A stretch of 64,000 nt of DNA from an uncultured Gammaproteobacteria bacterium. GTDB lineage: Bacteria; Patescibacteriota; Patescibacteriia; UBA9934. Of the stretch, positions 1 to 64,000 are shown piece by piece (positions within the stretch are counted from its first letter, which is position 1; every line of letters begins with the position of its first letter). Below the pieces are notes generated by a model. It was not told the origin of the DNA, did not search any database, and was given only the letters and a program-made list of their open reading frames with translations. The stretch is from the NCBI GenBank assembly GCA_964414795.1, contig CAYPWV010000001.1:5221-69220 (forward strand), in the 5' to 3' direction. The translations under genes and the position numbers were made by a program.

Positions 1-1207
1 TCGGCGTAGTAGCAGAAAGCAATACATCAACTTGTTTTACCGCATCATCATATTGCGCGCACAGCACCTGACGAACCGCAAGCGCTTTTTTATAATACGC
101 ATCGCCATAACCGGCTGAAAGCACAAATGATCCGATCATGATGCGACGCTTTGTTTCTATACCAAATCCCTTGCTCCGCGCAGTGATATACGCTTCATCG
201 AGTGCGCCATCGCCTCGTTCTCCGTAGCGCATGCCGTCGTAGCGCGCCAAATTTGATGATGCTTCTGCAGGCTGAATGATGTAATACGCAGGAAGTGCGT
301 ACGGCGTTGTGGGAATAGAAACTTCCACGATTTCTGCGCCTGCATGTTTGAGAACGTCGATTGCTTCGGTAACACAAGCGCGCACTTCGATATCCATTCC
401 TTCGACGAAATATTCCTTGGGAATGCCGATGCGGAGAGGGGGGATTTGGGGGGTGGGGTGTAGGGTGTGGGGGGTCGGGGGGGCCTCTGTCGTGGAATCG
501 TGCGTATCTTTTCCCGAAATAACTGACAAACACAACGCTACATCTTCAACCGTCGTGCCAAACGCACCCACCTGATCGAAACTTGATGCAAGTGCAGTAA
601 CGCCAAAACGCGAAACAGATCCGTACGTTGGCTTCATTCCCACAATGCCGCACATTGCTGCAGGCTGACGGATACTTCCTCCGGTGTCAGAGCCAAGGGC
701 AAGGGGCACAAATCCTGCCGCAACGGCAACCGCCGATCCACCACTTGAACCTCCGGGAATTTTTGTAACATCCCAGGGATTTTTTGTTTTTGTAAATGCC
801 GATGTTTCCGTAGAAGATCCCATCGCAAACTCGTCCATGTTCGTGCGACCGATGATGATTGCGCCATCGCGTTCAAGTCGTGCAACGACCGTTGATGTGT
901 ATGGCGCGCAATAGGTTTCGAGGATGTGCGAACCGGAACTAGAAATTTCTCCCGCATAGAGCATGTTGTCTTTGATGGCAACAGGAACTCCGCACAACGG
1001 GAGTGCTTCTTTTTCTTTTTGAGAAAGTGTGTCGATACGCTGAGCATTTGCACGAACACGATTTGCAAAGACTTCAAGAAAGGCGCCATATTCCCCATCG
1101 CGTTCTGCAATGTCGGCGAGCACCGCATCAACGATTTCTCGTGCAGATACTTTTTTTGTGAGGATACGATTGCGAATCTCAATTGCGGTTCCAGAATGCA
1201 AAGACAT
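1..1207 (-). CDS. gatA: Glutamyl-tRNA(Gln) amidotransferase subunit A. It is 3'-truncated by the window edge. Manual minus-strand translation from the ATG at 1207 is continuous to position 1, so the ORF track missed it only because there is no in-window stop.
   Basis: Amidase signature PGGSSGGSAVAVAAGFVPLALGSDTGGSIRQPAAMCGIVGMKPTYGSVSRFG read on the minus strand. The ATG lies 3 nt after the gatC stop. There is a proline-rich low-complexity insert encoded by a G-rich tract at 437-484. Confidence 0.85.
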   Translation of the reverse strand, partial: MSLHSGTAIEIRNRILTKKVSAREIVDAVLADIAERDGEYGAFLEVFANRVRANAQRIDTLSQKEKEALPLCGVPVAIKDNMLYAGEISSSGSHILETYCAPYTSTVVARLERDGAIIIGRTNMDEFAMGSSTETSAFTKTKNPWDVTKIPGGSSGGSAVAVAAGFVPLALGSDTGGSIRQPAAMCGIVGMKPTYGSVSRFGVTALASSFDQVGAFGTTVEDVALCLSVISGKDTHDSTTEAPPTPHTLHPTPQIPPLRIGIPKEYFVEGMDIEVRACVTEAIDVLKHAGAEIVEVSIPTTPYALPAYYIIQPAEASSNLARYDGMRYGERGDGALDEAYITARSKGFGIETKRRIMIGSFVLSAGYGDAYYKKALAVRQVLCAQYDDAVKQVDVLLSATTP

Positions 1208-1210
1208 ACG

Positions 1211-1522
1211 CTATTCTTGTTCAACAAACTTTTTCTTTGTGCGTGCACCTACTGAAGGAACTTGCAGTGCGCCTGCTTTCTTTTGCGGAAAAAGTGCAAG
1301 CGCAGCATCGCGAACAGTTGCATCTTCTTGCGCAACGTCATCACGCATCACGTTTACCAAGTCCGAAATATACGCGGCTGGATTTACGCCGTCGGTATTT
1401 ACCTCTTGCAGCTTTGCAACATACGCCAAGATAGAAGGAAGCTGTGCGCTCAGCGCCGCATGTTCTTCGGGTGTTAAACGAATTTTGGCGAGTTGTTCGA
1501 GTTTTGTGATGTCTATAAACAT
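1211..1522 (-). CDS. gatC: Asp/Glu-tRNA amidotransferase subunit C
   Basis: 103-aa ORF with typical GatC length and sequence (ITKLEQLAKIRLTPEEHAALSAQL...). It is immediately upstream of gatA. Confidence 0.85.
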   Translation of the reverse strand: MFIDITKLEQLAKIRLTPEEHAALSAQLPSILAYVAKLQEVNTDGVNPAAYISDLVNVMRDDVAQEDATVRDAALALFPQKKAGALQVPSVGARTKKKFVEQE

Positions 1523-1525
1523 AGT

Positions 1526-1553
1526 GGGTGTAGGGGGTTGGGTGTAGGGGGTT
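1526..1553. repeat. Tandem G-rich motif (gggtgtagggggtt x2); a putative G-quadruplex-forming tract on the plus strand
   Basis: Four G-runs are seen directly. A similar tract at 437-484 inside gatA and C-rich equivalents at 29720-29760, 31060-31100 and 31480-31520. Confidence 0.5.
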
Positions 1554-1558
1554 GCGAG

Positions 1559-1674
1559 GTGTCATCCTGAGGGAGATTCCAAGCCGACCGAAGGATCTCT
1601 GGATGAAGTGGTACAGTGGTTTCTCAAAAAATAGGAAGATCCTTCGGTCGACGTAGCGCTCCCTCAGGATGACA
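1559..1674. repeat. Family B palindromic repeat element (GTGTCATCCTGAGGGAG...GTCGACCGAAGGA...TCCTTCGGTCGAC...CTCCCTCAGGATGACAC), full length
   Basis: Near-perfect ~115-bp inverted repeat seen directly between the ligA stop and gatC start. Half copies at 4597-4648 and 37968-38020. Confidence 0.7.
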
Positions 1675-1704
1675 CAAACGCGGACATGACTACTGTATTG
1701 TCAA

Positions 1705-4575
<2,871 letters not shown>

Positions 4576-4596
4576 GTATAAGCATATAATAATAGG

Positions 4597-4648
4597 ACTC
4601 TCGAAGGTCCTTCGGTCGACAAGAGTCTCCCTCAGGATGACACGGGTG
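4597..4648. repeat. Family B repeat, half copy
   Basis: GAAGGTCCTTCGGTCGAC...CTCCCTCAGGATGACAC matches the right half of element 1559-1674. Confidence 0.6.
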
Positions 4649-4649
4649 C

Positions 4650-5165
4650 TTAATTCGTTTCTGGGGTCGTCGTATCTTCTGCAACCGTATACGCTGGACA
4701 CGTTCCTGCCACAAACCCATTTTCTGTTAAACAATTCAAACCTTTTTGCAATCCGAGCTGCGCGCTTGCAGATTCAAGTTCAAATTGCACACGAAATGAT
4801 TCGCTATCTGAGGTGTAGCAATATGCGTTCTCTTGATCTGCGCATCCTGAAAGCTTTTTTACGCCTTGTTGAGGTGTTTCGGGAACAAATTCAATGTATG
4901 GCTCTGTGTCTGAAGAACAGGGAGAAGAAAAACCATCAGCTCCTAAACATGCCGTGGTAACCTGACCAAGTGCGAGTGCGGTAGATGCTTCGGGATACAC
5001 GCCCTTTTCCATGTAAAAAAGATCAAGACCAATTTGCACCTCGCGCATGTGTGCAATACGCGTGACATCACGTAGTTGCGAACGTGCATGAAGCACAAGA
5101 AATCCGGAGATTACCCCCAAGATTGCAATAACCGTACCAATTGCGAATATTTCTGTTTTGTGCAT
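4650..5165 (-). CDS. Membrane-anchored secreted protein, possibly pilin-like. It has an N-terminal hydrophobic helix and a Cys-rich C-terminal region but no canonical G/FTLIE cleavage motif.
   Basis: MHKTEIFAIGTVIAILGVISGFLVL N-terminus. Six Cys in the C-terminal half. Located between pilD and pilM. Confidence 0.4.
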   Translation of the reverse strand: MHKTEIFAIGTVIAILGVISGFLVLHARSQLRDVTRIAHMREVQIGLDLFYMEKGVYPEASTALALGQVTTACLGADGFSSPCSSDTEPYIEFVPETPQQGVKKLSGCADQENAYCYTSDSESFRVQFELESASAQLGLQKGLNCLTENGFVAGTCPAYTVAEDTTTPETN

Positions 5166-5195
5166 AAAAGGTTAATGAACGATAAACCATGAACT

Positions 5196-5567
5196 TTAAA
5201 GCTCTCTTCCCGCTCTGCGAACAATGTCTTGGGGAGTTTGATGACCGCGCAGTGCTACCGTTGCCGCCCCGGCATTCAGCAGCTCTTCGGCTTCTCCGGG
5301 GTGCAGAACCGATACCTCTACAATAACACGAGTTTGGGTAAGCGTAGGAAGGGTTTTCCAGCGCCGCAAGAGAAAGAGCATTTCGTCCTTCTGCTGCATC
5401 TGCGCAACAATCACATGCGGGCGAAATTGTACTGCCCTGCGTTCCGCATCTTCGGCACGCGATGACTCTTCCGCTTCCCATCCTTCTTTTTCAAATTGCC
5501 GCACAAGAACACTTCTGTAGCGTGCATCCGTGCATAAAATAATCACGCGAGGTTCTCGAGACTTCAT
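5196..5567 (-). CDS. Degenerate CheY-like receiver domain protein (pseudo-receiver). The phospho-acceptor Asp positions are not conserved.
   Basis: About 120 aa with receiver-like alternation (RVIILCTDARYRS...HVIVAQ...VIVEVS). Adjacent to and overlapping the pilM 3' end. The start is inferred at MKSREP. Confidence 0.35.
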   Translation of the reverse strand: MKSREPRVIILCTDARYRSVLVRQFEKEGWEAEESSRAEDAERRAVQFRPHVIVAQMQQKDEMLFLLRRWKTLPTLTQTRVIVEVSVLHPGEAEELLNAGAATVALRGHQTPQDIVRRAGREL

Positions 5568-6682
5568 ACAATCCCTTTTTCTGTAATGCGAAGTGCAAGA
5601 CCTGCCGCAACACACAAACGAGGCCCTACTTCTTCTAAAATCTCTCGCGCTTCAGGTGCGGTAGCGATGCGTGCCCATGGATCTCCGATATACACATTTA
5701 CGTTGAGCGCCGCAGTAACGTACGCATCAATGCCCGGAAGATGCGCGGAACCGCCCGTGATAAAAATCTTTTCCACGGTTTTGTGATCGTGAAAGGCTTG
5801 ATCTGCATACATCTGCAGTGCGTAGCGCATTTCGTGCACCATGGGTTGAAGTGCTTCTTGCAAGGGCTTAGGGAGTTCTTGCACGCCGTAGCCTAAATCT
5901 CGCTTTGCAACTTCTGCATCAGCCTCAGAAATACCCATGTTCTTTGCAAGTGCTCGGGTGATTTCCTCTCCCCCTCCCTTAATACCTCTCGTAAGAAACG
6001 GGATTCCTTCATCGGCAATAATCACATTTGAACGCTTTCCGCCCATATCTACAATCATAATCTGGGCATTCTCTTCGGAAACTAATGCACGCACCAGCGA
6101 CATCACTTCGGTTTCTAAAGAAACCAACTCAATTCCTGCCTTAGTAAAAACATCGAGATATTTTTGAATGAGTTTTTTAGGAGCTCCCGTAAGAAAAATA
6201 CGAATAAAACGCTCCTTGCCTTCACTTGCGGCTGCACCTTCATTTTTTCCGGCATTCTTTAATGCCTCTTTATCTAAAACTACGGAATCAAGCACCATTT
6301 CTTCAAGAGGCAGGGAAAATACTTTTTTTGCTTGCGCCTCAATTGCCGGACGTAGATCTTCAAGAGGAGAAGACGGGATAGGGATACTGATAATGGTATG
6401 AAAAACTTCGGATGCCGGAAGCGCCGCAATGGCTTTTTTTGCACGAACTCCTGCATCTTTGCAGATACTTTTTATCATATTCGCAATCTTGTCTGGCTCA
6501 AGAAGCAGCGAAAGATCGTTTTGGATGCTGGTTATTTCGGCGTAACCATACGTTGTAAGTCGAGGCTTTTCTTTTTCGAGTGTAAGCTCTACTACTTTTA
6601 CCCCCACGGTTCCAATATCTATTCCTAAAAGACCGTTAAAAACGGGCTCTGTTCCTTTTTTTGATCCTCCAAACAAGGCCAT
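5564..6682 (-). CDS. pilM: Type IV pilus assembly ATPase-like protein PilM (actin-like fold)
   Basis: LLGIDIGTVGVKVVEL N-terminal actin-fold motif, ~370 aa. The start is chosen at Met19 of the listed ORF (MALFGGSKK), which avoids overlap with rnhA. Confidence 0.8.
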   Translation of the reverse strand: MALFGGSKKGTEPVFNGLLGIDIGTVGVKVVELTLEKEKPRLTTYGYAEITSIQNDLSLLLEPDKIANMIKSICKDAGVRAKKAIAALPASEVFHTIISIPIPSSPLEDLRPAIEAQAKKVFSLPLEEMVLDSVVLDKEALKNAGKNEGAAASEGKERFIRIFLTGAPKKLIQKYLDVFTKAGIELVSLETEVMSLVRALVSEENAQIMIVDMGGKRSNVIIADEGIPFLTRGIKGGGEEITRALAKNMGISEADAEVAKRDLGYGVQELPKPLQEALQPMVHEMRYALQMYADQAFHDHKTVEKIFITGGSAHLPGIDAYVTAALNVNVYIGDPWARIATAPEAREILEEVGPRLCVAAGLALRITEKGIV

Positions 6683-6704
6683 ATGGGGGAAGTATAGCAC
6701 TTCC

Positions 6705-7313
6705 CTACTTCCTTCTATACGCAGTTGCGAGGGCATCGGCGTATTCGTTCCAGCGATTGCCTGCGTGCGCCTTGATCCACTGGAGCGTTATTTCGGGGCG
6801 ATCTTCAAGCAGTGCATGTAACTCTTGCACAAGTTCTAAGTTTTTAATCTCTCCTTTTGATCCTTTTGCTCGTCTCCAGCCCAGCAATTTCCATTTATGA
6901 ATCCAGGTATTGAACGTATTTACACATAATTCACTGTCGGTATACACGACTGTTGTAACGCCACGCGGAACCAATCGACATGCCGCAAGAAGCCCCGTAA
7001 GTTCCATTCGATTATTTGTGGTGTGCGGTTCGTGTCCGCATTCTTCTGCAATAATTTCGTTATCAACCACATACACCGCTCCCCAACCTCCGGGTCCTGG
7101 ATTTGGGTCTGCAGATCCATCAGTAAACACGCCGGACATCGGACCAGCGATATATTTTTCTAGCACCTCAGCTTTTGAAAAATTCTTTTCTCGTGCAGAA
7201 GAAAATTTCTTACAATTCATGCACGTGCTTGGATTCCATCCAGGAAACTTTGCAAGCGTTGCCGCAGGAAAAGAAAACGCTTTATTGCACACTTTGCAGA
7301 GAAATGAGGACAT
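6705..7313 (-). CDS. rnhA: Ribonuclease HI with N-terminal zinc-ribbon
   Basis: TDGSADPNPGPGGWGAV, NNRMELTGLLAA, YTDSELCVNTFNTWIHKWK, AHAGNRWNEYADALA are RNase H catalytic motifs. Confidence 0.85.
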   Translation of the reverse strand: MSSFLCKVCNKAFSFPAATLAKFPGWNPSTCMNCKKFSSAREKNFSKAEVLEKYIAGPMSGVFTDGSADPNPGPGGWGAVYVVDNEIIAEECGHEPHTTNNRMELTGLLAACRLVPRGVTTVVYTDSELCVNTFNTWIHKWKLLGWRRAKGSKGEIKNLELVQELHALLEDRPEITLQWIKAHAGNRWNEYADALATAYRRK

Positions 7314-7435
7314 AAAACTATTTTACAAAACTAGTTCGAAACTGTGACAGTTTGTCACGGTTTTATTTTTCATAATATGGTGTAAAAACACCTTTACATA
7401 CCGATTATTACCGCAAAAATTTTCATGATCCCAAT

Positions 7436-8419
7436 TTATTTCTTTTCAAGATCTTCATATATCTTTTTTGCTATGTGATAAGCAAAATTAACCGGCACGG
7501 CATTGCCAATCATTTTATAACCGTCAGCTACATCACGATATTTGAAAATAAAATCATCAGGAAATGTTTGTATTCTTGCACACTCTCTCACGGACAGACG
7601 GCGATACAAATCCTCTTTACCTGGAACGAAAATCCTTTCATTTTGAGAAATAAATTTCATTTTTGGGGCTTGTGGATGCAATGGGGCATGGCGACCTCCT
7701 GCCTGAATAGTAAATGAAGGCTCGTCCCATGAGCGTACACGATTTCTCGACATATATATTGTCGAAAATCCTCCTGTCATATACTCATGATTTGGAATTT
7801 TCAAACTGTCGCCATGGGTTTTGTTTTTTTCTAAAGCAGGTTCTGCTGAGCCTAAGTTATAAATTGCATCTTTCAAAACTGGCTTATATTTTTGTGGCTG
7901 AGGAAATTCAAACTTCTTTTTTAAGTCTTTTCTATAGCCAACGATAATAACACGCAAACGATCCTCTGGAACATCAAAATCATTTGCATTTAAAAGTTGG
8001 TATGAAATTGCATACCCAGCATTCTCGAATTCTTTTAAAATTGCATTAAATGCATCTGCGTGTTTTGGGTGCAAAATACCAGACACATTTTCTGCAAGGA
8101 AAAATTTTGGCTGCTTATCTTTTAAGATGCGAATATAGTCATAAAATAACTTACCTCTTTGGTCATCTATTCCCCTCCCCGCACCTGCCTCACTCCAACT
8201 TTGACATGGTGGTCCACCAACTATTCCATCGATAATTGGAACATCTTCACTTTTAACATCCGTAATACTTCGAGTATCTAGCGTTGTATTAGGAAAGTTT
8301 AATTTGAACGTATCCCAAATCGACGAATCATATTCATTTGCCCAAGCAATGTGAAAACCAGCTTTTTCAAAGCCCTTATCCAGCCCTCCTGCACCTGAAA
8401 AAAAAGAAGCTATTTTCAT
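7436..8419 (-). CDS. DNA (cytosine-5)-methyltransferase, HaeIII-like (predicted GGCC specificity)
   Basis: C5-MTase motifs FSGAGG (I), GGPPCQSWSEAG (IV), ENV (VI), RECARIQTFPDDF...GNAVPV (IX/X). Strong resemblance along the whole length to M.HaeIII as recalled from memory. AT-rich relative to its flanks. Confidence 0.9.
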   Translation of the reverse strand: MKIASFFSGAGGLDKGFEKAGFHIAWANEYDSSIWDTFKLNFPNTTLDTRSITDVKSEDVPIIDGIVGGPPCQSWSEAGAGRGIDDQRGKLFYDYIRILKDKQPKFFLAENVSGILHPKHADAFNAILKEFENAGYAISYQLLNANDFDVPEDRLRVIIVGYRKDLKKKFEFPQPQKYKPVLKDAIYNLGSAEPALEKNKTHGDSLKIPNHEYMTGGFSTIYMSRNRVRSWDEPSFTIQAGGRHAPLHPQAPKMKFISQNERIFVPGKEDLYRRLSVRECARIQTFPDDFIFKYRDVADGYKMIGNAVPVNFAYHIAKKIYEDLEKK

Positions 8420-8423
8420 AAAA

Positions 8424-9404
8424 TTAATCTTGACTAAGATTAAGAATATTTTTAAATAGTTTTTTAGGCGACTTTAAAAGATTGATATCAAACTTTAAAG
8501 AAGATTCAACCCGAGAACTTGCATTATGAATTCTAAAAGAAAGAGTCCAATCATTGTCCATTGTTACTATCACCGTGGTATCACTACCAGTTTTAAAATC
8601 AATATCAATAATCTCTGTCGGCAATGGAACTTTTGGAGTTTTATATTTAGGTTGAACATCCTTGAAAGGTAAATTCAAAGAACCATTTATATTATATGCA
8701 TGGATTTCCACTTTATTCTTACCCTTAACAACTTTATAAAAATCCCTATTTCCCACAAGATAAGCGACAAGATTTGATGCAACTTTAGTAGGATTTTCTT
8801 CTTGAAGACTTCTAAGTTCTTCGATAAATGCTTTTAAAATTGGAATGTAAATATCTGCATGATAGTCACCAATCTCGCTCCACTTTTTTGTAGCATTACT
8901 TTCTTTTCTGATCTTTTCTAAATTATTAAAAATCGGTATTACTTTATCAAAATAATTTTCAGAAACTTTAATACCAAACCATTTTTCGCCGAAATTAATG
9001 TTTGAAGAAAGTCTTGAGTGCTTTACTGCGTGATGATTATTTTTTGCGGATATACCTATTTCCCATTTCTGCAAAAGACGTATGACTAAAACATCACGCA
9101 CATCTCCAGATTTTCCTTTATCGTCAGATAAAATTTCAAGTTGAAGAATATCATCTTCACTGATATCGTTTGAAAGCCTTGGCTCAATATCCATTAAAAA
9201 ATTAACAGCAAAACTTGCAGAAAGAGAATATCCGCTTCGTTCTAAGTCTGACACACTGTCAAAACATTCTTTTGCAATCTGAAAAGAAGAATTTTTAATA
9301 ACCCGTACATTTGTTTTATTTTTAAGTTTTTCCTCGAATTGAACGAGTAGGGAGTATTCAAAGGATTTTCCGGTTATCATTTGTTTTGATTTTTTTGATG
9401 CCAT
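8424..9404 (-). CDS. Putative type II restriction endonuclease partner of the HaeIII-like methylase
   Basis: 326-aa AT-rich ORF 4 bp upstream of the methylase on the same strand. Its size matches HaeIII-family REases. The assignment rests on context; I recognised no catalytic motif. Confidence 0.55.
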   Translation of the reverse strand: MASKKSKQMITGKSFEYSLLVQFEEKLKNKTNVRVIKNSSFQIAKECFDSVSDLERSGYSLSASFAVNFLMDIEPRLSNDISEDDILQLEILSDDKGKSGDVRDVLVIRLLQKWEIGISAKNNHHAVKHSRLSSNINFGEKWFGIKVSENYFDKVIPIFNNLEKIRKESNATKKWSEIGDYHADIYIPILKAFIEELRSLQEENPTKVASNLVAYLVGNRDFYKVVKGKNKVEIHAYNINGSLNLPFKDVQPKYKTPKVPLPTEIIDIDFKTGSDTTVIVTMDNDWTLSFRIHNASSRVESSLKFDINLLKSPKKLFKNILNLSQD

Positions 9405-9416
9405 AAAGTTATTCTT

Positions 9417-11183
9417 CTATATTGTACCTCCTTTCTGTACATCCACTACGCGATACTGCAATGAACGCTTGCCGTTCCAGGTATTTACCTCAACTTCGTA
9501 GGCGATGTCGAGGTGATCGCCGGTACGAAGAACGGATGCGAGGTGACCAAAGCCAAACCCCACAAACGTTATTTGTTTACCGTTTAGTTCTCGCGTAACA
9601 AAACGAAGATGCGCACCCGTGGAACCCATGCGGACGGTTTCTTCAAGCATAAGATCGCGAGCTGCGAAAACGGGCGGGCGGTTTCCTTCGCCAAAAGGTG
9701 CGCATTGCATAAGAAGCGCATGAAGTTCCCAAGACACTTCAGAAGGTGCGTGCACCGCATCTACATGCAATACATCACACGGTCCATCTGCACCGTAATA
9801 GGCTTGCGCAAACGCATTTCCTCGTGCACGAAAAAGAGCAATCATGTCGGGATTATGTAAAGAAAGTCCACATGCTTGCGGATGACCTCCGCGCTTGATG
9901 TACAGCTCATCTCCGCACGCATTCATCAACTCAACAAGATGTAACCCGCCCAAACTTCTTCCCGAACCCACCACATGATCTCCCACATTGGTGAGCGCAA
10001 ACGCAGGCTTGCCAAAATCATTCTGCAAACGCCCCGCGATAAGACCAACGATGCCCGGAAGCCAATGCGGCGCATAGGCTACAAGCAACTGATCTTCCTT
10101 ATACTCTCGCTCTACTTGCTCAACCGCTTCTTTATACATTTGCTGAAACACTGACTGCCGATCACGATTCAATCGCTCGAGCACGTTTGCTTTTTCTACA
10201 GCTTCCTCAGGCGTTTTTGCGGATAATGTTTCAAACGCCGCCGAAGCAGACGCCATACGCCCCGCTGCATTCATCCGCGGTCCAATACGAAAACCAATTG
10301 CCGTCGTATCAATATCTGCAAACTCGGTTCCACTCATTTCTACAAGTGCGCGAAGTCCTGGACGACGCGTTTTTTGCAGCACGCGCAAACCGTAATATTC
10401 AAGCACGCGATTCTCTCCAATGAGTGGCATGACGTCGGTAACGGTTGCGATTGCCACCAAATCCAAAAACCATTTTTCATATCCTTGTGCGAATGCTGCT
10501 CCTCGTTTTTGCGCTTCGGTAATCAGTGCAGAGGCGAATTTGAAGGCAACTCCCGTGCCGCACAAGGTTTTGTTGGGATAGGTCTCTCCTGGAGCAGAAG
10601 GATGCAAAATAATGGCGTGCTCGGGAAAGTGCTGGCCCATTTGATGGTGATCGCACACGATGACTTGCATGCCGAGTTCGTGTGCTCGCCCAAGTTCAAC
10701 GCCATTTGCGATGCCACAATCAACCGTCACCAAAAGCTCTACGCCTTCCGACGCAAAACGCTCAATGGTATGCAACGCAACGCCGTAGCCATCTTTTTCT
10801 CGATCGGGGAGAAAGGTTACAACATTTGCCTGCCATCCCAACTTTTCTGCAATTTCTTGGAGCGCACCAAACAAGAGCGTTGTTCCGCTTACACCATCTG
10901 CATCATAATCGCCATGAATAACAATGCGTGCACCGCTTTCAAGCGCGTCCATCATCGTATCCACCGCCTCTTGCATACGCGTAAACGCAAACGGGCTGTG
11001 TGTTCCGCTTTCCCACGATGGCGTAAGAAATGATTCTTTCTGCTCCGGATCAATCCCGCGATTTACTAAAAGCTGTGCAAGGAGATCGTCCTGCACACGT
11101 TCAGCAACATGCCACTTTTTTGTTGAAAATGTCTTTTGTTTTTCTATAGAAAATAACCTTAGCAGATATTTCTTCTTCGCCAA
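9417..11183 (-). CDS. recJ: Single-stranded-DNA-specific exonuclease RecJ (DHH/DHHA1)
   Basis: HGDYDADGVSG, VIVCDHHQ (DHH motif), 588 aa. Confidence 0.85.
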   Translation of the reverse strand: MAKKKYLLRLFSIEKQKTFSTKKWHVAERVQDDLLAQLLVNRGIDPEQKESFLTPSWESGTHSPFAFTRMQEAVDTMMDALESGARIVIHGDYDADGVSGTTLLFGALQEIAEKLGWQANVVTFLPDREKDGYGVALHTIERFASEGVELLVTVDCGIANGVELGRAHELGMQVIVCDHHQMGQHFPEHAIILHPSAPGETYPNKTLCGTGVAFKFASALITEAQKRGAAFAQGYEKWFLDLVAIATVTDVMPLIGENRVLEYYGLRVLQKTRRPGLRALVEMSGTEFADIDTTAIGFRIGPRMNAAGRMASASAAFETLSAKTPEEAVEKANVLERLNRDRQSVFQQMYKEAVEQVEREYKEDQLLVAYAPHWLPGIVGLIAGRLQNDFGKPAFALTNVGDHVVGSGRSLGGLHLVELMNACGDELYIKRGGHPQACGLSLHNPDMIALFRARGNAFAQAYYGADGPCDVLHVDAVHAPSEVSWELHALLMQCAPFGEGNRPPVFAARDLMLEETVRMGSTGAHLRFVTRELNGKQITFVGFGFGHLASVLRTGDHLDIAYEVEVNTWNGKRSLQYRVVDVQKGGTI

Positions 11184-11198
11184 GAAAGATATCCCGAA

Positions 11199-12278
11199 CT
11201 AAAGTATTTCAAGCGCATCATGCACAATGCGTTCATCGGCGTTTACGGGGAAGATACGACGAATGCGTTCGGCGTGTTCCTGACGATAAGCAGTTGATTG
11301 CACCATTTTGAGGATAGCCTGGAGAAGTACTTGAGGTGTCATTTGGTAGATTACTTCAGCAGCTTCTTGCGCCTGCAGTGCTTTGGCATTTTCTTCTTGT
11401 TGTGATCCCGGAATGGGAATGATAATGGATGGCTTACCAAGCGCTACAAGCTCGGAAATAGTCCCCATGCCCGCACGAGAAACCACCACATCAGCAACCG
11501 CGTACGCATCTGCCATACCTTCATGCAAAAATTCAAGTGCGATATACGGTTTTCCTTGCTCTTGAAATGTCTGTAACGCAGGGAGCATTTTTCCTCGACC
11601 GGTTAAATGAATAACATTCGCGCAGCGTAAAAGATCTTCTGCAATAATAAGCATCGTTTCATTGAGCGAGGATGCTCCTGTTCCGCCACCCATAACAAGC
11701 ACGGTGGGAAGATCGGCACGCAAAACGTAGCGATCGCGCGCACTTACCCGATCGCCCAGCGCCAACATGCTGCGCACCATCGTTCCCACTACGCTTGTTT
11801 TTTTTGCCGCATACGCTGCAGTACTTTCTGGCCACGTGACGCTTATACGTTTTGCAAAAGGCGCCATGATGCGATTTGCAAGCCCCGGGCGCACATCAAG
11901 TTCGTGAATCCATACCGGAATACGCATACACCACGCCACTAAAACAACAGGCAGAGAAACATACGCTCCCGCAGAAAAAACCATGTCGGGACGCATGTTT
12001 TTAAGTATTTTTGCGGCTTGCCACACACTCCACATCATGTGAAAAGGAATGAAGGGATACGTCCACTTGCGATAGCGATCCATACGAGGAGCAGAAAGCG
12101 AAAGAAAAGGAATTTTCGCACCCTCAACAAGCAGTCGTTCGGGACCTTTTGGCGTACCGATCCACGAACACCGCACATCCGGATCGCGCCTGCGCCACTG
12201 CGCCGCAACCGAAAGCAAGGGCGTTACCGGCCCAAGCGTTCCCCCGCCCGTGAAGAGAATGTGATGAGAAGAAGACAT
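11199..12278 (-). CDS. murG: Undecaprenyl-PP-MurNAc-pentapeptide UDP-GlcNAc transferase (GT28)
   Basis: N-terminal GGGTLGP glycine motif, VMGGGTGASSLN C-terminal donor-binding motif. Lies in the murG-ftsW-mraY neighbourhood. Confidence 0.75.
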   Translation of the reverse strand: MSSSHHILFTGGGTLGPVTPLLSVAAQWRRRDPDVRCSWIGTPKGPERLLVEGAKIPFLSLSAPRMDRYRKWTYPFIPFHMMWSVWQAAKILKNMRPDMVFSAGAYVSLPVVLVAWCMRIPVWIHELDVRPGLANRIMAPFAKRISVTWPESTAAYAAKKTSVVGTMVRSMLALGDRVSARDRYVLRADLPTVLVMGGGTGASSLNETMLIIAEDLLRCANVIHLTGRGKMLPALQTFQEQGKPYIALEFLHEGMADAYAVADVVVSRAGMGTISELVALGKPSIIIPIPGSQQEENAKALQAQEAAEVIYQMTPQVLLQAILKMVQSTAYRQEHAERIRRIFPVNADERIVHDALEIL

Positions 12279-12280
12279 AG

Positions 12281-12497
12281 GTGAGAGTGTGAAGTTTGTA
12301 GTTGTTAGTTTGAAGTGAGTGGATGTTGTTTTTTATTGGAATGAAAGACAGCAGACGACAGATGGGGAAAGTAATCGGGGCTGTATTGTATTTAGGTGAG
12401 CAGATCATTTCTCTTATCCGTCGTCTGCTGTCTGTAGTCTGCTATCTCAAAAGAACTACCTTTCACTTCAAACTAACAACTACAAACTTCAAACCTT
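12281..12497. repeat. Family C long palindromic element (~215 bp; arms AGTTTGAAGTGAAAGG.../...CCTTTCACTTCAAACT, core GACAGCAGACGACAGA.../...TCTGTCGTCTGCTGTC)
   Basis: Nested inverted repeats seen directly. It starts 3 nt after the murG start codon (its 5'-UTR side) and overlaps the last codons of pyrG. Confidence 0.75.
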
Positions 12498-14114
12498 TCC
12501 CAAAGCTGCCTTCACAAATCCCACAAACAACGGATGCGGCGACAAAGGACGCGATTGAAACTCTGGATGAAATTGTACTCCTACAAAAAATGGATGATCT
12601 TTCAGCTCGACGATTTCCACTAACGTTCCGTCGGGAGAAATGCCCGAGATCACGAGACCCGCACGTTCTAGCTCGGTTTTATACGCGTTATTAAACTCGT
12701 ACCGATGGCGATGACGTTCTGAAATCTCATCACTTCCATACGCATTTCTCGCAACGCTTCCCTTCTTGAGATTGCACACATACGAACCTAAACGCAGTGT
12801 TCCTCCCAATCCTTTTCCTTTCAGCTTTTCATCTTGTCCGTGCATTAAATGAATAACGGGATGTGCGGTTTTTGGATTTATCTCCTCTGTATGCGCATCC
12901 TTCCATCCCAGCTCCGTACGTGCAAACGCAATCACTGCACACTGCATACCGTAACACAATCCCAAATACGGAATCTTATGCTTTCGCACAAAGGTGATCG
13001 CCGCAATCTTTCCCTCAATTCCTCGCGATCCAAATCCTCCGGGAATAAGGATACCGTCGTACTGCAATAATTCTTCGAGTGCTTTGGGATCTTTTTCGTA
13101 GGCTTCGGCGTTGAGCCATTCGATAACTGGTTTTGCGTTTTGCGCCCACGCCGCGTGCTTAATTGCCTCAAGCACCGAAAGATAGGCGTCGGACAACAGA
13201 AAATCTCCTGTTGAAAAATACTTTCCAATAACGCCGATACGCACCTCCTTTTTTGCAGAAATAATCGTGGTTACCATCTTTTTCCACGCAACAAGATCGG
13301 GAGCTTTTTTGCGTTTTCCAAAGGATTTTAACACCGTGTCCGCAAAACCTTGTTCCTCAAACACCAACGGCACCTCATAAATAGAACGCACATTCGGTGC
13401 GGCGATGATATGATCGGGCGTTACTCCGCAAAACCTACTCAACTTTTCTCTTCGCGGCGCATCAAGCGCAGTTTCCGATCGACACAGCAAAAAATCAGGC
13501 GCAATACCTACGCGATTCATTTCACGCACCGCATGTTGTGTGGGCTTTGTTTTCATTTCGCCAATAGAAGGAGGCACGGGAAGATAACTCACAAGCACAC
13601 TGCGCACCTGCTTCGGCGTATGCAATTGCATCATGCGAATGGCTTCCAAAAAAAGAATATTTTCATATTCTCCCACCGTTCCCCCGACCTCAATCAACGT
13701 AAAATCTGCCTTTGCCTCTTTTGCTGCTCGCTCAATGCGTGCAATCACCTCTTCAGGAACGCGAGGAACCACCTCAACACATTTCCCCCCATATTCACCT
13801 CGCCGTTCACGCTCAATAACCGATAAATAAATACGCCCCGTGGTCATGTAATTCTTTTTGGTGATGTTGATATCTAAAAATCGTTCGTAGTTTCCAATAT
13901 CTTGATCCGTCTCATCCCCATCTACCGTTACAAAAACTTCCCCATGCTCAACCGGGTTCATCGTTCCCGCGTCGACGTTTACGTACGGATCAATTTTGAT
14001 TGCCGTCACCGTATATCCTCGCGCGCGAAGTAAAAGCCCCAGCGATGCTGTTGACGTTCCCTTTCCCACGCCACTCATCACGCCACCGACTACGAAGATG
14101 TATTTGTGTTGCAT
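12489..14114 (-). CDS. pyrG: CTP synthase
   Basis: MQHKYIFVVGGVMSGVGKGTSTASLG N-terminus, GATase domain with GLCYGMQ. Confidence 0.95.
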   Translation of the reverse strand: MQHKYIFVVGGVMSGVGKGTSTASLGLLLRARGYTVTAIKIDPYVNVDAGTMNPVEHGEVFVTVDGDETDQDIGNYERFLDINITKKNYMTTGRIYLSVIERERRGEYGGKCVEVVPRVPEEVIARIERAAKEAKADFTLIEVGGTVGEYENILFLEAIRMMQLHTPKQVRSVLVSYLPVPPSIGEMKTKPTQHAVREMNRVGIAPDFLLCRSETALDAPRREKLSRFCGVTPDHIIAAPNVRSIYEVPLVFEEQGFADTVLKSFGKRKKAPDLVAWKKMVTTIISAKKEVRIGVIGKYFSTGDFLLSDAYLSVLEAIKHAAWAQNAKPVIEWLNAEAYEKDPKALEELLQYDGILIPGGFGSRGIEGKIAAITFVRKHKIPYLGLCYGMQCAVIAFARTELGWKDAHTEEINPKTAHPVIHLMHGQDEKLKGKGLGGTLRLGSYVCNLKKGSVARNAYGSDEISERHRHRYEFNNAYKTELERAGLVISGISPDGTLVEIVELKDHPFFVGVQFHPEFQSRPLSPHPLFVGFVKAALGKV

Positions 14115-14134
14115 AGGAAGAATTTTGGTATGTA

Positions 14135-15268
14135 TTATACGTTAATTTCCTTTCTCGATTTCGATACATTCAACACCACGCCCACGGCGGTCATGGCAAT
14201 AGCAAGGGCGGTGCCGCCATAGCTCACAAACGGCAGCGGAACACCGGTAATTGGCAAAAGCGCAACCATTGCCCCAATATTCACAAATGCCTGAATACCC
14301 AGCCACGCCATAACTCCCACCACCAAATACGTTCCAAACGTATCAGACGCACGCTCTGCAATAACCAAACCACGAAAGAGCATCGCAACATACAAAACAA
14401 CAAACGCCGATGTAAGCAAAAAGCCCAATTCTTCAGCCATCACCGCAAAAATACTATCTCCTGCAACTTCCGGAAGATACTGAAACTTCTGCAAACTATG
14501 CCCATATCCTCTTCCAAAAATCCCCCCCGAACCCACGGCAAGAAGTGCTTGGTTAATTTGATAACCAGCACCCAGCTTATCCAGTTCTGGATGGAGAAAA
14601 ACCGTTAAACGCTCGGCACGGTAGGGAGAAAAAACAAACAATAAAGAAAGCAATATCGCACCCGCTACGCCAAAAAACGCAAAATACTTTAATGGAGCGC
14701 CAGCAACAAAATACACCGCAAGCGCCATGATCACGATAATACCCATGCTCCCGGTATCAGGCTGCAAAAGAAGAAGCAACATTATCACTCCTAGTACCAC
14801 CAAAAAAGGCAGCAGTCCTTTCGCTGCATCGCGCACATTTTTTCCCATGGTTCCTTCAAGCCACGCCGCAAGGTAAATGAGAAACGTAAACTTTACGAGT
14901 TCAGAAGGCTGAAAAGAAAAAAGCCCTAACGAAACCCAGCTATGCGATCCTTTAATTTCTAATCCTAATCCCGGAACAAACACGATGACTAACAAAAAAA
15001 TGGATATCGCGAGCATGGGCAGTGCAAATTTTCTGTACGATTGATGAGGGATGAGATATGCAACCAAAAGACCTACCATTCCTGGAAGAACCCCGAAAAG
15101 AAATTGGTGAATAAGAAAGTAGTACCCATTTCCGTGAAAATCATCAAAGCTCTTTGGCCAAGAAGCTGACGCAAGCATCAATAGCCCAAACACCAATACT
15201 CCCGCAAACAATAAGGCAAATATCTTATCTCCTGCAAAAGGTATTCCTCCAAGTTTTTGCATACGCAA
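14135..15268 (-). CDS. ftsW: SEDS-family peptidoglycan glycosyltransferase (FtsW/RodA)
   Basis: 10-TM profile. Positioned between murG/pyrG and mraY. Confidence 0.75.
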   Translation of the reverse strand: MRMQKLGGIPFAGDKIFALLFAGVLVFGLLMLASASWPKSFDDFHGNGYYFLIHQFLFGVLPGMVGLLVAYLIPHQSYRKFALPMLAISIFLLVIVFVPGLGLEIKGSHSWVSLGLFSFQPSELVKFTFLIYLAAWLEGTMGKNVRDAAKGLLPFLVVLGVIMLLLLLQPDTGSMGIIVIMALAVYFVAGAPLKYFAFFGVAGAILLSLLFVFSPYRAERLTVFLHPELDKLGAGYQINQALLAVGSGGIFGRGYGHSLQKFQYLPEVAGDSIFAVMAEELGFLLTSAFVVLYVAMLFRGLVIAERASDTFGTYLVVGVMAWLGIQAFVNIGAMVALLPITGVPLPFVSYGGTALAIAMTAVGVVLNVSKSRKEINV

Positions 15269-16348
15269 CTATCGTGTCAAAAAACCGTAATCAATAAAGG
15301 CGAGTGCAAGGCCCACTCCCGCACCCATCCATCCGAGCACCCAAAAACGCATCACTACTTTTGGCTCAGGCCAACCCTTTGCTTCAAAGTGATGATGAAT
15401 AGGGGCAATAAGAAATACTTTGCGCTTAAAAAGCTTTTTTGAACCTAACTGAATAAACGTCGTGAGCGCTTCTGCAACAAATACCACACCAATAATGGGT
15501 AACAAGAATGCAGAGTTCGTAAGCATCGCCACAACACCCAAGGTAACCCCCAAACTCATTGCACCGGTATCTCCCATAATAAAACGTGCAGGATAGATGT
15601 TAAACCACAAAAATGCCAAAATCGTCCCTACAATCACCGCACAAAACGCCGCCAAATCAAATCGCCCTTGCATAAGCGCAATAATGGCATACGCAGCAAA
15701 AGCCGTTGCAAGCGTTCCGCCCGCAAGTCCATCAAGTCCATCCGTTTGATTAACAGAGAATGCTGTTGCAACAATTACCGCCACAAAAAAAGGAACATAC
15801 AACCATCCCATTACTACATCTCCATACAGCGGAATATGCAGCGTATCCCAACCTAACTTTGTATAAAACCACCACGCACCAACGAGTGCAAGCACCGTAT
15901 AAATAACGAGACGATGCGAAATACGAATACCTCCTCCGTGAGGTCCAATTTTTAGTACATTGAAAATGTCATCAGCTACACCCACAAATCCAGCGATAAC
16001 GAGTGCCGCTAACGGTAACCATGTTTGAGAACGCGAAAAAAAGTTTAGCTCTGCTAATAAACTCTGTGGCGCTATCCAGGCAACTCCCGCAAATAAAAGT
16101 GCAATCACTGCGGTAGTTATCCACATAAGCAACCCTCCCATCGTTGGCACACCCGCTTTCTTTTTATGGAGCTCGGCAAACATAGGCGCAGTAACTGCAC
16201 TGCGAATGCTTTTGCCCATGCGGTATTTATACAGCAAGTGCGTTAAAAGAGGCGTCCAGGCAATTGCAAGAATAAAACCGAGCGTTGCAAGGATGAGCAG
16301 TTTTGAAAAAATGAAAGCATCAACCATACGCAATGTTAATAAGCACAA
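15269..16348 (-). CDS. mraY: Phospho-N-acetylmuramoyl-pentapeptide transferase
   Basis: Polyprenyl-phosphate GlcNAc-1-P transferase family motifs (VGVADDIFN, GDTGAMSLG). Confidence 0.85.
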   Translation of the reverse strand: MCLLTLRMVDAFIFSKLLILATLGFILAIAWTPLLTHLLYKYRMGKSIRSAVTAPMFAELHKKKAGVPTMGGLLMWITTAVIALLFAGVAWIAPQSLLAELNFFSRSQTWLPLAALVIAGFVGVADDIFNVLKIGPHGGGIRISHRLVIYTVLALVGAWWFYTKLGWDTLHIPLYGDVVMGWLYVPFFVAVIVATAFSVNQTDGLDGLAGGTLATAFAAYAIIALMQGRFDLAAFCAVIVGTILAFLWFNIYPARFIMGDTGAMSLGVTLGVVAMLTNSAFLLPIIGVVFVAEALTTFIQLGSKKLFKRKVFLIAPIHHHFEAKGWPEPKVVMRFWVLGWMGAGVGLALAFIDYGFLTR

Positions 16349-16706
16349 TTCTTACGAGCGCCATGAGCGCCAAAATACCCACAAACAACGTTACACTCCA
16401 CATTGCAAGTGCAAGCATCGTACGCTTTTTTAACACGGTTGCAGCTACAACTGCGTTGACGAGCGCAATGGCAAAAGAAACAATAGGAACTTCGAGTAGC
16501 TTCCACCACGGTCCAAACGCATCAATACCTACATAGATATTGTAATGCAACGGAACGCTGTCACGTCCATACACCAATGGAAGAATACGCCAACACAAAA
16601 GCGCTACACCCAATACCCAACATACCCCAAACACAAGCGTGGACACCTTCACCACGCCGGGAAGGAGCTCTTCTTCAAGGACGGATTGTTGTTTGATTTG
16701 GGCCAC
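16320..16706 (-). CDS. Small integral membrane protein, unknown function
   Basis: 128 aa, 3-4 predicted TM helices, overlaps the mraY start. Confidence 0.4.
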   Translation of the reverse strand: MAQIKQQSVLEEELLPGVVKVSTLVFGVCWVLGVALLCWRILPLVYGRDSVPLHYNIYVGIDAFGPWWKLLEVPIVSFAIALVNAVVAATVLKKRTMLALAMWSVTLFVGILALMALVRIVLINIAYG

Positions 16707-16715
16707 AATGCTGCT

Positions 16716-16943
16716 CTATTGTACCGCACGAACGCTCCGCACTTCGGGTATTGCGCGCACAAGTGCCGCCTCAACCCCTTCTTTAAGCGTTATTCCGGAT
16801 AATCCACACCCTGCGCAGGTGCCTAGCAGGCGCACGACTACCTCCCCTGTTTCAGGCACACAAGACACCAGTTCAATGCCTCCCGCATGCAGTTTTAAGG
16901 CCACTTCTACGTTTTTTAATACCTCAAGCACCTGTTCTTTCAT
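16716..16943 (-). CDS. NifU-like (Nfu) Fe-S cluster domain protein
   Basis: LLGTCAGCGLSGITLKEGVE CxxC motif typical of the NifU C-terminal domain; 75 aa. Confidence 0.7.
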   Translation of the reverse strand: MKEQVLEVLKNVEVALKLHAGGIELVSCVPETGEVVVRLLGTCAGCGLSGITLKEGVEAALVRAIPEVRSVRAVQ

Positions 16944-17080
16944 AAGAGGAGATCGATTAAGTAGGCTAGAGGGCTAGTTGTGCTAGGCTGGCTCTATTAT
17001 AAGACTACTTCGTTTATTACCTAGCCCCACTAGCCTACTAGCCCAACTCATTCCTTCCCCACCATTCTACCCCCTTCCCT

Positions 17081-17109
17081 TGACCTCTACAATCCTTTTC
17101 TGGTATTCT
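17081..17109 (+). promoter_or_regulatory. Candidate sigma-70 promoter for rpmA (TTGACC, 17-nt spacer, TGgTATTCT extended -10)
   Basis: Seen directly 46 nt upstream of the rpmA ATG. Preceded by an imperfect inverted repeat rich in CTAGCC (16962-17040). Confidence 0.35.
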
Positions 17110-17154
17110 TTTCCACGTTTCCAGCGTAAAGCTGGCCAAATTCTTTCTCTTCAT

Positions 17155-17427
17155 ATGGCACATAAACTAGCCCAGGGTTCTACACGCAACGGCCGCGATT
17201 CGCAGGCCAAGCGTCTCGGCGTAAAGCGCTCAGACGGCACCACGGTCACCACCGGCCAAATTATTGTTCGTCAGCGTGGCACCAAAATCCACCCCGGCAA
17301 AAACGTTGGTGTAGGAACCGATTACACGCTCTTTGCACTTAAAGATGGTGTTATCAGCTTTAAAAAGCGCAAGTCTCCCAACTTCGTTGGCGCCCTCAAG
17401 CTCCGCACCTACGTTTCCGTAACCTAA
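17155..17427 (+). CDS. rpmA: 50S ribosomal protein L27
   Basis: [52 protein letters not shown] is near-consensus L27. The start is trimmed from the longer track ORF. Confidence 0.9.
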
Positions 17428-17430
17428 GAA

Positions 17431-17458
17431 AAAAGAGATCCGCAAGGGTCTCTTTTTG
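17431..17458 (+). terminator. Rho-independent terminator after rpmA
   Basis: AAAAAGAGATCC-GCAA-GGGTCTCTTTTT hairpin with a T-run. Confidence 0.7.
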
Positions 17459-17603
17459 GTTCATGTGGTTAAAATGGTTAAAGTGTTCTGTTCTCGATGC
17501 TCACAGAAACTATTTAACCATTTTGACCAACTTAACCTCCCTTCAAAAACAATAGGCCGCCCACGGTGGACGGTCCTGAACGAAAACGAAGATCAAGAAA
17601 GAA

Positions 17604-17723
17604 CTACCCGGCTGCATCCCCATGATACCAGTAGTATTGAATATTGCCCCTTGAGTCTCTACAGGGCGTATAATCCTCCGTCGACCACTTCTTTGGCATT
17701 TCCCAGGGCATGACTATATCCAT
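17604..17723 (-). CDS. Small ORF (39 aa, MDIVMPWEMPKKWSTEDYTPCRDSRGNIQYYWYHGDAAG), cassette copy 1
   Basis: ATG is preceded by AACAAGTGGGAG (GGGAG Shine-Dalgarno, 5-6 nt spacing) and a TTGAATATTTTGGTATTTTT promoter-like leader. Followed by a GGCCGCCCACGGTGGACGG hairpin and U-run terminator at 17554-17576. It is below the ORF-track size cutoff. Confidence 0.3.
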   Translation of the reverse strand: MDIVMPWEMPKKWSTEDYTPCRDSRGNIQYYWYHGDAAG

Positions 17724-17825
17724 GAAACACTCCCACTTGTTAGAGGCGATAAAAAAATACCAAAATATTCAATAAAAAGCAATTTAATCATCTTAACCGC
17801 TTAACCCTTCTCCCAAAAAAACAAG

Positions 17826-17849
17826 AGGCCGCCCACGGTGGACGGCCCC
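17826..17849 (-). terminator. Intrinsic terminator of small-ORF cassette copy 2 (hairpin GGCCGCCCACGGTGGACGGCC plus T-run on the minus strand). It is near-identical to the hairpin at 17554-17576.
   Basis: Seen directly. Both copies are followed on the minus strand by TTGTTTTT. Confidence 0.55.
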
Positions 17850-17865
17850 GGAGAACGGAAACTCG

Positions 17866-18069
17866 CTATCCAAGCTCCGGAACAGCAGGTATATAGAGAC
17901 CAATGCGCTGCTCATACCGCAGGCGCTGCCACCATCCCGGATCTTCGTCATCTATCGTTCCCCTATAGGGGTTCTTGGCGACGACTACCATTTCCCCTCC
18001 TTCCGGCGTGGGAACCTCTTCTTCCTTCGCCGTTTCTTTCCCATTCGCCGAGCCATTTGAAGTCGCCAT
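17866..18069 (-). CDS. Small ORF (67 aa from MATSNGSANGKETAKEEEVPTPEGG...WWQRLRYEQRIGLYIPAVPELG), cassette copy 2
   Basis: Same leader as copy 1 (TTGATATTTTGGTATTTTTTTGTTGTCTCTAACAAGTGGGAGCGATC-ATG). Acidic N-terminus, Trp-rich C-terminus. Confidence 0.4.
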   Translation of the reverse strand: MATSNGSANGKETAKEEEVPTPEGGEMVVVAKNPYRGTIDDEDPGWWQRLRYEQRIGLYIPAVPELG

Positions 18070-18128
18070 GATCGCTCCCACTTGTTAGAGACAACAAAAA
18101 AATACCAAAATATCAAGAAAAGAACAAA

Positions 18129-18557
18129 TTATCCCTGCAATGCTTCAGCGATAACGGTAATCGTTGCTTCAAAACCGGTGGAGAATTCAATAACAACCTC
18201 GTGCGTGCTAGGTTCGGTGATGGGAACCATTTTTATAACGTCAAAACCTACGGTGTGACCCATTTCTTTAAGTGCGGCGCGAACATCTTTGTAGGAAATG
18301 GGTTTGGCAAATTTTCCATTTTTCATCTTGCCGGCAACGATAACTTCAAGGCCGTCGAGTTCTCCTGCAAGCTGTTCATCTTCTCGTTCTTCTTTACTTG
18401 TTTTTTGAGGAGCCTCTTCTTCCTTGGGTGCACCACCTGCATGTTCAAATGCCAAATGCTGCGGAAATAAAAAATTTACCGCGTAACCTTCCGGAACTTC
18501 CACGGTCGCGCCCGCCGGACCGATGGAGCTGACATCTTCGGTAAGGGTAATCCACAT
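18129..18557 (-). CDS. rplI: 50S ribosomal protein L9
   Basis: MWITLTEDVSSIGPAGATVEVPEGYAVNFLFPQHLA matches the L9 N-domain. Has an acidic linker insert. TGGTATAAT -10 box upstream. Confidence 0.8.
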   Translation of the reverse strand: MWITLTEDVSSIGPAGATVEVPEGYAVNFLFPQHLAFEHAGGAPKEEEAPQKTSKEEREDEQLAGELDGLEVIVAGKMKNGKFAKPISYKDVRAALKEMGHTVGFDVIKMVPITEPSTHEVVIEFSTGFEATITVIAEALQG

Positions 18558-19072
18558 AAGCGTAAAGCTTTCTTTATTATACCAACCATATCGCGATAGC
18601 TTGAACGCGTAAGCAGTTCATCGGCAGGAACCCATGCTACGCCTCTGATGGTTTCGCCTTGTTCTTGGGGTTTTGGTGGTCGAATGGTGGCTTCAGGTGG
18701 CGCTTCGAACAAAAAGTAATAAATGTACTTGTGGATAAGCAATCCTTTATGCACAAAACGATCGCGAAACCAAATGTCGATGTTATCGAGTTTGGCAATA
18801 TATTTTAAATTTCCCAGCGCCATCTCTTCTTTAATTTCACGAATGGCTGTTTGCCGATAACGTTCACCGGGGCGAACATGGCCCTTGGGAAACGCCCACT
18901 TGCCGTACGAGTCGATAACCATTGCAAATTGCAAACCTTCTTTTGTTCTGCGAAAAACAAGACCTCCCGCGGAGACCTCGTTTTTATGACGCTCAGACTC
19001 TCCTTCACTTCGTCGTGAAGAAACTGATCGCCGCATCGAGTTGGGGATCGAGGTTTGCATGATAATCGTCAA
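18476..19072 (-). CDS. NUDIX hydrolase
   Basis: Nudix box GKWAFPKGHVRPGERYRQTAIREIKEEMAL. Its 3' end overlaps the rplI start by 82 nt in another frame. Confidence 0.7.
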   Translation of the reverse strand: MTIIMQTSIPNSMRRSVSSRRSEGESERHKNEVSAGGLVFRRTKEGLQFAMVIDSYGKWAFPKGHVRPGERYRQTAIREIKEEMALGNLKYIAKLDNIDIWFRDRFVHKGLLIHKYIYYFLFEAPPEATIRPPKPQEQGETIRGVAWVPADELLTRSSYRDMVGIIKKALRLCGLPLPKMSAPSVRRARPWKFRKVTR

Positions 19073-20264
19073 GAGTACGAGTTACTACCTGATCGGGCGT
19101 AATACCTGCCTTATCAATAGAACGACCTTGCGGCGTGAGCCAACGTGCAACCGTAATTTTTACCGCACTGCCATCGGGTAAATCTTGATATTCTTGCACA
19201 CTGCCTTTTCCAAAGGTTTGTTCGCCAATAAGTGTGGCGAGACCGTAATCTTGGAGTGCCCCTGAAAAGATTTCAGACGCAGAAGCGCTTCCACCGTTGA
19301 CGAGTACCACCGTTGGCGTATTTGCAAAACGTGCATCACCATCACCCGGAAAAGCCGTACGATCTCCCCGAATTTCTTCTTGCACAACGGTTTGATTTCC
19401 CGTCCAGTATCCCGAAAGCGCAATTGCCGCATCAAGATATCCTCCAGGATTGTTCCGGAGATCCACGATAATACCTTTGACGTGCGCGTTTTGCAGCGTG
19501 TCTGCCGCTTCTGCAAAACCTGCAATTGTATCGTCACCAAAAACACTTACCGAAACAACACCAATGCCATCAGGGCGAATGGTTGTTTTTACACTGTGGT
19601 TTTTAATTTCGTCACGTGTGATGGTAACTGTGCGCGAATCTGCATCTTCTGTTCCAAAAAGCACCAAGGTAACATTGGTTCCTTTTTCTCCCCGAATTTT
19701 TCCTACCGCTTCAGAAACGGTCATGCCTGCCGTATCCACGCCGTCAATCGACAAAATAACATCACCTGCACGAACGCCCGCATTTTCTGCGGGAGTATCC
19801 GCAATGGGTGCAACAACAACCAAACTTCCTTCATCATTTAGCCCAAGCTCTGCACCAATGCCAAAGAATGTTCCCGAAAGTTCTTCGGAAAAATCTTCCG
19901 CCATCTCGGGCGTGAAGTACGTTGAGTACGGATCCTTTAATCCGTAAAGTAAGCCCTGTAATGCGCCTTCAAATAAATCTTCGTCGGAAACAGGCTGATC
20001 GACATATTTTTCTCGTACTAATGCCCAAACTTGCCAAAATAACGTGAAGTCAACATCTTGTGCAATATCTGCGGGAACGGTTACCGTGGTGCCAAAAATT
20101 TCTTCTGCCTGAGTATCATAAAAAAGCTCAGGTCCCTTTCCATAGACGTATCCCCCAAAAAACAATGCACCTGCGGCGCCTACACAAAGAAAGATTTTTA
20201 CCGGCATCCACAGTGTCCGCCACGGTGTGTGGGGGTTTGTAGACATATAGGAAGAGTGTATCAT
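19005..20264 (-). CDS. ctpA: Carboxyl-terminal processing protease (S41) with PDZ domain
   Basis: PDZ segment plus GIIVDLRNNPGGYL S41 motif and catalytic Ser/Lys region; N-terminal TM. Confidence 0.85.
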   Translation of the reverse strand: MIHSSYMSTNPHTPWRTLWMPVKIFLCVGAAGALFFGGYVYGKGPELFYDTQAEEIFGTTVTVPADIAQDVDFTLFWQVWALVREKYVDQPVSDEDLFEGALQGLLYGLKDPYSTYFTPEMAEDFSEELSGTFFGIGAELGLNDEGSLVVVAPIADTPAENAGVRAGDVILSIDGVDTAGMTVSEAVGKIRGEKGTNVTLVLFGTEDADSRTVTITRDEIKNHSVKTTIRPDGIGVVSVSVFGDDTIAGFAEAADTLQNAHVKGIIVDLRNNPGGYLDAAIALSGYWTGNQTVVQEEIRGDRTAFPGDGDARFANTPTVVLVNGGSASASEIFSGALQDYGLATLIGEQTFGKGSVQEYQDLPDGSAVKITVARWLTPQGRSIDKAGITPDQVVTRTLDDYHANLDPQLDAAISFFTTK

Positions 20265-20267
20265 GGG

Positions 20268-20468
20268 AAGGAAAAGTTAGGAAGTTATTAGTTAGAAGCT
20301 TGAAGTGAAAGGTAGTTCCTTCGGGATAACAGACTACAGACAGCAAACGACAGATAAGAAATACCTGATTCTGATCACTTTCCCCATCTGCCGTCTGTAG
20401 TCTGCCGTCCTCACAAACAAAAACACCCTCCACTCACTTCAAACTACCGACTACAAACTTCAAACCCT
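20268..20468. repeat. Family C long palindromic element (full length)
   Basis: GAAGTGAAAGGTAGTTCC...GGAACTACC-like arms and GACAGCAAACGACAGA core. Lies between the divergent ctpA (starts 4 nt after the ctpA ATG) and PEGA genes. Confidence 0.75.
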
Positions 20469-20476
20469 TCCCTCCT

Positions 20477-21445
20477 ATGCTTCCCTACGCCATTCGCAAA
20501 GCTCTGTTCTTTCTTTTTGTAGGTATCTTCTTTGTTTCCGCACCTCTTGTGGTGCTGTATACGGCGGGATACCGATTCAATCGAGGAAATAACACGGTTT
20601 CACAAACGGGTACGCTCGCCATTGCAAGTACGCCAAAAGGAGCGGATATCGTCATCAACAATGAAATGCTTAACGACACCACACCAGCTGTTTTACAACG
20701 TCTTTCTCTGGGAACGCGCACTGTTCACATAGAGAAAGAGGGCTACCATACGTGGGAACGTACGGCGAATGTACAAAGCGGCGCAACAACGTATATCACC
20801 GCACCTCTTTTTCTTGATGAACTTCCCGTTCTTTTAGCACAGGGCGGAACGGATTGGGAACGCGCACAAACGGCGCACGCCGCAAAAATCACCGAACTTC
20901 CCGATACTATTCTCTTTACACCTTCATCCGCAGGCATTGAGGTGTATAAAACATCCCTTACCGGATCCACGTTCATCACCCTCCTTCAAAAGGATACCTA
21001 CACTCCCCTTGCAGCCGATCGCGAAAATCTTTTTGTAAAAAATAGTAAAGGCGAACTCTTTTTTATTGCACTCAGTTCGTCGCAAGCTGCGCAATCGCTG
21101 GGAAAAGATGCGGTTGCTTTTGCATGGGATGCGCACGAGCAGCTCTTTGCCTGGAGCGATGGCCTTGAGGTACATCTTTTTCATCCTGCTACTCGCATGC
21201 AAGAACTCATCACCCGTCAAAGCGATGCAATTACTGCGCTGACATTTGCGCATAGCGGCGAAAGCATTGTTCTTGCGTCCATCATGGGTCTTACGGGTAT
21301 TGATTTGCTTGCCTATACCGATGGACGCATGCAAACATCTCTCCTTTCGTTTGATGAACCAACAACGGTATGGTTTTCTGAAGACGGAAGCATTGCTTAT
21401 CTTGAAACGGCACAAAATCTTTCCTCGCTTGCAATCACGCCGTAA
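20477..21445 (+). CDS. PEGA domain-containing membrane-anchored protein
   Basis: N-terminal TM then PEGA-like segment (IASTPKGADIVINNEML...TVHIEKEGYHTWE). Confidence 0.65.
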   Translation: MLPYAIRKALFFLFVGIFFVSAPLVVLYTAGYRFNRGNNTVSQTGTLAIASTPKGADIVINNEMLNDTTPAVLQRLSLGTRTVHIEKEGYHTWERTANVQSGATTYITAPLFLDELPVLLAQGGTDWERAQTAHAAKITELPDTILFTPSSAGIEVYKTSLTGSTFITLLQKDTYTPLAADRENLFVKNSKGELFFIALSSSQAAQSLGKDAVAFAWDAHEQLFAWSDGLEVHLFHPATRMQELITRQSDAITALTFAHSGESIVLASIMGLTGIDLLAYTDGRMQTSLLSFDEPTTVWFSEDGSIAYLETAQNLSSLAITP

Positions 21446-22554
21446 TTACCATTGCACAATCTTTTTAAGAAGATAAAAATATCCTGCAAGAACCGGATTT
21501 ATTACATGAGTGAGTAGAGGATTTTCTACCTCTTGTGCGGCGATGATGCCCGTGACATCTTTTAAGATTTCCTGGTCAGAAACGGTTCTCATGCGCTGTA
21601 CCGTCTTCCTCCGCTCCACAATTTCATGCCAATGCTGGGAGATAAAAAAGTATTTCCATGCACGCAGCTTTTCCCTCCACCATCCTGAACGACATGCAAA
21701 AAGAAGCGTGCCGATTTCCATCACAAGAAATACGGGCAAGATGAGAAGCAACGTTCCCACTTTCAAATGCGTGAGGTGCGTGATAATACGATTACGCTCC
21801 ATCCAATAGAACTTCGTGATACTGCGAGAAAATTCGTAGTAGTGATAGACAACCGAGCTGTTGTCACACGCAATGTCGTATCCGCGCAACCGCGCACGCC
21901 ACGCGAGATCAAGGTCTTCGTGATACATAAAGTAGCCAGGATCGAATAGGCCCCCTATGTCCCCCAGCACCTTTGCACGAACCAGTAGTCCCGCACCAGA
22001 AGGGTAAAAACGCGGTACACCGCCTCGCAGTACCTCATCGCTTGCCCCAGCCTCATACACCTTGCGATGACCAATGGCATACCCAAACCCCAAAAAATGC
22101 ATAGCATTTCCGATGGTGTTCATCTTTTCGGGCTCTTGCCCAAGCATAATGCGCGACTGCACGAGTGCGGTTTTTGGATGAGCGTCTGCGTATGCAATGA
22201 TATTTGTTAAAAAGTCTGGCGTGAGTGACGTATCTTCATTCAGCAGGTAGAGATATTCTGGGTCGAATGATGCAGAAAAATGTTCATACGCATATGTATG
22301 CCCTCCCGAATATCCTCGATTCTTTTCGCTCTTATAAAAAATGATTTCGGTAAATCCTTTCTCTCTCAATACCGCGATTTTTTCATCTAAAAACGCATGC
22401 AAATTTCCCAACGCCGAAGGATGATCGCTGATAACAATAGCCACTCCTCCTTCGGGAATTTGCACATGAGAAAAACTCTCAAAAAACCTGTGGAGTTTTT
22501 CTTCAATATCCGCAGTGCGGTAAGTAAGAATTTGGATGACTACTTTTTTCGGCA
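21446..22554 (-). CDS. Family 2 glycosyltransferase (start trimmed to MPKKVVIQILTY)
   Basis: GT2 A-fold segments with DxD-like EDTS/YHEDLDLAWR motifs; 4-nt overlap arrangement with the upstream GT2. Confidence 0.65.
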
Positions 22555-23406
22555 TAAGAAAATATATCCATCCATACATGCTCCCGTAAACAGTGCCCAG
22601 GGCACAAAAAGCGCAAGGACGCAGGCTTGCCACAAGGGATGCCATTTTGCAAAAAAGCGTACCATACTCCTTGAAAAACGGAGTTGCCTTATAAAAACCG
22701 ATTGCTGAGAAAAGGTTCTTCCTACATAATCTTGCGCCGTAGCTTCGGCGCTGTACCAAATACCATAGCCCGCTTGCTTTGCACGCAAGCAATAATCCAC
22801 CTCTTCAAACCATACAAAAAAACGATCGCTATCAAACAATCCTACCTTCTCATACACCTCACGTCGAAAGGCAAAAAATGATCCACGTACCTGCTCAACT
22901 ATCTGGGATTTAGTGTAATCAATATCGAGTGCAAGGTATCGAGCGATAAGGTGAGGGAAAAATTTTGCAAGCTTAGTGATAGTTGCAAACTGATCGATGA
23001 AGTGAGGATCTCTGCGCACGGAAGGCATGGTTGATCCGTCTTGCTTAAGCAAATGAATACCCATGACACCAATGTCTTTTCGCAACTCAAGCGTATGCAC
23101 GGTGTGCGCAAGCGCGCCTGGGTGTACGAGCATGTCGGGATTAAGCAAAAGAATTATATCTCCGCTTGATATCTTCATACCCTGATTGCACGCGTATCCA
23201 AATCCGGTGTTGCGATTATTAGCAATACAACATACTTCAGGAAATTCTTTTTTGAGCATTGCCATGGTTCCATCATGTGAGCCGTTATCTACCACAAAAA
23301 TCTCATAGGAAACTTCATGCGCAAGAGAAAAAAGCCGCGTGAGATTTGCATGCAAAAGTTCGCGCACGTTCAAACTTACGATGATGATGGAGAGTTTTGG
23401 CTTCAT
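22540..23406 (-). CDS. Family 2 glycosyltransferase (rhamnosyltransferase-like)
   Basis: LSIIIVSLN...FVVDNGSHDGT...NRNTGFGYACNQG...LLNPDM are classical GT2 motifs. Confidence 0.8.
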   Translation of the reverse strand: MKPKLSIIIVSLNVRELLHANLTRLFSLAHEVSYEIFVVDNGSHDGTMAMLKKEFPEVCCIANNRNTGFGYACNQGMKISSGDIILLLNPDMLVHPGALAHTVHTLELRKDIGVMGIHLLKQDGSTMPSVRRDPHFIDQFATITKLAKFFPHLIARYLALDIDYTKSQIVEQVRGSFFAFRREVYEKVGLFDSDRFFVWFEEVDYCLRAKQAGYGIWYSAEATAQDYVGRTFSQQSVFIRQLRFSRSMVRFFAKWHPLWQACVLALFVPWALFTGACMDGYIFLCRKK

Positions 23407-24266
23407 ACGTGCGTGCGCGATAAAAACGCTTTCAACGCCTCATGTCGCGTACGAAGAGGAGGAAGCTTGGTATTGAGAAGAACCGCATGTGCGGGGCAAG
23501 GCGTGGGGCGAGGAAATACGCTCCGCGCAACAGGAATCAGCGGCGTAGAAATATGCGCCTCTACAAAAACTTCTTGCACAAATCCGTAGACGGTGACACC
23601 CGAACCGCTATTCACGACGTGATAAATACCTGGTGCTCTCTTCTGTTCAAGCAGTGAAATAATTTCCTCGGCAACATCTTCGGTAAACGTAGGACATCCC
23701 TCTTCTTCATCAACAACCTGAAGCTCTGGCTTTATTTTTGCAAGTCGCAGCATAAGCGCAACAACATCCTCTTTTGCGTTTTCGCTCAGCGCCTTTTCGC
23801 CAAATGTTTTTGATGTGCGCACAACATACCACTCTCCACCTTCTTCTGCGACCGCTTGCTCTCCTCTGAGCTTTGTTTTTCCATAGCGCGAAAGAGGGTT
23901 TGGCACGGCATCTTCGGTATATCCCTCTAAATTATCTCCCGCGAATACATAATCGGTGCTCACATGCACAAAGGGAAGAGAAAGTTCACGAGCAACACGC
24001 GCAAGAAAACCGGGAGCATCCCCATTCACACGCATCGCCGAAGCAAAGCGCGCATCGTCGGTTTCTATAAGATCGAGATGATTATCCGCAGTGCAGTTGA
24101 TGATTGCGTCGGGATGCTGTTCGTGCATCGCTTTGCGCACAGCGTCCTCATTCGTAACATCAAGCATACGAGAATCAAAAGCAAGCATGACATGACCACG
24201 ATACTCCCCTGCTCGCACCACATCCTTTCCGAGCATTCCCTTTGCTCCCAACACCGCAATCTTCAT
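23403..24266 (-). CDS. rfbD: dTDP-4-dehydrorhamnose reductase
   Basis: MKIAVLGAKGMLG Rossmann start, RmlD-like length and motifs (VHVSTDYVF...YGKTK). Confidence 0.8.
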   Translation of the reverse strand: MKIAVLGAKGMLGKDVVRAGEYRGHVMLAFDSRMLDVTNEDAVRKAMHEQHPDAIINCTADNHLDLIETDDARFASAMRVNGDAPGFLARVARELSLPFVHVSTDYVFAGDNLEGYTEDAVPNPLSRYGKTKLRGEQAVAEEGGEWYVVRTSKTFGEKALSENAKEDVVALMLRLAKIKPELQVVDEEEGCPTFTEDVAEEIISLLEQKRAPGIYHVVNSGSGVTVYGFVQEVFVEAHISTPLIPVARSVFPRPTPCPAHAVLLNTKLPPLRTRHEALKAFLSRTHV

Positions 24267-24270
24267 AGCG

Positions 24271-24807
24271 CTACCACGGAAGATCAAGCCCCTCAAAACG
24301 GGGTGCGGCTTCATCTTTTGCCGAAAGTGCAGGAACTAGAGGCCATGCAATGGCAAACGTGGGATCGTTCCATGCAATTGCACGATCGAGTTCTTTATTA
24401 AAAACAGACGAAGCTTTATAGAGCATCTCGCAATCTTCTAGTGCGTAAAATCCGTGGGCGCATCCCTCCGGAATATAGAGCATCTTTTTATTTTCGGCGG
24501 ATAATTCAATACCAAACCACTGCTTATACGTAGGAGAATTTTTACGCAAATCAACGGAAACATCCCACAAGCGTCCTTGGGTACAACGCACTAACTTCGC
24601 CATTGCATGGGGTGGTAATTGAAAATGCAAACCGCGCAACACCCCTTTTTTAGAAAAGGAATGATTGTCTTGCACAAAAACGGTGTGAATGCCTAACTCA
24701 GCAAATTTTTCCGCATTATACGATTCAAAAAAGAATCCGCGGTCATCGAGAAAAACATCGGGCTCAATAATCTTTAGCCCCTGGATTGAAGTGTCGACGC
24801 TTTGCAT
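24271..24807 (-). CDS. rfbC: dTDP-4-dehydrorhamnose 3,5-epimerase
   Basis: GLKIIEPDVFLDDRGFFFE...RGLHFQ...GFYALEDCE is the RmlC cupin signature. Confidence 0.85.
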   Translation of the reverse strand: MQSVDTSIQGLKIIEPDVFLDDRGFFFESYNAEKFAELGIHTVFVQDNHSFSKKGVLRGLHFQLPPHAMAKLVRCTQGRLWDVSVDLRKNSPTYKQWFGIELSAENKKMLYIPEGCAHGFYALEDCEMLYKASSVFNKELDRAIAWNDPTFAIAWPLVPALSAKDEAAPRFEGLDLPW

Positions 24808-24809
24808 AC

Positions 24810-25823
24810 TTAGATTCTTTTTGTTTGACCGAAATGTTCTTGATACCATTCCTTATAGTGCGCGCTTGCCTTAATAGGCTTCCACCACCATTCATTTTTT
24901 CGATACCACGTTACCATGTCGCGCAATCCTTCTTCAAACGTGGTAGATGGCTTCCATCCCAATTCTTGCTCTATTTTGTTAAAAGCAATGGCATATCGCT
25001 TATCTTGCCCAGGGCGATCGGGAAGGAATTCGAGCAATGATTCTTGGAGTCCCATGACCGAAAGAAGTGCCTTTGCAGTATCGAGAATAGTCATCTCTGC
25101 GTCCCCTCCCATCATGTATGTTTCTCCTATGCGTCCACGTTCAAGAATGGCAAGGATTCCTCGTGCGTGATCTCCTGCAAAAATCCAATCACGAACCTGA
25201 TGACCATCTCCATGAACAGGAATACCATCACCCGCTAACAAATTAGTGATCCAAATAGACAAAGCTTTTTCTGGATACAAGAATGCGCCGTAATTATTTG
25301 TGCAGTTAGAAATGGTTGCCTGCAAGCCATGCGTTTCAATCGCTGCACGCACCAAATGATCGGATGCGGCTTTGGTTGCACTGTACGGATTGCGAGGATT
25401 GTACGGCGTTATTTCTGAAAACTTTGGATCATTGGGCGAAAGTGATCCGAACACCTCATCGGTAGAGACATGGTGCAGGCGTTTTCCAAAACGCAAACAG
25501 GCATCAATCAGGCGCTGTGTTCCCAAGATGTTGGTGAGAATAAAAGGCTCAACGTCAACAATAGAACGGTCAACATGCGTCTCTGCCGCAAAGTGAGCAA
25601 CGGCATCAACCCCCGAAATTAAATGTTCCACGAGCTGCTTATCGGTAATGCTTCCATACACGAATTTATAGCGCGTATTTAACTGAAAATCTACGGTATT
25701 TACTAAATTCCCCGCGTAGGTAAGTGCGTCAAGATTTACCACTTCCCAATCGGGACGCTCGGCGATGATTGTACGAATAAAGTGCGATCCAATAAACCCG
25801 CAGCCTCCGGTTACCAAAATCTT
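24810..25823 (-). CDS. rfbB: dTDP-glucose 4,6-dehydratase
   Basis: MKILVTGGCGFIGSHF...YSATKAASDHL (YxxxK) SDR family, RmlB-like. Confidence 0.9.
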   Translation of the reverse strand, partial: KILVTGGCGFIGSHFIRTIIAERPDWEVVNLDALTYAGNLVNTVDFQLNTRYKFVYGSITDKQLVEHLISGVDAVAHFAAETHVDRSIVDVEPFILTNILGTQRLIDACLRFGKRLHHVSTDEVFGSLSPNDPKFSEITPYNPRNPYSATKAASDHLVRAAIETHGLQATISNCTNNYGAFLYPEKALSIWITNLLAGDGIPVHGDGHQVRDWIFAGDHARGILAILERGRIGETYMMGGDAEMTILDTAKALLSVMGLQESLLEFLPDRPGQDKRYAIAFNKIEQELGWKPSTTFEEGLRDMVTWYRKNEWWWKPIKASAHYKEWYQEHFGQTKRI

Positions 25824-25881
25824 CATAGTTTCTTTGAGGGTAACATACGCCCTAAAAAGGGACAACAGCAGGAAGCTCGCT

Positions 25882-26325
25882 CTAGTCAGCTAATTCCCGA
25901 TAAAAAATCCCGGCACGAATAGAGGCTAAAGCGCCTCTCACATTGGGAATGGTATTTTCGGGCAAAGCATCCCAGGAATACCACGCAATTTCATCACATT
26001 TTCCTGGCTCTTTATTCACGATCTCTCCCGTCCAGCTCGCACAAGAGTAGAAAAAGTCGATTCGTTCTCCATCGTTGCAATGCAGGCGATGCTGGACATG
26101 CACAAAGGTAAGATCTTGGGGGTTGATGATTATGCCAATTTCTTCCCGTGCCTCACGTGCCATAGCTTCAGTAAGCGACTGCCCGCCATCATGATGACCA
26201 GCGGGAACGCAATACCACCCATCGCGATATCCCGTATTTGCTCGACGCATCAACAAGATTTTATCTTCGCGCATAAGCATGAGATAAACCGCAGGGATTA
26301 CTTTAAAGCGTTCTTTGAGAAGCAT
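25882..26325 (-). CDS. NUDIX hydrolase
   Basis: Nudix box GHHDGGQSLTEAMAREAREEIGI. Confidence 0.7.
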   Translation of the reverse strand: MLLKERFKVIPAVYLMLMREDKILLMRRANTGYRDGWYCVPAGHHDGGQSLTEAMAREAREEIGIIINPQDLTFVHVQHRLHCNDGERIDFFYSCASWTGEIVNKEPGKCDEIAWYSWDALPENTIPNVRGALASIRAGIFYRELAD

Positions 26326-26399
26326 AGAAGTGAGGAGTTTGGCAGAAAGCTTCCTTATTCGTCCGATAGGTCCCTCCTATCGTCGGGATCTTACTCATC

Positions 26400-26804
26400 T
26401 TACATCGACAAAGAACGAATCTTTTCTACAATTATCGCGAGCTCTTCTTTGGAAGGATGTGTTTTTGTAAACGATCTGGTTTCGCCGTTTTTGCGAGGCA
26501 TGATGTGGACGTGGGTATGCATTACTTCTTGTCCGGCAGATTCGCCATGATTCATACCGAGATTATAGCCATCAGCGCAAACGGCTTGCATGATTTTTGG
26601 TGCGAGTACGTACACTGCACTTATCAGTTCTCGTGCGCTTTCGTCACTTCCTGCGGACAAATTTTCTGCATGTACTTTAGGAACAACAAGCGCGTGTCCT
26701 TCGCTCACCGGACCGATATCAAGAAATGCAATGACGTGATCGTTTTCAAAAATGATTTCAGAAGGAATTTCTTTGGCGATGATTTTACAGAATAAGCATT
26801 GCAT
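26400..26804 (-). CDS. HIT-family (histidine triad) nucleotide hydrolase
   Basis: HTHVHIMPR histidine triad; 134 aa. Confidence 0.8.
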   Translation of the reverse strand: MQCLFCKIIAKEIPSEIIFENDHVIAFLDIGPVSEGHALVVPKVHAENLSAGSDESARELISAVYVLAPKIMQAVCADGYNLGMNHGESAGQEVMHTHVHIMPRKNGETRSFTKTHPSKEELAIIVEKIRSLSM

Positions 26805-26807
26805 ATT

Positions 26808-27113
26808 TTACGACTGCTCAAGAATAATCCTCTTTTCAAAACCTCCCCGTTCGGCTTTCTTATGTTGCTTCTTTTCTAAAAGATTTTCAAATGTATCACC
26901 CGCAAGAAGGCCGAGTGCCTCAACAACTTCAAGAATATCCGCCAATTCATCAGACGATCCGCTTTTTCTATACTCATCCCATTCTTCCAAAAACTTCTCC
27001 CGCAACTTTTCGCGATATTCATCTTCGGTCGCAATGTGAAAGAGACACTCTTCGCCCTTTGCGATAATGCGATCAGGCATGTTGTCGCGCACCAGTTTAT
27101 TGTAGATGTTCAT
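26808..27113 (-). CDS. MazG-like nucleoside triphosphate pyrophosphohydrolase (small, all-alpha)
   Basis: 101 aa with an EEWDEY...SSDELADILEVVEAL motif pattern typical of the MazG/PRA-PH-like fold. Confidence 0.55.
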   Translation of the reverse strand: MNIYNKLVRDNMPDRIIAKGEECLFHIATEDEYREKLREKFLEEWDEYRKSGSSDELADILEVVEALGLLAGDTFENLLEKKQHKKAERGGFEKRIILEQS

Positions 27114-27118
27114 AGAGC

Positions 27119-27778
27119 TTACGGTAGTTTACTAAGTTCATCGCGCCTACGATGCAATTCTGCGTAGTCTTCTTCACGCCTTACAATGTTCCGAAGCTTT
27201 TTCAGCATATCGTCAGTGACTTGATTACGCGTGTAATACGTCTTGATCGTCTCTCCTGTGTCGAGATCGAAACGAGAGTCATACGTGTAATATTCCTCTA
27301 GACTATTTCGTCTCCCTCCTGCTGCTTCAAAACGCGCAACAAGTTTATCGTACATTACACGTCGTGTCGCGGTGTACACATCGGTATTTTCTTGCGACTG
27401 AACGTAAGCGACTTCTTCTTTACTCACACGAACATCACGAAACTCTTCACCAATCTTTTTGGCACGTCGTTCTTTAATCATCGCCACATCATGCGAGTGC
27501 TGAGCGATATCTTGTGCTTCTTCTCGCTGACGAATTTCTTGCAATACTGCACTTCTCGCTTCGGCATCAAGCGTCTTATGCTTTATACGTGCGTCGATAA
27601 CCATACAAGCCTGTAAAATATCCCTCTCCCCATCACTATGATAAGGGTTGGAATCTTTAGTACGTGGCAAAACGGCGGTAATATATTCAGGAGGAATTGA
27701 TCCCTTGATGACTACTTTTCCGTCCGTACGACCAGTAAGCGCATCAATTTTTGACGAAGGCACATCGAGAACCATCAC
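27119..27778 (-). CDS. Hypothetical protein (219 aa, charged, no recognised domain); GTG start overlapping the upstream stop (GTGA)
   Basis: Translationally coupled to the 73-aa ORF upstream. Confidence 0.45.
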   Translation of the reverse strand: MMVLDVPSSKIDALTGRTDGKVVIKGSIPPEYITAVLPRTKDSNPYHSDGERDILQACMVIDARIKHKTLDAEARSAVLQEIRQREEAQDIAQHSHDVAMIKERRAKKIGEEFRDVRVSKEEVAYVQSQENTDVYTATRRVMYDKLVARFEAAGGRRNSLEEYYTYDSRFDLDTGETIKTYYTRNQVTDDMLKKLRNIVRREEDYAELHRRRDELSKLP

Positions 27779-27996
27779 TTCTGCGGTTCCAAAATCCGCA
27801 GTTTGTTTTGCGTTTGTCGTTGCGGGAATAATGGAAGAAAAGATTCATTCTCAGGAACGGCAATGATCTCAGTGTCGATGCCATGCTCCGCAAGCATGTT
27901 ATGTAGTTGCTCATCGAGAGAACGCTCTCGATGATCATCTTCCCTATCTACCGTCCGTCGTCTGCCATCTTTTTCTTGCTCTTGAGAATCACTCAT
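27775..27996 (-). CDS. Small charged hypothetical protein (73 aa)
   Basis: In operon. Contains a short family-C-like motif (CCGTCCGTCGTCTGCC) in-frame. Confidence 0.35.
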   Translation of the reverse strand: MSDSQEQEKDGRRRTVDREDDHRERSLDEQLHNMLAEHGIDTEIIAVPENESFLPLFPQRQTQNKLRILEPQK

Positions 27997-28207
27997 ACTT
28001 TTTCAAAAATACGTACTCGATCAAAAGCAAACATCCCGGAATAAGAACCAACACCGGAAACGGAAACACATACGAAACAAATCCCGAATGTCGCCATTCA
28101 AAAAACGCGAATACGAAAAATGCGATGAACCAAGTGATGAAATGACGATGGATGTTTTTCACAGATTTAATATCCTGATGCTGTTTTCTGTTTCTTAAAT
28201 TCTTCAA
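27989..28207 (-). CDS. Small membrane protein (72 aa, 2 TM)
   Basis: Hydrophobic helices; overlaps neighbours by 8 and 41 nt. Confidence 0.35.
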   Translation of the reverse strand: MKNLRNRKQHQDIKSVKNIHRHFITWFIAFFVFAFFEWRHSGFVSYVFPFPVLVLIPGCLLLIEYVFLKKYE

Positions 28208-29681
28208 TTAAATCAGGGTAAGCCTCCATGCGGCGTTCAAAATTCTGAAGTTTATCAATGGGTATCTTTTGTCCACGAAACTTATTTTCCAGCTGTACAA
28301 AAAACATGTGCATATATTTGGGGATGTGCTCACGGATCATTAACTCACCTTGCTTTTTTATCCCCTCTCCATACTCAGGAAGAACCATTTTACTTATATC
28401 AAGAAAGATACGACGTTCATTATCAATCGTTTGTTGAAATTCTCTGGGATTGAAGAAGATATTAAAAATATCGCTCTGAATCACCTCTCTCCTTGCGACC
28501 CAATCATTAAGAAATGATCTTATTGATGCGGTGAAGAAATGAACAAGCTTTTTCTCGACATCAAGAGGATCTTGCTCTGAATATTCCGCCGCCCTAAAAA
28601 ACTTTTCTTTATATTTATTAAAATCTTCTCGAAGGAGATGAAAAATAGTTTCTGGTGTACTCGACGAAAAAGCAGTTTTTATAAAGAGATTAAAATGTAC
28701 AAAAGTTGGCCTGCTCCAGGCTTGATATTGACGCATCTTTACTTCTTTTGTTGAGCTCTTCTTCACGATTTCTTCAAACGTTATGCGAGAAAGAAGGTCT
28801 TTATATTCCTCAGGAATTATGCTTTTCCGTTGCTCAAACTCATCCTTATGTTCCCGAATAATATCCTCGCCGGAACGACTGTTGCTTAGAGCGTTATAAA
28901 ACAATACATATGACAAATGATCCTCGAATTTAGTAAACCATGCCTCAGCACCTTCCTTGATACATCTACCTATTCCCTTTTCATATGCATCACGTAATTT
29001 TTTAACATCAGAATACGTGGGTACGAATGCGATATTTCTCTCAAATTTAGCACGTGCATCTGCTATTTTTTTATTCATCTCTTCTAGAGAATTCGTTGCA
29101 CCAATATCAAATTCTCCAGCAAACTTTCCTTCTAGTCCGTCACGAACCCAAAATTCCAAACAATACTCTTGTAAAGAACATAATTTTTCTTCAAATAAAG
29201 ATTGATATTTACGTGCCTGATCAGGCGTGGCTTTTTTTAATTTTTCACTCAACTCGAAACGCTTTTCTCTACACAGCGCATGCCAAGAACTAACATCAAA
29301 ATTACCCGAAAGAACATCCAAAAACTTAAAAGAAAAATAGGAGGGAAATGTAAACTCTTTCTCAATCCATTCCAAAATTCGTTTTTCTAAAAACTCTGCC
29401 TCTTTTTTTTCACTCTCTGCTAAAGCGTCATATCGCTTCCTCTTTTCAGGTTTAGAGAGTATCTCCCACGCAGCAAGAATGGCAAGTGTCGCTCGCTCTC
29501 CGTGTTCAGTTTTATCTCTATCTTGATGGAACTTTCTAATGAGCTTACGAAAAGCTCTTTGGATTTCTTCATAAGATGCATCCTCTTGAACTCCTAAAAC
29601 TTGGTAAAAATTTCTGCCCTCCAGCGGATCAAATTCTTTTTCTTTAAGTCCTCTATATTTCTCTAATGCAAAGCTGTCCAT
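28167..29681 (-). CDS. J-domain protein with a non-canonical HQD in place of HPD (504 aa), AT-rich
   Basis: NFYQVLGVQEDASYEEIQRAFRKLIRKFHQDRDK...KRKRYDA J-domain signature at the N-terminus. The rest has no recognised domain. Confidence 0.55.
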   Translation of the reverse strand: MDSFALEKYRGLKEKEFDPLEGRNFYQVLGVQEDASYEEIQRAFRKLIRKFHQDRDKTEHGERATLAILAAWEILSKPEKRKRYDALAESEKKEAEFLEKRILEWIEKEFTFPSYFSFKFLDVLSGNFDVSSWHALCREKRFELSEKLKKATPDQARKYQSLFEEKLCSLQEYCLEFWVRDGLEGKFAGEFDIGATNSLEEMNKKIADARAKFERNIAFVPTYSDVKKLRDAYEKGIGRCIKEGAEAWFTKFEDHLSYVLFYNALSNSRSGEDIIREHKDEFEQRKSIIPEEYKDLLSRITFEEIVKKSSTKEVKMRQYQAWSRPTFVHFNLFIKTAFSSSTPETIFHLLREDFNKYKEKFFRAAEYSEQDPLDVEKKLVHFFTASIRSFLNDWVARREVIQSDIFNIFFNPREFQQTIDNERRIFLDISKMVLPEYGEGIKKQGELMIREHIPKYMHMFFVQLENKFRGQKIPIDKLQNFERRMEAYPDLIEEFKKQKTASGY

Positions 29682-29748
29682 AGGTGTTTATTACGTAATA
29701 ATTTTTTTCTTTTTCATAACATCCCACCCCCTAGCCCCAACACCCTCC

Positions 29749-30360
29749 CTACAATCTCCTCTCCCATAATCCTTTCACAAACCATTTTACCTCACCCATA
29801 ACAGACGTTGTGCGTATAAATGTTATGTCAACCGCATGAATGATGGGCTTTTCGGATATATCTTCGACTCCTGGAAGCGATAAAATGAGTTTATAAGCTC
29901 CGTTTTCTTTTTGCACGTTATCTAAAGAGAATGATGCTGTGCCGGATGTCCATTGATCGCTTTCCTGTTGAGAAGTAAGCGGTGAAAGAGTAAAGGTTTG
30001 TTGTGTGAAATTTTGCATTAAGCCGAGTTCGAATTTTTCTTGATCGTGCAGGTCGTAAGCGACGCTCACGTGCATCTCTTGCCACAGGCCCGCAGGAGGG
30101 ACTATCGACATGTACAACGGTTCGTCGATCGCCGTTATGCATGTGCCGCGATCATCAGCACAAGATGCCGTACGATTATCAGGAAGAGGTCGACCGATGA
30201 GCACTGAGTTCTCCCCTGCTTTCCAAGAAATAGTTTTTTCGCCCGATGGTGCGAGATAGATCCACGTGAGGATAGAAAATAATAAGACGGGAAGCGCTAT
30301 GGGAAGGAGCCAGGGAATAATAAGATGACGATCTTCTCTTTTATTCTCGGGTAATTGCAT
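29749..30360 (-). CDS. Membrane-anchored hypothetical protein (203 aa)
   Basis: Single N-terminal TM, then a soluble domain; overlaps the upstream GT-C gene by 20 nt. Confidence 0.4.
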   Translation of the reverse strand: MQLPENKREDRHLIIPWLLPIALPVLLFSILTWIYLAPSGEKTISWKAGENSVLIGRPLPDNRTASCADDRGTCITAIDEPLYMSIVPPAGLWQEMHVSVAYDLHDQEKFELGLMQNFTQQTFTLSPLTSQQESDQWTSGTASFSLDNVQKENGAYKLILSLPGVEDISEKPIIHAVDITFIRTTSVMGEVKWFVKGLWERRL

Positions 30361-32137
30361 ACAACGTTTCTTCGTTGAGGGTTATGACGGGAGTGAAAAT
30401 GATGTTTTCCTGCGCAAAGACGACGTCGTGGAGATACGCGAGATCTGATTGAGGAAACGTGATGCCGAAATAATAAAGCGGCGATGTAGCAAGAAGTTCG
30501 GGAATTGCGCGATATGTTTTTTCATCTCTCAACGGCACGATGACTGCACGATCGGGCCAGAGATATTTATCTGCACGATCGACAATAATGATTGCATCTT
30601 TGGGCGTAGATGCAAGAATGTTCGCTTGCTTTTCTGCAAACGTTGCAAGAGCTTCGCGCGTACGGAGCACGCCGTCATCACCTGTAAAGACGAGATGAGC
30701 TGAAAACAAAGTCATTCCTACGATACAAACAAGCGGGAGAGCGACGATGATCTTTTTCATCCATATCCTTTGCACGAACGAATGTGAAAAGTTTTTCACA
30801 TGGAGCAATGCATATGCCGTTGCAGGAGCAAGTGCTACAAACACCGGCAACCAATACCGCGTATGAGAATTTCCTAAAGAAATAATAGATGGATCGGGAT
30901 TATCAAAAAATGTCCAACTGCCGTAGAGAATGAGGAGGTAGAGGAGCGACACGGTGAGCAAAAGAAAAGAGACGGCAGAAGGCAGAAGGCAGAAAAGAAC
31001 TGTGAATTGAGAATGTCTGTCGTCTGCTGTCTGCTGTCTGTAAGCTCCAATCCATTTCTTCACAACCCCCCACACCAAACACCCCACACCCCCTACCCCC
31101 ACCACCGTCATCCACGGATACAACGCAAAAACATATCTCCACACGTTTTTCAGCGTTGCACGTTCATGAAATCCAAACGGAAAAAGAATGGCGAATACTT
31201 TTTCATACCACGGAATAATTGCACCTTGCGCAATGGTTCCGCCTACTTCCCATACCGGCTGACTCACCGTGTATCCCGTAATAAATGGCGATCCGTAGAT
31301 TGATGCATGCAAAAATAGCGTGATGCCAATCATGATTCCGCATCCTAAAAAGAGAGCGATGGCATCACAAAAAGACAGTTTTTTAGCGATGGATGCCTGC
31401 CTACCGGACAGGCAGGCCGGATCAAGTCCGACATGACGAGAAGCGAACCCCACGCCACGTCGTTCGCGAACGACGTGGCACCCCCAACACCCCACCCCCA
31501 ACACCCCTCCTATAATCCACACCCACTCAGAAGGACGAATTGCAAGTGCAGACGCAAACATGCCTCCTGCACAAAAAAGAAAAAAATATCGTGTACGCGA
31601 GTTCTCTTTCTTAATCGCCACAAGCACCATCCACACCGCAATCAACAACAGCGCAACAAAAGGCACGTTCGGCATAAGCGAACGGATACTGTAATACCAC
31701 CACGCCGGATGTACCGCGAGCGCAACAACACTCAGCAGCGCAAATTCCTGCGATCCACCCAAACGACGAATAATGCCGTACAGCGCACAAAGACCGAGGA
31801 TACAAAAAATCGGCCCCGTACTCACGGCAAGATACGGCGAAAAAAAGAAAAGTAATCCCGCAATGTACGGCATGCCCAAAAATCCTGCGGGGACGATTGC
31901 GGCACCGACCGTGGTTGTACTTCGCGGATGAAGCATGCCGTGCAAAGAAATGTTTCTCGCCTCATCACTTTTTGCAACGCCTGTTTCAGCGATGCTCTGC
32001 GCAAATGCCCATGTTGCATGTTCATCGGGCGAAACGAAGAGGTCATCGCGGGTTGCGTACGGAATCGCAAGAGAAAAAAGTGATGCACCGTAAGCAAGAG
32101 CAAGTGCTACGCAGGCAATTTTTTTAAGCGTGCTCAT
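30341..32137 (-). CDS. GT-C fold membrane glycosyltransferase (ArnT/PMT-like). It contains in-frame copies of repeat families A and C.
   Basis: Multi-TM N-terminal half with an early DE-containing loop (ATRDDLFVSPDE), large C-terminal soluble domain. Confidence 0.5.
   Translation of the reverse strand: MSTLKKIACVALALAYGASLFSLAIPYATRDDLFVSPDEHATWAFAQSIAETGVAKSDEARNISLHGMLHPRSTTTVGAAIVPAGFLGMPYIAGLLFFFSPYLAVSTGPIFCILGLCALYGIIRRLGGSQEFALLSVVALAVHPAWWYYSIRSLMPNVPFVALLLIAVWMVLVAIKKENSRTRYFFLFCAGGMFASALAIRPSEWVWIIGGVLGVGCWGCHVVRERRGVGFASRHVGLDPACLSGRQASIAKKLSFCDAIALFLGCGIMIGITLFLHASIYGSPFITGYTVSQPVWEVGGTIAQGAIIPWYEKVFAILFPFGFHERATLKNVWRYVFALYPWMTVVGVGGVGCLVWGVVKKWIGAYRQQTADDRHSQFTVLFCLLPSAVSFLLLTVSLLYLLILYGSWTFFDNPDPSIISLGNSHTRYWLPVFVALAPATAYALLHVKNFSHSFVQRIWMKKIIVALPLVCIVGMTLFSAHLVFTGDDGVLRTREALATFAEKQANILASTPKDAIIIVDRADKYLWPDRAVIVPLRDEKTYRAIPELLATSPLYYFGITFPQSDLAYLHDVVFAQENIIFTPVITLNEETLYAITRE
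30955..31040. repeat. Family C core motif (CAGACAGCAGACAGCAGACGACAGACA...) inside the GT-C CDS, in-frame
   Basis: Encodes ...LLPSAVSFLLLTV... with no stop codon. Confidence 0.6.
31386..31484. repeat. Family A palindromic element inserted in-frame in the GT-C CDS
   Basis: GCGATGGATGCCTGCCTACCGGACAGGCAGGCCGGATCAAGTCCGACATGACG plus a CCACGTCGTTCGCGAACGACGTGG palindrome. Translates as ...HVVRERRGVGFASRHVGLDPACLSGRQASIAKK... Confidence 0.7.
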
Positions 32138-32139
32138 AG

Positions 32140-32718
32140 CTAGAGCGAATAGGTGATGAGCGCAACGACCGCAAAAACAAGTGAAAGACCAAGCGTATAT
32201 TCTCCCGTTGCAATAAGCGCCGGTACTTCAAGTACAATACCAAGCAAGAGCAAACCAATGGACGTGCACTGCAACACCATTTTCGTTTTTCCCCACGCGT
32301 TCGCCATCATCACACCTCCGCTATACTTCTGTGATGCCCACCGCAACGACGGGAGAATGTCGAGAAAAATGGCAAAAAAGATCAGTGCCGGATGGTAATA
32401 TTTTAATCCTACAAGAAGTGCAACAGAACCTACGAGAAGCTTGTCGGCAATCGGATCAAAAAAGATTCCCCACGGAGTGATTTTATCTCGCACACGTGCA
32501 AGAGAGCCATCGATGACATCCGTAAACGCAGTTAACACAAAAAGAGGAACCGCAAGCAAATACCATTCGTTCGACAAAAACAACAATACGAAAGGCGTAA
32601 GCAGCATGCGCACAATGGTAACGTGATTTGGCTGAACAAACTCAGGAATAAAGGGTAAAACAACCGCTTTCATGAGCTTGTCATGCGGATATAAACGAGG
32701 TGCTTGTTTTTCAGGCAT
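32140..32718 (-). CDS. pgsA: CDP-alcohol phosphatidyltransferase (PgsA-like)
   Basis: DVIDGSLARVRDKITPWGIFFDPIADKLL matches the CDP-OH_P_transf motif. Confidence 0.7.
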   Translation of the reverse strand: MPEKQAPRLYPHDKLMKAVVLPFIPEFVQPNHVTIVRMLLTPFVLLFLSNEWYLLAVPLFVLTAFTDVIDGSLARVRDKITPWGIFFDPIADKLLVGSVALLVGLKYYHPALIFFAIFLDILPSLRWASQKYSGGVMMANAWGKTKMVLQCTSIGLLLLGIVLEVPALIATGEYTLGLSLVFAVVALITYSL

Positions 32719-32731
32719 ACTCTATGAAAAG

Positions 32732-34795
32732 ATGGTAACAGAATCTATGCGCCGTGTCTTTCTTGCTCTCACGTTTCTTTCCTGCGTTTCTCTGCTGGGA
32801 TCTGCGGTTTATTATACAAGCATCATTACACCAGGAACGCTCGTGCTGGCAACTTTAGGGGCGCTCTTGGTGACAGCGGGAATGGATCACTTCTTCGTCA
32901 TCCCGGATCAAGTCCGGCATGACGAAAAACAAAAAAACAAGATGACCGATACGGTGATCCGCCACTACGTTCTCTTCCTCATCGGTCTCTCCTCCCTCAT
33001 CATCTTTGTCTTCCTCGCGATCACCCATCCCATCACTACTGCTACCCGATCACTCTGGCTCCTCTTTTCTCCGACACACATTGTATTTTTGACGATCGCG
33101 TTTTTTTGTACGATTTTATTATATAAAAAACAAGAGGGCGGATACGTTGATCCGCCCCTACACGATCGACCGCCGCGGTACGCGGCGATTCTTGGCGGTC
33201 TGATTGCATTCGTCACGTCTGCACTTGCGGCGATACTCTTTCCACTAGGATTTGGATTCGATCCTTTTCTTCATCGCGCAACACTCGAGCACATCGCAAC
33301 ATTCGGAACCATCACGCCAAAACCACTGTATTACATCGGTGCGTACGCTCTTGAACTTTGTGGAAATCTTTTGCTTCGTATTCCATTATTTTCTCTTGAT
33401 GTTTTTTTGGCTCCAGTTGGATTTGCGTTTCTCGTTTTTATTGCAGTCCGTAGCAAGCAATTGCATCCCGCAATCCTCGCACTCCTTCCCTTTTCTGCAT
33501 TCGTGAGCACAACGCCGCAAGCCATAGGATTTTTGTGGATTTTTGCCGTGATTCTTGCGTTGAAAAATAATCTTCCGCAGTTGTATCTTTGGCTTTTTGC
33601 ACTTGCCGCACTTGCCGCGCATCCTATTGCCGGCGTTCCGGCGGTGATTTTGGTAACGATCTATTGTCTGTTGAACACGAAACGGAACAAAACGAACCAC
33701 GACAAGGTGGCCGATACGGTGATCGGCCACTACGGATCTATTCTTACCACCATTTTCATTATTCTCGGCATCCTCGCACTTCCGCTCATGTTCTTTGCGC
33801 AGCAGCTCATTACCGGCATGAACGTAGGATTTTCTTGGGTAGCGTTTACGGATTTTTCTCGCATTCCTTCTCTTGGATTTTTCTCGATGCAGGGACATGC
33901 GCTCATGGATACCGTCATGCTGTTTGGTGGAAATGTTTTTTTCATCACGGTGATTCTTGCAATTATTGGATTCATCGTGACTTTGGGTCAACGAAAAATC
34001 AATGCTAGATCTTTCGCACAATCACTCGCACTTTTGCTTGCAAGTATCGTTGCACTGGGTAACTTTGTGATGCTCAGTTTAGGATTTGATTTTCCGTTTC
34101 TCATTTCGTACGAACGTACCGATTTTGCGTTGCGACTGGTAACGATTGCGTGGATATTTCTTTTGCCCCTTGCGTCGGATGGAATGAAAAGGATTATAGG
34201 AATTGTGACGGAATGGAAATTACGCAAATCAGAAACACGATATTTAGAATCACATAGGGACGAATTGAGGACGTACGGGCGGGTTTTAAACCCGCCCCTG
34301 CATACGCGTCTAAAAAATGCCTACGGCATTTTACTCATTCTCATCCTTTTCTCCGCAAATATTTACACCACCTTTCCTCGACACGATGGCTACACGCGAT
34401 CGGCGGCGTTCAATGTTACTGTCGCAGATACCGAAATCGTCCACCGCATTGCCGATGATGCTGCAGGTGAATCCTACGCCGTACTCAGCAATCAAACGCT
34501 TGCTTCGATGGCTATCCAAGAATTTGGCTTTTTCCAGTACTTTCATAACAACATCTTCGCCTACCCCATCCCTACCAGCGGCCCACTCTACACGCTCTTT
34601 CTTACCATGATTACAACTCCCAATCTTGAAACTATTGCACAAGCTCACGATCTCACCGGCGCATCTCGCATCTACTTCGTGGTGCACAACTACTGGTGGG
34701 AAGCCGATCTTCGCATTGCCGAAACAAAAAAAATCGCAGACGCATATTTCACGTCTGCTGATGGAACGATTACCGTATTTGTCTTTTCCAGATAA
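32732..34795 (+). CDS. Large polytopic membrane protein of unknown function (about 690 aa). It has an internal protein-level duplication and in-frame copies of three different repeat families.
   Basis: More than 12 predicted TM helices. Start inferred at MVTESMRRVF. Repeats at 32896-32923 (A), 33136-33157 (F) and 34277-34297 (E) are all translated without stops. Confidence 0.5.
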   Translation: MVTESMRRVFLALTFLSCVSLLGSAVYYTSIITPGTLVLATLGALLVTAGMDHFFVIPDQVRHDEKQKNKMTDTVIRHYVLFLIGLSSLIIFVFLAITHPITTATRSLWLLFSPTHIVFLTIAFFCTILLYKKQEGGYVDPPLHDRPPRYAAILGGLIAFVTSALAAILFPLGFGFDPFLHRATLEHIATFGTITPKPLYYIGAYALELCGNLLLRIPLFSLDVFLAPVGFAFLVFIAVRSKQLHPAILALLPFSAFVSTTPQAIGFLWIFAVILALKNNLPQLYLWLFALAALAAHPIAGVPAVILVTIYCLLNTKRNKTNHDKVADTVIGHYGSILTTIFIILGILALPLMFFAQQLITGMNVGFSWVAFTDFSRIPSLGFFSMQGHALMDTVMLFGGNVFFITVILAIIGFIVTLGQRKINARSFAQSLALLLASIVALGNFVMLSLGFDFPFLISYERTDFALRLVTIAWIFLLPLASDGMKRIIGIVTEWKLRKSETRYLESHRDELRTYGRVLNPPLHTRLKNAYGILLILILFSANIYTTFPRHDGYTRSAAFNVTVADTEIVHRIADDAAGESYAVLSNQTLASMAIQEFGFFQYFHNNIFAYPIPTSGPLYTLFLTMITTPNLETIAQAHDLTGASRIYFVVHNYWWEADLRIAETKKIADAYFTSADGTITVFVFSR
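32896..32923. repeat. Family A minimal palindrome (CGTCATCCCGGATCAAGTCCGGCATGACG) in-frame in CDS
   Basis: Encodes FFVIPDQVRHDEK. Confidence 0.6.
33136..33157. repeat. Family F hairpin repeat GGGCGGATACGTTGATCCGCCC (in-frame in CDS; second copy at 63841-63862)
   Basis: Seen directly; encodes EGGYVDPPL. Confidence 0.6.
34277..34297. repeat. Family E hairpin repeat GGGCGGGTTTTAAACCCGCCC (in-frame in CDS; other copies at 42514-42536 and 47696-47716)
   Basis: Perfect palindrome seen directly; encodes GRVLNPPL. Confidence 0.65.
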
Positions 34796-35298
34796 AAAAA
34801 GTGGGCCCGGAGAAACTCTGCTAGAGAGTCCCTTCCGAGCCCGAGAACGAGTTGTAGGCGGGTCGCTTTGGATCCCCTGCCTACTTCACAGTTGAGTCCT
34901 CGGGACTTTCGTCCCGAGGTTGGGGGCGTGTCTCGCCCCCGGGAAACGTCAGTTTGAGAAGGACGAGCATAAGGCCCATCCTTAAAGCGCTTTTCCTCAC
35001 CGAAGTGAGGAGCGTACCCTGGGTTTCCTCAAAACCCCCCAGGCCTAAGCGCATTACCGCAGGAGCGCATCTGCGTCCTCCCGCAGTTCCAGGAAAAATC
35101 TCCCAACTTTTTTGTCGCCGAGGCTAACCTCGGCGACTTTAGTCCCACTTATCTCGTACAGAGGACCATCTCGGGTCCTCTACGTATTCCCAGGCAAAAG
35201 TCCTTTTTTGGGGTGGCCAGCCCCAGTAACTTTCTTTGGCCTCTTACTCTCCTTTGCAGGAGTTTCGATGGCTTCCCCGAAGGGTTTCACCACCGTGT
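34794..35298 (-). ncRNA. Unclassified, highly structured non-coding RNA of about 500 nt with its own near-consensus promoter and intrinsic terminator
   Basis: Minus-strand TTGACA, 17-nt spacer, TATTAT at 35333-35305. No ORF of 60 aa or more on the transcribed strand. Dense GC-rich hairpins with UUCG (x2), GAAA and GCAA tetraloops on the minus strand. Terminal long stem-loop followed by ACUUUUUUU at 34794-34860. Confidence 0.45.
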
Positions 35299-35304
35299 AA
35301 GAAC

Positions 35305-35333
35305 ATAATAGCATATTTTTTCATTTTTGTCAA
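35305..35333 (-). promoter_or_regulatory. Near-consensus sigma-70 promoter (TTGACA, 17-nt spacer, TATTAT) driving the ncRNA
   Basis: Seen directly on the minus strand. An upstream hairpin terminator at 35375-35400 (AAAAGAGCCUCACCGCUCUUUUUU) insulates it from the GT4 operon. Confidence 0.55.
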
Positions 35334-35426
35334 AAGCGTGCCGGAAAAGAGGGCTAGAAAATAGCTTATATAAAACAAAAAAGAGCGGTGAGGCTCTTTT
35401 GGGAAATTTGAGGAATTTGTTGCATT

Positions 35427-35534
35427 CGTCATGCCGGACTTGATCCGGTCTGCCTGTCCGGTAGGCAGGCATCCATCGTTTTTAACCCCATCTTTCTTGA
35501 TGCGATGGATCCCGGGTCGGTGCCCGGGATGACG
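35427..35534. repeat. Family A palindromic element, full-length intergenic copy (CGTCATGCCGGACTTGATCCGG...CCGGGTCGGTGCCCGGGATGACG)
   Basis: Terminal inverted repeats and internal palindromes seen directly. Confidence 0.75.
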
Positions 35535-35540
35535 AAAAGC

Positions 35541-36764
35541 CTATAAAATCACTTTTTCTTTACGCTTTTCGATAACCGCTACAAGAGTTTCGGTGAGCTT
35601 GGTGGCGTAGGTTTCGAGGGCGTAATCTGAAATGCTTGCGCGGATTTCTTCGCGGCGCTCGGCGAAATCTTCTTTGCGGCGATCAACTTCTTGCACAACA
35701 CGCTTTAAATCTTCTTCATTTCCTGGAGTAAACAACATGCCCGTTTCACCTTCGCACAAAAGCTCACCCACCCCCCCAATCTGTGAAGCAATAACTGGTA
35801 CACCTGCCATTAATGACTCGTAGATCACCGTAGGAGAGTTTTCGTAGCAAAGTGAAGGAACGATAAGCGCATCAACAACACTAAACACATTTGCAAGCTC
35901 TTCGGGAGGCGTGTAGCCCAAAAACACGATGCGCTTATCTTGCGCGGCCATGGTTTCAACCTCGCTCTTCATAGGCCCTGCTCCTGCAACATACAACCGC
36001 ACATCGCCGGTAAAGCGCTTGAGCGCATCAAGAAGGAACGCAAGACCTTTATGCTTTCCGAGCTGTCCTACAAACAACAACTTTAACGGTCCGCCCGAAC
36101 GTCCTTTTCTTTTATTCTCTGCATAGTTTGGCGCAGGATTCTGCATCACCATGCGCTCACTTTTTGGAAAAAACTTGTGTGCGTCGTACACGTCTTTTAA
36201 ATAACGCGAAGGAAAAATAACCAAATCGGGATTATCAAACTTTTGTTTGCACACCATGCGATATGCGCCGTACGCAATCTTTTGCAAAATATTTTGCTTT
36301 TCCTGTCCAAACATCAACAGACCCGAAGGAACGATAAGCTGCAAATCGTGCGCCACATGCACGTGAGGAATGTGCAGATCGGCAATAACGCTTGGGATAT
36401 TGAGACCGATGCCTTTGAGATTATGCGTGATGACCACGTCGGGCTGTTCGTCGCGCAAAATGGCGCGTATATGCTCGGCACCGTGCCAAGAAAGGGCATC
36501 GCGTACATGCCAAAAAAAACGAGTAAGCCAGGGATATTTGTAATCGTCAAGCGTAAAGTAAAAGTTACGCGGGAAAAATCGGTAAATGCGCTCGGTGCTT
36601 GACCGGTCGAGCACGACTTTTGTACCCAAACGCTTGGGGTGCCCGGTAATCACAAACACATCGTGCCCCATAGCCATAAGCTGGCCAACGGTGCGCACAA
36701 TAACGTTTTCTGCTCCTCCGCGCGAAAAAGGAGGATAGAGATTGGTGATAATCCCAATTTTCAT
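35541..36764 (-). CDS. Glycosyltransferase family 4 (GT-B, group 1)
   Basis: MKIGIITNLYPPFSRGGAE N-terminus, C-terminal E-x7-E region (GVGELLCEGETGMLF). Confidence 0.8.
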   Translation of the reverse strand: MKIGIITNLYPPFSRGGAENVIVRTVGQLMAMGHDVFVITGHPKRLGTKVVLDRSSTERIYRFFPRNFYFTLDDYKYPWLTRFFWHVRDALSWHGAEHIRAILRDEQPDVVITHNLKGIGLNIPSVIADLHIPHVHVAHDLQLIVPSGLLMFGQEKQNILQKIAYGAYRMVCKQKFDNPDLVIFPSRYLKDVYDAHKFFPKSERMVMQNPAPNYAENKRKGRSGGPLKLLFVGQLGKHKGLAFLLDALKRFTGDVRLYVAGAGPMKSEVETMAAQDKRIVFLGYTPPEELANVFSVVDALIVPSLCYENSPTVIYESLMAGVPVIASQIGGVGELLCEGETGMLFTPGNEEDLKRVVQEVDRRKEDFAERREEIRASISDYALETYATKLTETLVAVIEKRKEKVIL

Positions 36765-36767
36765 ATC

Positions 36768-37907
36768 TCAATCTACAGTACTCTGGCCTGTATAGGCTCG
36801 CAAGAGCGCCGCTTGCTCGGTGTGGAGTGTGGCGTCGTGCATAACTTTTTTATAGGCTTCTTGTCCGAACGTAATACGTTCTTGCTTGTTTTTTGCGAGA
36901 CGCACAAGCGCACTTGTAAGCAAGGCGATATTTCCTGGTTCAACATGTAATCCTGTTTTTTCATGCATCACAAGTGATCGAACTCCGGGGAGTGCGCTCA
37001 CGATCGACGGGATGCCCGACGCTCCTGCTTCGCACGTTACAAGCCCATATGCTTCTGCCCCACTTACCGAAGGCAACACATGCACATCTGCCGCCTGATA
37101 CACGCTAGGAAGATTGGCAAAAGAAACGCCCCCAAAAAACGTTATGCGGTCCGTAATGTCCAATTCATGCGCAAGCTGCTCGTATACTAAGCGGAGATCA
37201 CCATCGCCCACCAACCACAATTGCGCACGGATATCAGAAGGCATTTTTGCAAACGCATGGAGAAGAACGGAGACTCCTTTAAAAGCATGTGCGCGATCCA
37301 TTCCACCCACAAAAAGAAAAACGCACGTGTCATCTGAAATATGCTTTTCTTTCCGCAACTCGGTATTCCTTTGCGGCGTAAATCGACGATCATCAATACC
37401 GAAGGGAATAATCATCGTCTTGTGTTTTGGAAGATCAAGAAGCGAGGCGTAATCATCGGAACTCACACAGAGAACATCCGCAAAACGCTTTACAAGCGGC
37501 TCCTCGAATACACGATGCAAAAAGAAGAGTACTCGTCGCACAAACGCGTGACGCTCGGCTTGCGCGCGCATATGCCAAGAAACAACCAGTCGCTTTTTGG
37601 CAATTTTCGTCATGACTACGACGGAAAATGCCGTACCAAAAAAGGGATAATGAAGATGGACAACATCGGCTTGCTGTATTTCTTGCCACATTTTTTTCAA
37701 CGGAAGTATCGCTGCGTTTCCCCATGCGTACACAGGCTGCATATGCAAAACGTCTTCATTCGTTGCTTCATTCTTTTTAGAATACTTTGGGGTAACGACT
37801 CGCACATTATGTCCCGCTTCGCGCATCAATTGCACTTCTTGCGCCACAACCGCACCCATACCGCCCTTGTAGGGAGGATAGACGGGGGAGAAGACGAGGA
37901 GGCGCAT
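36768..37907 (-). CDS. Glycosyltransferase family 4
   Basis: MRLLVFSPVYPPYKGGMGAV N-terminus, GT1-type C-domain. Confidence 0.8.
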   Translation of the reverse strand: MRLLVFSPVYPPYKGGMGAVVAQEVQLMREAGHNVRVVTPKYSKKNEATNEDVLHMQPVYAWGNAAILPLKKMWQEIQQADVVHLHYPFFGTAFSVVVMTKIAKKRLVVSWHMRAQAERHAFVRRVLFFLHRVFEEPLVKRFADVLCVSSDDYASLLDLPKHKTMIIPFGIDDRRFTPQRNTELRKEKHISDDTCVFLFVGGMDRAHAFKGVSVLLHAFAKMPSDIRAQLWLVGDGDLRLVYEQLAHELDITDRITFFGGVSFANLPSVYQAADVHVLPSVSGAEAYGLVTCEAGASGIPSIVSALPGVRSLVMHEKTGLHVEPGNIALLTSALVRLAKNKQERITFGQEAYKKVMHDATLHTEQAALLRAYTGQSTVD

Positions 37908-37909
37908 AG

Positions 37910-38090
37910 AGGTAGGGAAAGTTTGAAGTTTGGAGTTGGTAGTTTGAAGTGAAAGGATGTTCTGTTTTAGCGTGTCATCCTGAGGGAGTGCTACGTCGAC
38001 CGAAGGAACTTCCAGACGACAGACTGCAGAAGGCAGATGGGGAAAATGAAAGAACTGAGAGAACTGAGAGTGAGGATGGCATTAGTTAGT
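37910..38090. repeat. Family C element (left arm and core) with a nested family B half-copy (37968-38020)
   Basis: AGTTTGAAGTTTGGAGTTGGTAGTTTGAAGTGAAAGGATG arm is identical to the copy at 52305. The right arm is missing. It starts 3 nt after the GT4 start codon. Confidence 0.7.
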
Positions 38091-38283
38091 GTCGAGTGGT
38101 TGTAAATTCGTCTTTGATGAGAGGAACAAAATGTAACATATATTTAACATCGAATGTAAAAGATATGTTACATTTCGTCGAGGTGACAAATGGGCGCGAT
38201 AGGTCCTTCGCTGTCGCTCAGGATCCTGCACGTCACATCTTCATCTCTTCCCAACTTCATCACTTCAGAACTTCCCAACTTCC

Positions 38284-38634
38284 CTACTTCCCTTCCTCCT
38301 TCTTTCCCGGAACTTTAGCGTTCGCGAGGGCGATTTTACGAACGAGTTCGGTGATTTCGGCGTGCATGGTTTGCGTGCGCACGAGGACACGATAGACGGT
38401 ATACAAAAGGACGAGAACCGCAATGTATACAAGCATATCTGCACCTCGCTCTACACCCACGAGATGCGCAACTTCATCGGTTGCGTGAGGGATGAGTGCC
38501 GCAAGCGCAATAAGTGTCCATATACCCGAAAAAGCAAGAAGCCAGTAGCGTGAAACTTGTTCTTTTTTATATTGCCCGTACGTTCGCAAAATAACGATTG
38601 CCGCAAAAACGATAATTCCTATTTGAAAAAGCAT
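38284..38634 (-). CDS. Small membrane protein (DUF2304-like) commonly paired with GT2 enzymes
   Basis: 116 aa, 3 TM, lies immediately downstream of the GT2 gene. Confidence 0.45.
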   Translation of the reverse strand: MLFQIGIIVFAAIVILRTYGQYKKEQVSRYWLLAFSGIWTLIALAALIPHATDEVAHLVGVERGADMLVYIAVLVLLYTVYRVLVRTQTMHAEITELVRKIALANAKVPGKKEEGK

Positions 38635-38635
38635 A

Positions 38636-39331
38636 CTAGCCGATGAGTCGTTTTTTAATAATGTCTTTTACAATTTGTACCGTGCGCGCAAGCGATCCGC
38701 CTTGGAGCTGCAAACTTTTTTCAAGGGTATCTTGCGTGTAGCGAATGGTGACGGGACGTTCTACCATGCGCAAACGACGCGCAACGATAAGATCGAGAAT
38801 TTCTGATGCATGTGCCATACGATCGAGTGAGATGCGCAACTTTTTTGCGGCGTCTTTTGAAAGCGCACGAAATCCGTTATGCGTATCAGTAAGACGGATG
38901 CCGGACATAAGAAGCGTAAAAAAACGCGCACCTACATGCACCATTCTTCGCGACGTCGGCATGTTCTCTACTTCTTTTTCTAAAAAACGTGATCCAAGCA
39001 CCACATCAGCTTCATCTTTGATAATCGGCTCAATCATGTGCGGAATATCTGCAGCGTTCATTTGGCCATCGGCATCAAAATGCACCACGATATCTGCACC
39101 CAAGCTCTCCACCGCAAAGTCGGTTGCGGTTTGGAGCGCCGCTCCTTGGCCGCGATTAATAACATGGCGAAGAACATACGCTCCCACTGCATATGCCGCC
39201 TGCCCCGTACGATCGATACTGCAATCATCAACCACCACCACCGCTGTACAAAATTTCAGCGCATCTTGTACCGCGAGTGCAACACGTTTTTCTTCGTTAA
39301 ATGCGGGAATAACCGCTATCGTTCGCAGCAT
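38636..39331 (-). CDS. GT2 glycosyltransferase (dolichyl/polyprenyl-phosphate sugar synthase-like)
   Basis: AVIPAFNEE...VVVDDCSIDRT...HFDADGQ GT2 motifs; 231 aa. Confidence 0.8.
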   Translation of the reverse strand: MLRTIAVIPAFNEEKRVALAVQDALKFCTAVVVVDDCSIDRTGQAAYAVGAYVLRHVINRGQGAALQTATDFAVESLGADIVVHFDADGQMNAADIPHMIEPIIKDEADVVLGSRFLEKEVENMPTSRRMVHVGARFFTLLMSGIRLTDTHNGFRALSKDAAKKLRISLDRMAHASEILDLIVARRLRMVERPVTIRYTQDTLEKSLQLQGGSLARTVQIVKDIIKKRLIG

Positions 39332-39351
39332 AGTAAACGTATCTCAACCCT

Positions 39352-40353
39352 TTACGAGCTGCGCGTCAAGAGGAACTTATTTGCACGAATGTAATCAAGC
39401 GTCTTTTGCAAACCATCATCTAAACGCACGAGCGGAATCCAGCCTAATTTTTCTCGTGCTTTTTGCAGTGCGGGAAGCGCAAGCGGAATCATGTGCGCGG
39501 GCTGTGATTCGTACGTGATAGGAACGGTTACTCCGGCAAGCTCCATGATTTTTGTTGCGATGTCAGCAATGCGTACATCGGCATCGTTTCCAATATTTAC
39601 CGGACCAATGCCCTTTTCTGCTTTCATGAGCCGCATAAGGCCGTCTACAATATCGGTAACATACGTGAGCGATGTTGCACTTGTTTCATCTCCCGCAATG
39701 ATAATGGGCGTTTCATCAAGAACGTTGAGCACAAAGTCGGGAATTTGATGACCATGGAATAGTGGCATACGCGGACCGTACGTTCTAAAAATGCGCGCAA
39801 TTTTTCCGTCGATTCCCTGCACGGCTTCGTAGGTTGCAGTCATGGTTTCTGCAAAACGTTTTCCTTCGTTAAAGCAGCCGCGAGGATTGAGGTGATCAAA
39901 CATGCCGAGCGCGTCTTCTTTTACCATGGCATGATCTTGATGACTTCCGTAAATGGTTGCGGAAGACGCAAGAAGAAACTTTGCACTGTACTTTACTGCA
40001 ACATCCAGCACGTTTTTCATACCCACGGAATTGCTCAGCACTGCGTGCATGCGAAACTTTTCGTAGTTTTTTACCGATGTGGGCATGGCAAGATGATAGA
40101 TCTCTTGGATGCCTACAAACTTCACTTTAAATGGATCAAGCTCGGAAAAAGATTCAATCTGAAAAGGGTCGTTAATGTTGAGTTTAAGAAATTGAAAATC
40201 AGGATTGCGTAAAAACGCATCGATATTGAGCAAATTTCCTGTAGAAATATCATCAATGCAAATAACGCGATTTCCTTCCCGGAGCAGCGCTTCGCACAAA
40301 AAAGAACCAATAAATCCCGCACCTCCGGTAACGAGAACATTCTTCTTTTCCAT
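39352..40353 (-). CDS. NAD-dependent epimerase/dehydratase, UDP-glucuronate decarboxylase (UXS)-like
   Basis: VLVTGGAGFIGS Rossmann motif, SDR extended family, 333 aa. Confidence 0.7.
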   Translation of the reverse strand: MEKKNVLVTGGAGFIGSFLCEALLREGNRVICIDDISTGNLLNIDAFLRNPDFQFLKLNINDPFQIESFSELDPFKVKFVGIQEIYHLAMPTSVKNYEKFRMHAVLSNSVGMKNVLDVAVKYSAKFLLASSATIYGSHQDHAMVKEDALGMFDHLNPRGCFNEGKRFAETMTATYEAVQGIDGKIARIFRTYGPRMPLFHGHQIPDFVLNVLDETPIIIAGDETSATSLTYVTDIVDGLMRLMKAEKGIGPVNIGNDADVRIADIATKIMELAGVTVPITYESQPAHMIPLALPALQKAREKLGWIPLVRLDDGLQKTLDYIRANKFLLTRSS

Positions 40354-40366
40354 AGATACGCCTATT

Positions 40367-42454
40367 TTACCATGCGGACATCCACGTTCCGGCTACCGGA
40401 ACAATGTCCTTCAGCTCTCCCATAAGCGAGCCCTCTGGCGTCCATACCTGCACACTTCCCGCATGTCCATGCGGTGCGGTAACAATATCCCACACTCCGT
40501 CCACATCAATATCCGCAACAGAAACTGTGGTACCACCATCATCAGTTATATCGGTAATAAAAAACTCCTTCCAAAGTGCACCGATATAATTAAAGATACG
40601 CACATGCCCTGCACCTCCGGTAAGCGGACCAATCACAATTTCATCTCGTGCATCATCATCAAAGTCCCCTGCACTTAACGAAAGACCGGCGGTCATCTTT
40701 TCTGCATACGCAAGAAAATCTACCAGATGCGTTCCGTCTGCGTTATACACGGCAACACGAGGCTCGTGGTCTTGTGCAGCAATAACAATTTCTTTCTCCC
40801 AGTCTCGATCAACGTCCGCAACCGCAACGGTAAAGCGCGTCCCCTCTACAAATCCATCTACGGTAAATCGAGAAAATTCATTCCCGCTTTGATCAAAAAT
40901 AACCACATCATTACTTACTCCCGCGCCTACTGCAGTTACAATTTCTTCAATGCCATCTCCTGTTACGTCCCCAATCGCAGCTGAAACGCCCTGGAGCGAA
41001 GATTCGTCATACGCAAAGAATTGCTTCTTTAGCCCTCCTGATGCCGTAAAAACGCGCACTTGTGGTCCACCTCCTACGCCGGGCGTTGCAACAATTTCAA
41101 CGGCATTATCATCATTCAAATCGTCGGTTGCAGTCTGTACTCCCCCAGTAAATACTTCATCAAATGCAAGGAATGATGCATATTTTATACCGTCCGCACG
41201 CCACACATTTACCCACGGGGCACTTCCTGCGCGTGCCCCGAGCGCCATGTACGAATCATGTGCATCTGGGAAATCGTTGATTAGTTCGGTTGTGGTCGTG
41301 GTGTCTGTGGGATCAGATTGTATATCCGCCCCCGAAGACGTGGACGAACCCTGATTTGCAACTAGCACCCCCGCAGTTTCAAGTGCGCGAGCAATATTAA
41401 TGCGCCCCGCACCCAAAGATCCAGAGCCCGCAAAAGGATACGCAGGATCTACACTGAGTTTTAATGCGGAACGTACATTATCAACAGAAATAGTGGGATA
41501 CGCACTTTTCAAAAGCGCCGCAGCTCCTGCAACAATGGGGCTTGCCATAGACGTTCCGTTCCACGGTCCAATATACAAATCGCGATCATCCGCACTTGCT
41601 CCATCTTCGGCATACTCCAAACCAAAAATGTCTTCTCCGGGCGCTGCAATATCAGCGCAATCTGAACCGTAATTGGTAAAATCGCTTTCTTGATCGGCGC
41701 TATTTGTTGCCGTTACACCAATCACCCAATCAGCTGCATTACTACGCAAACATGCCGGATATACCGGCTCATCATTCACGTTTTGCGTATCGTTTCCGAG
41801 GGCCGCAACAACAACGACATCGTGTTCGTACGCATTCTGCACCGCATTACGTAACGATGCATTCGTTTCATTTCCTACAAAACTTAAATTAATAACATTC
41901 GCACCATTTTTTACCGCATAATTTATCGCAGTAGCGGCATCCGCTTCGCTTCCTGCGCCATTTTCATCCAAAATACGAATGGGCATAATATGCACATCCC
42001 ACGCAATTCCCGTATATCCTCGATGATTATTCCCTACTGCACCGATAATTCCCGCAACTACCGATCCATGCGATTGCGCGCTTGGATCAAGCGAATCTTC
42101 GAGCATAGGTTCTGGCACATTATCATCATCAACAAAATCCCATCCCTGCACATCATCAATAAAGCCGTTTCTATCATCGTCTTTATTATTATCGGAAATT
42201 TCTTTGGTATTTTCCCAAAGATTTACTTCTAAATCAGGGTGCGTAAGCGCAACACCGGTATCGAGCACCGCAACCACAACGCTATCACTTCCCGTTGTCA
42301 CATCCCACGCATCCGGAGCAGAAATATGAGGCAAATACCATAAATCTCCATACTGCGTATCATTGGGCGTACGAGCAAACGCCAAGGAAGGAATAAAAAA
42401 ACTCACACCGACGAGCACTGCACAGATTCTACGCATATAACCACAGTATGACAT
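40367..42454 (-). CDS. Secreted subtilisin-like serine protease (S8) with C-terminal FG-GAP/VCBS-like repeats
   Basis: Catalytic-triad regions VAVLDTGV (Asp), HGSVVAGIIGA (His), GTSMASPIVAGAAALL (Ser). Signal peptide. Repeated GD..GDGIEEIV / DFDDDARDEIV motifs. Confidence 0.8.
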   Translation of the reverse strand: MSYCGYMRRICAVLVGVSFFIPSLAFARTPNDTQYGDLWYLPHISAPDAWDVTTGSDSVVVAVLDTGVALTHPDLEVNLWENTKEISDNNKDDDRNGFIDDVQGWDFVDDDNVPEPMLEDSLDPSAQSHGSVVAGIIGAVGNNHRGYTGIAWDVHIMPIRILDENGAGSEADAATAINYAVKNGANVINLSFVGNETNASLRNAVQNAYEHDVVVVAALGNDTQNVNDEPVYPACLRSNAADWVIGVTATNSADQESDFTNYGSDCADIAAPGEDIFGLEYAEDGASADDRDLYIGPWNGTSMASPIVAGAAALLKSAYPTISVDNVRSALKLSVDPAYPFAGSGSLGAGRINIARALETAGVLVANQGSSTSSGADIQSDPTDTTTTTELINDFPDAHDSYMALGARAGSAPWVNVWRADGIKYASFLAFDEVFTGGVQTATDDLNDDNAVEIVATPGVGGGPQVRVFTASGGLKKQFFAYDESSLQGVSAAIGDVTGDGIEEIVTAVGAGVSNDVVIFDQSGNEFSRFTVDGFVEGTRFTVAVADVDRDWEKEIVIAAQDHEPRVAVYNADGTHLVDFLAYAEKMTAGLSLSAGDFDDDARDEIVIGPLTGGAGHVRIFNYIGALWKEFFITDITDDGGTTVSVADIDVDGVWDIVTAPHGHAGSVQVWTPEGSLMGELKDIVPVAGTWMSAW

Positions 42455-42513
42455 ACAAACAAAATACCGACGCTTTCGATTTGCAACTATGTACGTACAG
42501 GCGGTTGCTTGTA

Positions 42514-42536
42514 CGGGCGGGTTTTAAACCCACCCC
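42514..42536. repeat. Family E hairpin (GGGCGGGTTTTAAACCCACCC) immediately after the stop of the TPR gene
   Basis: Seen directly. It acts as a likely terminator hairpin for a minus-strand gene. Confidence 0.6.
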
Positions 42537-43300
42537 TACTCTGCGGTATGCAACTCCGGCGCCTTCCCATCATCTTCAGTAACATTCATCGCTTTACATG
42601 CGGCTATTGCAGCTTTTGCCTCATCAATCACTTGCTGACGAATTTCATCGGTTGTCGCAAGATCTTCTGCCACATCAAAATGATCGCGCGACCGATCACA
42701 ATCTCCTGCATCGGCATACCAATTTCCGAGTCCAATCATGTTAAACATCTTTCGCCCAAGTATTTCTACCGATTGCTCGTACAATTCTTTTACTTTATCA
42801 CGTTCATCGGGAAATTGCTGGGTGAGAATGCGAATAGCATCACGATATGTTGTTTCAATTGGCGTAAGTTCTACCGCGCGCAAATAGGCATTTTTTGCAT
42901 TTTCATAGTCTTGCATTGTAAACAATGTGTAGCCATAAGAACTCCACGTTGCACTGTTGAGCGAATTATACGTAAGAGATGCTTCAAGCGATTCACGCGC
43001 AAGAACTAAGTCACCCAAAATAAGTGCATCGCTTGCAATGGCATTATATAGATCGGTATTGATTTCTTGTCCCGCATCTTTTGATGCTTGGATGGAAGCC
43101 TGAGCTGTTGCAATACGCTGTTGTGCAAGTGTACGAACACCTTCGTCTGACTGCACATCTATGTGCGTTATCAATCCTTTGTACGGATCTTGATTCGTCC
43201 AAGAGTAGACGCCAATTCCGAGTGCAATAAGAACTGCAAGAACTGCTGCGGAAAAAATGTACTGTTCGCGAGAAAATTTCATATAAAGAAATGGTAGCAA
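42536..43300 (-). CDS. TPR-like repeat protein with N-terminal TM anchor
   Basis: Helical repeat content (tetratricopeptide-like AYLRAVEL..., YNSLNSATWSSYGY); weak. Confidence 0.4.
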   Translation of the reverse strand: MLPFLYMKFSREQYIFSAAVLAVLIALGIGVYSWTNQDPYKGLITHIDVQSDEGVRTLAQQRIATAQASIQASKDAGQEINTDLYNAIASDALILGDLVLARESLEASLTYNSLNSATWSSYGYTLFTMQDYENAKNAYLRAVELTPIETTYRDAIRILTQQFPDERDKVKELYEQSVEILGRKMFNMIGLGNWYADAGDCDRSRDHFDVAEDLATTDEIRQQVIDEAKAAIAACKAMNVTEDDGKAPELHTAE

Positions 43301-43389
43301 AAAATTCCCTAAAAACCAAACCCCCCGCAGCTCCGAAGAGCGACGGGGGTTTTTGGCGTTCGCATCAGACTTCTTACGAAGAATGAGGT

Positions 43390-46300
43390 TTAGAACCGTA
43401 CTGATGAAGCACCGCTGAAGTCAGTGATGTCGACGAGGTATGCACCCCACCAGTCATCCTGGCCACCAACAGAACCGGACACACCATCATCCTTCCACAT
43501 GAAGGAAGCTGGCATGCGGTCAACGTCATCAGCCGCATCGTTGTTTGTACCAGCACTGTCACGTGCGGTGTTCAAGTAGCCACGAACAACGGTAAGGTCG
43601 TTCGTTGCAATGTTCACCAAGAGCATAAGCTCATCACCCGAAGCACAAGCGTTGTCAGCCGTGTCCATACAGAGAATATCTCCAATGGTGTAGGCAGCGC
43701 CGCTCGTTACACTGAGTGTAGTGTCAGTTGCTGTTACGTTGCTCTCGTTGAGGTCGCTTGCTGAGAGGAAGCTTGCTGCAGCAATGATCGGATCAGCTAC
43801 GATCTCGAACAATACGCTGTCATTATCAGCGCTTGCACCAGCCGCACTCATGTAGAGCGAATACGTCTTGGTGGTTCCCGCTGGAACAACTTCATCAGCA
43901 CTAAAGGTTGCCCGTACGTAAGTGAGATCTGCTGCGGTACCATCACACACTGCACCCGTAGACTTATAGAGAGTCCACGCTGCGTCTGCGGTGTCAAGAG
44001 CAGTCGTGAGGTTCGAACGATCATAGATGTCGAACTCAGTAGATGCCTTAACGTAGGTGCCAGGAGAAGAAGTATCACACGTATTCCAGTCAGATGCGGT
44101 CGTATCGGTAGCGGTCAACTTAAAGAGGACGCTATCCATAACCACATCTTCGCTAGAAGTTGCGGACACATTGAAACGAAGTACTTCAGGACGTCCACCT
44201 GCAACACCAGAGGTTGGGGAAGAGGAAGAACGAGCCACAGAAGGGTAAGATTCTTTTACTACGAAGGTAGGAACCAAATCGGTTGCGAATGCATCGTCAC
44301 CAATTGCGGATGCCTGATCATCGTCATCAAGAGTAGAACCCGATCCATCACCCGTTACCTGGAAGTTATCATCGCCCGTTGTGTCTACAAAGAGACCCAT
44401 ACGAACCATTTCGTTTGATGTTGCCGATCCACCAGACACACGGTCGGTAGAAGGAACATTCACATACACTTCAACATCGGTAGGTTCATCAACTGCTACA
44501 GGGATCGAGAGACCCGAGAAGCGAGCTGCATTTCCTGACATAGATGCGCTTGGAGCAGAACCCTCCATGCCATCCCATGCAAGAGAAACCGTGGAAACGT
44601 TGTTTGCATATGCACTTGAATCTGCAGTTCCTGTATCATCCTCAGCTTGCTCTTCAGAGAAGGAAAGCGTGTTGATAGTGAATGCTTCGTTCGTTGCCGT
44701 GAAGCGGTACGTTCCTACGTGGTTGTTTGAAGAACCGGTACGAAGGAAGTCTGCATCTGGCATGTCTGCAGCAACTGCTACAGAGAGCGATCCGGATGCG
44801 TTTACCGAAACAATGTTTGTTGCTGCGGTACCACCGTTTACTGCATCACCCGTTGCCGTTACCGTGTCACCATCTTCATCTTCTGCGGTAATGTCGGCGC
44901 TAACGTCGGCAAGATCAAAAGAGAGATAGGTAACCGTAGCTTCGGAAGGGTTTGCAAGATTACACTCTACATTCAAGGTAACTACATCGGATGATTCAAG
45001 GATCCAATCCATGTTGTCGAAGGTGATGGTGTTACCCGTTGAAGCAGGAGCTTCAGGACCACCTACAAGCGTACTGCCATCGTAAAGAGAGCAGGACTCA
45101 ACATAATCTTCTACCTGACCATCTGTTTCACCACCAAGTACCAACGTGGTGTCGTCAGCATCTCCATAAGCGGAGAGCACAATGTCGGTAACCGTTACAT
45201 CGGAGGAGTCACCTGCCGTTACAGTAAAGCCTACAACCGTATGGCTGTCGGTACCCTGAACGGTCGTGGTGTCACCTGGCGTAGAAGCCAAAGCGATTGT
45301 AAGGGAAGCGGACAATGCTTCTTGGTTATAACCGGTAAGGTCAGAACCAGGAACGATGTCAGATCCAGAAAGTGCGTCACCATTGCCGTCTTCGATCGAA
45401 AGACCGGAAACGTCAAGAGCAGCAGCAAATTCGGTACCCGAAGTTGCAGAGCTATCAATGTCTGCAGTAACTGCAAGGTTCAAGGTTGAACCCGCTTCAA
45501 TTGTGGTGTCGTCCGTGAAGTCGATGGTTTGATCTGCGTCATCACCTGCGGTGACTGCAGAATCAAGTTCCAAAGGACCCATGAATACAGCACCGGTATC
45601 TACGTTGATGATCTTGATATCTTTCAAGTTTGCATCAGCCGTGTTGATCAAACCGTCAGCATCAGAAGCTGCGGCACCAGAGGAATCATCTACTGCATCA
45701 GTTGCATCGTTATCGCCGTCGTCATCACCGTACACGATGATGTCGAGGTCCTTAACGGTAACTTCCTGAGCTGCGGTAAGAGAGAACTCCAAGAGAACCT
45801 GATCTTGACCATCAACCTGAACGTCGCCTGCGGAAGGACCATTAAATGCGAACGTTACTTCGCCACCCTGCACGGTACTGAATGAACAGTTACCGGAAGA
45901 AGTGGTACAAGAAGTACCGTCGTATGAACCGGAGTCTGCGGAAGCGATGTACACCGTGAGGCCATGACCGTAGTCACCACCCTCAGCAACAACGTCAATC
46001 GCATTGTCTACGAATACCTTAACGGTATCTGCATCTTGACCACCGATATCAGCGGAAAGACGGAAGATATTGCTGTCACCTTCTTCGATGTCAAATGGAC
46101 TATCGGAAAGATCACAAACAACCTGATCGCTCACGGTGTTTTCACACACAACGAGCCATTCAGAACCATCCCATAGGTTGTAATCTGAGTGATCGGAAGC
46201 GTTATCAACCTTGAGGGTGATAAGTTCTACCGAAGCATCTTCAGAACCCGTTGCATCGATTTTGAACTCTGCAATTTCTGCATCGTCTTCACCGATGGTT

Positions 46301-47523
46301 GGGTTATCAATGGTACCCGTCTTGGTAATGGTTACGTTACCGGAATCAGATCCAGAAAGCGTAAATTCATCACCAGAAACTGGGAAGTCTCCGTCTACAT
46401 CACCAGAAGCGGTGATCATCTCTGCAGATTCAATTTCGAATCCGAAAGTGTCAGCCGCGGTTTGAGACGCAGAAACGGTTACCTTGACATCAAGAGTTAC
46501 CGTTTCACCTGCAGGGATCTCCACATCAAGCGAACTCATAGTAACTTCGCGTGTAGAAGAGTTCACCGTGCGAGATTCGGTAAGACGCGTTGCACCTTCG
46601 TAAAGGTACACTGCAGCAATATTGGTGGTAGCACCTGCACCTGTTAAGGAGAGGACAAGACCATCAAGTGTTGCATCCTCAGAACCTGCTTCAACGTCGA
46701 AAGAGAATACTTCAACGCCATTTGCGCCACCTGTTACGGTGGAACCTACTGGCATAGAAGAAGCTTCGGAGATAGTGATATCACCCGTTGTAGTAGGCTC
46801 ATCAGTTTCTTCGGTTTGTGCAGCATCTACAAGAGAGGTCACTTCCGAAGAAATGTCATCACCTGCAGTAAGTGCGCTGTCATCGATGCCGGAACCATCC
46901 AAAACGAATTTGGACATAAGACCATTAGCATCCATGCCATCATCACTTACCATACGCATTTCATCATCCCATGAAAGGTACGTATAGCTACCAGACTCGT
47001 AAAGAGCTCCTTCGTATACGGTAGCCTCCATAAGAGAGGTGCCTACGGTGTAATCTGCAAAGAATACATCAGGAACGTCAACAACTCGGCTGCTCCAATC
47101 GGAACCGGCAAAGTCTTCAGCGACGTCTTCAGATTCAATCCAGTGGAGCATGCCGTCGCGAGCAACTGCATACACACTTTCATCAGACTGTACCTTTACC
47201 CACCAAGAACCAGGACGCATAACCACGTTACCACCAAGGGTAATGTCGGAAAGAGCGCTGTCGGAGATGGTAGATACATCATCAAAGTCAGCGTACCAAG
47301 AGAAGAACGTGGTTTCGTTAGGGAATACGTAGCGCTCGCCGTCATAACCGTAGTAATAAACGGTGGAGAGAGACGTTCCCTTGATGAGATCGCCAGCAGA
47401 AGCTGCGCTCACCGATGCAGGGGAAACAAGAAGGCCTGCACCTACGGAGAAAGCAATGGTCGCCGCAGCTACTGCTGCAGAGAAAACACGCTTACCCGTT
47501 TGAAGAACATGTTGCATAAGCAA
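43390..47523 (-). CDS. Giant secreted acidic repeat protein (1377 aa), putative cell-surface/S-layer-like or adhesin
   Basis: Signal peptide (AFSVGAGLLVSPASVSAASA), then repetitive Thr/Ser/Asp/Gly-rich beta-type segments. No stops over 4.1 kb. Confidence 0.7.
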   Translation of the reverse strand: MLMQHVLQTGKRVFSAAVAAATIAFSVGAGLLVSPASVSAASAGDLIKGTSLSTVYYYGYDGERYVFPNETTFFSWYADFDDVSTISDSALSDITLGGNVVMRPGSWWVKVQSDESVYAVARDGMLHWIESEDVAEDFAGSDWSSRVVDVPDVFFADYTVGTSLMEATVYEGALYESGSYTYLSWDDEMRMVSDDGMDANGLMSKFVLDGSGIDDSALTAGDDISSEVTSLVDAAQTEETDEPTTTGDITISEASSMPVGSTVTGGANGVEVFSFDVEAGSEDATLDGLVLSLTGAGATTNIAAVYLYEGATRLTESRTVNSSTREVTMSSLDVEIPAGETVTLDVKVTVSASQTAADTFGFEIESAEMITASGDVDGDFPVSGDEFTLSGSDSGNVTITKTGTIDNPTIGEDDAEIAEFKIDATGSEDASVELITLKVDNASDHSDYNLWDGSEWLVVCENTVSDQVVCDLSDSPFDIEEGDSNIFRLSADIGGQDADTVKVFVDNAIDVVAEGGDYGHGLTVYIASADSGSYDGTSCTTSSGNCSFSTVQGGEVTFAFNGPSAGDVQVDGQDQVLLEFSLTAAQEVTVKDLDIIVYGDDDGDNDATDAVDDSSGAAASDADGLINTADANLKDIKIINVDTGAVFMGPLELDSAVTAGDDADQTIDFTDDTTIEAGSTLNLAVTADIDSSATSGTEFAAALDVSGLSIEDGNGDALSGSDIVPGSDLTGYNQEALSASLTIALASTPGDTTTVQGTDSHTVVGFTVTAGDSSDVTVTDIVLSAYGDADDTTLVLGGETDGQVEDYVESCSLYDGSTLVGGPEAPASTGNTITFDNMDWILESSDVVTLNVECNLANPSEATVTYLSFDLADVSADITAEDEDGDTVTATGDAVNGGTAATNIVSVNASGSLSVAVAADMPDADFLRTGSSNNHVGTYRFTATNEAFTINTLSFSEEQAEDDTGTADSSAYANNVSTVSLAWDGMEGSAPSASMSGNAARFSGLSIPVAVDEPTDVEVYVNVPSTDRVSGGSATSNEMVRMGLFVDTTGDDNFQVTGDGSGSTLDDDDQASAIGDDAFATDLVPTFVVKESYPSVARSSSSPTSGVAGGRPEVLRFNVSATSSEDVVMDSVLFKLTATDTTASDWNTCDTSSPGTYVKASTEFDIYDRSNLTTALDTADAAWTLYKSTGAVCDGTAADLTYVRATFSADEVVPAGTTKTYSLYMSAAGASADNDSVLFEIVADPIIAAASFLSASDLNESNVTATDTTLSVTSGAAYTIGDILCMDTADNACASGDELMLLVNIATNDLTVVRGYLNTARDSAGTNNDAADDVDRMPASFMWKDDGVSGSVGGQDDWWGAYLVDITDFSGASSVRF

Positions 47524-47695
47524 TAAAGAATTGGCTCTTTTACCCCAGAGCCGGGGGTGAGTGTGAAGAAGGACAAAGCCGGCCCTGCGGCCTCGACTTT
47601 TACTGGATTTGTCAGGGATGCGAACGCCATCCCTTCAGAGGCCATCACGTGGGGTGATGATGTCTAAAGGAAGGGTGTTGTAGAGGCGGGGGTAG

Positions 47696-47716
47696 GGGCG
47701 GGTTTTAAACCCGCCC
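47696..47716. repeat. Family E hairpin (GGGGCGGGTTTTAAACCCGCCC) after the stop of the anti-sigma-like gene and inside the 5' leader of the giant gene
   Basis: Seen directly. Confidence 0.6.
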
Positions 47717-47738
47717 GTACAAGCCCCCCGCCCTTGCG

Positions 47739-48842
47739 CTAGGGCTGCGTCATAAGTGCTGCGATAATCGTTTCTTCGACCAGCGTGAGATTGCCTTCTA
47801 TCTCTGCAAGAGAAACGTCCATTTCGCCAAGCGCATCAAGCGCCGAACGGAAACCTCCCGCAGCAAAGTTATCCATGAGAAGAGGAATTACAGCGTCCAT
47901 ATCTGCAACATTATCTTTCATGGCAGTGAAAACGGATTTCTTAGGAAGTACTACTCCCGCTTGCGCAAGAAGAGCCTTTTGCTCCATAGAAATTTGTTCA
48001 ATTTTACTTATACGATGGAACACCATTGCACGGCGTGCTTCAATAGATCCAAGTGTTGTGCGAAATAAACTTTCCATTTCACGTTTTGATTCTTCGCTTG
48101 GAGAAACTTCGTGTGATTTTATTGCGACATCGGTTGCAACTTCAGCGATAGCATCAGTCGTTTCTGCAACTTGTTCAGCAACATCTTGCGACTGCACGTC
48201 ACCTTCTACAATAACGACATCTTCCAAAGAGAGATGATCGACGAACGCTGGTGACACCGTGAGCTGTTCTGCGGATTCATTAAGCACCGCGACTTGATCG
48301 AGCACATTTGCCGCGGTAGTAAGTGCTTGTGTTTGATTTTGTGTTTGGAGTGTTTGTAAATCTGTTGTAGCAGAAGCAATTTCTTCTTGATATGCAGTGA
48401 CCGTTTGGGAAATATAGTGTGCACGACCTGGCTCTTCACCAACAACCCGCTGCAACGCCGCAACTTCTTCAAGGCGATTACCCGCAAATTCGGTATGCAA
48501 TACCGCACGACGATCAAGAGATGCAAGTTGCAGCTGCGCGCGCTCCGCAATAAGTTTTACATTGTAGAGCGTATCTCCCGGCAAGCTGGATTGTGCCGCA
48601 GAAGTGGTCATCCATCCGCCCGTAAGAAACACAAAAGCCGCAGCACTAATTGCTACCGGCTTATAAATAAAGGATTGCGCAAACACCGCAAACGATCCGG
48701 TTGCAGAAGGAGCTGATTCAAACACCGCATCGGGCAACGCAGAAAGAAGACGCGCGCGTGCTTGGGCATGCTCCGTAGCATCAACTGCACCTGCCAAGGG
48801 CAGGTTTTTTGCTTTTCGCAATGCAGAAGGAAGGAAAAACAC
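47739..48842 (-). CDS. Membrane-anchored protein downstream of the ECF sigma factor (anti-sigma/DUF5667-like), low confidence
   Basis: Single TM (FVFLTGGWMTT) after an N-terminal cytoplasmic segment, coiled-coil rich C-terminus. Typical gene order sigma then anti-sigma. Confidence 0.4.
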   Translation of the reverse strand: MFFLPSALRKAKNLPLAGAVDATEHAQARARLLSALPDAVFESAPSATGSFAVFAQSFIYKPVAISAAAFVFLTGGWMTTSAAQSSLPGDTLYNVKLIAERAQLQLASLDRRAVLHTEFAGNRLEEVAALQRVVGEEPGRAHYISQTVTAYQEEIASATTDLQTLQTQNQTQALTTAANVLDQVAVLNESAEQLTVSPAFVDHLSLEDVVIVEGDVQSQDVAEQVAETTDAIAEVATDVAIKSHEVSPSEESKREMESLFRTTLGSIEARRAMVFHRISKIEQISMEQKALLAQAGVVLPKKSVFTAMKDNVADMDAVIPLLMDNFAAGGFRSALDALGEMDVSLAEIEGNLTLVEETIIAALMTQP

Positions 48843-48845
48843 AGG

Positions 48846-49379
48846 CTAAGGATGTACTATTTTTTTTAACGCAGCTTTTGCACGATGCAAAAGCACACGA
48901 ATATTGTTGGGAGTTTTTGTGAGTGCTGTTGCAATTTCTTCTATGTCCATTTCACTGAGGTATCGCATGGTGAGTACTTCTTGATATTCCTCTTTCAGCG
49001 TTTTGAGCGCAACGATTATCTGCTCACCTGCGAGATGTATATCGAGTGCGTCGGGAATATTCGTTGCATCTTGAAGAGAGGCTTCAAGCACTTCGGTAAG
49101 CGCTTCGGGAGTTTTCTTTCGATAGAAATCTGCGATAAGATTTCTTGCGATACGAAAGAGCAACGCGCCTACATCTTCTACCATGCTTGATGTCATGTAT
49201 TCCCATGCACGGAGAAACGTTTCGTGAAGCAAATCTTCTGCATCTTCCTTACGAGGAAGTTTAAAAAAGAGAAACTTACGAATACGATCTGCGTACAGGT
49301 CGTACAGCTCTCCATATGCTTGACCATCGCGTGCGGTAAAAACACGCTTGGAAAGATATTTCGTGCGATATCCTGACAT
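48846..49379 (-). CDS. ECF-type RNA polymerase sigma-70 factor
   Basis: Region 2 (LLHETFLRAWEY...) and region 4 HTH (LTMRYLSEMDIEEIATALTKTPNNIRVLLHRAKAAL). Confidence 0.8.
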   Translation of the reverse strand: MSGYRTKYLSKRVFTARDGQAYGELYDLYADRIRKFLFFKLPRKEDAEDLLHETFLRAWEYMTSSMVEDVGALLFRIARNLIADFYRKKTPEALTEVLEASLQDATNIPDALDIHLAGEQIIVALKTLKEEYQEVLTMRYLSEMDIEEIATALTKTPNNIRVLLHRAKAALKKIVHP

Positions 49380-49499
49380 GTAAGTAGACGTACGAGGCGA
49401 AGAATTATTACAGTACGGATTTTTACCCCCAAAAATCCTGTACAATATACCCGGTACGAAAGATGTAGGATACGGAAATTAGACCAAAAATGCAAGACT

Positions 49500-49736
49500 A
49501 TGCCCTCCCCTGTCTCTATCCGTCTTTCGGTGTCGGAAGCCGCAAAATTCCTTGGCGTAAGCACAAGAACCATTCGCAGAGCCATTCTTGCCGATGCGGT
49601 TACCTATGTAGTCGTTCAAGATCGCTATAAAATTACACTTGCCTCCCTATTATCATGGGCGGAACAGACCGCAACCGTAAAAAAGAAGCTTAATACCGTG
49701 GGTTTTGGAGCTTTTGTTGAGAGATGGAAAACGTAA
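49500..49736 (+). CDS. Small HTH DNA-binding protein (excisionase/MerR-like HTH_17)
   Basis: LSVSEAAKFLGVSTRTIRRAI helix-turn-helix. Confidence 0.55.
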   Translation: MPSPVSIRLSVSEAAKFLGVSTRTIRRAILADAVTYVVVQDRYKITLASLLSWAEQTATVKKKLNTVGFGAFVERWKT

Positions 49737-49761
49737 AGACGGCCCGACGGGCCGTCTTTAC
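49735..49761. terminator. Bidirectional intrinsic terminator (AAAGACGGCCCG-ACG-GGCCGTCTTT)
   Basis: Perfect hairpin flanked by A/T runs between convergent genes. Confidence 0.7.
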
Positions 49762-49762
49762 A

Positions 49763-50926
49763 TTATCGCAGCGCAAGGAGCGCAACAGGTGCTCGTTTTT
49801 CACTTTCGTATAACGCCGCAGTTTTCTTGACGATATCATCCCAATGATAGTCGGTTTCTACCACTTCTCGAGAGAGGCGACCCAGTGCAGTAGCCTGCAA
49901 AGGATCGCGTACCAAATCAAGAATGGCATGCGCAAGTGCATTGGTGTCTCCCACAGGAAAAGAAACGCCACTTTCTGCCAAGAGCTCCATATTTTCAGGA
50001 ATATCAGAACCTACGACCGCTTTTCCATAACTCATCGCTTCAAGAACAGCGATAGGCAATCCTTCACTTTGCGAAGGATGTGCAACGAATGATGCGCCCA
50101 TAAAGAGTGCCTCAAGCGATTCGCCCGTTTGATATCCCGTCATGACGATGGAGGAATCTGCAGATGCTTGTGCGCGCAATTGTGCAACATAATCATCGGT
50201 AAATGCAGAACCTCCGGCAATAGCGAGTTTCATGTTCTTCATGCGGATCGGATCAAGGTCACGAGCTTTTTGCCATGCAGCAATAAGCGTATGTGCTCCT
50301 TTGTGAGGAACAAGACGTGACACCATAAGCACGTAGCTGTACGGCTGCAAACCAAAGGCATCAAGAAGAATCGGATCAAGAGATACACGACGCGGTGTAA
50401 TACCGTTTGGAATATACGTCGCATCACTCTGCCACATTTCTTGCGTATATTTTGCAAGAGTTTTACTTACCACAATAGTTTTATGAGGGAACGCAAGCGC
50501 AGCCTTTTCTCCCAGCCACAACATAAGGCGCGCAAATGCACCCCACTTGGTATGCTCACGGTCAACACAGTGGAAGGTAACGATCGTTTTTGCGCGTGGT
50601 GCAAAAATACGAGGAAGAAACGCAAAAAGCGCAGGTCCTACACCGTGAAAGTGATACACATCAGGACGCTCAAAAAGAAGCGCATGCATAGTCGACAAAA
50701 ACGTATGGGATGCTGCGTCAGCATGCTTTGTGAAAAGTGAAGGAATACGAATCAAACCGATACCATTAAAAGATGGTCCGATATGCTTTCCTACATACCA
50801 AGGGCGAACATACGTCACGACTTCGTGACCCATGCGCACCAAACGCGTTGCCAATTCGGCAACGTGCGTTTCAATACCGCCAAAGCGGCTTGGAATGCCT
50901 TTTGTACCCAACATTGCGATTTTCAT
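49763..50926 (-). CDS. Glycosyltransferase family 4 / group 1
   Basis: MKIAMLGTKGIPSRFGGIETHV N-terminus (DUF1972-like GT), C-terminal GT1 domain. Confidence 0.8.
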   Translation of the reverse strand: MKIAMLGTKGIPSRFGGIETHVAELATRLVRMGHEVVTYVRPWYVGKHIGPSFNGIGLIRIPSLFTKHADAASHTFLSTMHALLFERPDVYHFHGVGPALFAFLPRIFAPRAKTIVTFHCVDREHTKWGAFARLMLWLGEKAALAFPHKTIVVSKTLAKYTQEMWQSDATYIPNGITPRRVSLDPILLDAFGLQPYSYVLMVSRLVPHKGAHTLIAAWQKARDLDPIRMKNMKLAIAGGSAFTDDYVAQLRAQASADSSIVMTGYQTGESLEALFMGASFVAHPSQSEGLPIAVLEAMSYGKAVVGSDIPENMELLAESGVSFPVGDTNALAHAILDLVRDPLQATALGRLSREVVETDYHWDDIVKKTAALYESEKRAPVALLALR

Positions 50927-51063
50927 AACCAGCCATTTTAGCAAAAATAGGGTATTTTGTCAATGCAAAACATGGCTTGTTTTTAGAGAAAAGGCGCCAT
51001 AAAAAGCGCTTATACTAGCGCTTTTATTAGTTATCCACATGTGTATATTTACAAAGGATGCTT

Positions 51064-52302
51064 CTATTGTATCGCCTCCGTATAGATGCCAAAAAGACCC
51101 TCCCAATGTTTATCCGGATCCCCTACCGCTATCCCTCGTACAGCGGCCTGGAGACGCATCTCTTGCACAGCGGAGGCGTTTTTATCGCCTTCAGAAGCAA
51201 GGAGAAAACGGATGTGTTTCTCCCACACATCAAGCGCATCCGGATGCTCCACAAACCCTGAAATGCCATGCTCCACAATCTCCGATAATCCCCCTTCGCT
51301 GCTCACGATTACGGGAGTTCCCAGCGACAATGACTCAAGCCCAACAAGACCAAAAGGCTCAGGCCACCGCGACGGCACAATAACGCCTGCCGCATGCTTG
51401 ATCATCTCCCAAAGTGCTTGAGGCGTTTGCACAGAAAGTACAGAAAGATTTTTTCTCTTGGCTGCAAGTTTGCGAAGCGGTTCTTCCTGAGCGCCATGAC
51501 CTACACATACAAACGTAACGTCCGGCATACGCACCACCAGCTCCATAAGTACATCAACGCCTTTATACGTTTCAAAACGACTAGCGAAAATAATTTGGGG
51601 GATACGATGTGTTCGTACGGGCGGAACATTTTCCGCCCCTACAGATGCTCCCGATGGCAACGGCAACACACGAATATTCATAGCGCGATACCCCCCATCA
51701 GTGAGTGCTTTTTTTACGGCATGCGATGCGGTGAGAATGTGCGTTACACCTTGCGTCCACATACCACACCTTTTTTGCACACGGACGACCGCATCCACAA
51801 CGCCCGTTGCAAACGCCGAATTTTTTATGCATTTCGTTCTCACCACGTCGCGCCACGACGCGTGCGCAGACAACGGACCCACGCCATCAAACAATCCGTA
51901 ATTTGCGCTGATATATCCGTAATCGTGCGCCGTGAGCACCACGGGAACACCCGCATCTTTTGCAGCACTCAGCACTGACGGCGAGAGATGTGTGTATAGA
52001 TTATGCGCGTGAATGACATCGGGCTTGAACGCAGCAATTATTGCGCGTGTTTTTTTATACGCTTCGTAACTCCAGAGTGTTCTTCCTAATTGTCGCAACG
52101 CCTGTATCCCCTTCCCCACGCCTGAGGTTTCAAGATTGCTTACAAAAAAATGCTCCCACGGTGAAGTATTATTTTCCGGATGATGCATGGCGAGCACGGC
52201 CGTTGCGTGGCCATGTGCATCCGCCAGGCGCATCACATCGTGCATATATCTCCCCACGCCATCGCGTTCGTGGTTGTATTTGTTAATGTGGAGAATGCGC
52301 AT
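51064..52302 (-). CDS. Glycosyltransferase family 4
   Basis: MRILHINKY...GVGRY N-domain, EPFGLVGLESLSLGTPVI C-domain motif. Confidence 0.8.
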   Translation of the reverse strand: MRILHINKYNHERDGVGRYMHDVMRLADAHGHATAVLAMHHPENNTSPWEHFFVSNLETSGVGKGIQALRQLGRTLWSYEAYKKTRAIIAAFKPDVIHAHNLYTHLSPSVLSAAKDAGVPVVLTAHDYGYISANYGLFDGVGPLSAHASWRDVVRTKCIKNSAFATGVVDAVVRVQKRCGMWTQGVTHILTASHAVKKALTDGGYRAMNIRVLPLPSGASVGAENVPPVRTHRIPQIIFASRFETYKGVDVLMELVVRMPDVTFVCVGHGAQEEPLRKLAAKRKNLSVLSVQTPQALWEMIKHAAGVIVPSRWPEPFGLVGLESLSLGTPVIVSSEGGLSEIVEHGISGFVEHPDALDVWEKHIRFLLASEGDKNASAVQEMRLQAAVRGIAVGDPDKHWEGLFGIYTEAIQ

Positions 52303-52304
52303 AG

Positions 52305-52508
52305 GGGAGAGTTTGAAGTTTGGAGTTGGTAGTTTGAAGTGAAAGGATGTTTTTTTTGTTGGATGAAGATGAAAGACAGCAGACTACAGACGACAGATTA
52401 GTGAAGTGATCAGAATCAGATATCTTTCATCTGTCGTCTGCTGTCTGTATTCTGTTATTTCAAAGGAACTACCTTTCACTTCAAACTCTTAACTTATAAC
52501 TTCACACC
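52305..52508. repeat. Family C long palindromic element (full length)
   Basis: Arms AGTTTGAAGTTTGGAGTTGGTAGTTTGAAGTGAAAGGATG / GGAACTACCTTTCACTTCAAACTC. Core GACAGCAGACTACAGACGACAGA / TCTGTCGTCTGCTGTCTG. It starts 3 nt after the GT4 start codon and overlaps the Wzy-like gene stop. Confidence 0.75.
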
Positions 52509-54038
52509 TTCCCCATCATCACTCTTCACCCTCGACACCACAAAGCCACACAACACCCACACATACGGTGCCATGGTGCGGACTTCGAAAAAAGTGGCGA
52601 GGAAGGCGTTGAGGGAAAAAGCAACGAGAATTGCTGCCGTGGCTCCGGCAACGGCGCGAATGTCTTTATCTTCGTGATGGAGTGCGGTATGCACACACAA
52701 TAAAAACAAACTGATATAAAACCACAGAAAAGCGCCTAGTCCGATAATTCCAAGCTCGCCCCACAAACTCAACCAATTGTTATCAATATATCCGCCGGTT
52801 CCGTACACACCAAAAGGCAAACTTAAGCGATCGTACACGAGTGTATTCCCCAGTGCCGCAGCCGCACCACCTCCATACTGTCCAGGACCCACACCAAACA
52901 ACGGCGATGACGGCACCACGGTAAGCACGGTTTCCACAACCCAATAGAGGCGACCAAACCCGACATATTCCCCCCGCCAACGTTCGTAAGAAAATGCTTC
53001 AAAGAAACGTTCCGCAACCGTCTGCTCCGGAGTATCGGTAAGCGTGTTTACGAGAAGATTGCTGCCGAAGATGTAGGCCGCTAAAAGAAACGGTGCGATC
53101 ATTGCACACCACAACACGCGCTTATCTTTTTTAAGGAAAATGGCGTAGAAAAGAAAAGCGAGCAAAAATCCAAACCATGCAGAACGCGAATACGTTAACA
53201 CGAGCACAGGAATACCTAGCGCAAGAAGAACCATGCACGCTATTTTTGCCTGCTTTCCTAAACGCTTATCGTATAAAAAGGCAATGGTGAGCAAAAATAC
53301 GAGCGCCAAAAAAATACCCAACTGATCGTAACGCCCCATGGTGCCAAACACACGCTGCCCAGGATCCCAAAATTGATCGGTGCCTTCGGTGAGTTGGATG
53401 TTGCCGAGTGTTCTACGTTCTGAGGGGAGCAAAAAAGCATCGAATGATCCACCAGCAATAGCCTGCAATCCACCGATGGCAACTTGGATGCCCGCAACGG
53501 TTATCAAAATAATCAACAGTGATTTCATCCATTGTTTTGAAGGGGCAAGTTGCACTACGACAAAAAACAAAAGTAAGAAACGAATAAGCTGCCGCGCGCC
53601 AAGGAGCGCAATTGCCGGATCAATAACGTTCACCACAACAGACGCAACAATGGCTACCAAAAAAAAGAAAAATGGTGCATCAAGTGCTGAACGCTTCCAT
53701 TTCTTCTCATGCCAAAACATGTGCAAGAGCACTGACGCTACAAGCATGTACACCACAAGCTCAGAACCATAGCGCGCAAGGACATACACTTCATCGGGAA
53801 TCCACTTCAAAATAAACGGCTCAAACGGCAAATACGCAAGCAATCCCAAAAGCACCTGCTGCGGACGCCACCAGGCAAGTGCAATAAGCGCAACTCCTGC
53901 CGTAAGCGCAATCGTTACTGCGGGAGACGTGAATAACGACAAAAATAATGCACCGCCCACAATGGCAAATAGCACGATCATGGCAATGCGTGCCTTGGTA
54001 TCTGCAAGAAGGATATGAAGGTGAAGATGTTGCCGCAT
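52494..54038 (-). CDS. O-antigen ligase/polymerase family (Wzy-like) membrane protein
   Basis: About 12 TM helices. LTYSRSAWFGFLLAF motif is typical of the Wzy_C / O-antigen ligase domain. Confidence 0.65.
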   Translation of the reverse strand: MRQHLHLHILLADTKARIAMIVLFAIVGGALFLSLFTSPAVTIALTAGVALIALAWWRPQQVLLGLLAYLPFEPFILKWIPDEVYVLARYGSELVVYMLVASVLLHMFWHEKKWKRSALDAPFFFFLVAIVASVVVNVIDPAIALLGARQLIRFLLLFFVVVQLAPSKQWMKSLLIILITVAGIQVAIGGLQAIAGGSFDAFLLPSERRTLGNIQLTEGTDQFWDPGQRVFGTMGRYDQLGIFLALVFLLTIAFLYDKRLGKQAKIACMVLLALGIPVLVLTYSRSAWFGFLLAFLFYAIFLKKDKRVLWCAMIAPFLLAAYIFGSNLLVNTLTDTPEQTVAERFFEAFSYERWRGEYVGFGRLYWVVETVLTVVPSSPLFGVGPGQYGGGAAAALGNTLVYDRLSLPFGVYGTGGYIDNNWLSLWGELGIIGLGAFLWFYISLFLLCVHTALHHEDKDIRAVAGATAAILVAFSLNAFLATFFEVRTMAPYVWVLCGFVVSRVKSDDGEGVKL

Positions 54039-54053
54039 AGGATTAAGAACTTC

Positions 54054-54692
54054 TTATTCCTCATGCACAATGCGGTGTTGGCGGCGGATGCGGTCGGCTT
54101 GGATGAGGACGTATCCTGCGCCGGCAATCAATCCAAGAAATAATCCGGAAAAAGCGTTTACTAAAATATTTGGGCGCACGGGATAACGTGAATTTACAGG
54201 ATCATCAATAACCTGCACAGAAATATCTCCCGTTGCGTAGCGCCAACCGTCGGTAACGTACACATATGCCACTGCAGAAGCGAGTGCTTCGGCCTCTTTT
54301 GGATCGGTGTGGTATGCGTGAATGGTCATGATGCCGCTGCCACGCGTAACGGATGTAGTAACCGTTTTCTCCCACTTCTTTTGAAATTTTAAAATATCTT
54401 CGGGAAAATAATCGCGATCAACGCCATAGCCCGCGTTAAATACCGCCGCATACACGGATGATGTACTTAACAGCGTAGCAAGTTGATCAGCCGCTGACTC
54501 TGCGCTCCGGCTTGCCGTGTAGGGATCAACGCCTTCTACTTTTGGCGTGATGAGAATTTTTGTTGTTGAACTGTATTCGAGCGGTTGCACCAACGAAACC
54601 ACCACCGCAAGCGCAAGGCTGATTGCAGAAAATACCAAGACCGTTGGCCACGCGCGGAGAATGGTTGTGAGTTGAGGAGCTGAGGAAGACAT
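54054..54692 (-). CDS. Polysaccharide chain-length determinant (Wzz-like) protein
   Basis: N-terminal TM, periplasmic domain, C-terminal TM (LFLGLIAGAGYVLI). Wzz architecture. Confidence 0.6.
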   Translation of the reverse strand: MSSSAPQLTTILRAWPTVLVFSAISLALAVVVSLVQPLEYSSTTKILITPKVEGVDPYTASRSAESAADQLATLLSTSSVYAAVFNAGYGVDRDYFPEDILKFQKKWEKTVTTSVTRGSGIMTIHAYHTDPKEAEALASAVAYVYVTDGWRYATGDISVQVIDDPVNSRYPVRPNILVNAFSGLFLGLIAGAGYVLIQADRIRRQHRIVHEE

Positions 54693-54705
54693 AGGGTGAG
54701 CGTAT

Positions 54706-55830
54706 TTAGTATACCAGCTCTTCCCATGTACCTAACGTTACGCTCATGTCTTTTACTTCCCCGCCGCGGGCAACTTGCAGAGTGACTTCTTGGCCAGGGG
54801 CGTACGTGGCAAGAATATCTGCGCACGTAACGGTTCGCGTAATACGCGTGTCATCCAAAGAAAGAATGATGTCGCCATTTGTTAAACCTGCACGATCTGC
54901 AGGACCATCTTTTACCACCGCGCTTCGCTCCCCTGCTTGCGCGATAACGAGTGCGCCCTCGGTGTACCCTTGTGTGAGCTCTGGATCGAGAGAAGAAATA
55001 CGCGAAAGATCCGCAAGAGAAACGCCGAGTGCGGCGTGGGCAATAGGCGACCCACGAAGTGCTTGTTTTACAAACGGACGAAGAGCTTGCGCAGGAATAA
55101 CGGTTCCGTCTTCTTCAACAAAACCAAACAGCCGTGTTTGCGAGGTAAGAAACGGTGTTCCGGGAGATGCCTCTTGCGCAATACGCCATACGGCACTTGG
55201 CTCTTCTGCAGAAACAATGCCATCCACACTTTGCATATCACGACTGACGACCGACGATGCATAAACCTCTCCTAAACTTCCTACACCAAAGATAGGAGCC
55301 CCAAGAAAGATCTCATCGCTTGCCGCAAGCTCAACCGGAGTCCAGCCTTGCGCATCTTGCACATGTATTGCAACCGCATCTGTTTGCGTATCTTCCACTA
55401 CCTTATCAGGAATAAACATTTCGCTTCCTCGCATCACCGAAAAACCGGTGTATCCGCCTTTTTTATCTGCATACCGCGCAAGCTGTGCACGTGTTGTGAG
55501 CATCCATCCATCCGCACTTACAACGACTCCTTCACCGTACACAAAATCATCTCCGAAAAGAAAAGGGCTTTGCGTTGCGTACGGGGTATCTACATCAACT
55601 ACATACACCACCGAATTCAAAACGGTTTCTTGTACTGCAGCAAGTGATTCTTCGAGCGTTGTGGGATTGAGTGCATGTTTTAAGGGAGTAAGTACCGCAA
55701 AGCGCCGATCATCTAAAAGAGATGCCGCATAGCGCTCGAGTGAATTACTCACAAGTACCGCCGAAGCCGTTCCTGCAAGCGCGGCTGCGAGAAGGGTGAG
55801 AAGAAAGATGAAGGGAAACTTTTTTTCCAT
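54706..55830 (-). CDS. Trypsin-like/PDZ (HtrA-like) secreted protein, possibly catalytically degenerate
   Basis: Signal peptide, trypsin-like fold segments and a C-terminal PDZ-like region (GLTNGDIILSLDDTRI). I could not identify the canonical GNSGGPL motif. Confidence 0.45.
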   Translation of the reverse strand: MEKKFPFIFLLTLLAAALAGTASAVLVSNSLERYAASLLDDRRFAVLTPLKHALNPTTLEESLAAVQETVLNSVVYVVDVDTPYATQSPFLFGDDFVYGEGVVVSADGWMLTTRAQLARYADKKGGYTGFSVMRGSEMFIPDKVVEDTQTDAVAIHVQDAQGWTPVELAASDEIFLGAPIFGVGSLGEVYASSVVSRDMQSVDGIVSAEEPSAVWRIAQEASPGTPFLTSQTRLFGFVEEDGTVIPAQALRPFVKQALRGSPIAHAALGVSLADLSRISSLDPELTQGYTEGALVIAQAGERSAVVKDGPADRAGLTNGDIILSLDDTRITRTVTCADILATYAPGQEVTLQVARGGEVKDMSVTLGTWEELVY

Positions 55831-55837
55831 ATTTGAT

Positions 55838-55919
55838 CGTCATGCCGGACACCCACCTCCGCTAAAGCTACGGTTGGGCAGGCCGATTCGGCATCTTTGA
55901 TTTTTAACTAATTTTTCTT
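55838..55919. repeat. Family A element, left part, disrupted by the IS insertion (right part at 57894-57933)
   Basis: CGTCATGCCGGAC...TTTTTAAC...TTTTTCTT on the left; TTTTTCTT-TATGCGATGGATCCCGGGTCAAGCCCGGGATGAC on the right. Confidence 0.7.
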
Positions 55920-55966
55920 GGAGACTATCCCTTGACAGCACCTATACCACGTGTTAATATAGTGGC

Positions 55967-56824
55967 ATGAAAACGCTGACTACAAGAGAATTCAATAAGA
56001 AATATACCAATGACGACGCTTGTCTTCAAGCTATTTTTGTAGCTCGATACGGTGGAGAAATATGTCCTTTCTGTCATAAGGAAGCGAATTTTTATAAATT
56101 AAATGGGCGAAAATGTTATCTCTGTTCTGTTTGCAAAGAGCATATTTATCCGTTGGCGGATACCATTTTTCACAAATCAGACACTCCTCTTAGAAGTTGG
56201 TTTGAAGCTATTTATAAGTTTGCCAATAGCCGTAATGGTGTAGCCGCTACCGAACTACAACGTGATCTTGGAGTGACCTATAAATGTGCATGGCGTATGG
56301 CGCGACAAATTCGTTTGCTATTTGAAACGAATAATCTTTTCCTGTCTGGCACGGTCGAAGCAGATGAGACATATGTCGGCGGCAAGCGGCGTGGTATTCG
56401 TGGTCGTGGTGCGAATGGTAAAACTCCGGTGTTCGGTATTGTAAAGCGCGGCGGTGAAGTCTTTGCTAAAACTGTGTCAAACGTGAAGGCATCAACTGTC
56501 ATGCCGTTAATCCGTAAGAATGTAAAGATTGGTACAACCGTAATGACGGACGAGTTCGGTATCTACAACAATACGAGACAATCCGGATACAGACATGAGC
56601 GTGTCAACCACGGAGCTAGGGAATACGTCCGTGGCGAAGTTCACACTAATACGATCGAAGGCTTCTGGTCACAGATGAAGCGGTCAATAGACGGTACACA
56701 CCACTCTGTAAGTTCTAAGCACCTCCAACACTACGTCGATGAATTCGCTTTTCGCTATAACCATCGGAACGCTTCATCTTTCCTTTTTGATCTGATGCTC
56801 GAACGGGCTGTGCAGCGATTTTAA
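55967..56824 (+). CDS. IS1595/ISXO2-like DDE transposase
   Basis: N-terminal Zn-ribbon (CPFCHK...CSVCKE), ISXO2-like core (EADETYVGGKRRG...GIVKRGGEV...MTDEFGIYN...HERVNHGAREYVRGEVHTNTIEGFWSQMKR). Confidence 0.9.
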   Translation: MKTLTTREFNKKYTNDDACLQAIFVARYGGEICPFCHKEANFYKLNGRKCYLCSVCKEHIYPLADTIFHKSDTPLRSWFEAIYKFANSRNGVAATELQRDLGVTYKCAWRMARQIRLLFETNNLFLSGTVEADETYVGGKRRGIRGRGANGKTPVFGIVKRGGEVFAKTVSNVKASTVMPLIRKNVKIGTTVMTDEFGIYNNTRQSGYRHERVNHGAREYVRGEVHTNTIEGFWSQMKRSIDGTHHSVSSKHLQHYVDEFAFRYNHRNASSFLFDLMLERAVQRF

Positions 56825-56896
56825 TAATCGCATCAAAATCTTCGACAGTTATAGCCTTATTTTTAGCGGGTTTATTTTTCATATCTTAATAATACA

Positions 56897-57856
56897 CTAA
56901 TCTTCTACAGTTTTGGTATTCTTCATTTCGATCTCTTTTTCACTTTCGACCCTTTGCTGTCTTAGAGAGGGTTGATTTAATGTTTCAATTATCTTTATCG
57001 CCGGTGTGACAATGGCTATACCCATGTTGACATTTTTTTCTTCCTCTTTTTTCGCATCTTCATCAGAAGGTAAATTATCAATCGCATCTTCAGAAGTCGG
57101 ATAATGCCCATGGATTAAACCTCCTAACCAAAATGGTCTCCCTCCTACATATGTCGTTCCGTTCTTTTGATTCGGTTCTTGAAAAAAAACAGGAGATCCA
57201 CTGATTCCGCCGATTGACCTCGCTTCTATAAGATACGCATCAATCTCACCATAGCTGGAAGTTTTTATTTTTTCTTGGGAGAGCATCGCGACATTTCCGG
57301 TTCTGACAATGGGAAGATTCTTCTTTTGTCCGTAGTGTCTACTAAATAAACCGGTAATGAATACCTCATTTCCTATCCCGATTTTACCATCTTTAATATG
57401 CTCCTCTGTTAATAACATCTCAATAGGAATCGTCATAACGTCATGTCTCTCTCTATCAAGAGAAAAAGGAATAACTACAACATCAGCGGGATTGTTATCG
57501 TGATCCGGATGCTCGAACCAATCCGCTGAACCCCCTAAACTAACGATATCTTTTCCTCCGTCGTGTGTATTTATGCTAATTCTTAAATTATCCAGCCCAT
57601 ACTTTTTTACTTTTGCGATGTTATGATGAGCAGTAACTAAGTAAATGAAGCCAAGATTTTTATTTACATCTGAAGGAATGGAAACTAAGAATCCCGTTCC
57701 ACCAAAATGACAACTTTTTACATTTTTCTCATCAGTTTGTTCGATCCCGATAAAGACAACACACTTTAAAACTTCATCCGGTATGAACATATTCCAATCT
57801 TTTGGCGGACTTAGATAATAGCGGACAACGCCGCCTAAACGGGTGTCGCTAATCAT
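56897..57856 (-). CDS. Cytoplasmic trypsin-like serine peptidase (S1, Trypsin_2-like), passenger gene of the IS
   Basis: Catalytic His (YLVTAHHN), Asp (NPADVVVIPF), Ser (GGISGSPVF). No signal peptide or TM seen. Confidence 0.7.
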   Translation of the reverse strand: MISDTRLGGVVRYYLSPPKDWNMFIPDEVLKCVVFIGIEQTDEKNVKSCHFGGTGFLVSIPSDVNKNLGFIYLVTAHHNIAKVKKYGLDNLRISINTHDGGKDIVSLGGSADWFEHPDHDNNPADVVVIPFSLDRERHDVMTIPIEMLLTEEHIKDGKIGIGNEVFITGLFSRHYGQKKNLPIVRTGNVAMLSQEKIKTSSYGEIDAYLIEARSIGGISGSPVFFQEPNQKNGTTYVGGRPFWLGGLIHGHYPTSEDAIDNLPSDEDAKKEEEKNVNMGIAIVTPAIKIIETLNQPSLRQQRVESEKEIEMKNTKTVED

Positions 57857-57943
57857 ATCGTTCGTATTGAGGTGCTGTCAAGGGATAGTCGCCTTTTTCT
57901 TTATGCGATGGATCCCGGGTCAAGCCCGGGATGACAGGACTTA

Positions 57944-58720
57944 TTAGCGCCACGGCGTAGTGAGAAATAACAGCAGCAGAAGCGCTCCTGCAAAAAGACT
58001 ATGACGCAACAACAATCGACGATGCACTTTTTGAAATGCGTGCGCACGCATAATGCCTAAGTACCATGCAGCGCATACTGCGAACACTGCAGCATTGGTA
58101 GTATATCCTGTTGGCAACCATGAACACGCAACGTAAATCTCGGTAAGGAGCAACGCACCAATACCTGCGTACATCCTTCCGGCCTCCCAGCTAATTTTAC
58201 TTACCCAAAATACCGCAACAAACACCGCAAACGTTATGAGCGCCATCACGAGCGCCATTGCCCACACCGGTGCTTCCAAAAATACTTGTGCGAGATACGT
58301 TGCGCTTGTGGTAAAAAACAATCCCCCTACCGCAAGCATGAGTGAAAGATATTCAAGCGAATAGGCTTGGTAGGTGCGTGGAAGATGATAAAAAGCAAAA
58401 ATATTTTCTGCAAAAAGTGCGAGACCGAGCGTTACCGCTCCGGCAAGAACCCATTTTGTTCCATCGCTTTCTAGGAGGAGAAAAAATGCGAGTGAAGACA
58501 AGAGGAGAAAAAGAGGCATGCCGAGAAATACCCAAAACCCTGTTCTCCGCACATCCCATACTAACAATCTTGCAAAGAGCAAAAGGATAAGACCGAAACA
58601 GATAAGCGCAGGGATGCCCCACGTAAACGGCGCAATAATAAGCACGATGAATCCCGCTGCGGCAAGGAACGCAATGGCAAACGGGGTAAGACGATGAAGA
58701 AAAATCACAGCGTAAGCCAA
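57944..58720 (-). CDS. Polytopic membrane protein, unknown function
   Basis: 258 aa, about 8 TM helices. Confidence 0.4.
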   Translation of the reverse strand: MAYAVIFLHRLTPFAIAFLAAAGFIVLIIAPFTWGIPALICFGLILLLFARLLVWDVRRTGFWVFLGMPLFLLLSSLAFFLLLESDGTKWVLAGAVTLGLALFAENIFAFYHLPRTYQAYSLEYLSLMLAVGGLFFTTSATYLAQVFLEAPVWAMALVMALITFAVFVAVFWVSKISWEAGRMYAGIGALLLTEIYVACSWLPTGYTTNAAVFAVCAAWYLGIMRAHAFQKVHRRLLLRHSLFAGALLLLLFLTTPWR

Positions 58721-59088
58721 GAATATTGAATATGTAACGCTTGCAAACGTAATTCTCCATCCTCCCTCTCTCCTGCAGCAAGTTTGCCAAATGCACCCAC
58801 AAGACCGATATGAATATCTTTCATGCTGGAGGGAATGCGGGTGATGTAGAGCAAGGTATCGTACGCCGCACTTGCATCGTGATCGGTATCATACGTATGC
58901 AAAACCACACGCACGGCGTTTTGATATTCTTCTTCACTTTGGGCAGGCTGCGAAGCATCCACCGCTTCTGCCGGAATACGATTTCCGGAACGTTCTTCTG
59001 CCTGGCGATGATATACCACCGCAACGCCCAGAAGAACGAGGAGCGTAATGCCGCTTGCAATGACAGGAAACCAATGGCGGGTAATCAT
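58705..59088 (-). CDS. Membrane-anchored hypothetical protein (127 aa)
   Basis: Single N-terminal TM. Confidence 0.35.
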   Translation of the reverse strand: MITRHWFPVIASGITLLVLLGVAVVYHRQAEERSGNRIPAEAVDASQPAQSEEEYQNAVRVVLHTYDTDHDASAAYDTLLYITRIPSSMKDIHIGLVGAFGKLAAGEREDGELRLQALHIQYSWLTL

Positions 59089-59090
59089 AG

Positions 59091-60116
59091 TTATAATATC
59101 TTAATTTCTTCCGCAAATACCATTCCCGCGTTTGCGAGAGGGATGGCGAGAATTGCACCAGGAATTCCTCCCAGCGTCCAGCCGATAAGCACGGCAAGCA
59201 AGCTAAGAAGCGGATTCATGCCCGTTGCGTGCTGCATGATTTTTGGCACAAGCATATGCCCTTCAACACCTTGAATAAGGAAGTATGCCGCCGCAACGAT
59301 AATTGCATGCACCGGGGAAAGCGAAAGAGCGAGCATAACTGCGGGAACTGCAGAAAACAACGGACCGATAAAGGGAATGACTTCAAGTGTTCCTGCAAGG
59401 AGTGCGAGAATGAGCGCATACGGCACACCAATAAGTGAAAGCGCGATATACGTCAGCACAAAAATAACGCCCATGAGCATGAGCTGGCCCCGAAGCCACG
59501 CACCCAACCGATTGCGCAACTTAATCGTTAACTGATTGATAAACGGATGATATTCGGCAGGAGCAATACGAGAAACGGAAGAAACGATGGCTTGTTTTTC
59601 TGCAACAAAATAGTATGCAAGGATGAGCAGAACCGCGATAGCTGCAAACACGCCAATTGCAGAAGAACCTACACCAAAAATTTGTGGCAACGCCGCAGAT
59701 ACGCCTGCACCGCGCAATGTTGTTACAAACGATGTAATCCAGGCAAGCCCATCTTCATGAAACGATGCGGCGAGTACGCTGCCTGTCGCTTGATCGATAT
59801 AGGGAGCAAACAACGGGATAATATTTCCAAATTCAGCAAGTGCGGGAGGCAGAACTACGTAGAGCAATCCTCCTAAAAGAAGGATGGCGAGAACATACAC
59901 GATGAGCGCGGCAATGCTCCGAGGCATGCGCTTGCGTTCGAGCATGTCGGCAAAGGGTTCCATGAGTACCGCTAAAAACAATGCACCTGTTACCAGCAAA
60001 ATAACATCGCGAATGGCAAATGCAAACCACACTGCTGCACATACAAAAAGCACACGGAATATGGTTCCGGTTGAAATAGCTGTTTGCGTTATGCTCCGTT
60101 TTGAAGAATCCCGCAT
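59091..60116 (-). CDS. AI-2E family transporter (PerM/UPF0118)
   Basis: AGTLEVIPFIGPLFSAVPAVMLAL...IQGVEGHMLVPKIM motif. Start uncertain (60116, 60173 or 60197). Confidence 0.75.
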   Translation of the reverse strand: MRDSSKRSITQTAISTGTIFRVLFVCAAVWFAFAIRDVILLVTGALFLAVLMEPFADMLERKRMPRSIAALIVYVLAILLLGGLLYVVLPPALAEFGNIIPLFAPYIDQATGSVLAASFHEDGLAWITSFVTTLRGAGVSAALPQIFGVGSSAIGVFAAIAVLLILAYYFVAEKQAIVSSVSRIAPAEYHPFINQLTIKLRNRLGAWLRGQLMLMGVIFVLTYIALSLIGVPYALILALLAGTLEVIPFIGPLFSAVPAVMLALSLSPVHAIIVAAAYFLIQGVEGHMLVPKIMQHATGMNPLLSLLAVLIGWTLGGIPGAILAIPLANAGMVFAEEIKIL

Positions 60117-60584
60117 ATGGGAGTAGTATACATTGAAAGTGTGCCTTCTCTCGCCACCAACCCCAAAGCTCATCACTCCTTCGATCTCATTGAACAATTT
60201 GAGGGAGGTTTGGTGTTAACGGGAGCTGAAGTAAAAGCCGTGATGCAAGGAAGTGCAAACATTAAAGGAGCGTTTGTTACACTTCGCGGTCGAGAGCTTT
60301 GGCTGCGCAATGCCTACATCGGGCACTACACTCCCGCCGGACCACAAAAAGAAGGCGATGAACGAAGAGATAGAAAAATTCTTGCACATAAGAGTGAGAT
60401 CCGCACCCTTATCATGCGCCACGAAACGGAACGGCTTACGCTCATCCCTCTCGACATTCATCTTTCCAAACGCCGGCTGAAAATCACCTTCGCCCTTGCC
60501 CGCGGAAAACGAAAACACGAAAAACGTGCAGCTATAAAGAAACGTGAAGTTGATCGTGAGATTCGAAGGGAGTTGAAGAATTAA
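60117..60584 (+). CDS. smpB: SsrA-binding protein
   Basis: NPKAHHSFDLIEQFEGGLVLTGAEVKAVMQGSANIKGAFV and C-terminal basic tail are SmpB-like; start uncertain. Confidence 0.85.
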   Translation: MGVVYIESVPSLATNPKAHHSFDLIEQFEGGLVLTGAEVKAVMQGSANIKGAFVTLRGRELWLRNAYIGHYTPAGPQKEGDERRDRKILAHKSEIRTLIMRHETERLTLIPLDIHLSKRRLKITFALARGKRKHEKRAAIKKREVDREIRRELKN

Positions 60585-60829
60585 GCGAATATAAATCTTT
60601 TTCGTGCAAATGCATGCCCTGAAGGAGTTTTTAAGTATCGTTCGAAATCTCGAGCTTTTTCATTTTCTTTGAAAGCCGCATACCAGACAAGCGTCCAGGG
60701 ACGATATTTTTTTGTGTAAGAAGATTTCCCCTCATTATGCTCAATGAGACGAGCGGACATATCTCGTCCTGTGTACCCATAATAGTATCGACCATCACTT
60801 TCGCTCTTAAGAATATACGCAATATACAT
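60581..60829 (-). CDS. GIY-YIG nuclease-domain protein (small, stand-alone)
   Basis: YIAYILKSESDGRYYYGYTGRDMSARLIEHNEGK is the GIY-YIG motif. Confidence 0.7.
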   Translation of the reverse strand: MYIAYILKSESDGRYYYGYTGRDMSARLIEHNEGKSSYTKKYRPWTLVWYAAFKENEKARDFERYLKTPSGHAFARKRFIFA

Positions 60830-61002
60830 ATCAGTTTATGATAACAAAAATACGACCCCTTTCCGGATCATAATTTTATTTGATTCCACTCTGCTCGTTT
60901 AGCGTGCTTCATTTGAGACGCGCCCCACGTCGCCCTCGCTACGCTCGAGCTATGTTGGGGGCATGCCTAACGAAGTTCTGCCTTCGGCAGAACGGAGTGG
61001 CA

Positions 61003-61416
61003 TGGTGGACCCGGGGGGAATTGAACCCCCATCCGTACCACATTCTCCAAAACTCTTTCTTCCAAGCTCATTCGCGTTTAAACGGTTAACGTCTTTTTCG
61101 GTCGAGAAACACGACGAACAGTGAAACCGACGATCATGCAGCAAGAGTCCCGGGCGTAAGGCATGATGCTCACACACAGCAAGTCAGAGATTTATTGCAT
61201 GACGGTGTTATGTACTGACGACATAACGGTCATGGGTGGCGGCGTTATTACGCGGCGACCGGAGCAAATGAGAACGCGCGAGTCGCCGAAGCGAAAGCGG
61301 TCTTCATTTGTGAAAATACGTTTGCATGTACTTTCTGAGGCGTGTGATGACGCGGAACGCCTCGTCCGCGGCTTGAGAGGGATTGGGAATGTAGACGTCG
61401 AAAGCCTAGCAGGCCC
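61003..61416 (-). ncRNA. ssrA: tmRNA (SsrA)
   Basis: 3' tRNA-like end GGGGGUUCAAUUCCCCC-CGGGUCC-ACCA. The 5' GGGCCUGCUAGGCUUUCGACG pairs with the 3' acceptor strand (with two G-U wobbles) and resembles the E. coli 5' end. Internal reading frame GCA AAC GUA ... CCG GUC GCC GCG UAA UAA. Convergent with smpB. Confidence 0.8.
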
Positions 61417-61424
61417 TTGTTAGT

Positions 61425-61552
61425 GATTTGCTACCCAAGTTCGTCCATTTGCGGCGTCGTTTTCTGCGTTTGACCTCGTCGTACTGATGTAGTACGCCTC
61501 GATCAAGCCTCGAAAACTCCTTGCAACTGAACGAACTTAGTAGCAAATCAAC
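61425..61552. repeat. 19-bp inverted repeat (TGATTTGCTACCCAAGTTCG / CGAACTTAGTAGCAAATCA) bracketing a palindrome-containing ~90-bp segment between ssrA and infC
   Basis: Seen directly. Function unknown (MITE-like element or regulatory site). Confidence 0.4.
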
Positions 61553-61645
61553 GCGTTCACAGTTCGCCCCTTACTCTACCATTGATCTGGCATTCTCTCA
61601 ATCATTCTGCTATCATTTTTCTAACTTTCATTTAATCCCCCAAAA

Positions 61646-62203
61646 ATGCGCATCCACAAACACCGTAGGTTCCAGGCTCCTAAGTTTGCTCCTCAACTGT
61701 ATAAGGCGAATAAAGCCATTGCCGCAGAAGAAGTGCGAGTCATTGATGAAGAAGGCAAGCCACTTGGCATTCTTCCTACTGCAAAAGCTATTGCTATTGC
61801 CGAAGAACGTGAGCTTGATCTTATTGAAGTTTCTCCAAAAGCAGAACCTCCCGTTTGTCGTATTGGTGATTACGGCCAGTTCAAATATCAAAAAGAAAAG
61901 GAAGCTCGTAAGCAACGCGCGCAATCAAAAGAAGTGGAAATTAAAGGTGTGCGTTTGGGGTTGCGTATTGGCGAAGGTGACCTCAATATGCGCGTGCAGC
62001 AAGGCGCAAAGTTCTTTGAACAGGGTGATAAATTGAAGGTAGAAATGATTCTCCGCGGCCGTGAGCGTGCCTATCAAGCGCAGGCGCAAATCGTATTTGA
62101 TACGTACGTCACCAAGCTCGGCGCATTTTATCCTGTAAAAATTGAATCTCCGGTAAAAGCACAGGCAGGTAAATTGCACATGATTTTAGCGCGACAGACG
62201 TAG
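61646..62203 (+). CDS. infC: Translation initiation factor IF-3
   Basis: EEVRVIDEEGKPLGIL...IDLIEVSP...PVCRIGDYGQFKYQ...KGVRLGLRIGEGDL...ILRGRE. Gene order infC-rpmI-rplT. Confidence 0.85.
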   Translation: MRIHKHRRFQAPKFAPQLYKANKAIAAEEVRVIDEEGKPLGILPTAKAIAIAEERELDLIEVSPKAEPPVCRIGDYGQFKYQKEKEARKQRAQSKEVEIKGVRLGLRIGEGDLNMRVQQGAKFFEQGDKLKVEMILRGRERAYQAQAQIVFDTYVTKLGAFYPVKIESPVKAQAGKLHMILARQT

Positions 62204-62233
62204 GTTCGTGCACAAACGAGTTGACGCATATAA

Positions 62234-62272
62234 AGAAATTCCGTATACTCCTGCGGAATTTTCTTTTTCCTT
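62234..62272 (+). terminator. Hairpin plus T-run between infC and rpmI (attenuator/terminator)
   Basis: GAAATTCCG...CGGAATTTT followed by CTTTTTCCTTTTT. Confidence 0.45.
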
Positions 62273-62275
62273 TTT

Positions 62276-62473
62276 ATGGCTATCAAGACGAATAAATCCA
62301 TGGTAAAACGCTTTAAAGTAACCACCTCTGGCAAGGTTATGAAGCGAAAAGCCGGACAGGCACACTTCAACTCCCGCGAATCTGGCAATACAACCCGCAA
62401 TAAGCGTACCGACGTTGCAATGCCAAAAACCATTGCTCGTGCGCTTAAAACCCTCATGCCTTATAGCTTCTAA
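62276..62473 (+). CDS. rpmI: 50S ribosomal protein L35
   Basis: KSMVKRFKVTTSGKVMKRKAGQAH is an L35-like basic protein; 65 aa. Confidence 0.85.
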   Translation: MAIKTNKSMVKRFKVTTSGKVMKRKAGQAHFNSRESGNTTRNKRTDVAMPKTIARALKTLMPYSF

Positions 62474-62559
62474 ATCACAAGATCCTGAGCTCGGCGAAGG
62501 ATCTAGCGAACGAATAAGAGATATCTGACAAATGGGTTCTCTGGACCCTTCCTATCGTC

Positions 62560-62600
62560 AGGGTCTTTCCATTCACTTCAAACTCTTAACTTCATACTTC
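62560..62600. repeat. Family C right-arm remnant (CACTTCAAACTCTTAACTTCATACTTCAACC)
   Basis: Matches the right arm of the copy at 52470-52508. Lies between rpmI and rplT. Confidence 0.55.
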
Positions 62601-62613
62601 AACCTCTCTCCAT

Positions 62614-62958
62614 ATGCCTCGTGTCAAACGCGGTACACAACATGTTAAGCGCCGCAATAACCTTCTCGCTCGCGTAAAGGGCTTTAATTGGGGTCGCAAG
62701 AGCAAAATTCGTCTTGCTCGCACTGCAATGCTTAAGGCAGGTGTTTACGCTTTCCGCGACCGCCGAGCAAAAAAGCGCACTTTCCGCAACTTGTGGACCA
62801 TTAAAATCAATGCTGCAGTACGCGAACTTGGTACCACTTACTCGGTTTTCATCGCCAATCTTAAAAAGGCAAACATCGCTATTGACCGCAAAGTTCTTGC
62901 CGTTTTGGCCGAAAAGAACCCCAAAGTCTTTGCAAAAATCGTAGAAGCTGCAAAGTAA
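62614..62958 (+). CDS. rplT: 50S ribosomal protein L20
   Basis: MPRVKRGTQHVKRRNNLLARVKGF...RDRRAKKRTFRNLWTIKINAAVRELG is consensus L20. Confidence 0.9.
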   Translation: MPRVKRGTQHVKRRNNLLARVKGFNWGRKSKIRLARTAMLKAGVYAFRDRRAKKRTFRNLWTIKINAAVRELGTTYSVFIANLKKANIAIDRKVLAVLAEKNPKVFAKIVEAAK

Positions 62959-62971
62959 CGTTACAAAAGTC

Positions 62972-62999
62972 AAAAAATCCCCCGTTTGGGGGATTTTTT
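62972..62999. terminator. Bidirectional intrinsic terminator AAAAAATCCCCC-GTTT-GGGGGATTTTTT
   Basis: Perfect hairpin flanked by A and T runs immediately after rplT. Confidence 0.8.
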
Positions 63000-63029
63000 G
63001 ACTTTTCCCCCCTTTTATGTTATTATTTA

Positions 63030-63644
63030 TTGTCCGTTTGGGTGCCATCCCGGCTCCCCGACGCAAGTTTCGAGACCCCAAAACCCAAGACGCCGGCAAG
63101 CAAAAACGCCGGCAAAAGGAAAGAGGAATTGCCCACTACACCCCAAAAAACCAACCCCTGGATCTGGATTGGCATCCTCGTCGTCGCCACATCTCTGGGC
63201 CTCGCGGGCGCAAAGGGCTGCGGATCGGCCTACGACTGGCTCAAGTCGGCGGCCGCCGTCCACGATGCGGAGGTCGTCGCCCCCCCGGCCCCGGTCGACG
63301 TCTCCGATCAGCCCTTCAACTGCTCCAACGCCCACGAGATCACCTCCGACCTGGAGGGCAATGGAACGCGGGAGAAGTTCGCAGTGATCCCGCTCAACGG
63401 CGGAGCTTCGGCTCTGTACGTGGAGGGAATCTTCGTGAGCAGCGGGACCTGCTACGAGGGCGCCAACGACACGGTCACTAACGGCGACATCTCGGGACTG
63501 TGCGATGACCTGCAAAGGCGAATCAGCACCGAGCTTCCGACCGGAGGCATCCGCGTCACCGAGCCCCTCATGATTTGGGGGCTCAGGATCCGGTTCGACC
63601 TCGGGTCGGCCGATGGCCTCGAGAAGTGCTCCGCGCCGAGCTAG
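63030..63644 (+). CDS. Hypothetical membrane-anchored protein in a high-GC segment (low confidence; several long overlapping ORFs exist here because of the GC content)
   Basis: Basic N-terminus, TM helix (NPWIWIGILVVATSLGLAGA), Cys-containing soluble domain. GC rises sharply from 63000 onward. Confidence 0.3.
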   Translation: MSVWVPSRLPDASFETPKPKTPASKNAGKRKEELPTTPQKTNPWIWIGILVVATSLGLAGAKGCGSAYDWLKSAAAVHDAEVVAPPAPVDVSDQPFNCSNAHEITSDLEGNGTREKFAVIPLNGGASALYVEGIFVSSGTCYEGANDTVTNGDISGLCDDLQRRISTELPTGGIRVTEPLMIWGLRIRFDLGSADGLEKCSAPS

Positions 63645-63840
63645 AAGCGGCGCGAGGCAAGAAGGTGACCGTCACAAAACGCTGCCCTGTCGGTTTCGAC
63701 CGATGGGGCAAACCGCTGACAAAGTACTAGGAGATACAACTCCTTCGGACCTGTCAGCGGGAAACTCACGCCTGCTGACAAGTACCGAAGAGCGATCTTC
63801 TGGGAACGTTGGCGGGCGTTTTGCATTTCGAGAAACGCGG

Positions 63841-63862
63841 GGGCGGATACGTTGATCCGCCC
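63841..63862. repeat. Family F hairpin GGGCGGATACGTTGATCCGCCC, intergenic copy
   Basis: Identical core to 33136-33157. Confidence 0.6.
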
Positions 63863-63933
63863 TTACATGCCCTTCATCGCAAGGCTTCAAAGATTTGCTC
63901 ATCTTGGAAACCCCACGCTTTTAATTTCGAAAA

Positions 63934-63963
63934 GATCTTCACATTGATAATTCTGTGAAGATC
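63934..63963. promoter_or_regulatory. Perfect 10-bp-arm palindrome GATCTTCACA-TTGATAATTC-TGTGAAGATC (operator-like) overlapping a TTGATA -35-like hexamer
   Basis: Seen directly just upstream of an ATG at the window edge. Confidence 0.35.
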
Positions 63964-64000
63964 ATGTTGTATTGTATATTTCGCACCAGTAACAGGATGA

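Follow-up and report, generated by a model that had tools for sequence, protein, structure and literature searches.

The ssrA locus and its tmRNA

The window, i.e. the whole 64,000-nt (64-kb) stretch of DNA analysed, includes the genes smpB, ssrA and infC, with a small nuclease gene between the first two. The smpB gene at 60117-60584 (plus strand), which encodes the protein partner of tmRNA, was identified by a Pfam SmpB match (1.2e-42, residues 13-155), and translation may actually begin a few codons further downstream. The stop codon of a stand-alone GIY-YIG gene at 60581-60829 (minus strand) overlaps the smpB stop codon within the sequence TTAA. The ssrA gene lies at 61003-61416 (minus strand), and infC for IF-3 at 61646-62203 (plus strand; Pfam IF3_N and IF3_C). 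The infC-rpmI-rplT neighbourhood is conserved in relatives, synteny being seen in the loci L002 and L006. In the lineage of the window ssrA is convergent with smpB; in more distant relatives the two genes have the same orientation, with smpB first.

In an Rfam cmscan the minus strand matched the tmRNA model (RF00023) over precisely 61003-61416, scoring 86.0 bits (E = 7.5e-33; the gathering score is 47). The match is untruncated and spans model positions 1-374 of 374, as for a one-piece tmRNA, here of 414 nt. The acceptor stem GGGCCUG/CGGGUCC has seven pairs, G3·U70 and U6·G67 among them, and the T-arm is GGGGG-UUCAAUU-CCCCC. The discriminator A is followed by CCA, i.e. ACCA is encoded. The G3·U70 pair is present in 9/9 tabulated tmRNAs (the window and eight relatives). 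The full-length match, acceptor stem, T-arm and CCA end together bear out the tmRNA call made in a preliminary description of this DNA.

Pseudoknot PK1 occupies tmRNA positions 47-80 (61337-61370, minus strand) and consists of two interleaved stems, CGCGGA/UCCGCG (6 bp) and GAGGCGU/ACGCCUC (7 bp). The corresponding stems in L002 are CGCGGG/CCCGCG and GAAGCGU/ACGCUUC, with two-sided changes that keep the pairing in both. From the end of PK1 to the GCA resume codon there is a spacer of 11 nt, the same distance as in E. coli.

The 61003-61416 segment is a genuine tmRNA gene of an uncultured Patescibacteria (CPR) bacterium related to Uhrbacteria. It shares with the standard one-piece tmRNA (RF00023; E. 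coli SsrA acting with SmpB) the tRNA-like domain with G3·U70, T-arm and CCA, the position of PK1 11 nt before GCA, the adjacent smpB gene, the full-length model match, a tag that begins with A-N and ends with a hydrophobic -AA, and stop codons in the next helix. It differs from E. coli in having 25 tag codons instead of 10 and a clade-specific AN.FSKV(K/R)..F block at the start of the tag. By analogy with the standard system, alanyl-tRNA synthetase would charge the tmRNA via G3·U70, and the charged tmRNA, with the SmpB encoded next door, would enter stalled ribosomes. Translation would resume at GCA, 11 nt past PK1, and end at UAA UAA.

ARAGORN and Infernal tmRNA models had been proposed as checks of the gene, and the two disagree. 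The Rfam model confirms the ends and the resume codon, but ARAGORN did not call the window ssrA at default thresholds or at thresholds relaxed to 90%, and at 80% and 70% it returned for the window only spurious 'permuted' calls with nonsense tags. As the gene is confirmed by Rfam, the missing call is a false negative of ARAGORN. The length of the tag was considered as a cause of the miss and ruled out, since ARAGORN does call the tmRNA of L008, which has a 25-residue tag. The tmRNAs of the two closest relatives of the window are overlooked as well; hence, genome surveys could wrongly score this lineage as lacking ssrA.

The tag reading frame

The tag frame was assigned to 61245-61325 (minus strand), with GCA at 61325 as the resume codon, on the basis of the covariance model, the ORF and the frames of relatives. 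The 25 codons from this GCA encode ANVFSQMKTAFASATRAFSFAPVAA and are followed by UAA UAA at 61250-61245, which sit in the loop region of the following helix. In the RF00023 alignment the extra 42 nt of the tag appear as an insertion inside the tag. Eleven tmRNAs were compared, those of the window and of ten relatives, including L001-L006, L008, L009 and L060. All ten relatives have tags of 21-25 codons in a frame homologous to that of the window. The start of the tag is conserved across the eleven as AN-x-F-S-K-V-(K/R)-x-x-F and the end is hydrophobic, namely PVAA in the window and VAA, AVA, VYA or VLA in the relatives.

As the resume codon is unreadable from a single sequence alone and several Ala codons occur in frame inside the tag frame, the real tag might be short, with translation resuming at a later in-frame GCN, e.g. 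the GCU of codon 10 or 21, and the long frame accidental. The preliminary description had kept a resume codon further 3' as a fallback. Several lines of evidence speak against this. The covariance model sets the first GCA AAC on the consensus resume site with the top posterior probability, and the end of PK1 lies 11 nt before that GCA. Across the eleven tmRNAs, conservation of the peptide is highest in its first 11 residues. Unlike untranslated sequence, the first 11 codons vary chiefly at third positions, the extra nucleotide states numbering 10, 6, and 20 at codon positions 1, 2, and 3, respectively. ARAGORN independently chose the identical start and frame in six relatives, with tags of 21-25 residues. 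A short tag is therefore very improbable. Between the window and L001 the tag shows two synonymous codon differences and one conservative difference, and the +1 frame of the tag region contains stop codons in most of the sequences. These comparisons support the 25-codon frame from GCA, and tags of 21-25 codons are the norm for the Uhrbacteria-related clade. With the charging alanine, a tag of 26 residues would therefore be appended.

The tag had been described as unusually long. Its 25 codons are real and long in comparison with E. coli-type tags, but 21-25 codons are the rule in the clade, and the extended ssrA tag of Mycoplasma, which is degraded by Lon, has 27 residues (PMC8403727). The -VAA tail noted earlier as resembling a degron stands, the window tag ending in PVAA and the relatives having ends of the (V/A)AA type. 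Such an end would be a C-terminal degron of the ClpX/ClpA/FtsH/Tsp type, and the conserved start block may give an adaptor or protease an additional feature to recognise. No gene for ClpX, ClpP, Lon or FtsH was found among the ten large ORFs scanned in the 64-kb window; the ORF at 19005-20264 encodes a peptidase of the S41 type (Tsp/Ctp family).

The tag of Mycoplasma has AFA at its end and functions in an organism without ClpXP, ClpAP and Tsp (PMC3985003); for this tag and Lon, Gur & Sauer 2008 and Ge & Karzai 2009 are cited in the same source (PMC3985003). The tag of the window is similar in that the host has a reduced genome, the length is over twice the usual (>20 residues in both), and sequence conservation extends to a part far upstream of the C-terminus, a sign that recognition may be multipartite. 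It is different in having the canonical -VAA end instead of AFA, and the window encodes an S41 peptidase, whereas Mycoplasma lacks Tsp. The two tags share no sequence similarity, and that of the window is shorter. As a secondary reading, the conserved 21-25-residue tag of the clade would be a bipartite degron matched to a set of proteases and adaptors unlike that of E. coli. With its conserved N-terminal block and canonical C-terminal end, the long tag of this clade provides a second natural example, after Mycoplasma, for the study of co-evolution between the tag and the protease set in reduced genomes. The tag sequence can also be used for finding tagged peptides in metaproteomes of uncultured bacteria.

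A hairpin and GIY-YIG gene cassette at the 3' flank of ssrA

On the minus strand, a cassette of ~420 bp begins 1 nt past the CCA of ssrA. It opens with a pair of hairpin domains that are inverted relative to each other, after which come a terminator-like hairpin, an extended -10-like element and the GIY-YIG gene. Hairpin domain 1 (60964-61002), recognised from the conserved post-CCA motif of homologous cassettes and from RNA folding, has the form UGCCACUCCG-[UUCUGCCGAAGGCAGAA]-CUUCGUUAGGCA, and its outer stem CAUGCC/GGCAUG takes in the CA of the CCA end. Domain 2 (60922-60963), UGCCCCCAA-CAUAGC-[hairpin]-GCGACG-UGGGGC, is roughly an inverted copy of domain 1; its form GCCCC-yAA-CrwAGC-[hairpin]-GCGAmG-U-GGGGC is common to L067, L068, L071, L074 and L076. 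The GIY-YIG ORF lies outside this inverted pair, not between its members. A terminator scan of the segment 60838-60872 revealed a terminator-like hairpin with a U-run (60872-60851), next to the extended -10-like sequence TGTTATCAT (60846-60838). A terminator-like hairpin followed by TTTTGTTAnnAT is also found in L061, L068, L072, L074 and L076. Judged by its sequence, TGTTATCAT is a candidate promoter element of the GIY-YIG gene, and its location only 8 nt before the ATG would imply a nearly leaderless mRNA. No Rfam family matched the cassette spacer at gathering thresholds, and a permissive Rfam scan of L068 2760-3020 gave nothing besides the tRNA. The GIY-YIG gene is present in one copy in the 64-kb window, in which at most one further candidate for the hairpin core was found, at 55857-55872.

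The GIY-YIG ORF encodes 82 amino acids, and residues 2-70 form the PF01541 domain (1.6e-14; 54.3 bits against a threshold of 22.6). Across 36 family sequences four residues, Y17, R27, H31 and E63, never vary, and Y5 and N32 are almost invariant; the window protein carries every invariant residue. A family profile compared with PDB matched UPF0213 protein BH0048 (2.9e-8) and SLX1 (1.5e-7), and up to E = 1 the only matches were 1zg2, 1ywl and SLX1 entries. The protein is an Slx1/UPF0213-like minimal GIY-YIG protein, by these sequence criteria a predicted nuclease, rather than one of the UvrC or I-TevI type. Like the stand-alone Slx1/UPF0213-like proteins BH0048 (1zg2) and EF2693 (1ywl), it consists of a single minimal domain of ~80-100 aa with the conserved Tyr, Tyr, Arg and Glu. 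The subfamily is distinguished from them by a conserved C-terminal motif of its own, FERYLKTPSGHAF, and by its association with tRNA/tmRNA 3' flanks and hairpin motifs. Minimal stand-alone Slx1/UPF0213-type proteins are widespread, and we know of no function assigned to them. None of the NCBIfam family models matched four members of the family tested. In the paper on the GIY-YIG superfamily, linkage to tRNA or tmRNA genes is unreported for the 'Slx1 cluster' (PMC1564403).

The two nearest relatives of the window, L001 (SmpB 95% identical) and L002 (84%), lack the GIY-YIG gene. Their ssrA genes are 80 and 32 nt, respectively, from smpB, and the spacer contains a terminator hairpin only. Homology to the window stops exactly at the smpB stop codon and at the tmRNA 3' end, and the cassette stands where both relatives have a bidirectional terminator. 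The L001 spacer was considered as an ORF-less relic of the cassette, which was rejected, as it is, like that of L002, a plain A-tract/hairpin/T-tract bidirectional terminator. Thus, the stand-alone GIY-YIG gene reported earlier between smpB and ssrA is present, and relative to the nearest relatives it is an insertion. Alternatively, the direction of change could be the opposite, an old cassette having been kept by the window lineage and lost by L001 and L002.

Homologous loci from metagenomes were considered testable when they included at least 480 nt of upstream sequence, and an RNA gene was counted if it ended no more than 400 nt upstream. A co-oriented tRNA or tmRNA gene was found 20-313 nt upstream of the GIY-YIG homologue in 45 of the 62 testable loci, compared with 1/62 on the opposite strand and 4/71 downstream. 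When counted per cluster at 90% amino-acid identity, the linkage was 49/64. About a quarter of the loci have no tRNA-like gene upstream. At three further loci a group I intron occurs just upstream of the gene on the same strand (L079 and L112 by Rfam, L113 by eye), and in L113 the 3' half of a tRNA is visible past the intron. The linked RNA genes represent at least 14 tRNA identities and tmRNA, even among proteins that are 64-71% identical, and tmRNA accounts for ~15-20% of them. Copies located behind tRNA-Ser and tRNA-Asp genes share 66-71% identity with the window protein and the copy linked to ssrA in L006 shares only 48%, even though the hosts of all these copies are equally distant from the window (~50% identity in SmpB), a pattern that favours movement of the cassette between sites.

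The post-CCA motif is present behind 52/61 linked RNA genes and 11/50 others (p = 1e-11). The upstream hairpin has a covariation score of 0.301, as compared with 0.093±0.017 for shuffled alignments, none of 500 of which reached it, and two of its positions never form a standard pair. A search for strict hairpins gave 31 in the GIY-YIG loci (271 kb) and one in unrelated smpB loci (416 kb). Both orientations of the motif are present on one strand. Some loci have tandem units, for example L092 with four and L120 with three, and solo hairpins follow the tmRNA gene of L003 as well as other tRNA genes. The second hairpin often ends 0-10 nt from the GIY-YIG ATG. A role of the cassette in supplying, or a need for, an encoded CCA was considered and rejected, as CCA is not enriched (36/42 linked tRNAs against 22/30 others, p = 0.23). 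A hairpin-plus-gene cassette is widespread behind tRNA genes of many kinds and behind tmRNA genes in several lineages, a recurrence that the preliminary description does not mention, and no description of it was found in Rfam, NCBIfam or the literature searched; the open-access papers and preprints searched included no account of GIY-YIG linkage to bacterial tRNA/tmRNA genes or of tag length in CPR. Taken together, the locus is read as a standard ssrA, predicted to be functional, with a 25-codon tag normal for its clade and a GIY-YIG cassette of the kind found downstream of tRNA-like genes, with a probability of about 0.8 for this joint reading. The linkage and the covarying hairpin with its fixed non-standard pairs provide a candidate substrate and a testable role for Slx1/UPF0213-type proteins.

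The ends of ssrA genes are well-known integration sites at the 3' side, and the insert might be the remnant of an integrase-borne genomic island or prophage in the ssrA 3' end. In L008 a direct repeat of the tmRNA 3' end does flank an insert of ~190 nt. However, the insert in the window is just ~420 bp with a single 82-aa ORF and no integrase, and its far end lacks a duplicated ssrA 3' segment; neither a target-site duplication nor an ssrA 3'-end repeat of the attL/attR type was found at the far boundary of the cassette in 60500-61700. The same architecture is intact in dozens of unrelated loci, and the protein had no match in a phage collection (50,697 records) or in a plasmid collection. An island remnant is accordingly a most improbable origin.

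The cassette is small and probably mobile, with the 3' flank of tRNA-like genes as its target. It may be a small selfish or semi-domesticated element, a mechanism to which roughly even odds are given. The structure-specific nuclease would act on hairpin or branched DNA that the cassette's own repeats form at the tRNA-like 3' flank, and the cassette would spread or persist at such flanks through break-induced repair. Several observations count against mobility. The 82-aa protein lacks a DNA-binding domain such as known homing endonucleases have, the far boundary shows neither a target-site duplication nor an ssrA 3'-end repeat, the ORF is not enclosed by the inverted hairpins, the window has a single copy of the gene, about a quarter of the loci are without an upstream tRNA-like gene, and encoded CCA is not enriched among linked tRNAs. 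The more specific proposal, that the gene and its hairpins form an undescribed class of mobile element of very small size, or else a partnership of hairpin and nuclease similar to REP/RAYT, inserting at tRNA/tmRNA 3' flanks across several phyla and represented in the window by a recent insertion, is put forward tentatively, with the odds somewhat against it. If the cassette is mobile, it would extend the range of elements exploiting tRNA/tmRNA genes by a new type of very small size and would explain part of the variation around ssrA.

Two known systems are comparable. Phage T4 SegB is a free-standing GIY-YIG homing endonuclease, whose gene is located in a tRNA gene cluster (PMC13096335). As with phage Seg genes, a GIY-YIG gene here lies between conserved genes beside genes of the tRNA type and is present or absent in close relatives. 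Seg proteins, in contrast, are much larger and have DNA-binding domains, whereas the 82-aa protein is the catalytic domain alone, and the family is unmatched in the phage records and has conserved hairpin repeats attached. With REP/RAYT systems (REPtrons; PMC3733652) the cassette shares short imperfect hairpins that have conserved unpaired positions and lie beside a small gene of the nuclease type, the hairpins occurring singly, as inverted pairs, in tandem arrays and also solo. It differs from them in that the nuclease is GIY-YIG instead of a Y1/HUH transposase, the hairpins are on one (upstream) side of the gene only, and they are anchored at the tRNA-like CCA end rather than scattered after protein-coding genes. 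A link to GTAG-type REPs was considered and is unsupported, as those have GTAG as an unpaired end tag and RAYT transposases.

The GIY-YIG protein might instead be a resident host nuclease for tRNA/tmRNA 3' trailers or for tRNA-gene DNA, co-expressed with the RNA gene, in which case the hairpins would be processing or regulatory sites and L001 and L002 would have lost the gene. The strict co-orientation and short distance to the RNA gene are consistent with this, as are the pairing of the first hairpin with the CCA end itself, the position of the second hairpin close to the ATG, as expected of an autoregulatory site, and the lack of target duplication. An RNA role for prokaryotic Slx1-like proteins was also suggested by the authors who described a GIY-YIG-TrmH fusion (PMC1564403). 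However, the linked RNA gene varies between genomes, and the gene is present in the window but absent from a relative with 95% identical SmpB. The tandem amplification of hairpin units and the solo hairpins behind other RNA genes also argue against a host function, and the two motif orientations per strand are more easily explained by recognition of DNA than by a single RNA motif. A resident host nuclease is thus considered unlikely, and a mobile cassette is the preferred interpretation.

The inverted repeat upstream of ssrA

A segment bounded by an inverted repeat had been pointed out between ssrA and infC, and it is real. The repeat at 61424-61550 is imperfect, with arms of ~29 nt (61424-61452 and 61523-61550) separated by 70 nt, and its near edge is 8 nt from the tmRNA 5' end, on the upstream side. 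Folding of the ssrA strand gave a hairpin of ~127 nt with -62.2 kcal/mol (z = -6.5), and 0/200 shuffled sequences were as stable.

The ~29-nt arms and the strong hairpin are features expected of a MITE. The ends of the arms are conserved in L002 around an unrelated interior, the L002 spacer between ssrA and infC contains extra copies of the right arm and a ~270-nt tandem duplication, and the element is missing from L001, all of which would also agree with a MITE. On the other hand, the arm sequence is single in the 64-kb window. Outside the window the arms match L002 alone, the remainder of L001-L060 giving a 13-nt match in L011 that is at chance level, and the flanks show no visible target-site duplication. 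Furthermore, L001 has a different strong hairpin (z = -4.5) at the same place, and therefore the presence of a hairpin there may be a conserved property of ssrA leaders and not the result of an insertion. A MITE is a doubtful explanation on balance. The 61424-61550 repeat is a separate, fast-evolving hairpin in the leader/promoter region of ssrA, and it probably forms a long hairpin inside the pre-tmRNA leader. As both the 3' flank of ssrA and the ssrA-infC spacer differ between relatives, the earlier suggestion of a hotspot at this locus holds.

Upstream of the inverted repeat, a consensus scan revealed a promoter-like sequence TTGAGA-17-TAGAGT with an upstream TG at 61573-61601 (minus strand), which is a candidate for the promoter that drives ssrA.

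The tmRNA gene and its tag peptide

The Rfam covariance model RF00023 revealed a full-length tmRNA match at 61003–61416 on the minus strand (86.0 bits against a gathering score of 47, E = 7.5e-33), identical in coordinates to the gene proposed in the preliminary description, which is supported overall in both observation and interpretation. The RNA starts with GGGCCUGCUAGGCUUUCGACG and ends with GGGGGUUCAAUUCCCCCCGGGUCCACCA. Two wobble pairs occur in its 7-bp acceptor stem, U6·G67 and the alanine identity pair G3·U70, and the T-arm and ACCA are both encoded in the gene. The pseudoknot upstream of the resume codon (PK1) forms a clean H-type fold built from CGCGGA/UCCGCG (stem 1) and GAGGCGU/ACGCCUC (stem 2). 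In the segment 56000–64000 searched with Rfam, the tmRNA is the sole structured RNA. ARAGORN, which had been suggested as a check, called no tmRNA and zero tRNA genes in the whole 64-kb window, and gave no call when run locally on ssrA, including with relaxed thresholds. Being silent on a real tmRNA, this check would have led to the gene being wrongly rejected.

Relatives were found by an SmpB protein scan with one genome per species. The nearest are L001, a Patescibacteria MAG with SmpB 95% identical to that of the window, and L002, labelled Kapaibacterium (84%), in which the order of the AI-2E transporter gene, smpB, ssrA, infC and rplT is that of the window; rpmI in L002 was identified by ORF inspection. 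Pairing of both PK1 stems survives two-sided changes in L002. A ring of loci ~50% identical in SmpB consists of L003, L004, L007 and L060, labelled Uhrbacteria, plus L005, L006 and L008, for which the label 'uncultured Gammaproteobacteria' is doubted. A tmRNA adjoining smpB was found with Rfam in L001–L005, L008, L009 and L060. The tmRNA of L006 (4560–5056) scores 42.7 bits, below the gathering score, with its 5' part unaligned, and is also missed by ARAGORN; GGGACUG, a candidate for the acceptor strand, is located ~120 nt further 5' than its expected place, so the 5' region may contain an insertion.

The RF00023 model aligned the resume-site consensus to GCAAAC of the window with the highest posterior probability, and placed the 42 extra nt of the tmRNA as an insertion within the tag. 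The end of PK1 and the GCA at 61325 are separated by 11 nt, the same spacing as in E. coli tmRNA. From this GCA, 25 codons encode ANVFSQMKTAFASATRAFSFAPVAA, followed by UAA UAA. Homologous frames comprise 25 codons in L001 (ANVFSQMKTAFASATRSFSFAPVAA), L002 (ANVFSKVKAVVASALRTPSFVPVAA) and L008 (ANTFSKVKSVFASAFRVPSLAMVAA), 21 codons in L003 (ANIISKVRNAFSMPVPVMVAA), L004 (ANVFTKVRDMFRMPATALVAA), L005 (ANTLSKVRDMFRMPATALAVA) and L006 (ANVFSKVRNAFSVPAPVMVAA), and 22 codons in L009 (ANLFSKVRSAFAGTLTPAPVYA) and L060 (ANNVIAKLKNAFSVPSFAPVLA). For the six relatives detected by ARAGORN, the tags called are identical to those of the homologous frame. Across the first 11 tag codons, 10, 6 and 20 additional nucleotide states were counted at codon positions 1, 2 and 3, respectively, a third-position excess. 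Two synonymous codons and one Ala/Ser codon distinguish the window from L001, and most sequences have stop codons in the +1 frame. The model alignment, PK1 spacing, ARAGORN tags, third-position excess and +1-frame stops argue that the 25-codon tag is real, as far as sequence analysis can go. The long tag first proposed is thus upheld, and the fallback considered with it, a resume codon further 3' giving a shorter tag, is very unlikely. The tag is unusually long compared with those of B. subtilis and of E. coli, where 10 codons are encoded, but not within the clade, where 21–25 codons are the norm. As an ordinary representative of a known family, with a tag length typical of its clade, the window tmRNA is of modest interest.

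A still longer tag of 27 residues, called unusually long and assigned to Lon, was reported for Mycoplasma pneumoniae (PMC8403727). The Mycoplasma tag ends in AFA, in an organism without ClpXP, ClpAP and Tsp (PMC3985003), whereas that of the window has a canonical -VAA end. An S41 C-terminal processing peptidase with a PDZ domain (Tsp/Ctp family) is encoded at 19005–20264 on the minus strand; it is relevant to the -VAA tag, since the E. coli Tsp/Ctp family degrades ssrA-tagged proteins outside the cytoplasm (PMC3985003). No AAA+ protease gene was found among the ten large ORFs scanned in the 64-kb window; hence the protease reading the tag and the ligand of its conserved AN.FSKV(K/R)..F block can only be inferred.

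The tmRNA gene of L001 ends in ACGA, not ACCA (1970–1973), and CCA would therefore need repair or post-transcriptional addition, a sequencing error being a possible alternative. In L008 (4660–4950), a ~190-nt insert is bounded on both sides by a direct repeat (at least 70 nt) of the tmRNA 3' end with its terminator, an attL/attR-like signature of a small element integrated into the ssrA 3' end.

A GIY-YIG gene inserted behind ssrA

The ssrA and smpB genes are convergent in the window, L001 and L002. In L001 and L002 they are 80 and 32 nt apart, with an A-tract, hairpin and T-tract terminator between them; in the window, 418 nt stand in place of these, and homology with the relatives ends at the smpB stop codon and the tmRNA 3' end. 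The single ORF of the insert (60581–60829, same strand as ssrA) encodes an 82-aa GIY-YIG protein (PF01541, 1.6e-14), and its stop codon overlaps that of smpB within TTAA. The stand-alone GIY-YIG gene described earlier between smpB and ssrA is therefore present and is an insertion relative to L001 and L002. No integrase was found in the 418-nt insert, nor any repeat of the ssrA 3' end at its far boundary.

On sequence comparison, the insert belongs to a recurrent cassette that combines hairpins with a nuclease gene and is anchored where tRNA-like genes end in CCA. This cassette, of which no description was found in the papers searched, is more notable than the tmRNA. L006 carries a GIY-YIG homologue (48% identical) directly 3' of its tmRNA and in the same orientation, the whole unit being reversed relative to smpB and infC as compared with the window. 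The nearest homologues in a large protein collection (64–71% identical) have unrelated neighbourhoods, and each lies 110–170 nt 3' of a tRNA gene with the same orientation; this gene is tRNA-Ser(CGA) in two distinct settings and tRNA-Asp(GTC) in another.

Searching metagenomes with the family alignment gave 80 loci. Where at least 480 nt of upstream sequence was present, a co-oriented tRNA or tmRNA ended within 400 nt upstream of the GIY-YIG gene in 45 of 62 loci (median gap ~120 nt), and an opposite-strand RNA gene in one; an RNA gene lay within 400 nt downstream in 4 of 71. Clustering at ~90% amino-acid identity left the upstream linkage in 49 of 64 clusters. The linked RNA genes represent at least 14 tRNA identities, and tmRNA accounts for 8 of the 49 linked clusters, far above the expectation of one gene in ~45. 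Some ARAGORN-negative loci are linked too, through a tmRNA 3' part, a truncated tRNA-like 3' end or an upstream group I intron. Such introns lie on the same strand directly 5' of the post-CCA hairpin and GIY-YIG gene in L079 (1898–2334) and L112 (2137–2328), as detected with RF00028, and in L113 (~1700–1900), as recognised by eye, where a tRNA 3' half is visible behind the intron. Patescibacteria tRNA genes have been reported to contain group I introns (PMC13011429).

In six loci (L105, L108, L139, L127, L129 and L133), the cassette follows a CCA at the end of, or just past, a protein-coding stretch with no recognisable tRNA, ~100–130 nt upstream of the GIY-YIG start; one such stretch, ...CPSCHH, resembles a transposase zinc-binding region. 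Thus, the cassette may target a ...GCCA/CCA context and not tRNA-like genes only.

Hairpins of the cassette and the proposed role of the nuclease

The spacer between RNA gene and ORF is conserved among unrelated loci. In Patescibacteria-type copies, domain 1 starts at the CCA end and consists of UCCCACUUCG, a small hairpin and CUACGUUGGGGA; after a loop follows domain 2, UGCCCCUAACGUAGC, a hairpin and GCGAAGUGGGGC. The two domains are inverted copies of each other, and are followed by a terminator-like hairpin and an extended -10-like element, UUUUGUUAnnAU, ~10 nt before the ATG. At 61002–60830, the window shows the same layout in somewhat degenerate form. The core of the wider family is a hairpin, UGCCCnnC-CGWAGC-loop-GCGAAG-GnnGGGC, plus its inverted form starting at CCA; in some minimal cassettes this inverted form occurs alone, 20–40 nt before the ATG.

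Covariation was assessed in 24 sequences on six outer pairs, none of which was used for sequence selection. Five of them (5–30 to 9–26) show two-sided changes between standard pairs (CG, UA, GC, AU); G·U is the sole variant of the sixth. The score of 0.301 compares with 0.093±0.017 for shuffles, 0 of 500 of which reach it, and with at most 0.123 for slid controls. Two inner positions form non-standard pairs in 24/24 sequences. The post-CCA motif follows 52/61 linked RNA genes vs 11/50 others (p = 1e-11), and several of these 11 carry clear solo hairpins, one behind the L003 tmRNA. There are 31 strict hairpins within 271 kb of GIY-YIG loci vs 1 within 416 kb of smpB loci, and hairpin units are tandemly amplified in L092, L120, L109 and L078. 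Neither an RNA family matching the spacer in Rfam 15 nor a protein family matching the GIY-YIG members in NCBIfam was found, and phage and plasmid collections gave no match to the protein family.

The only PDB matches of the family profile are UPF0213 (BH0048, 1zg2, 2.9e-8; EF2693, 1ywl) and SLX1 structures, eukaryotic SLX1 structure-specific endonucleases giving 1.5e-7 to 1e-5. The family has invariant catalytic residues (Tyr, Tyr, Arg and Glu), each of which the window protein possesses. As a putative structure-specific nuclease is encoded beside hairpin/cruciform-forming repeats, the preferred mechanism, given a probability of roughly 50%, is that the cassette, presumably mobile, provides in its own repeats the substrate of the nuclease. 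Its main competitor, in which the product of a resident gene acts on the 3' trailers of tRNA or tmRNA, is considered rather unlikely. The family agrees with the 'Slx1 cluster' of minimal prokaryotic GIY-YIG proteins, for which a fusion to TrmH was noted and a possible RNA role suggested (PMC1564403). The window protein is 66–71% identical to copies behind tRNA-Ser and tRNA-Asp vs 48% to the ssrA-linked copy of L006, and the hosts are about equidistant from the window in SmpB, which argues that the gene has moved between RNA genes, as opposed to a single ancient ssrA-linked gene.

An exact copy of the cassette hairpin core, CGUAGC-UUUA-GCGGAG, with partly complementary flanks UGCCCAAC...GUGGGU, occurs on the minus strand at 55857–55872, ~5 kb from the ssrA locus. 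It lies 22 nt 5' of the ATG of an HtrA-like Trypsin_2/PDZ protease gene (54706–55830), and may be a solo hairpin of the cassette family; with fewer than 5 of 6 flank positions paired, it falls outside the strict hairpin definition. Beside it is an intact IS1595-family transposase gene (55967–56824, plus strand; DDE_Tnp_IS1595, 2.5e-47, with a zinc ribbon), another mobile element in the smpB/ssrA neighbourhood, ~3.3 kb from smpB.

The inverted repeat upstream of ssrA

The inverted-repeat segment noted earlier between ssrA and infC was confirmed: its arms (61424–61452 and 61523–61550) fold into a ~127-nt hairpin (-62.2 kcal/mol, z = -6.5) that ends 8 nt short of the tmRNA 5' end. It may be a MITE or a fast-evolving leader hairpin. 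The arm sequence occurs once in the 64-kb window, and L002 has the same arm termini with an unrelated interior (z = -9.2). L001 is without this sequence and has another strong hairpin at the same place (z = -4.5). As a promoter-like site lies further upstream (61601–61573), the pre-tmRNA leader may include this ~127-nt hairpin. The ssrA–infC spacer of L002 also contains extra right arms and a ~270-nt tandem duplication (two copies, 92–97% identical); with the tandem units at 5008–5420, which include right arms, this spacer measures ~680 nt vs 230 nt in the window.
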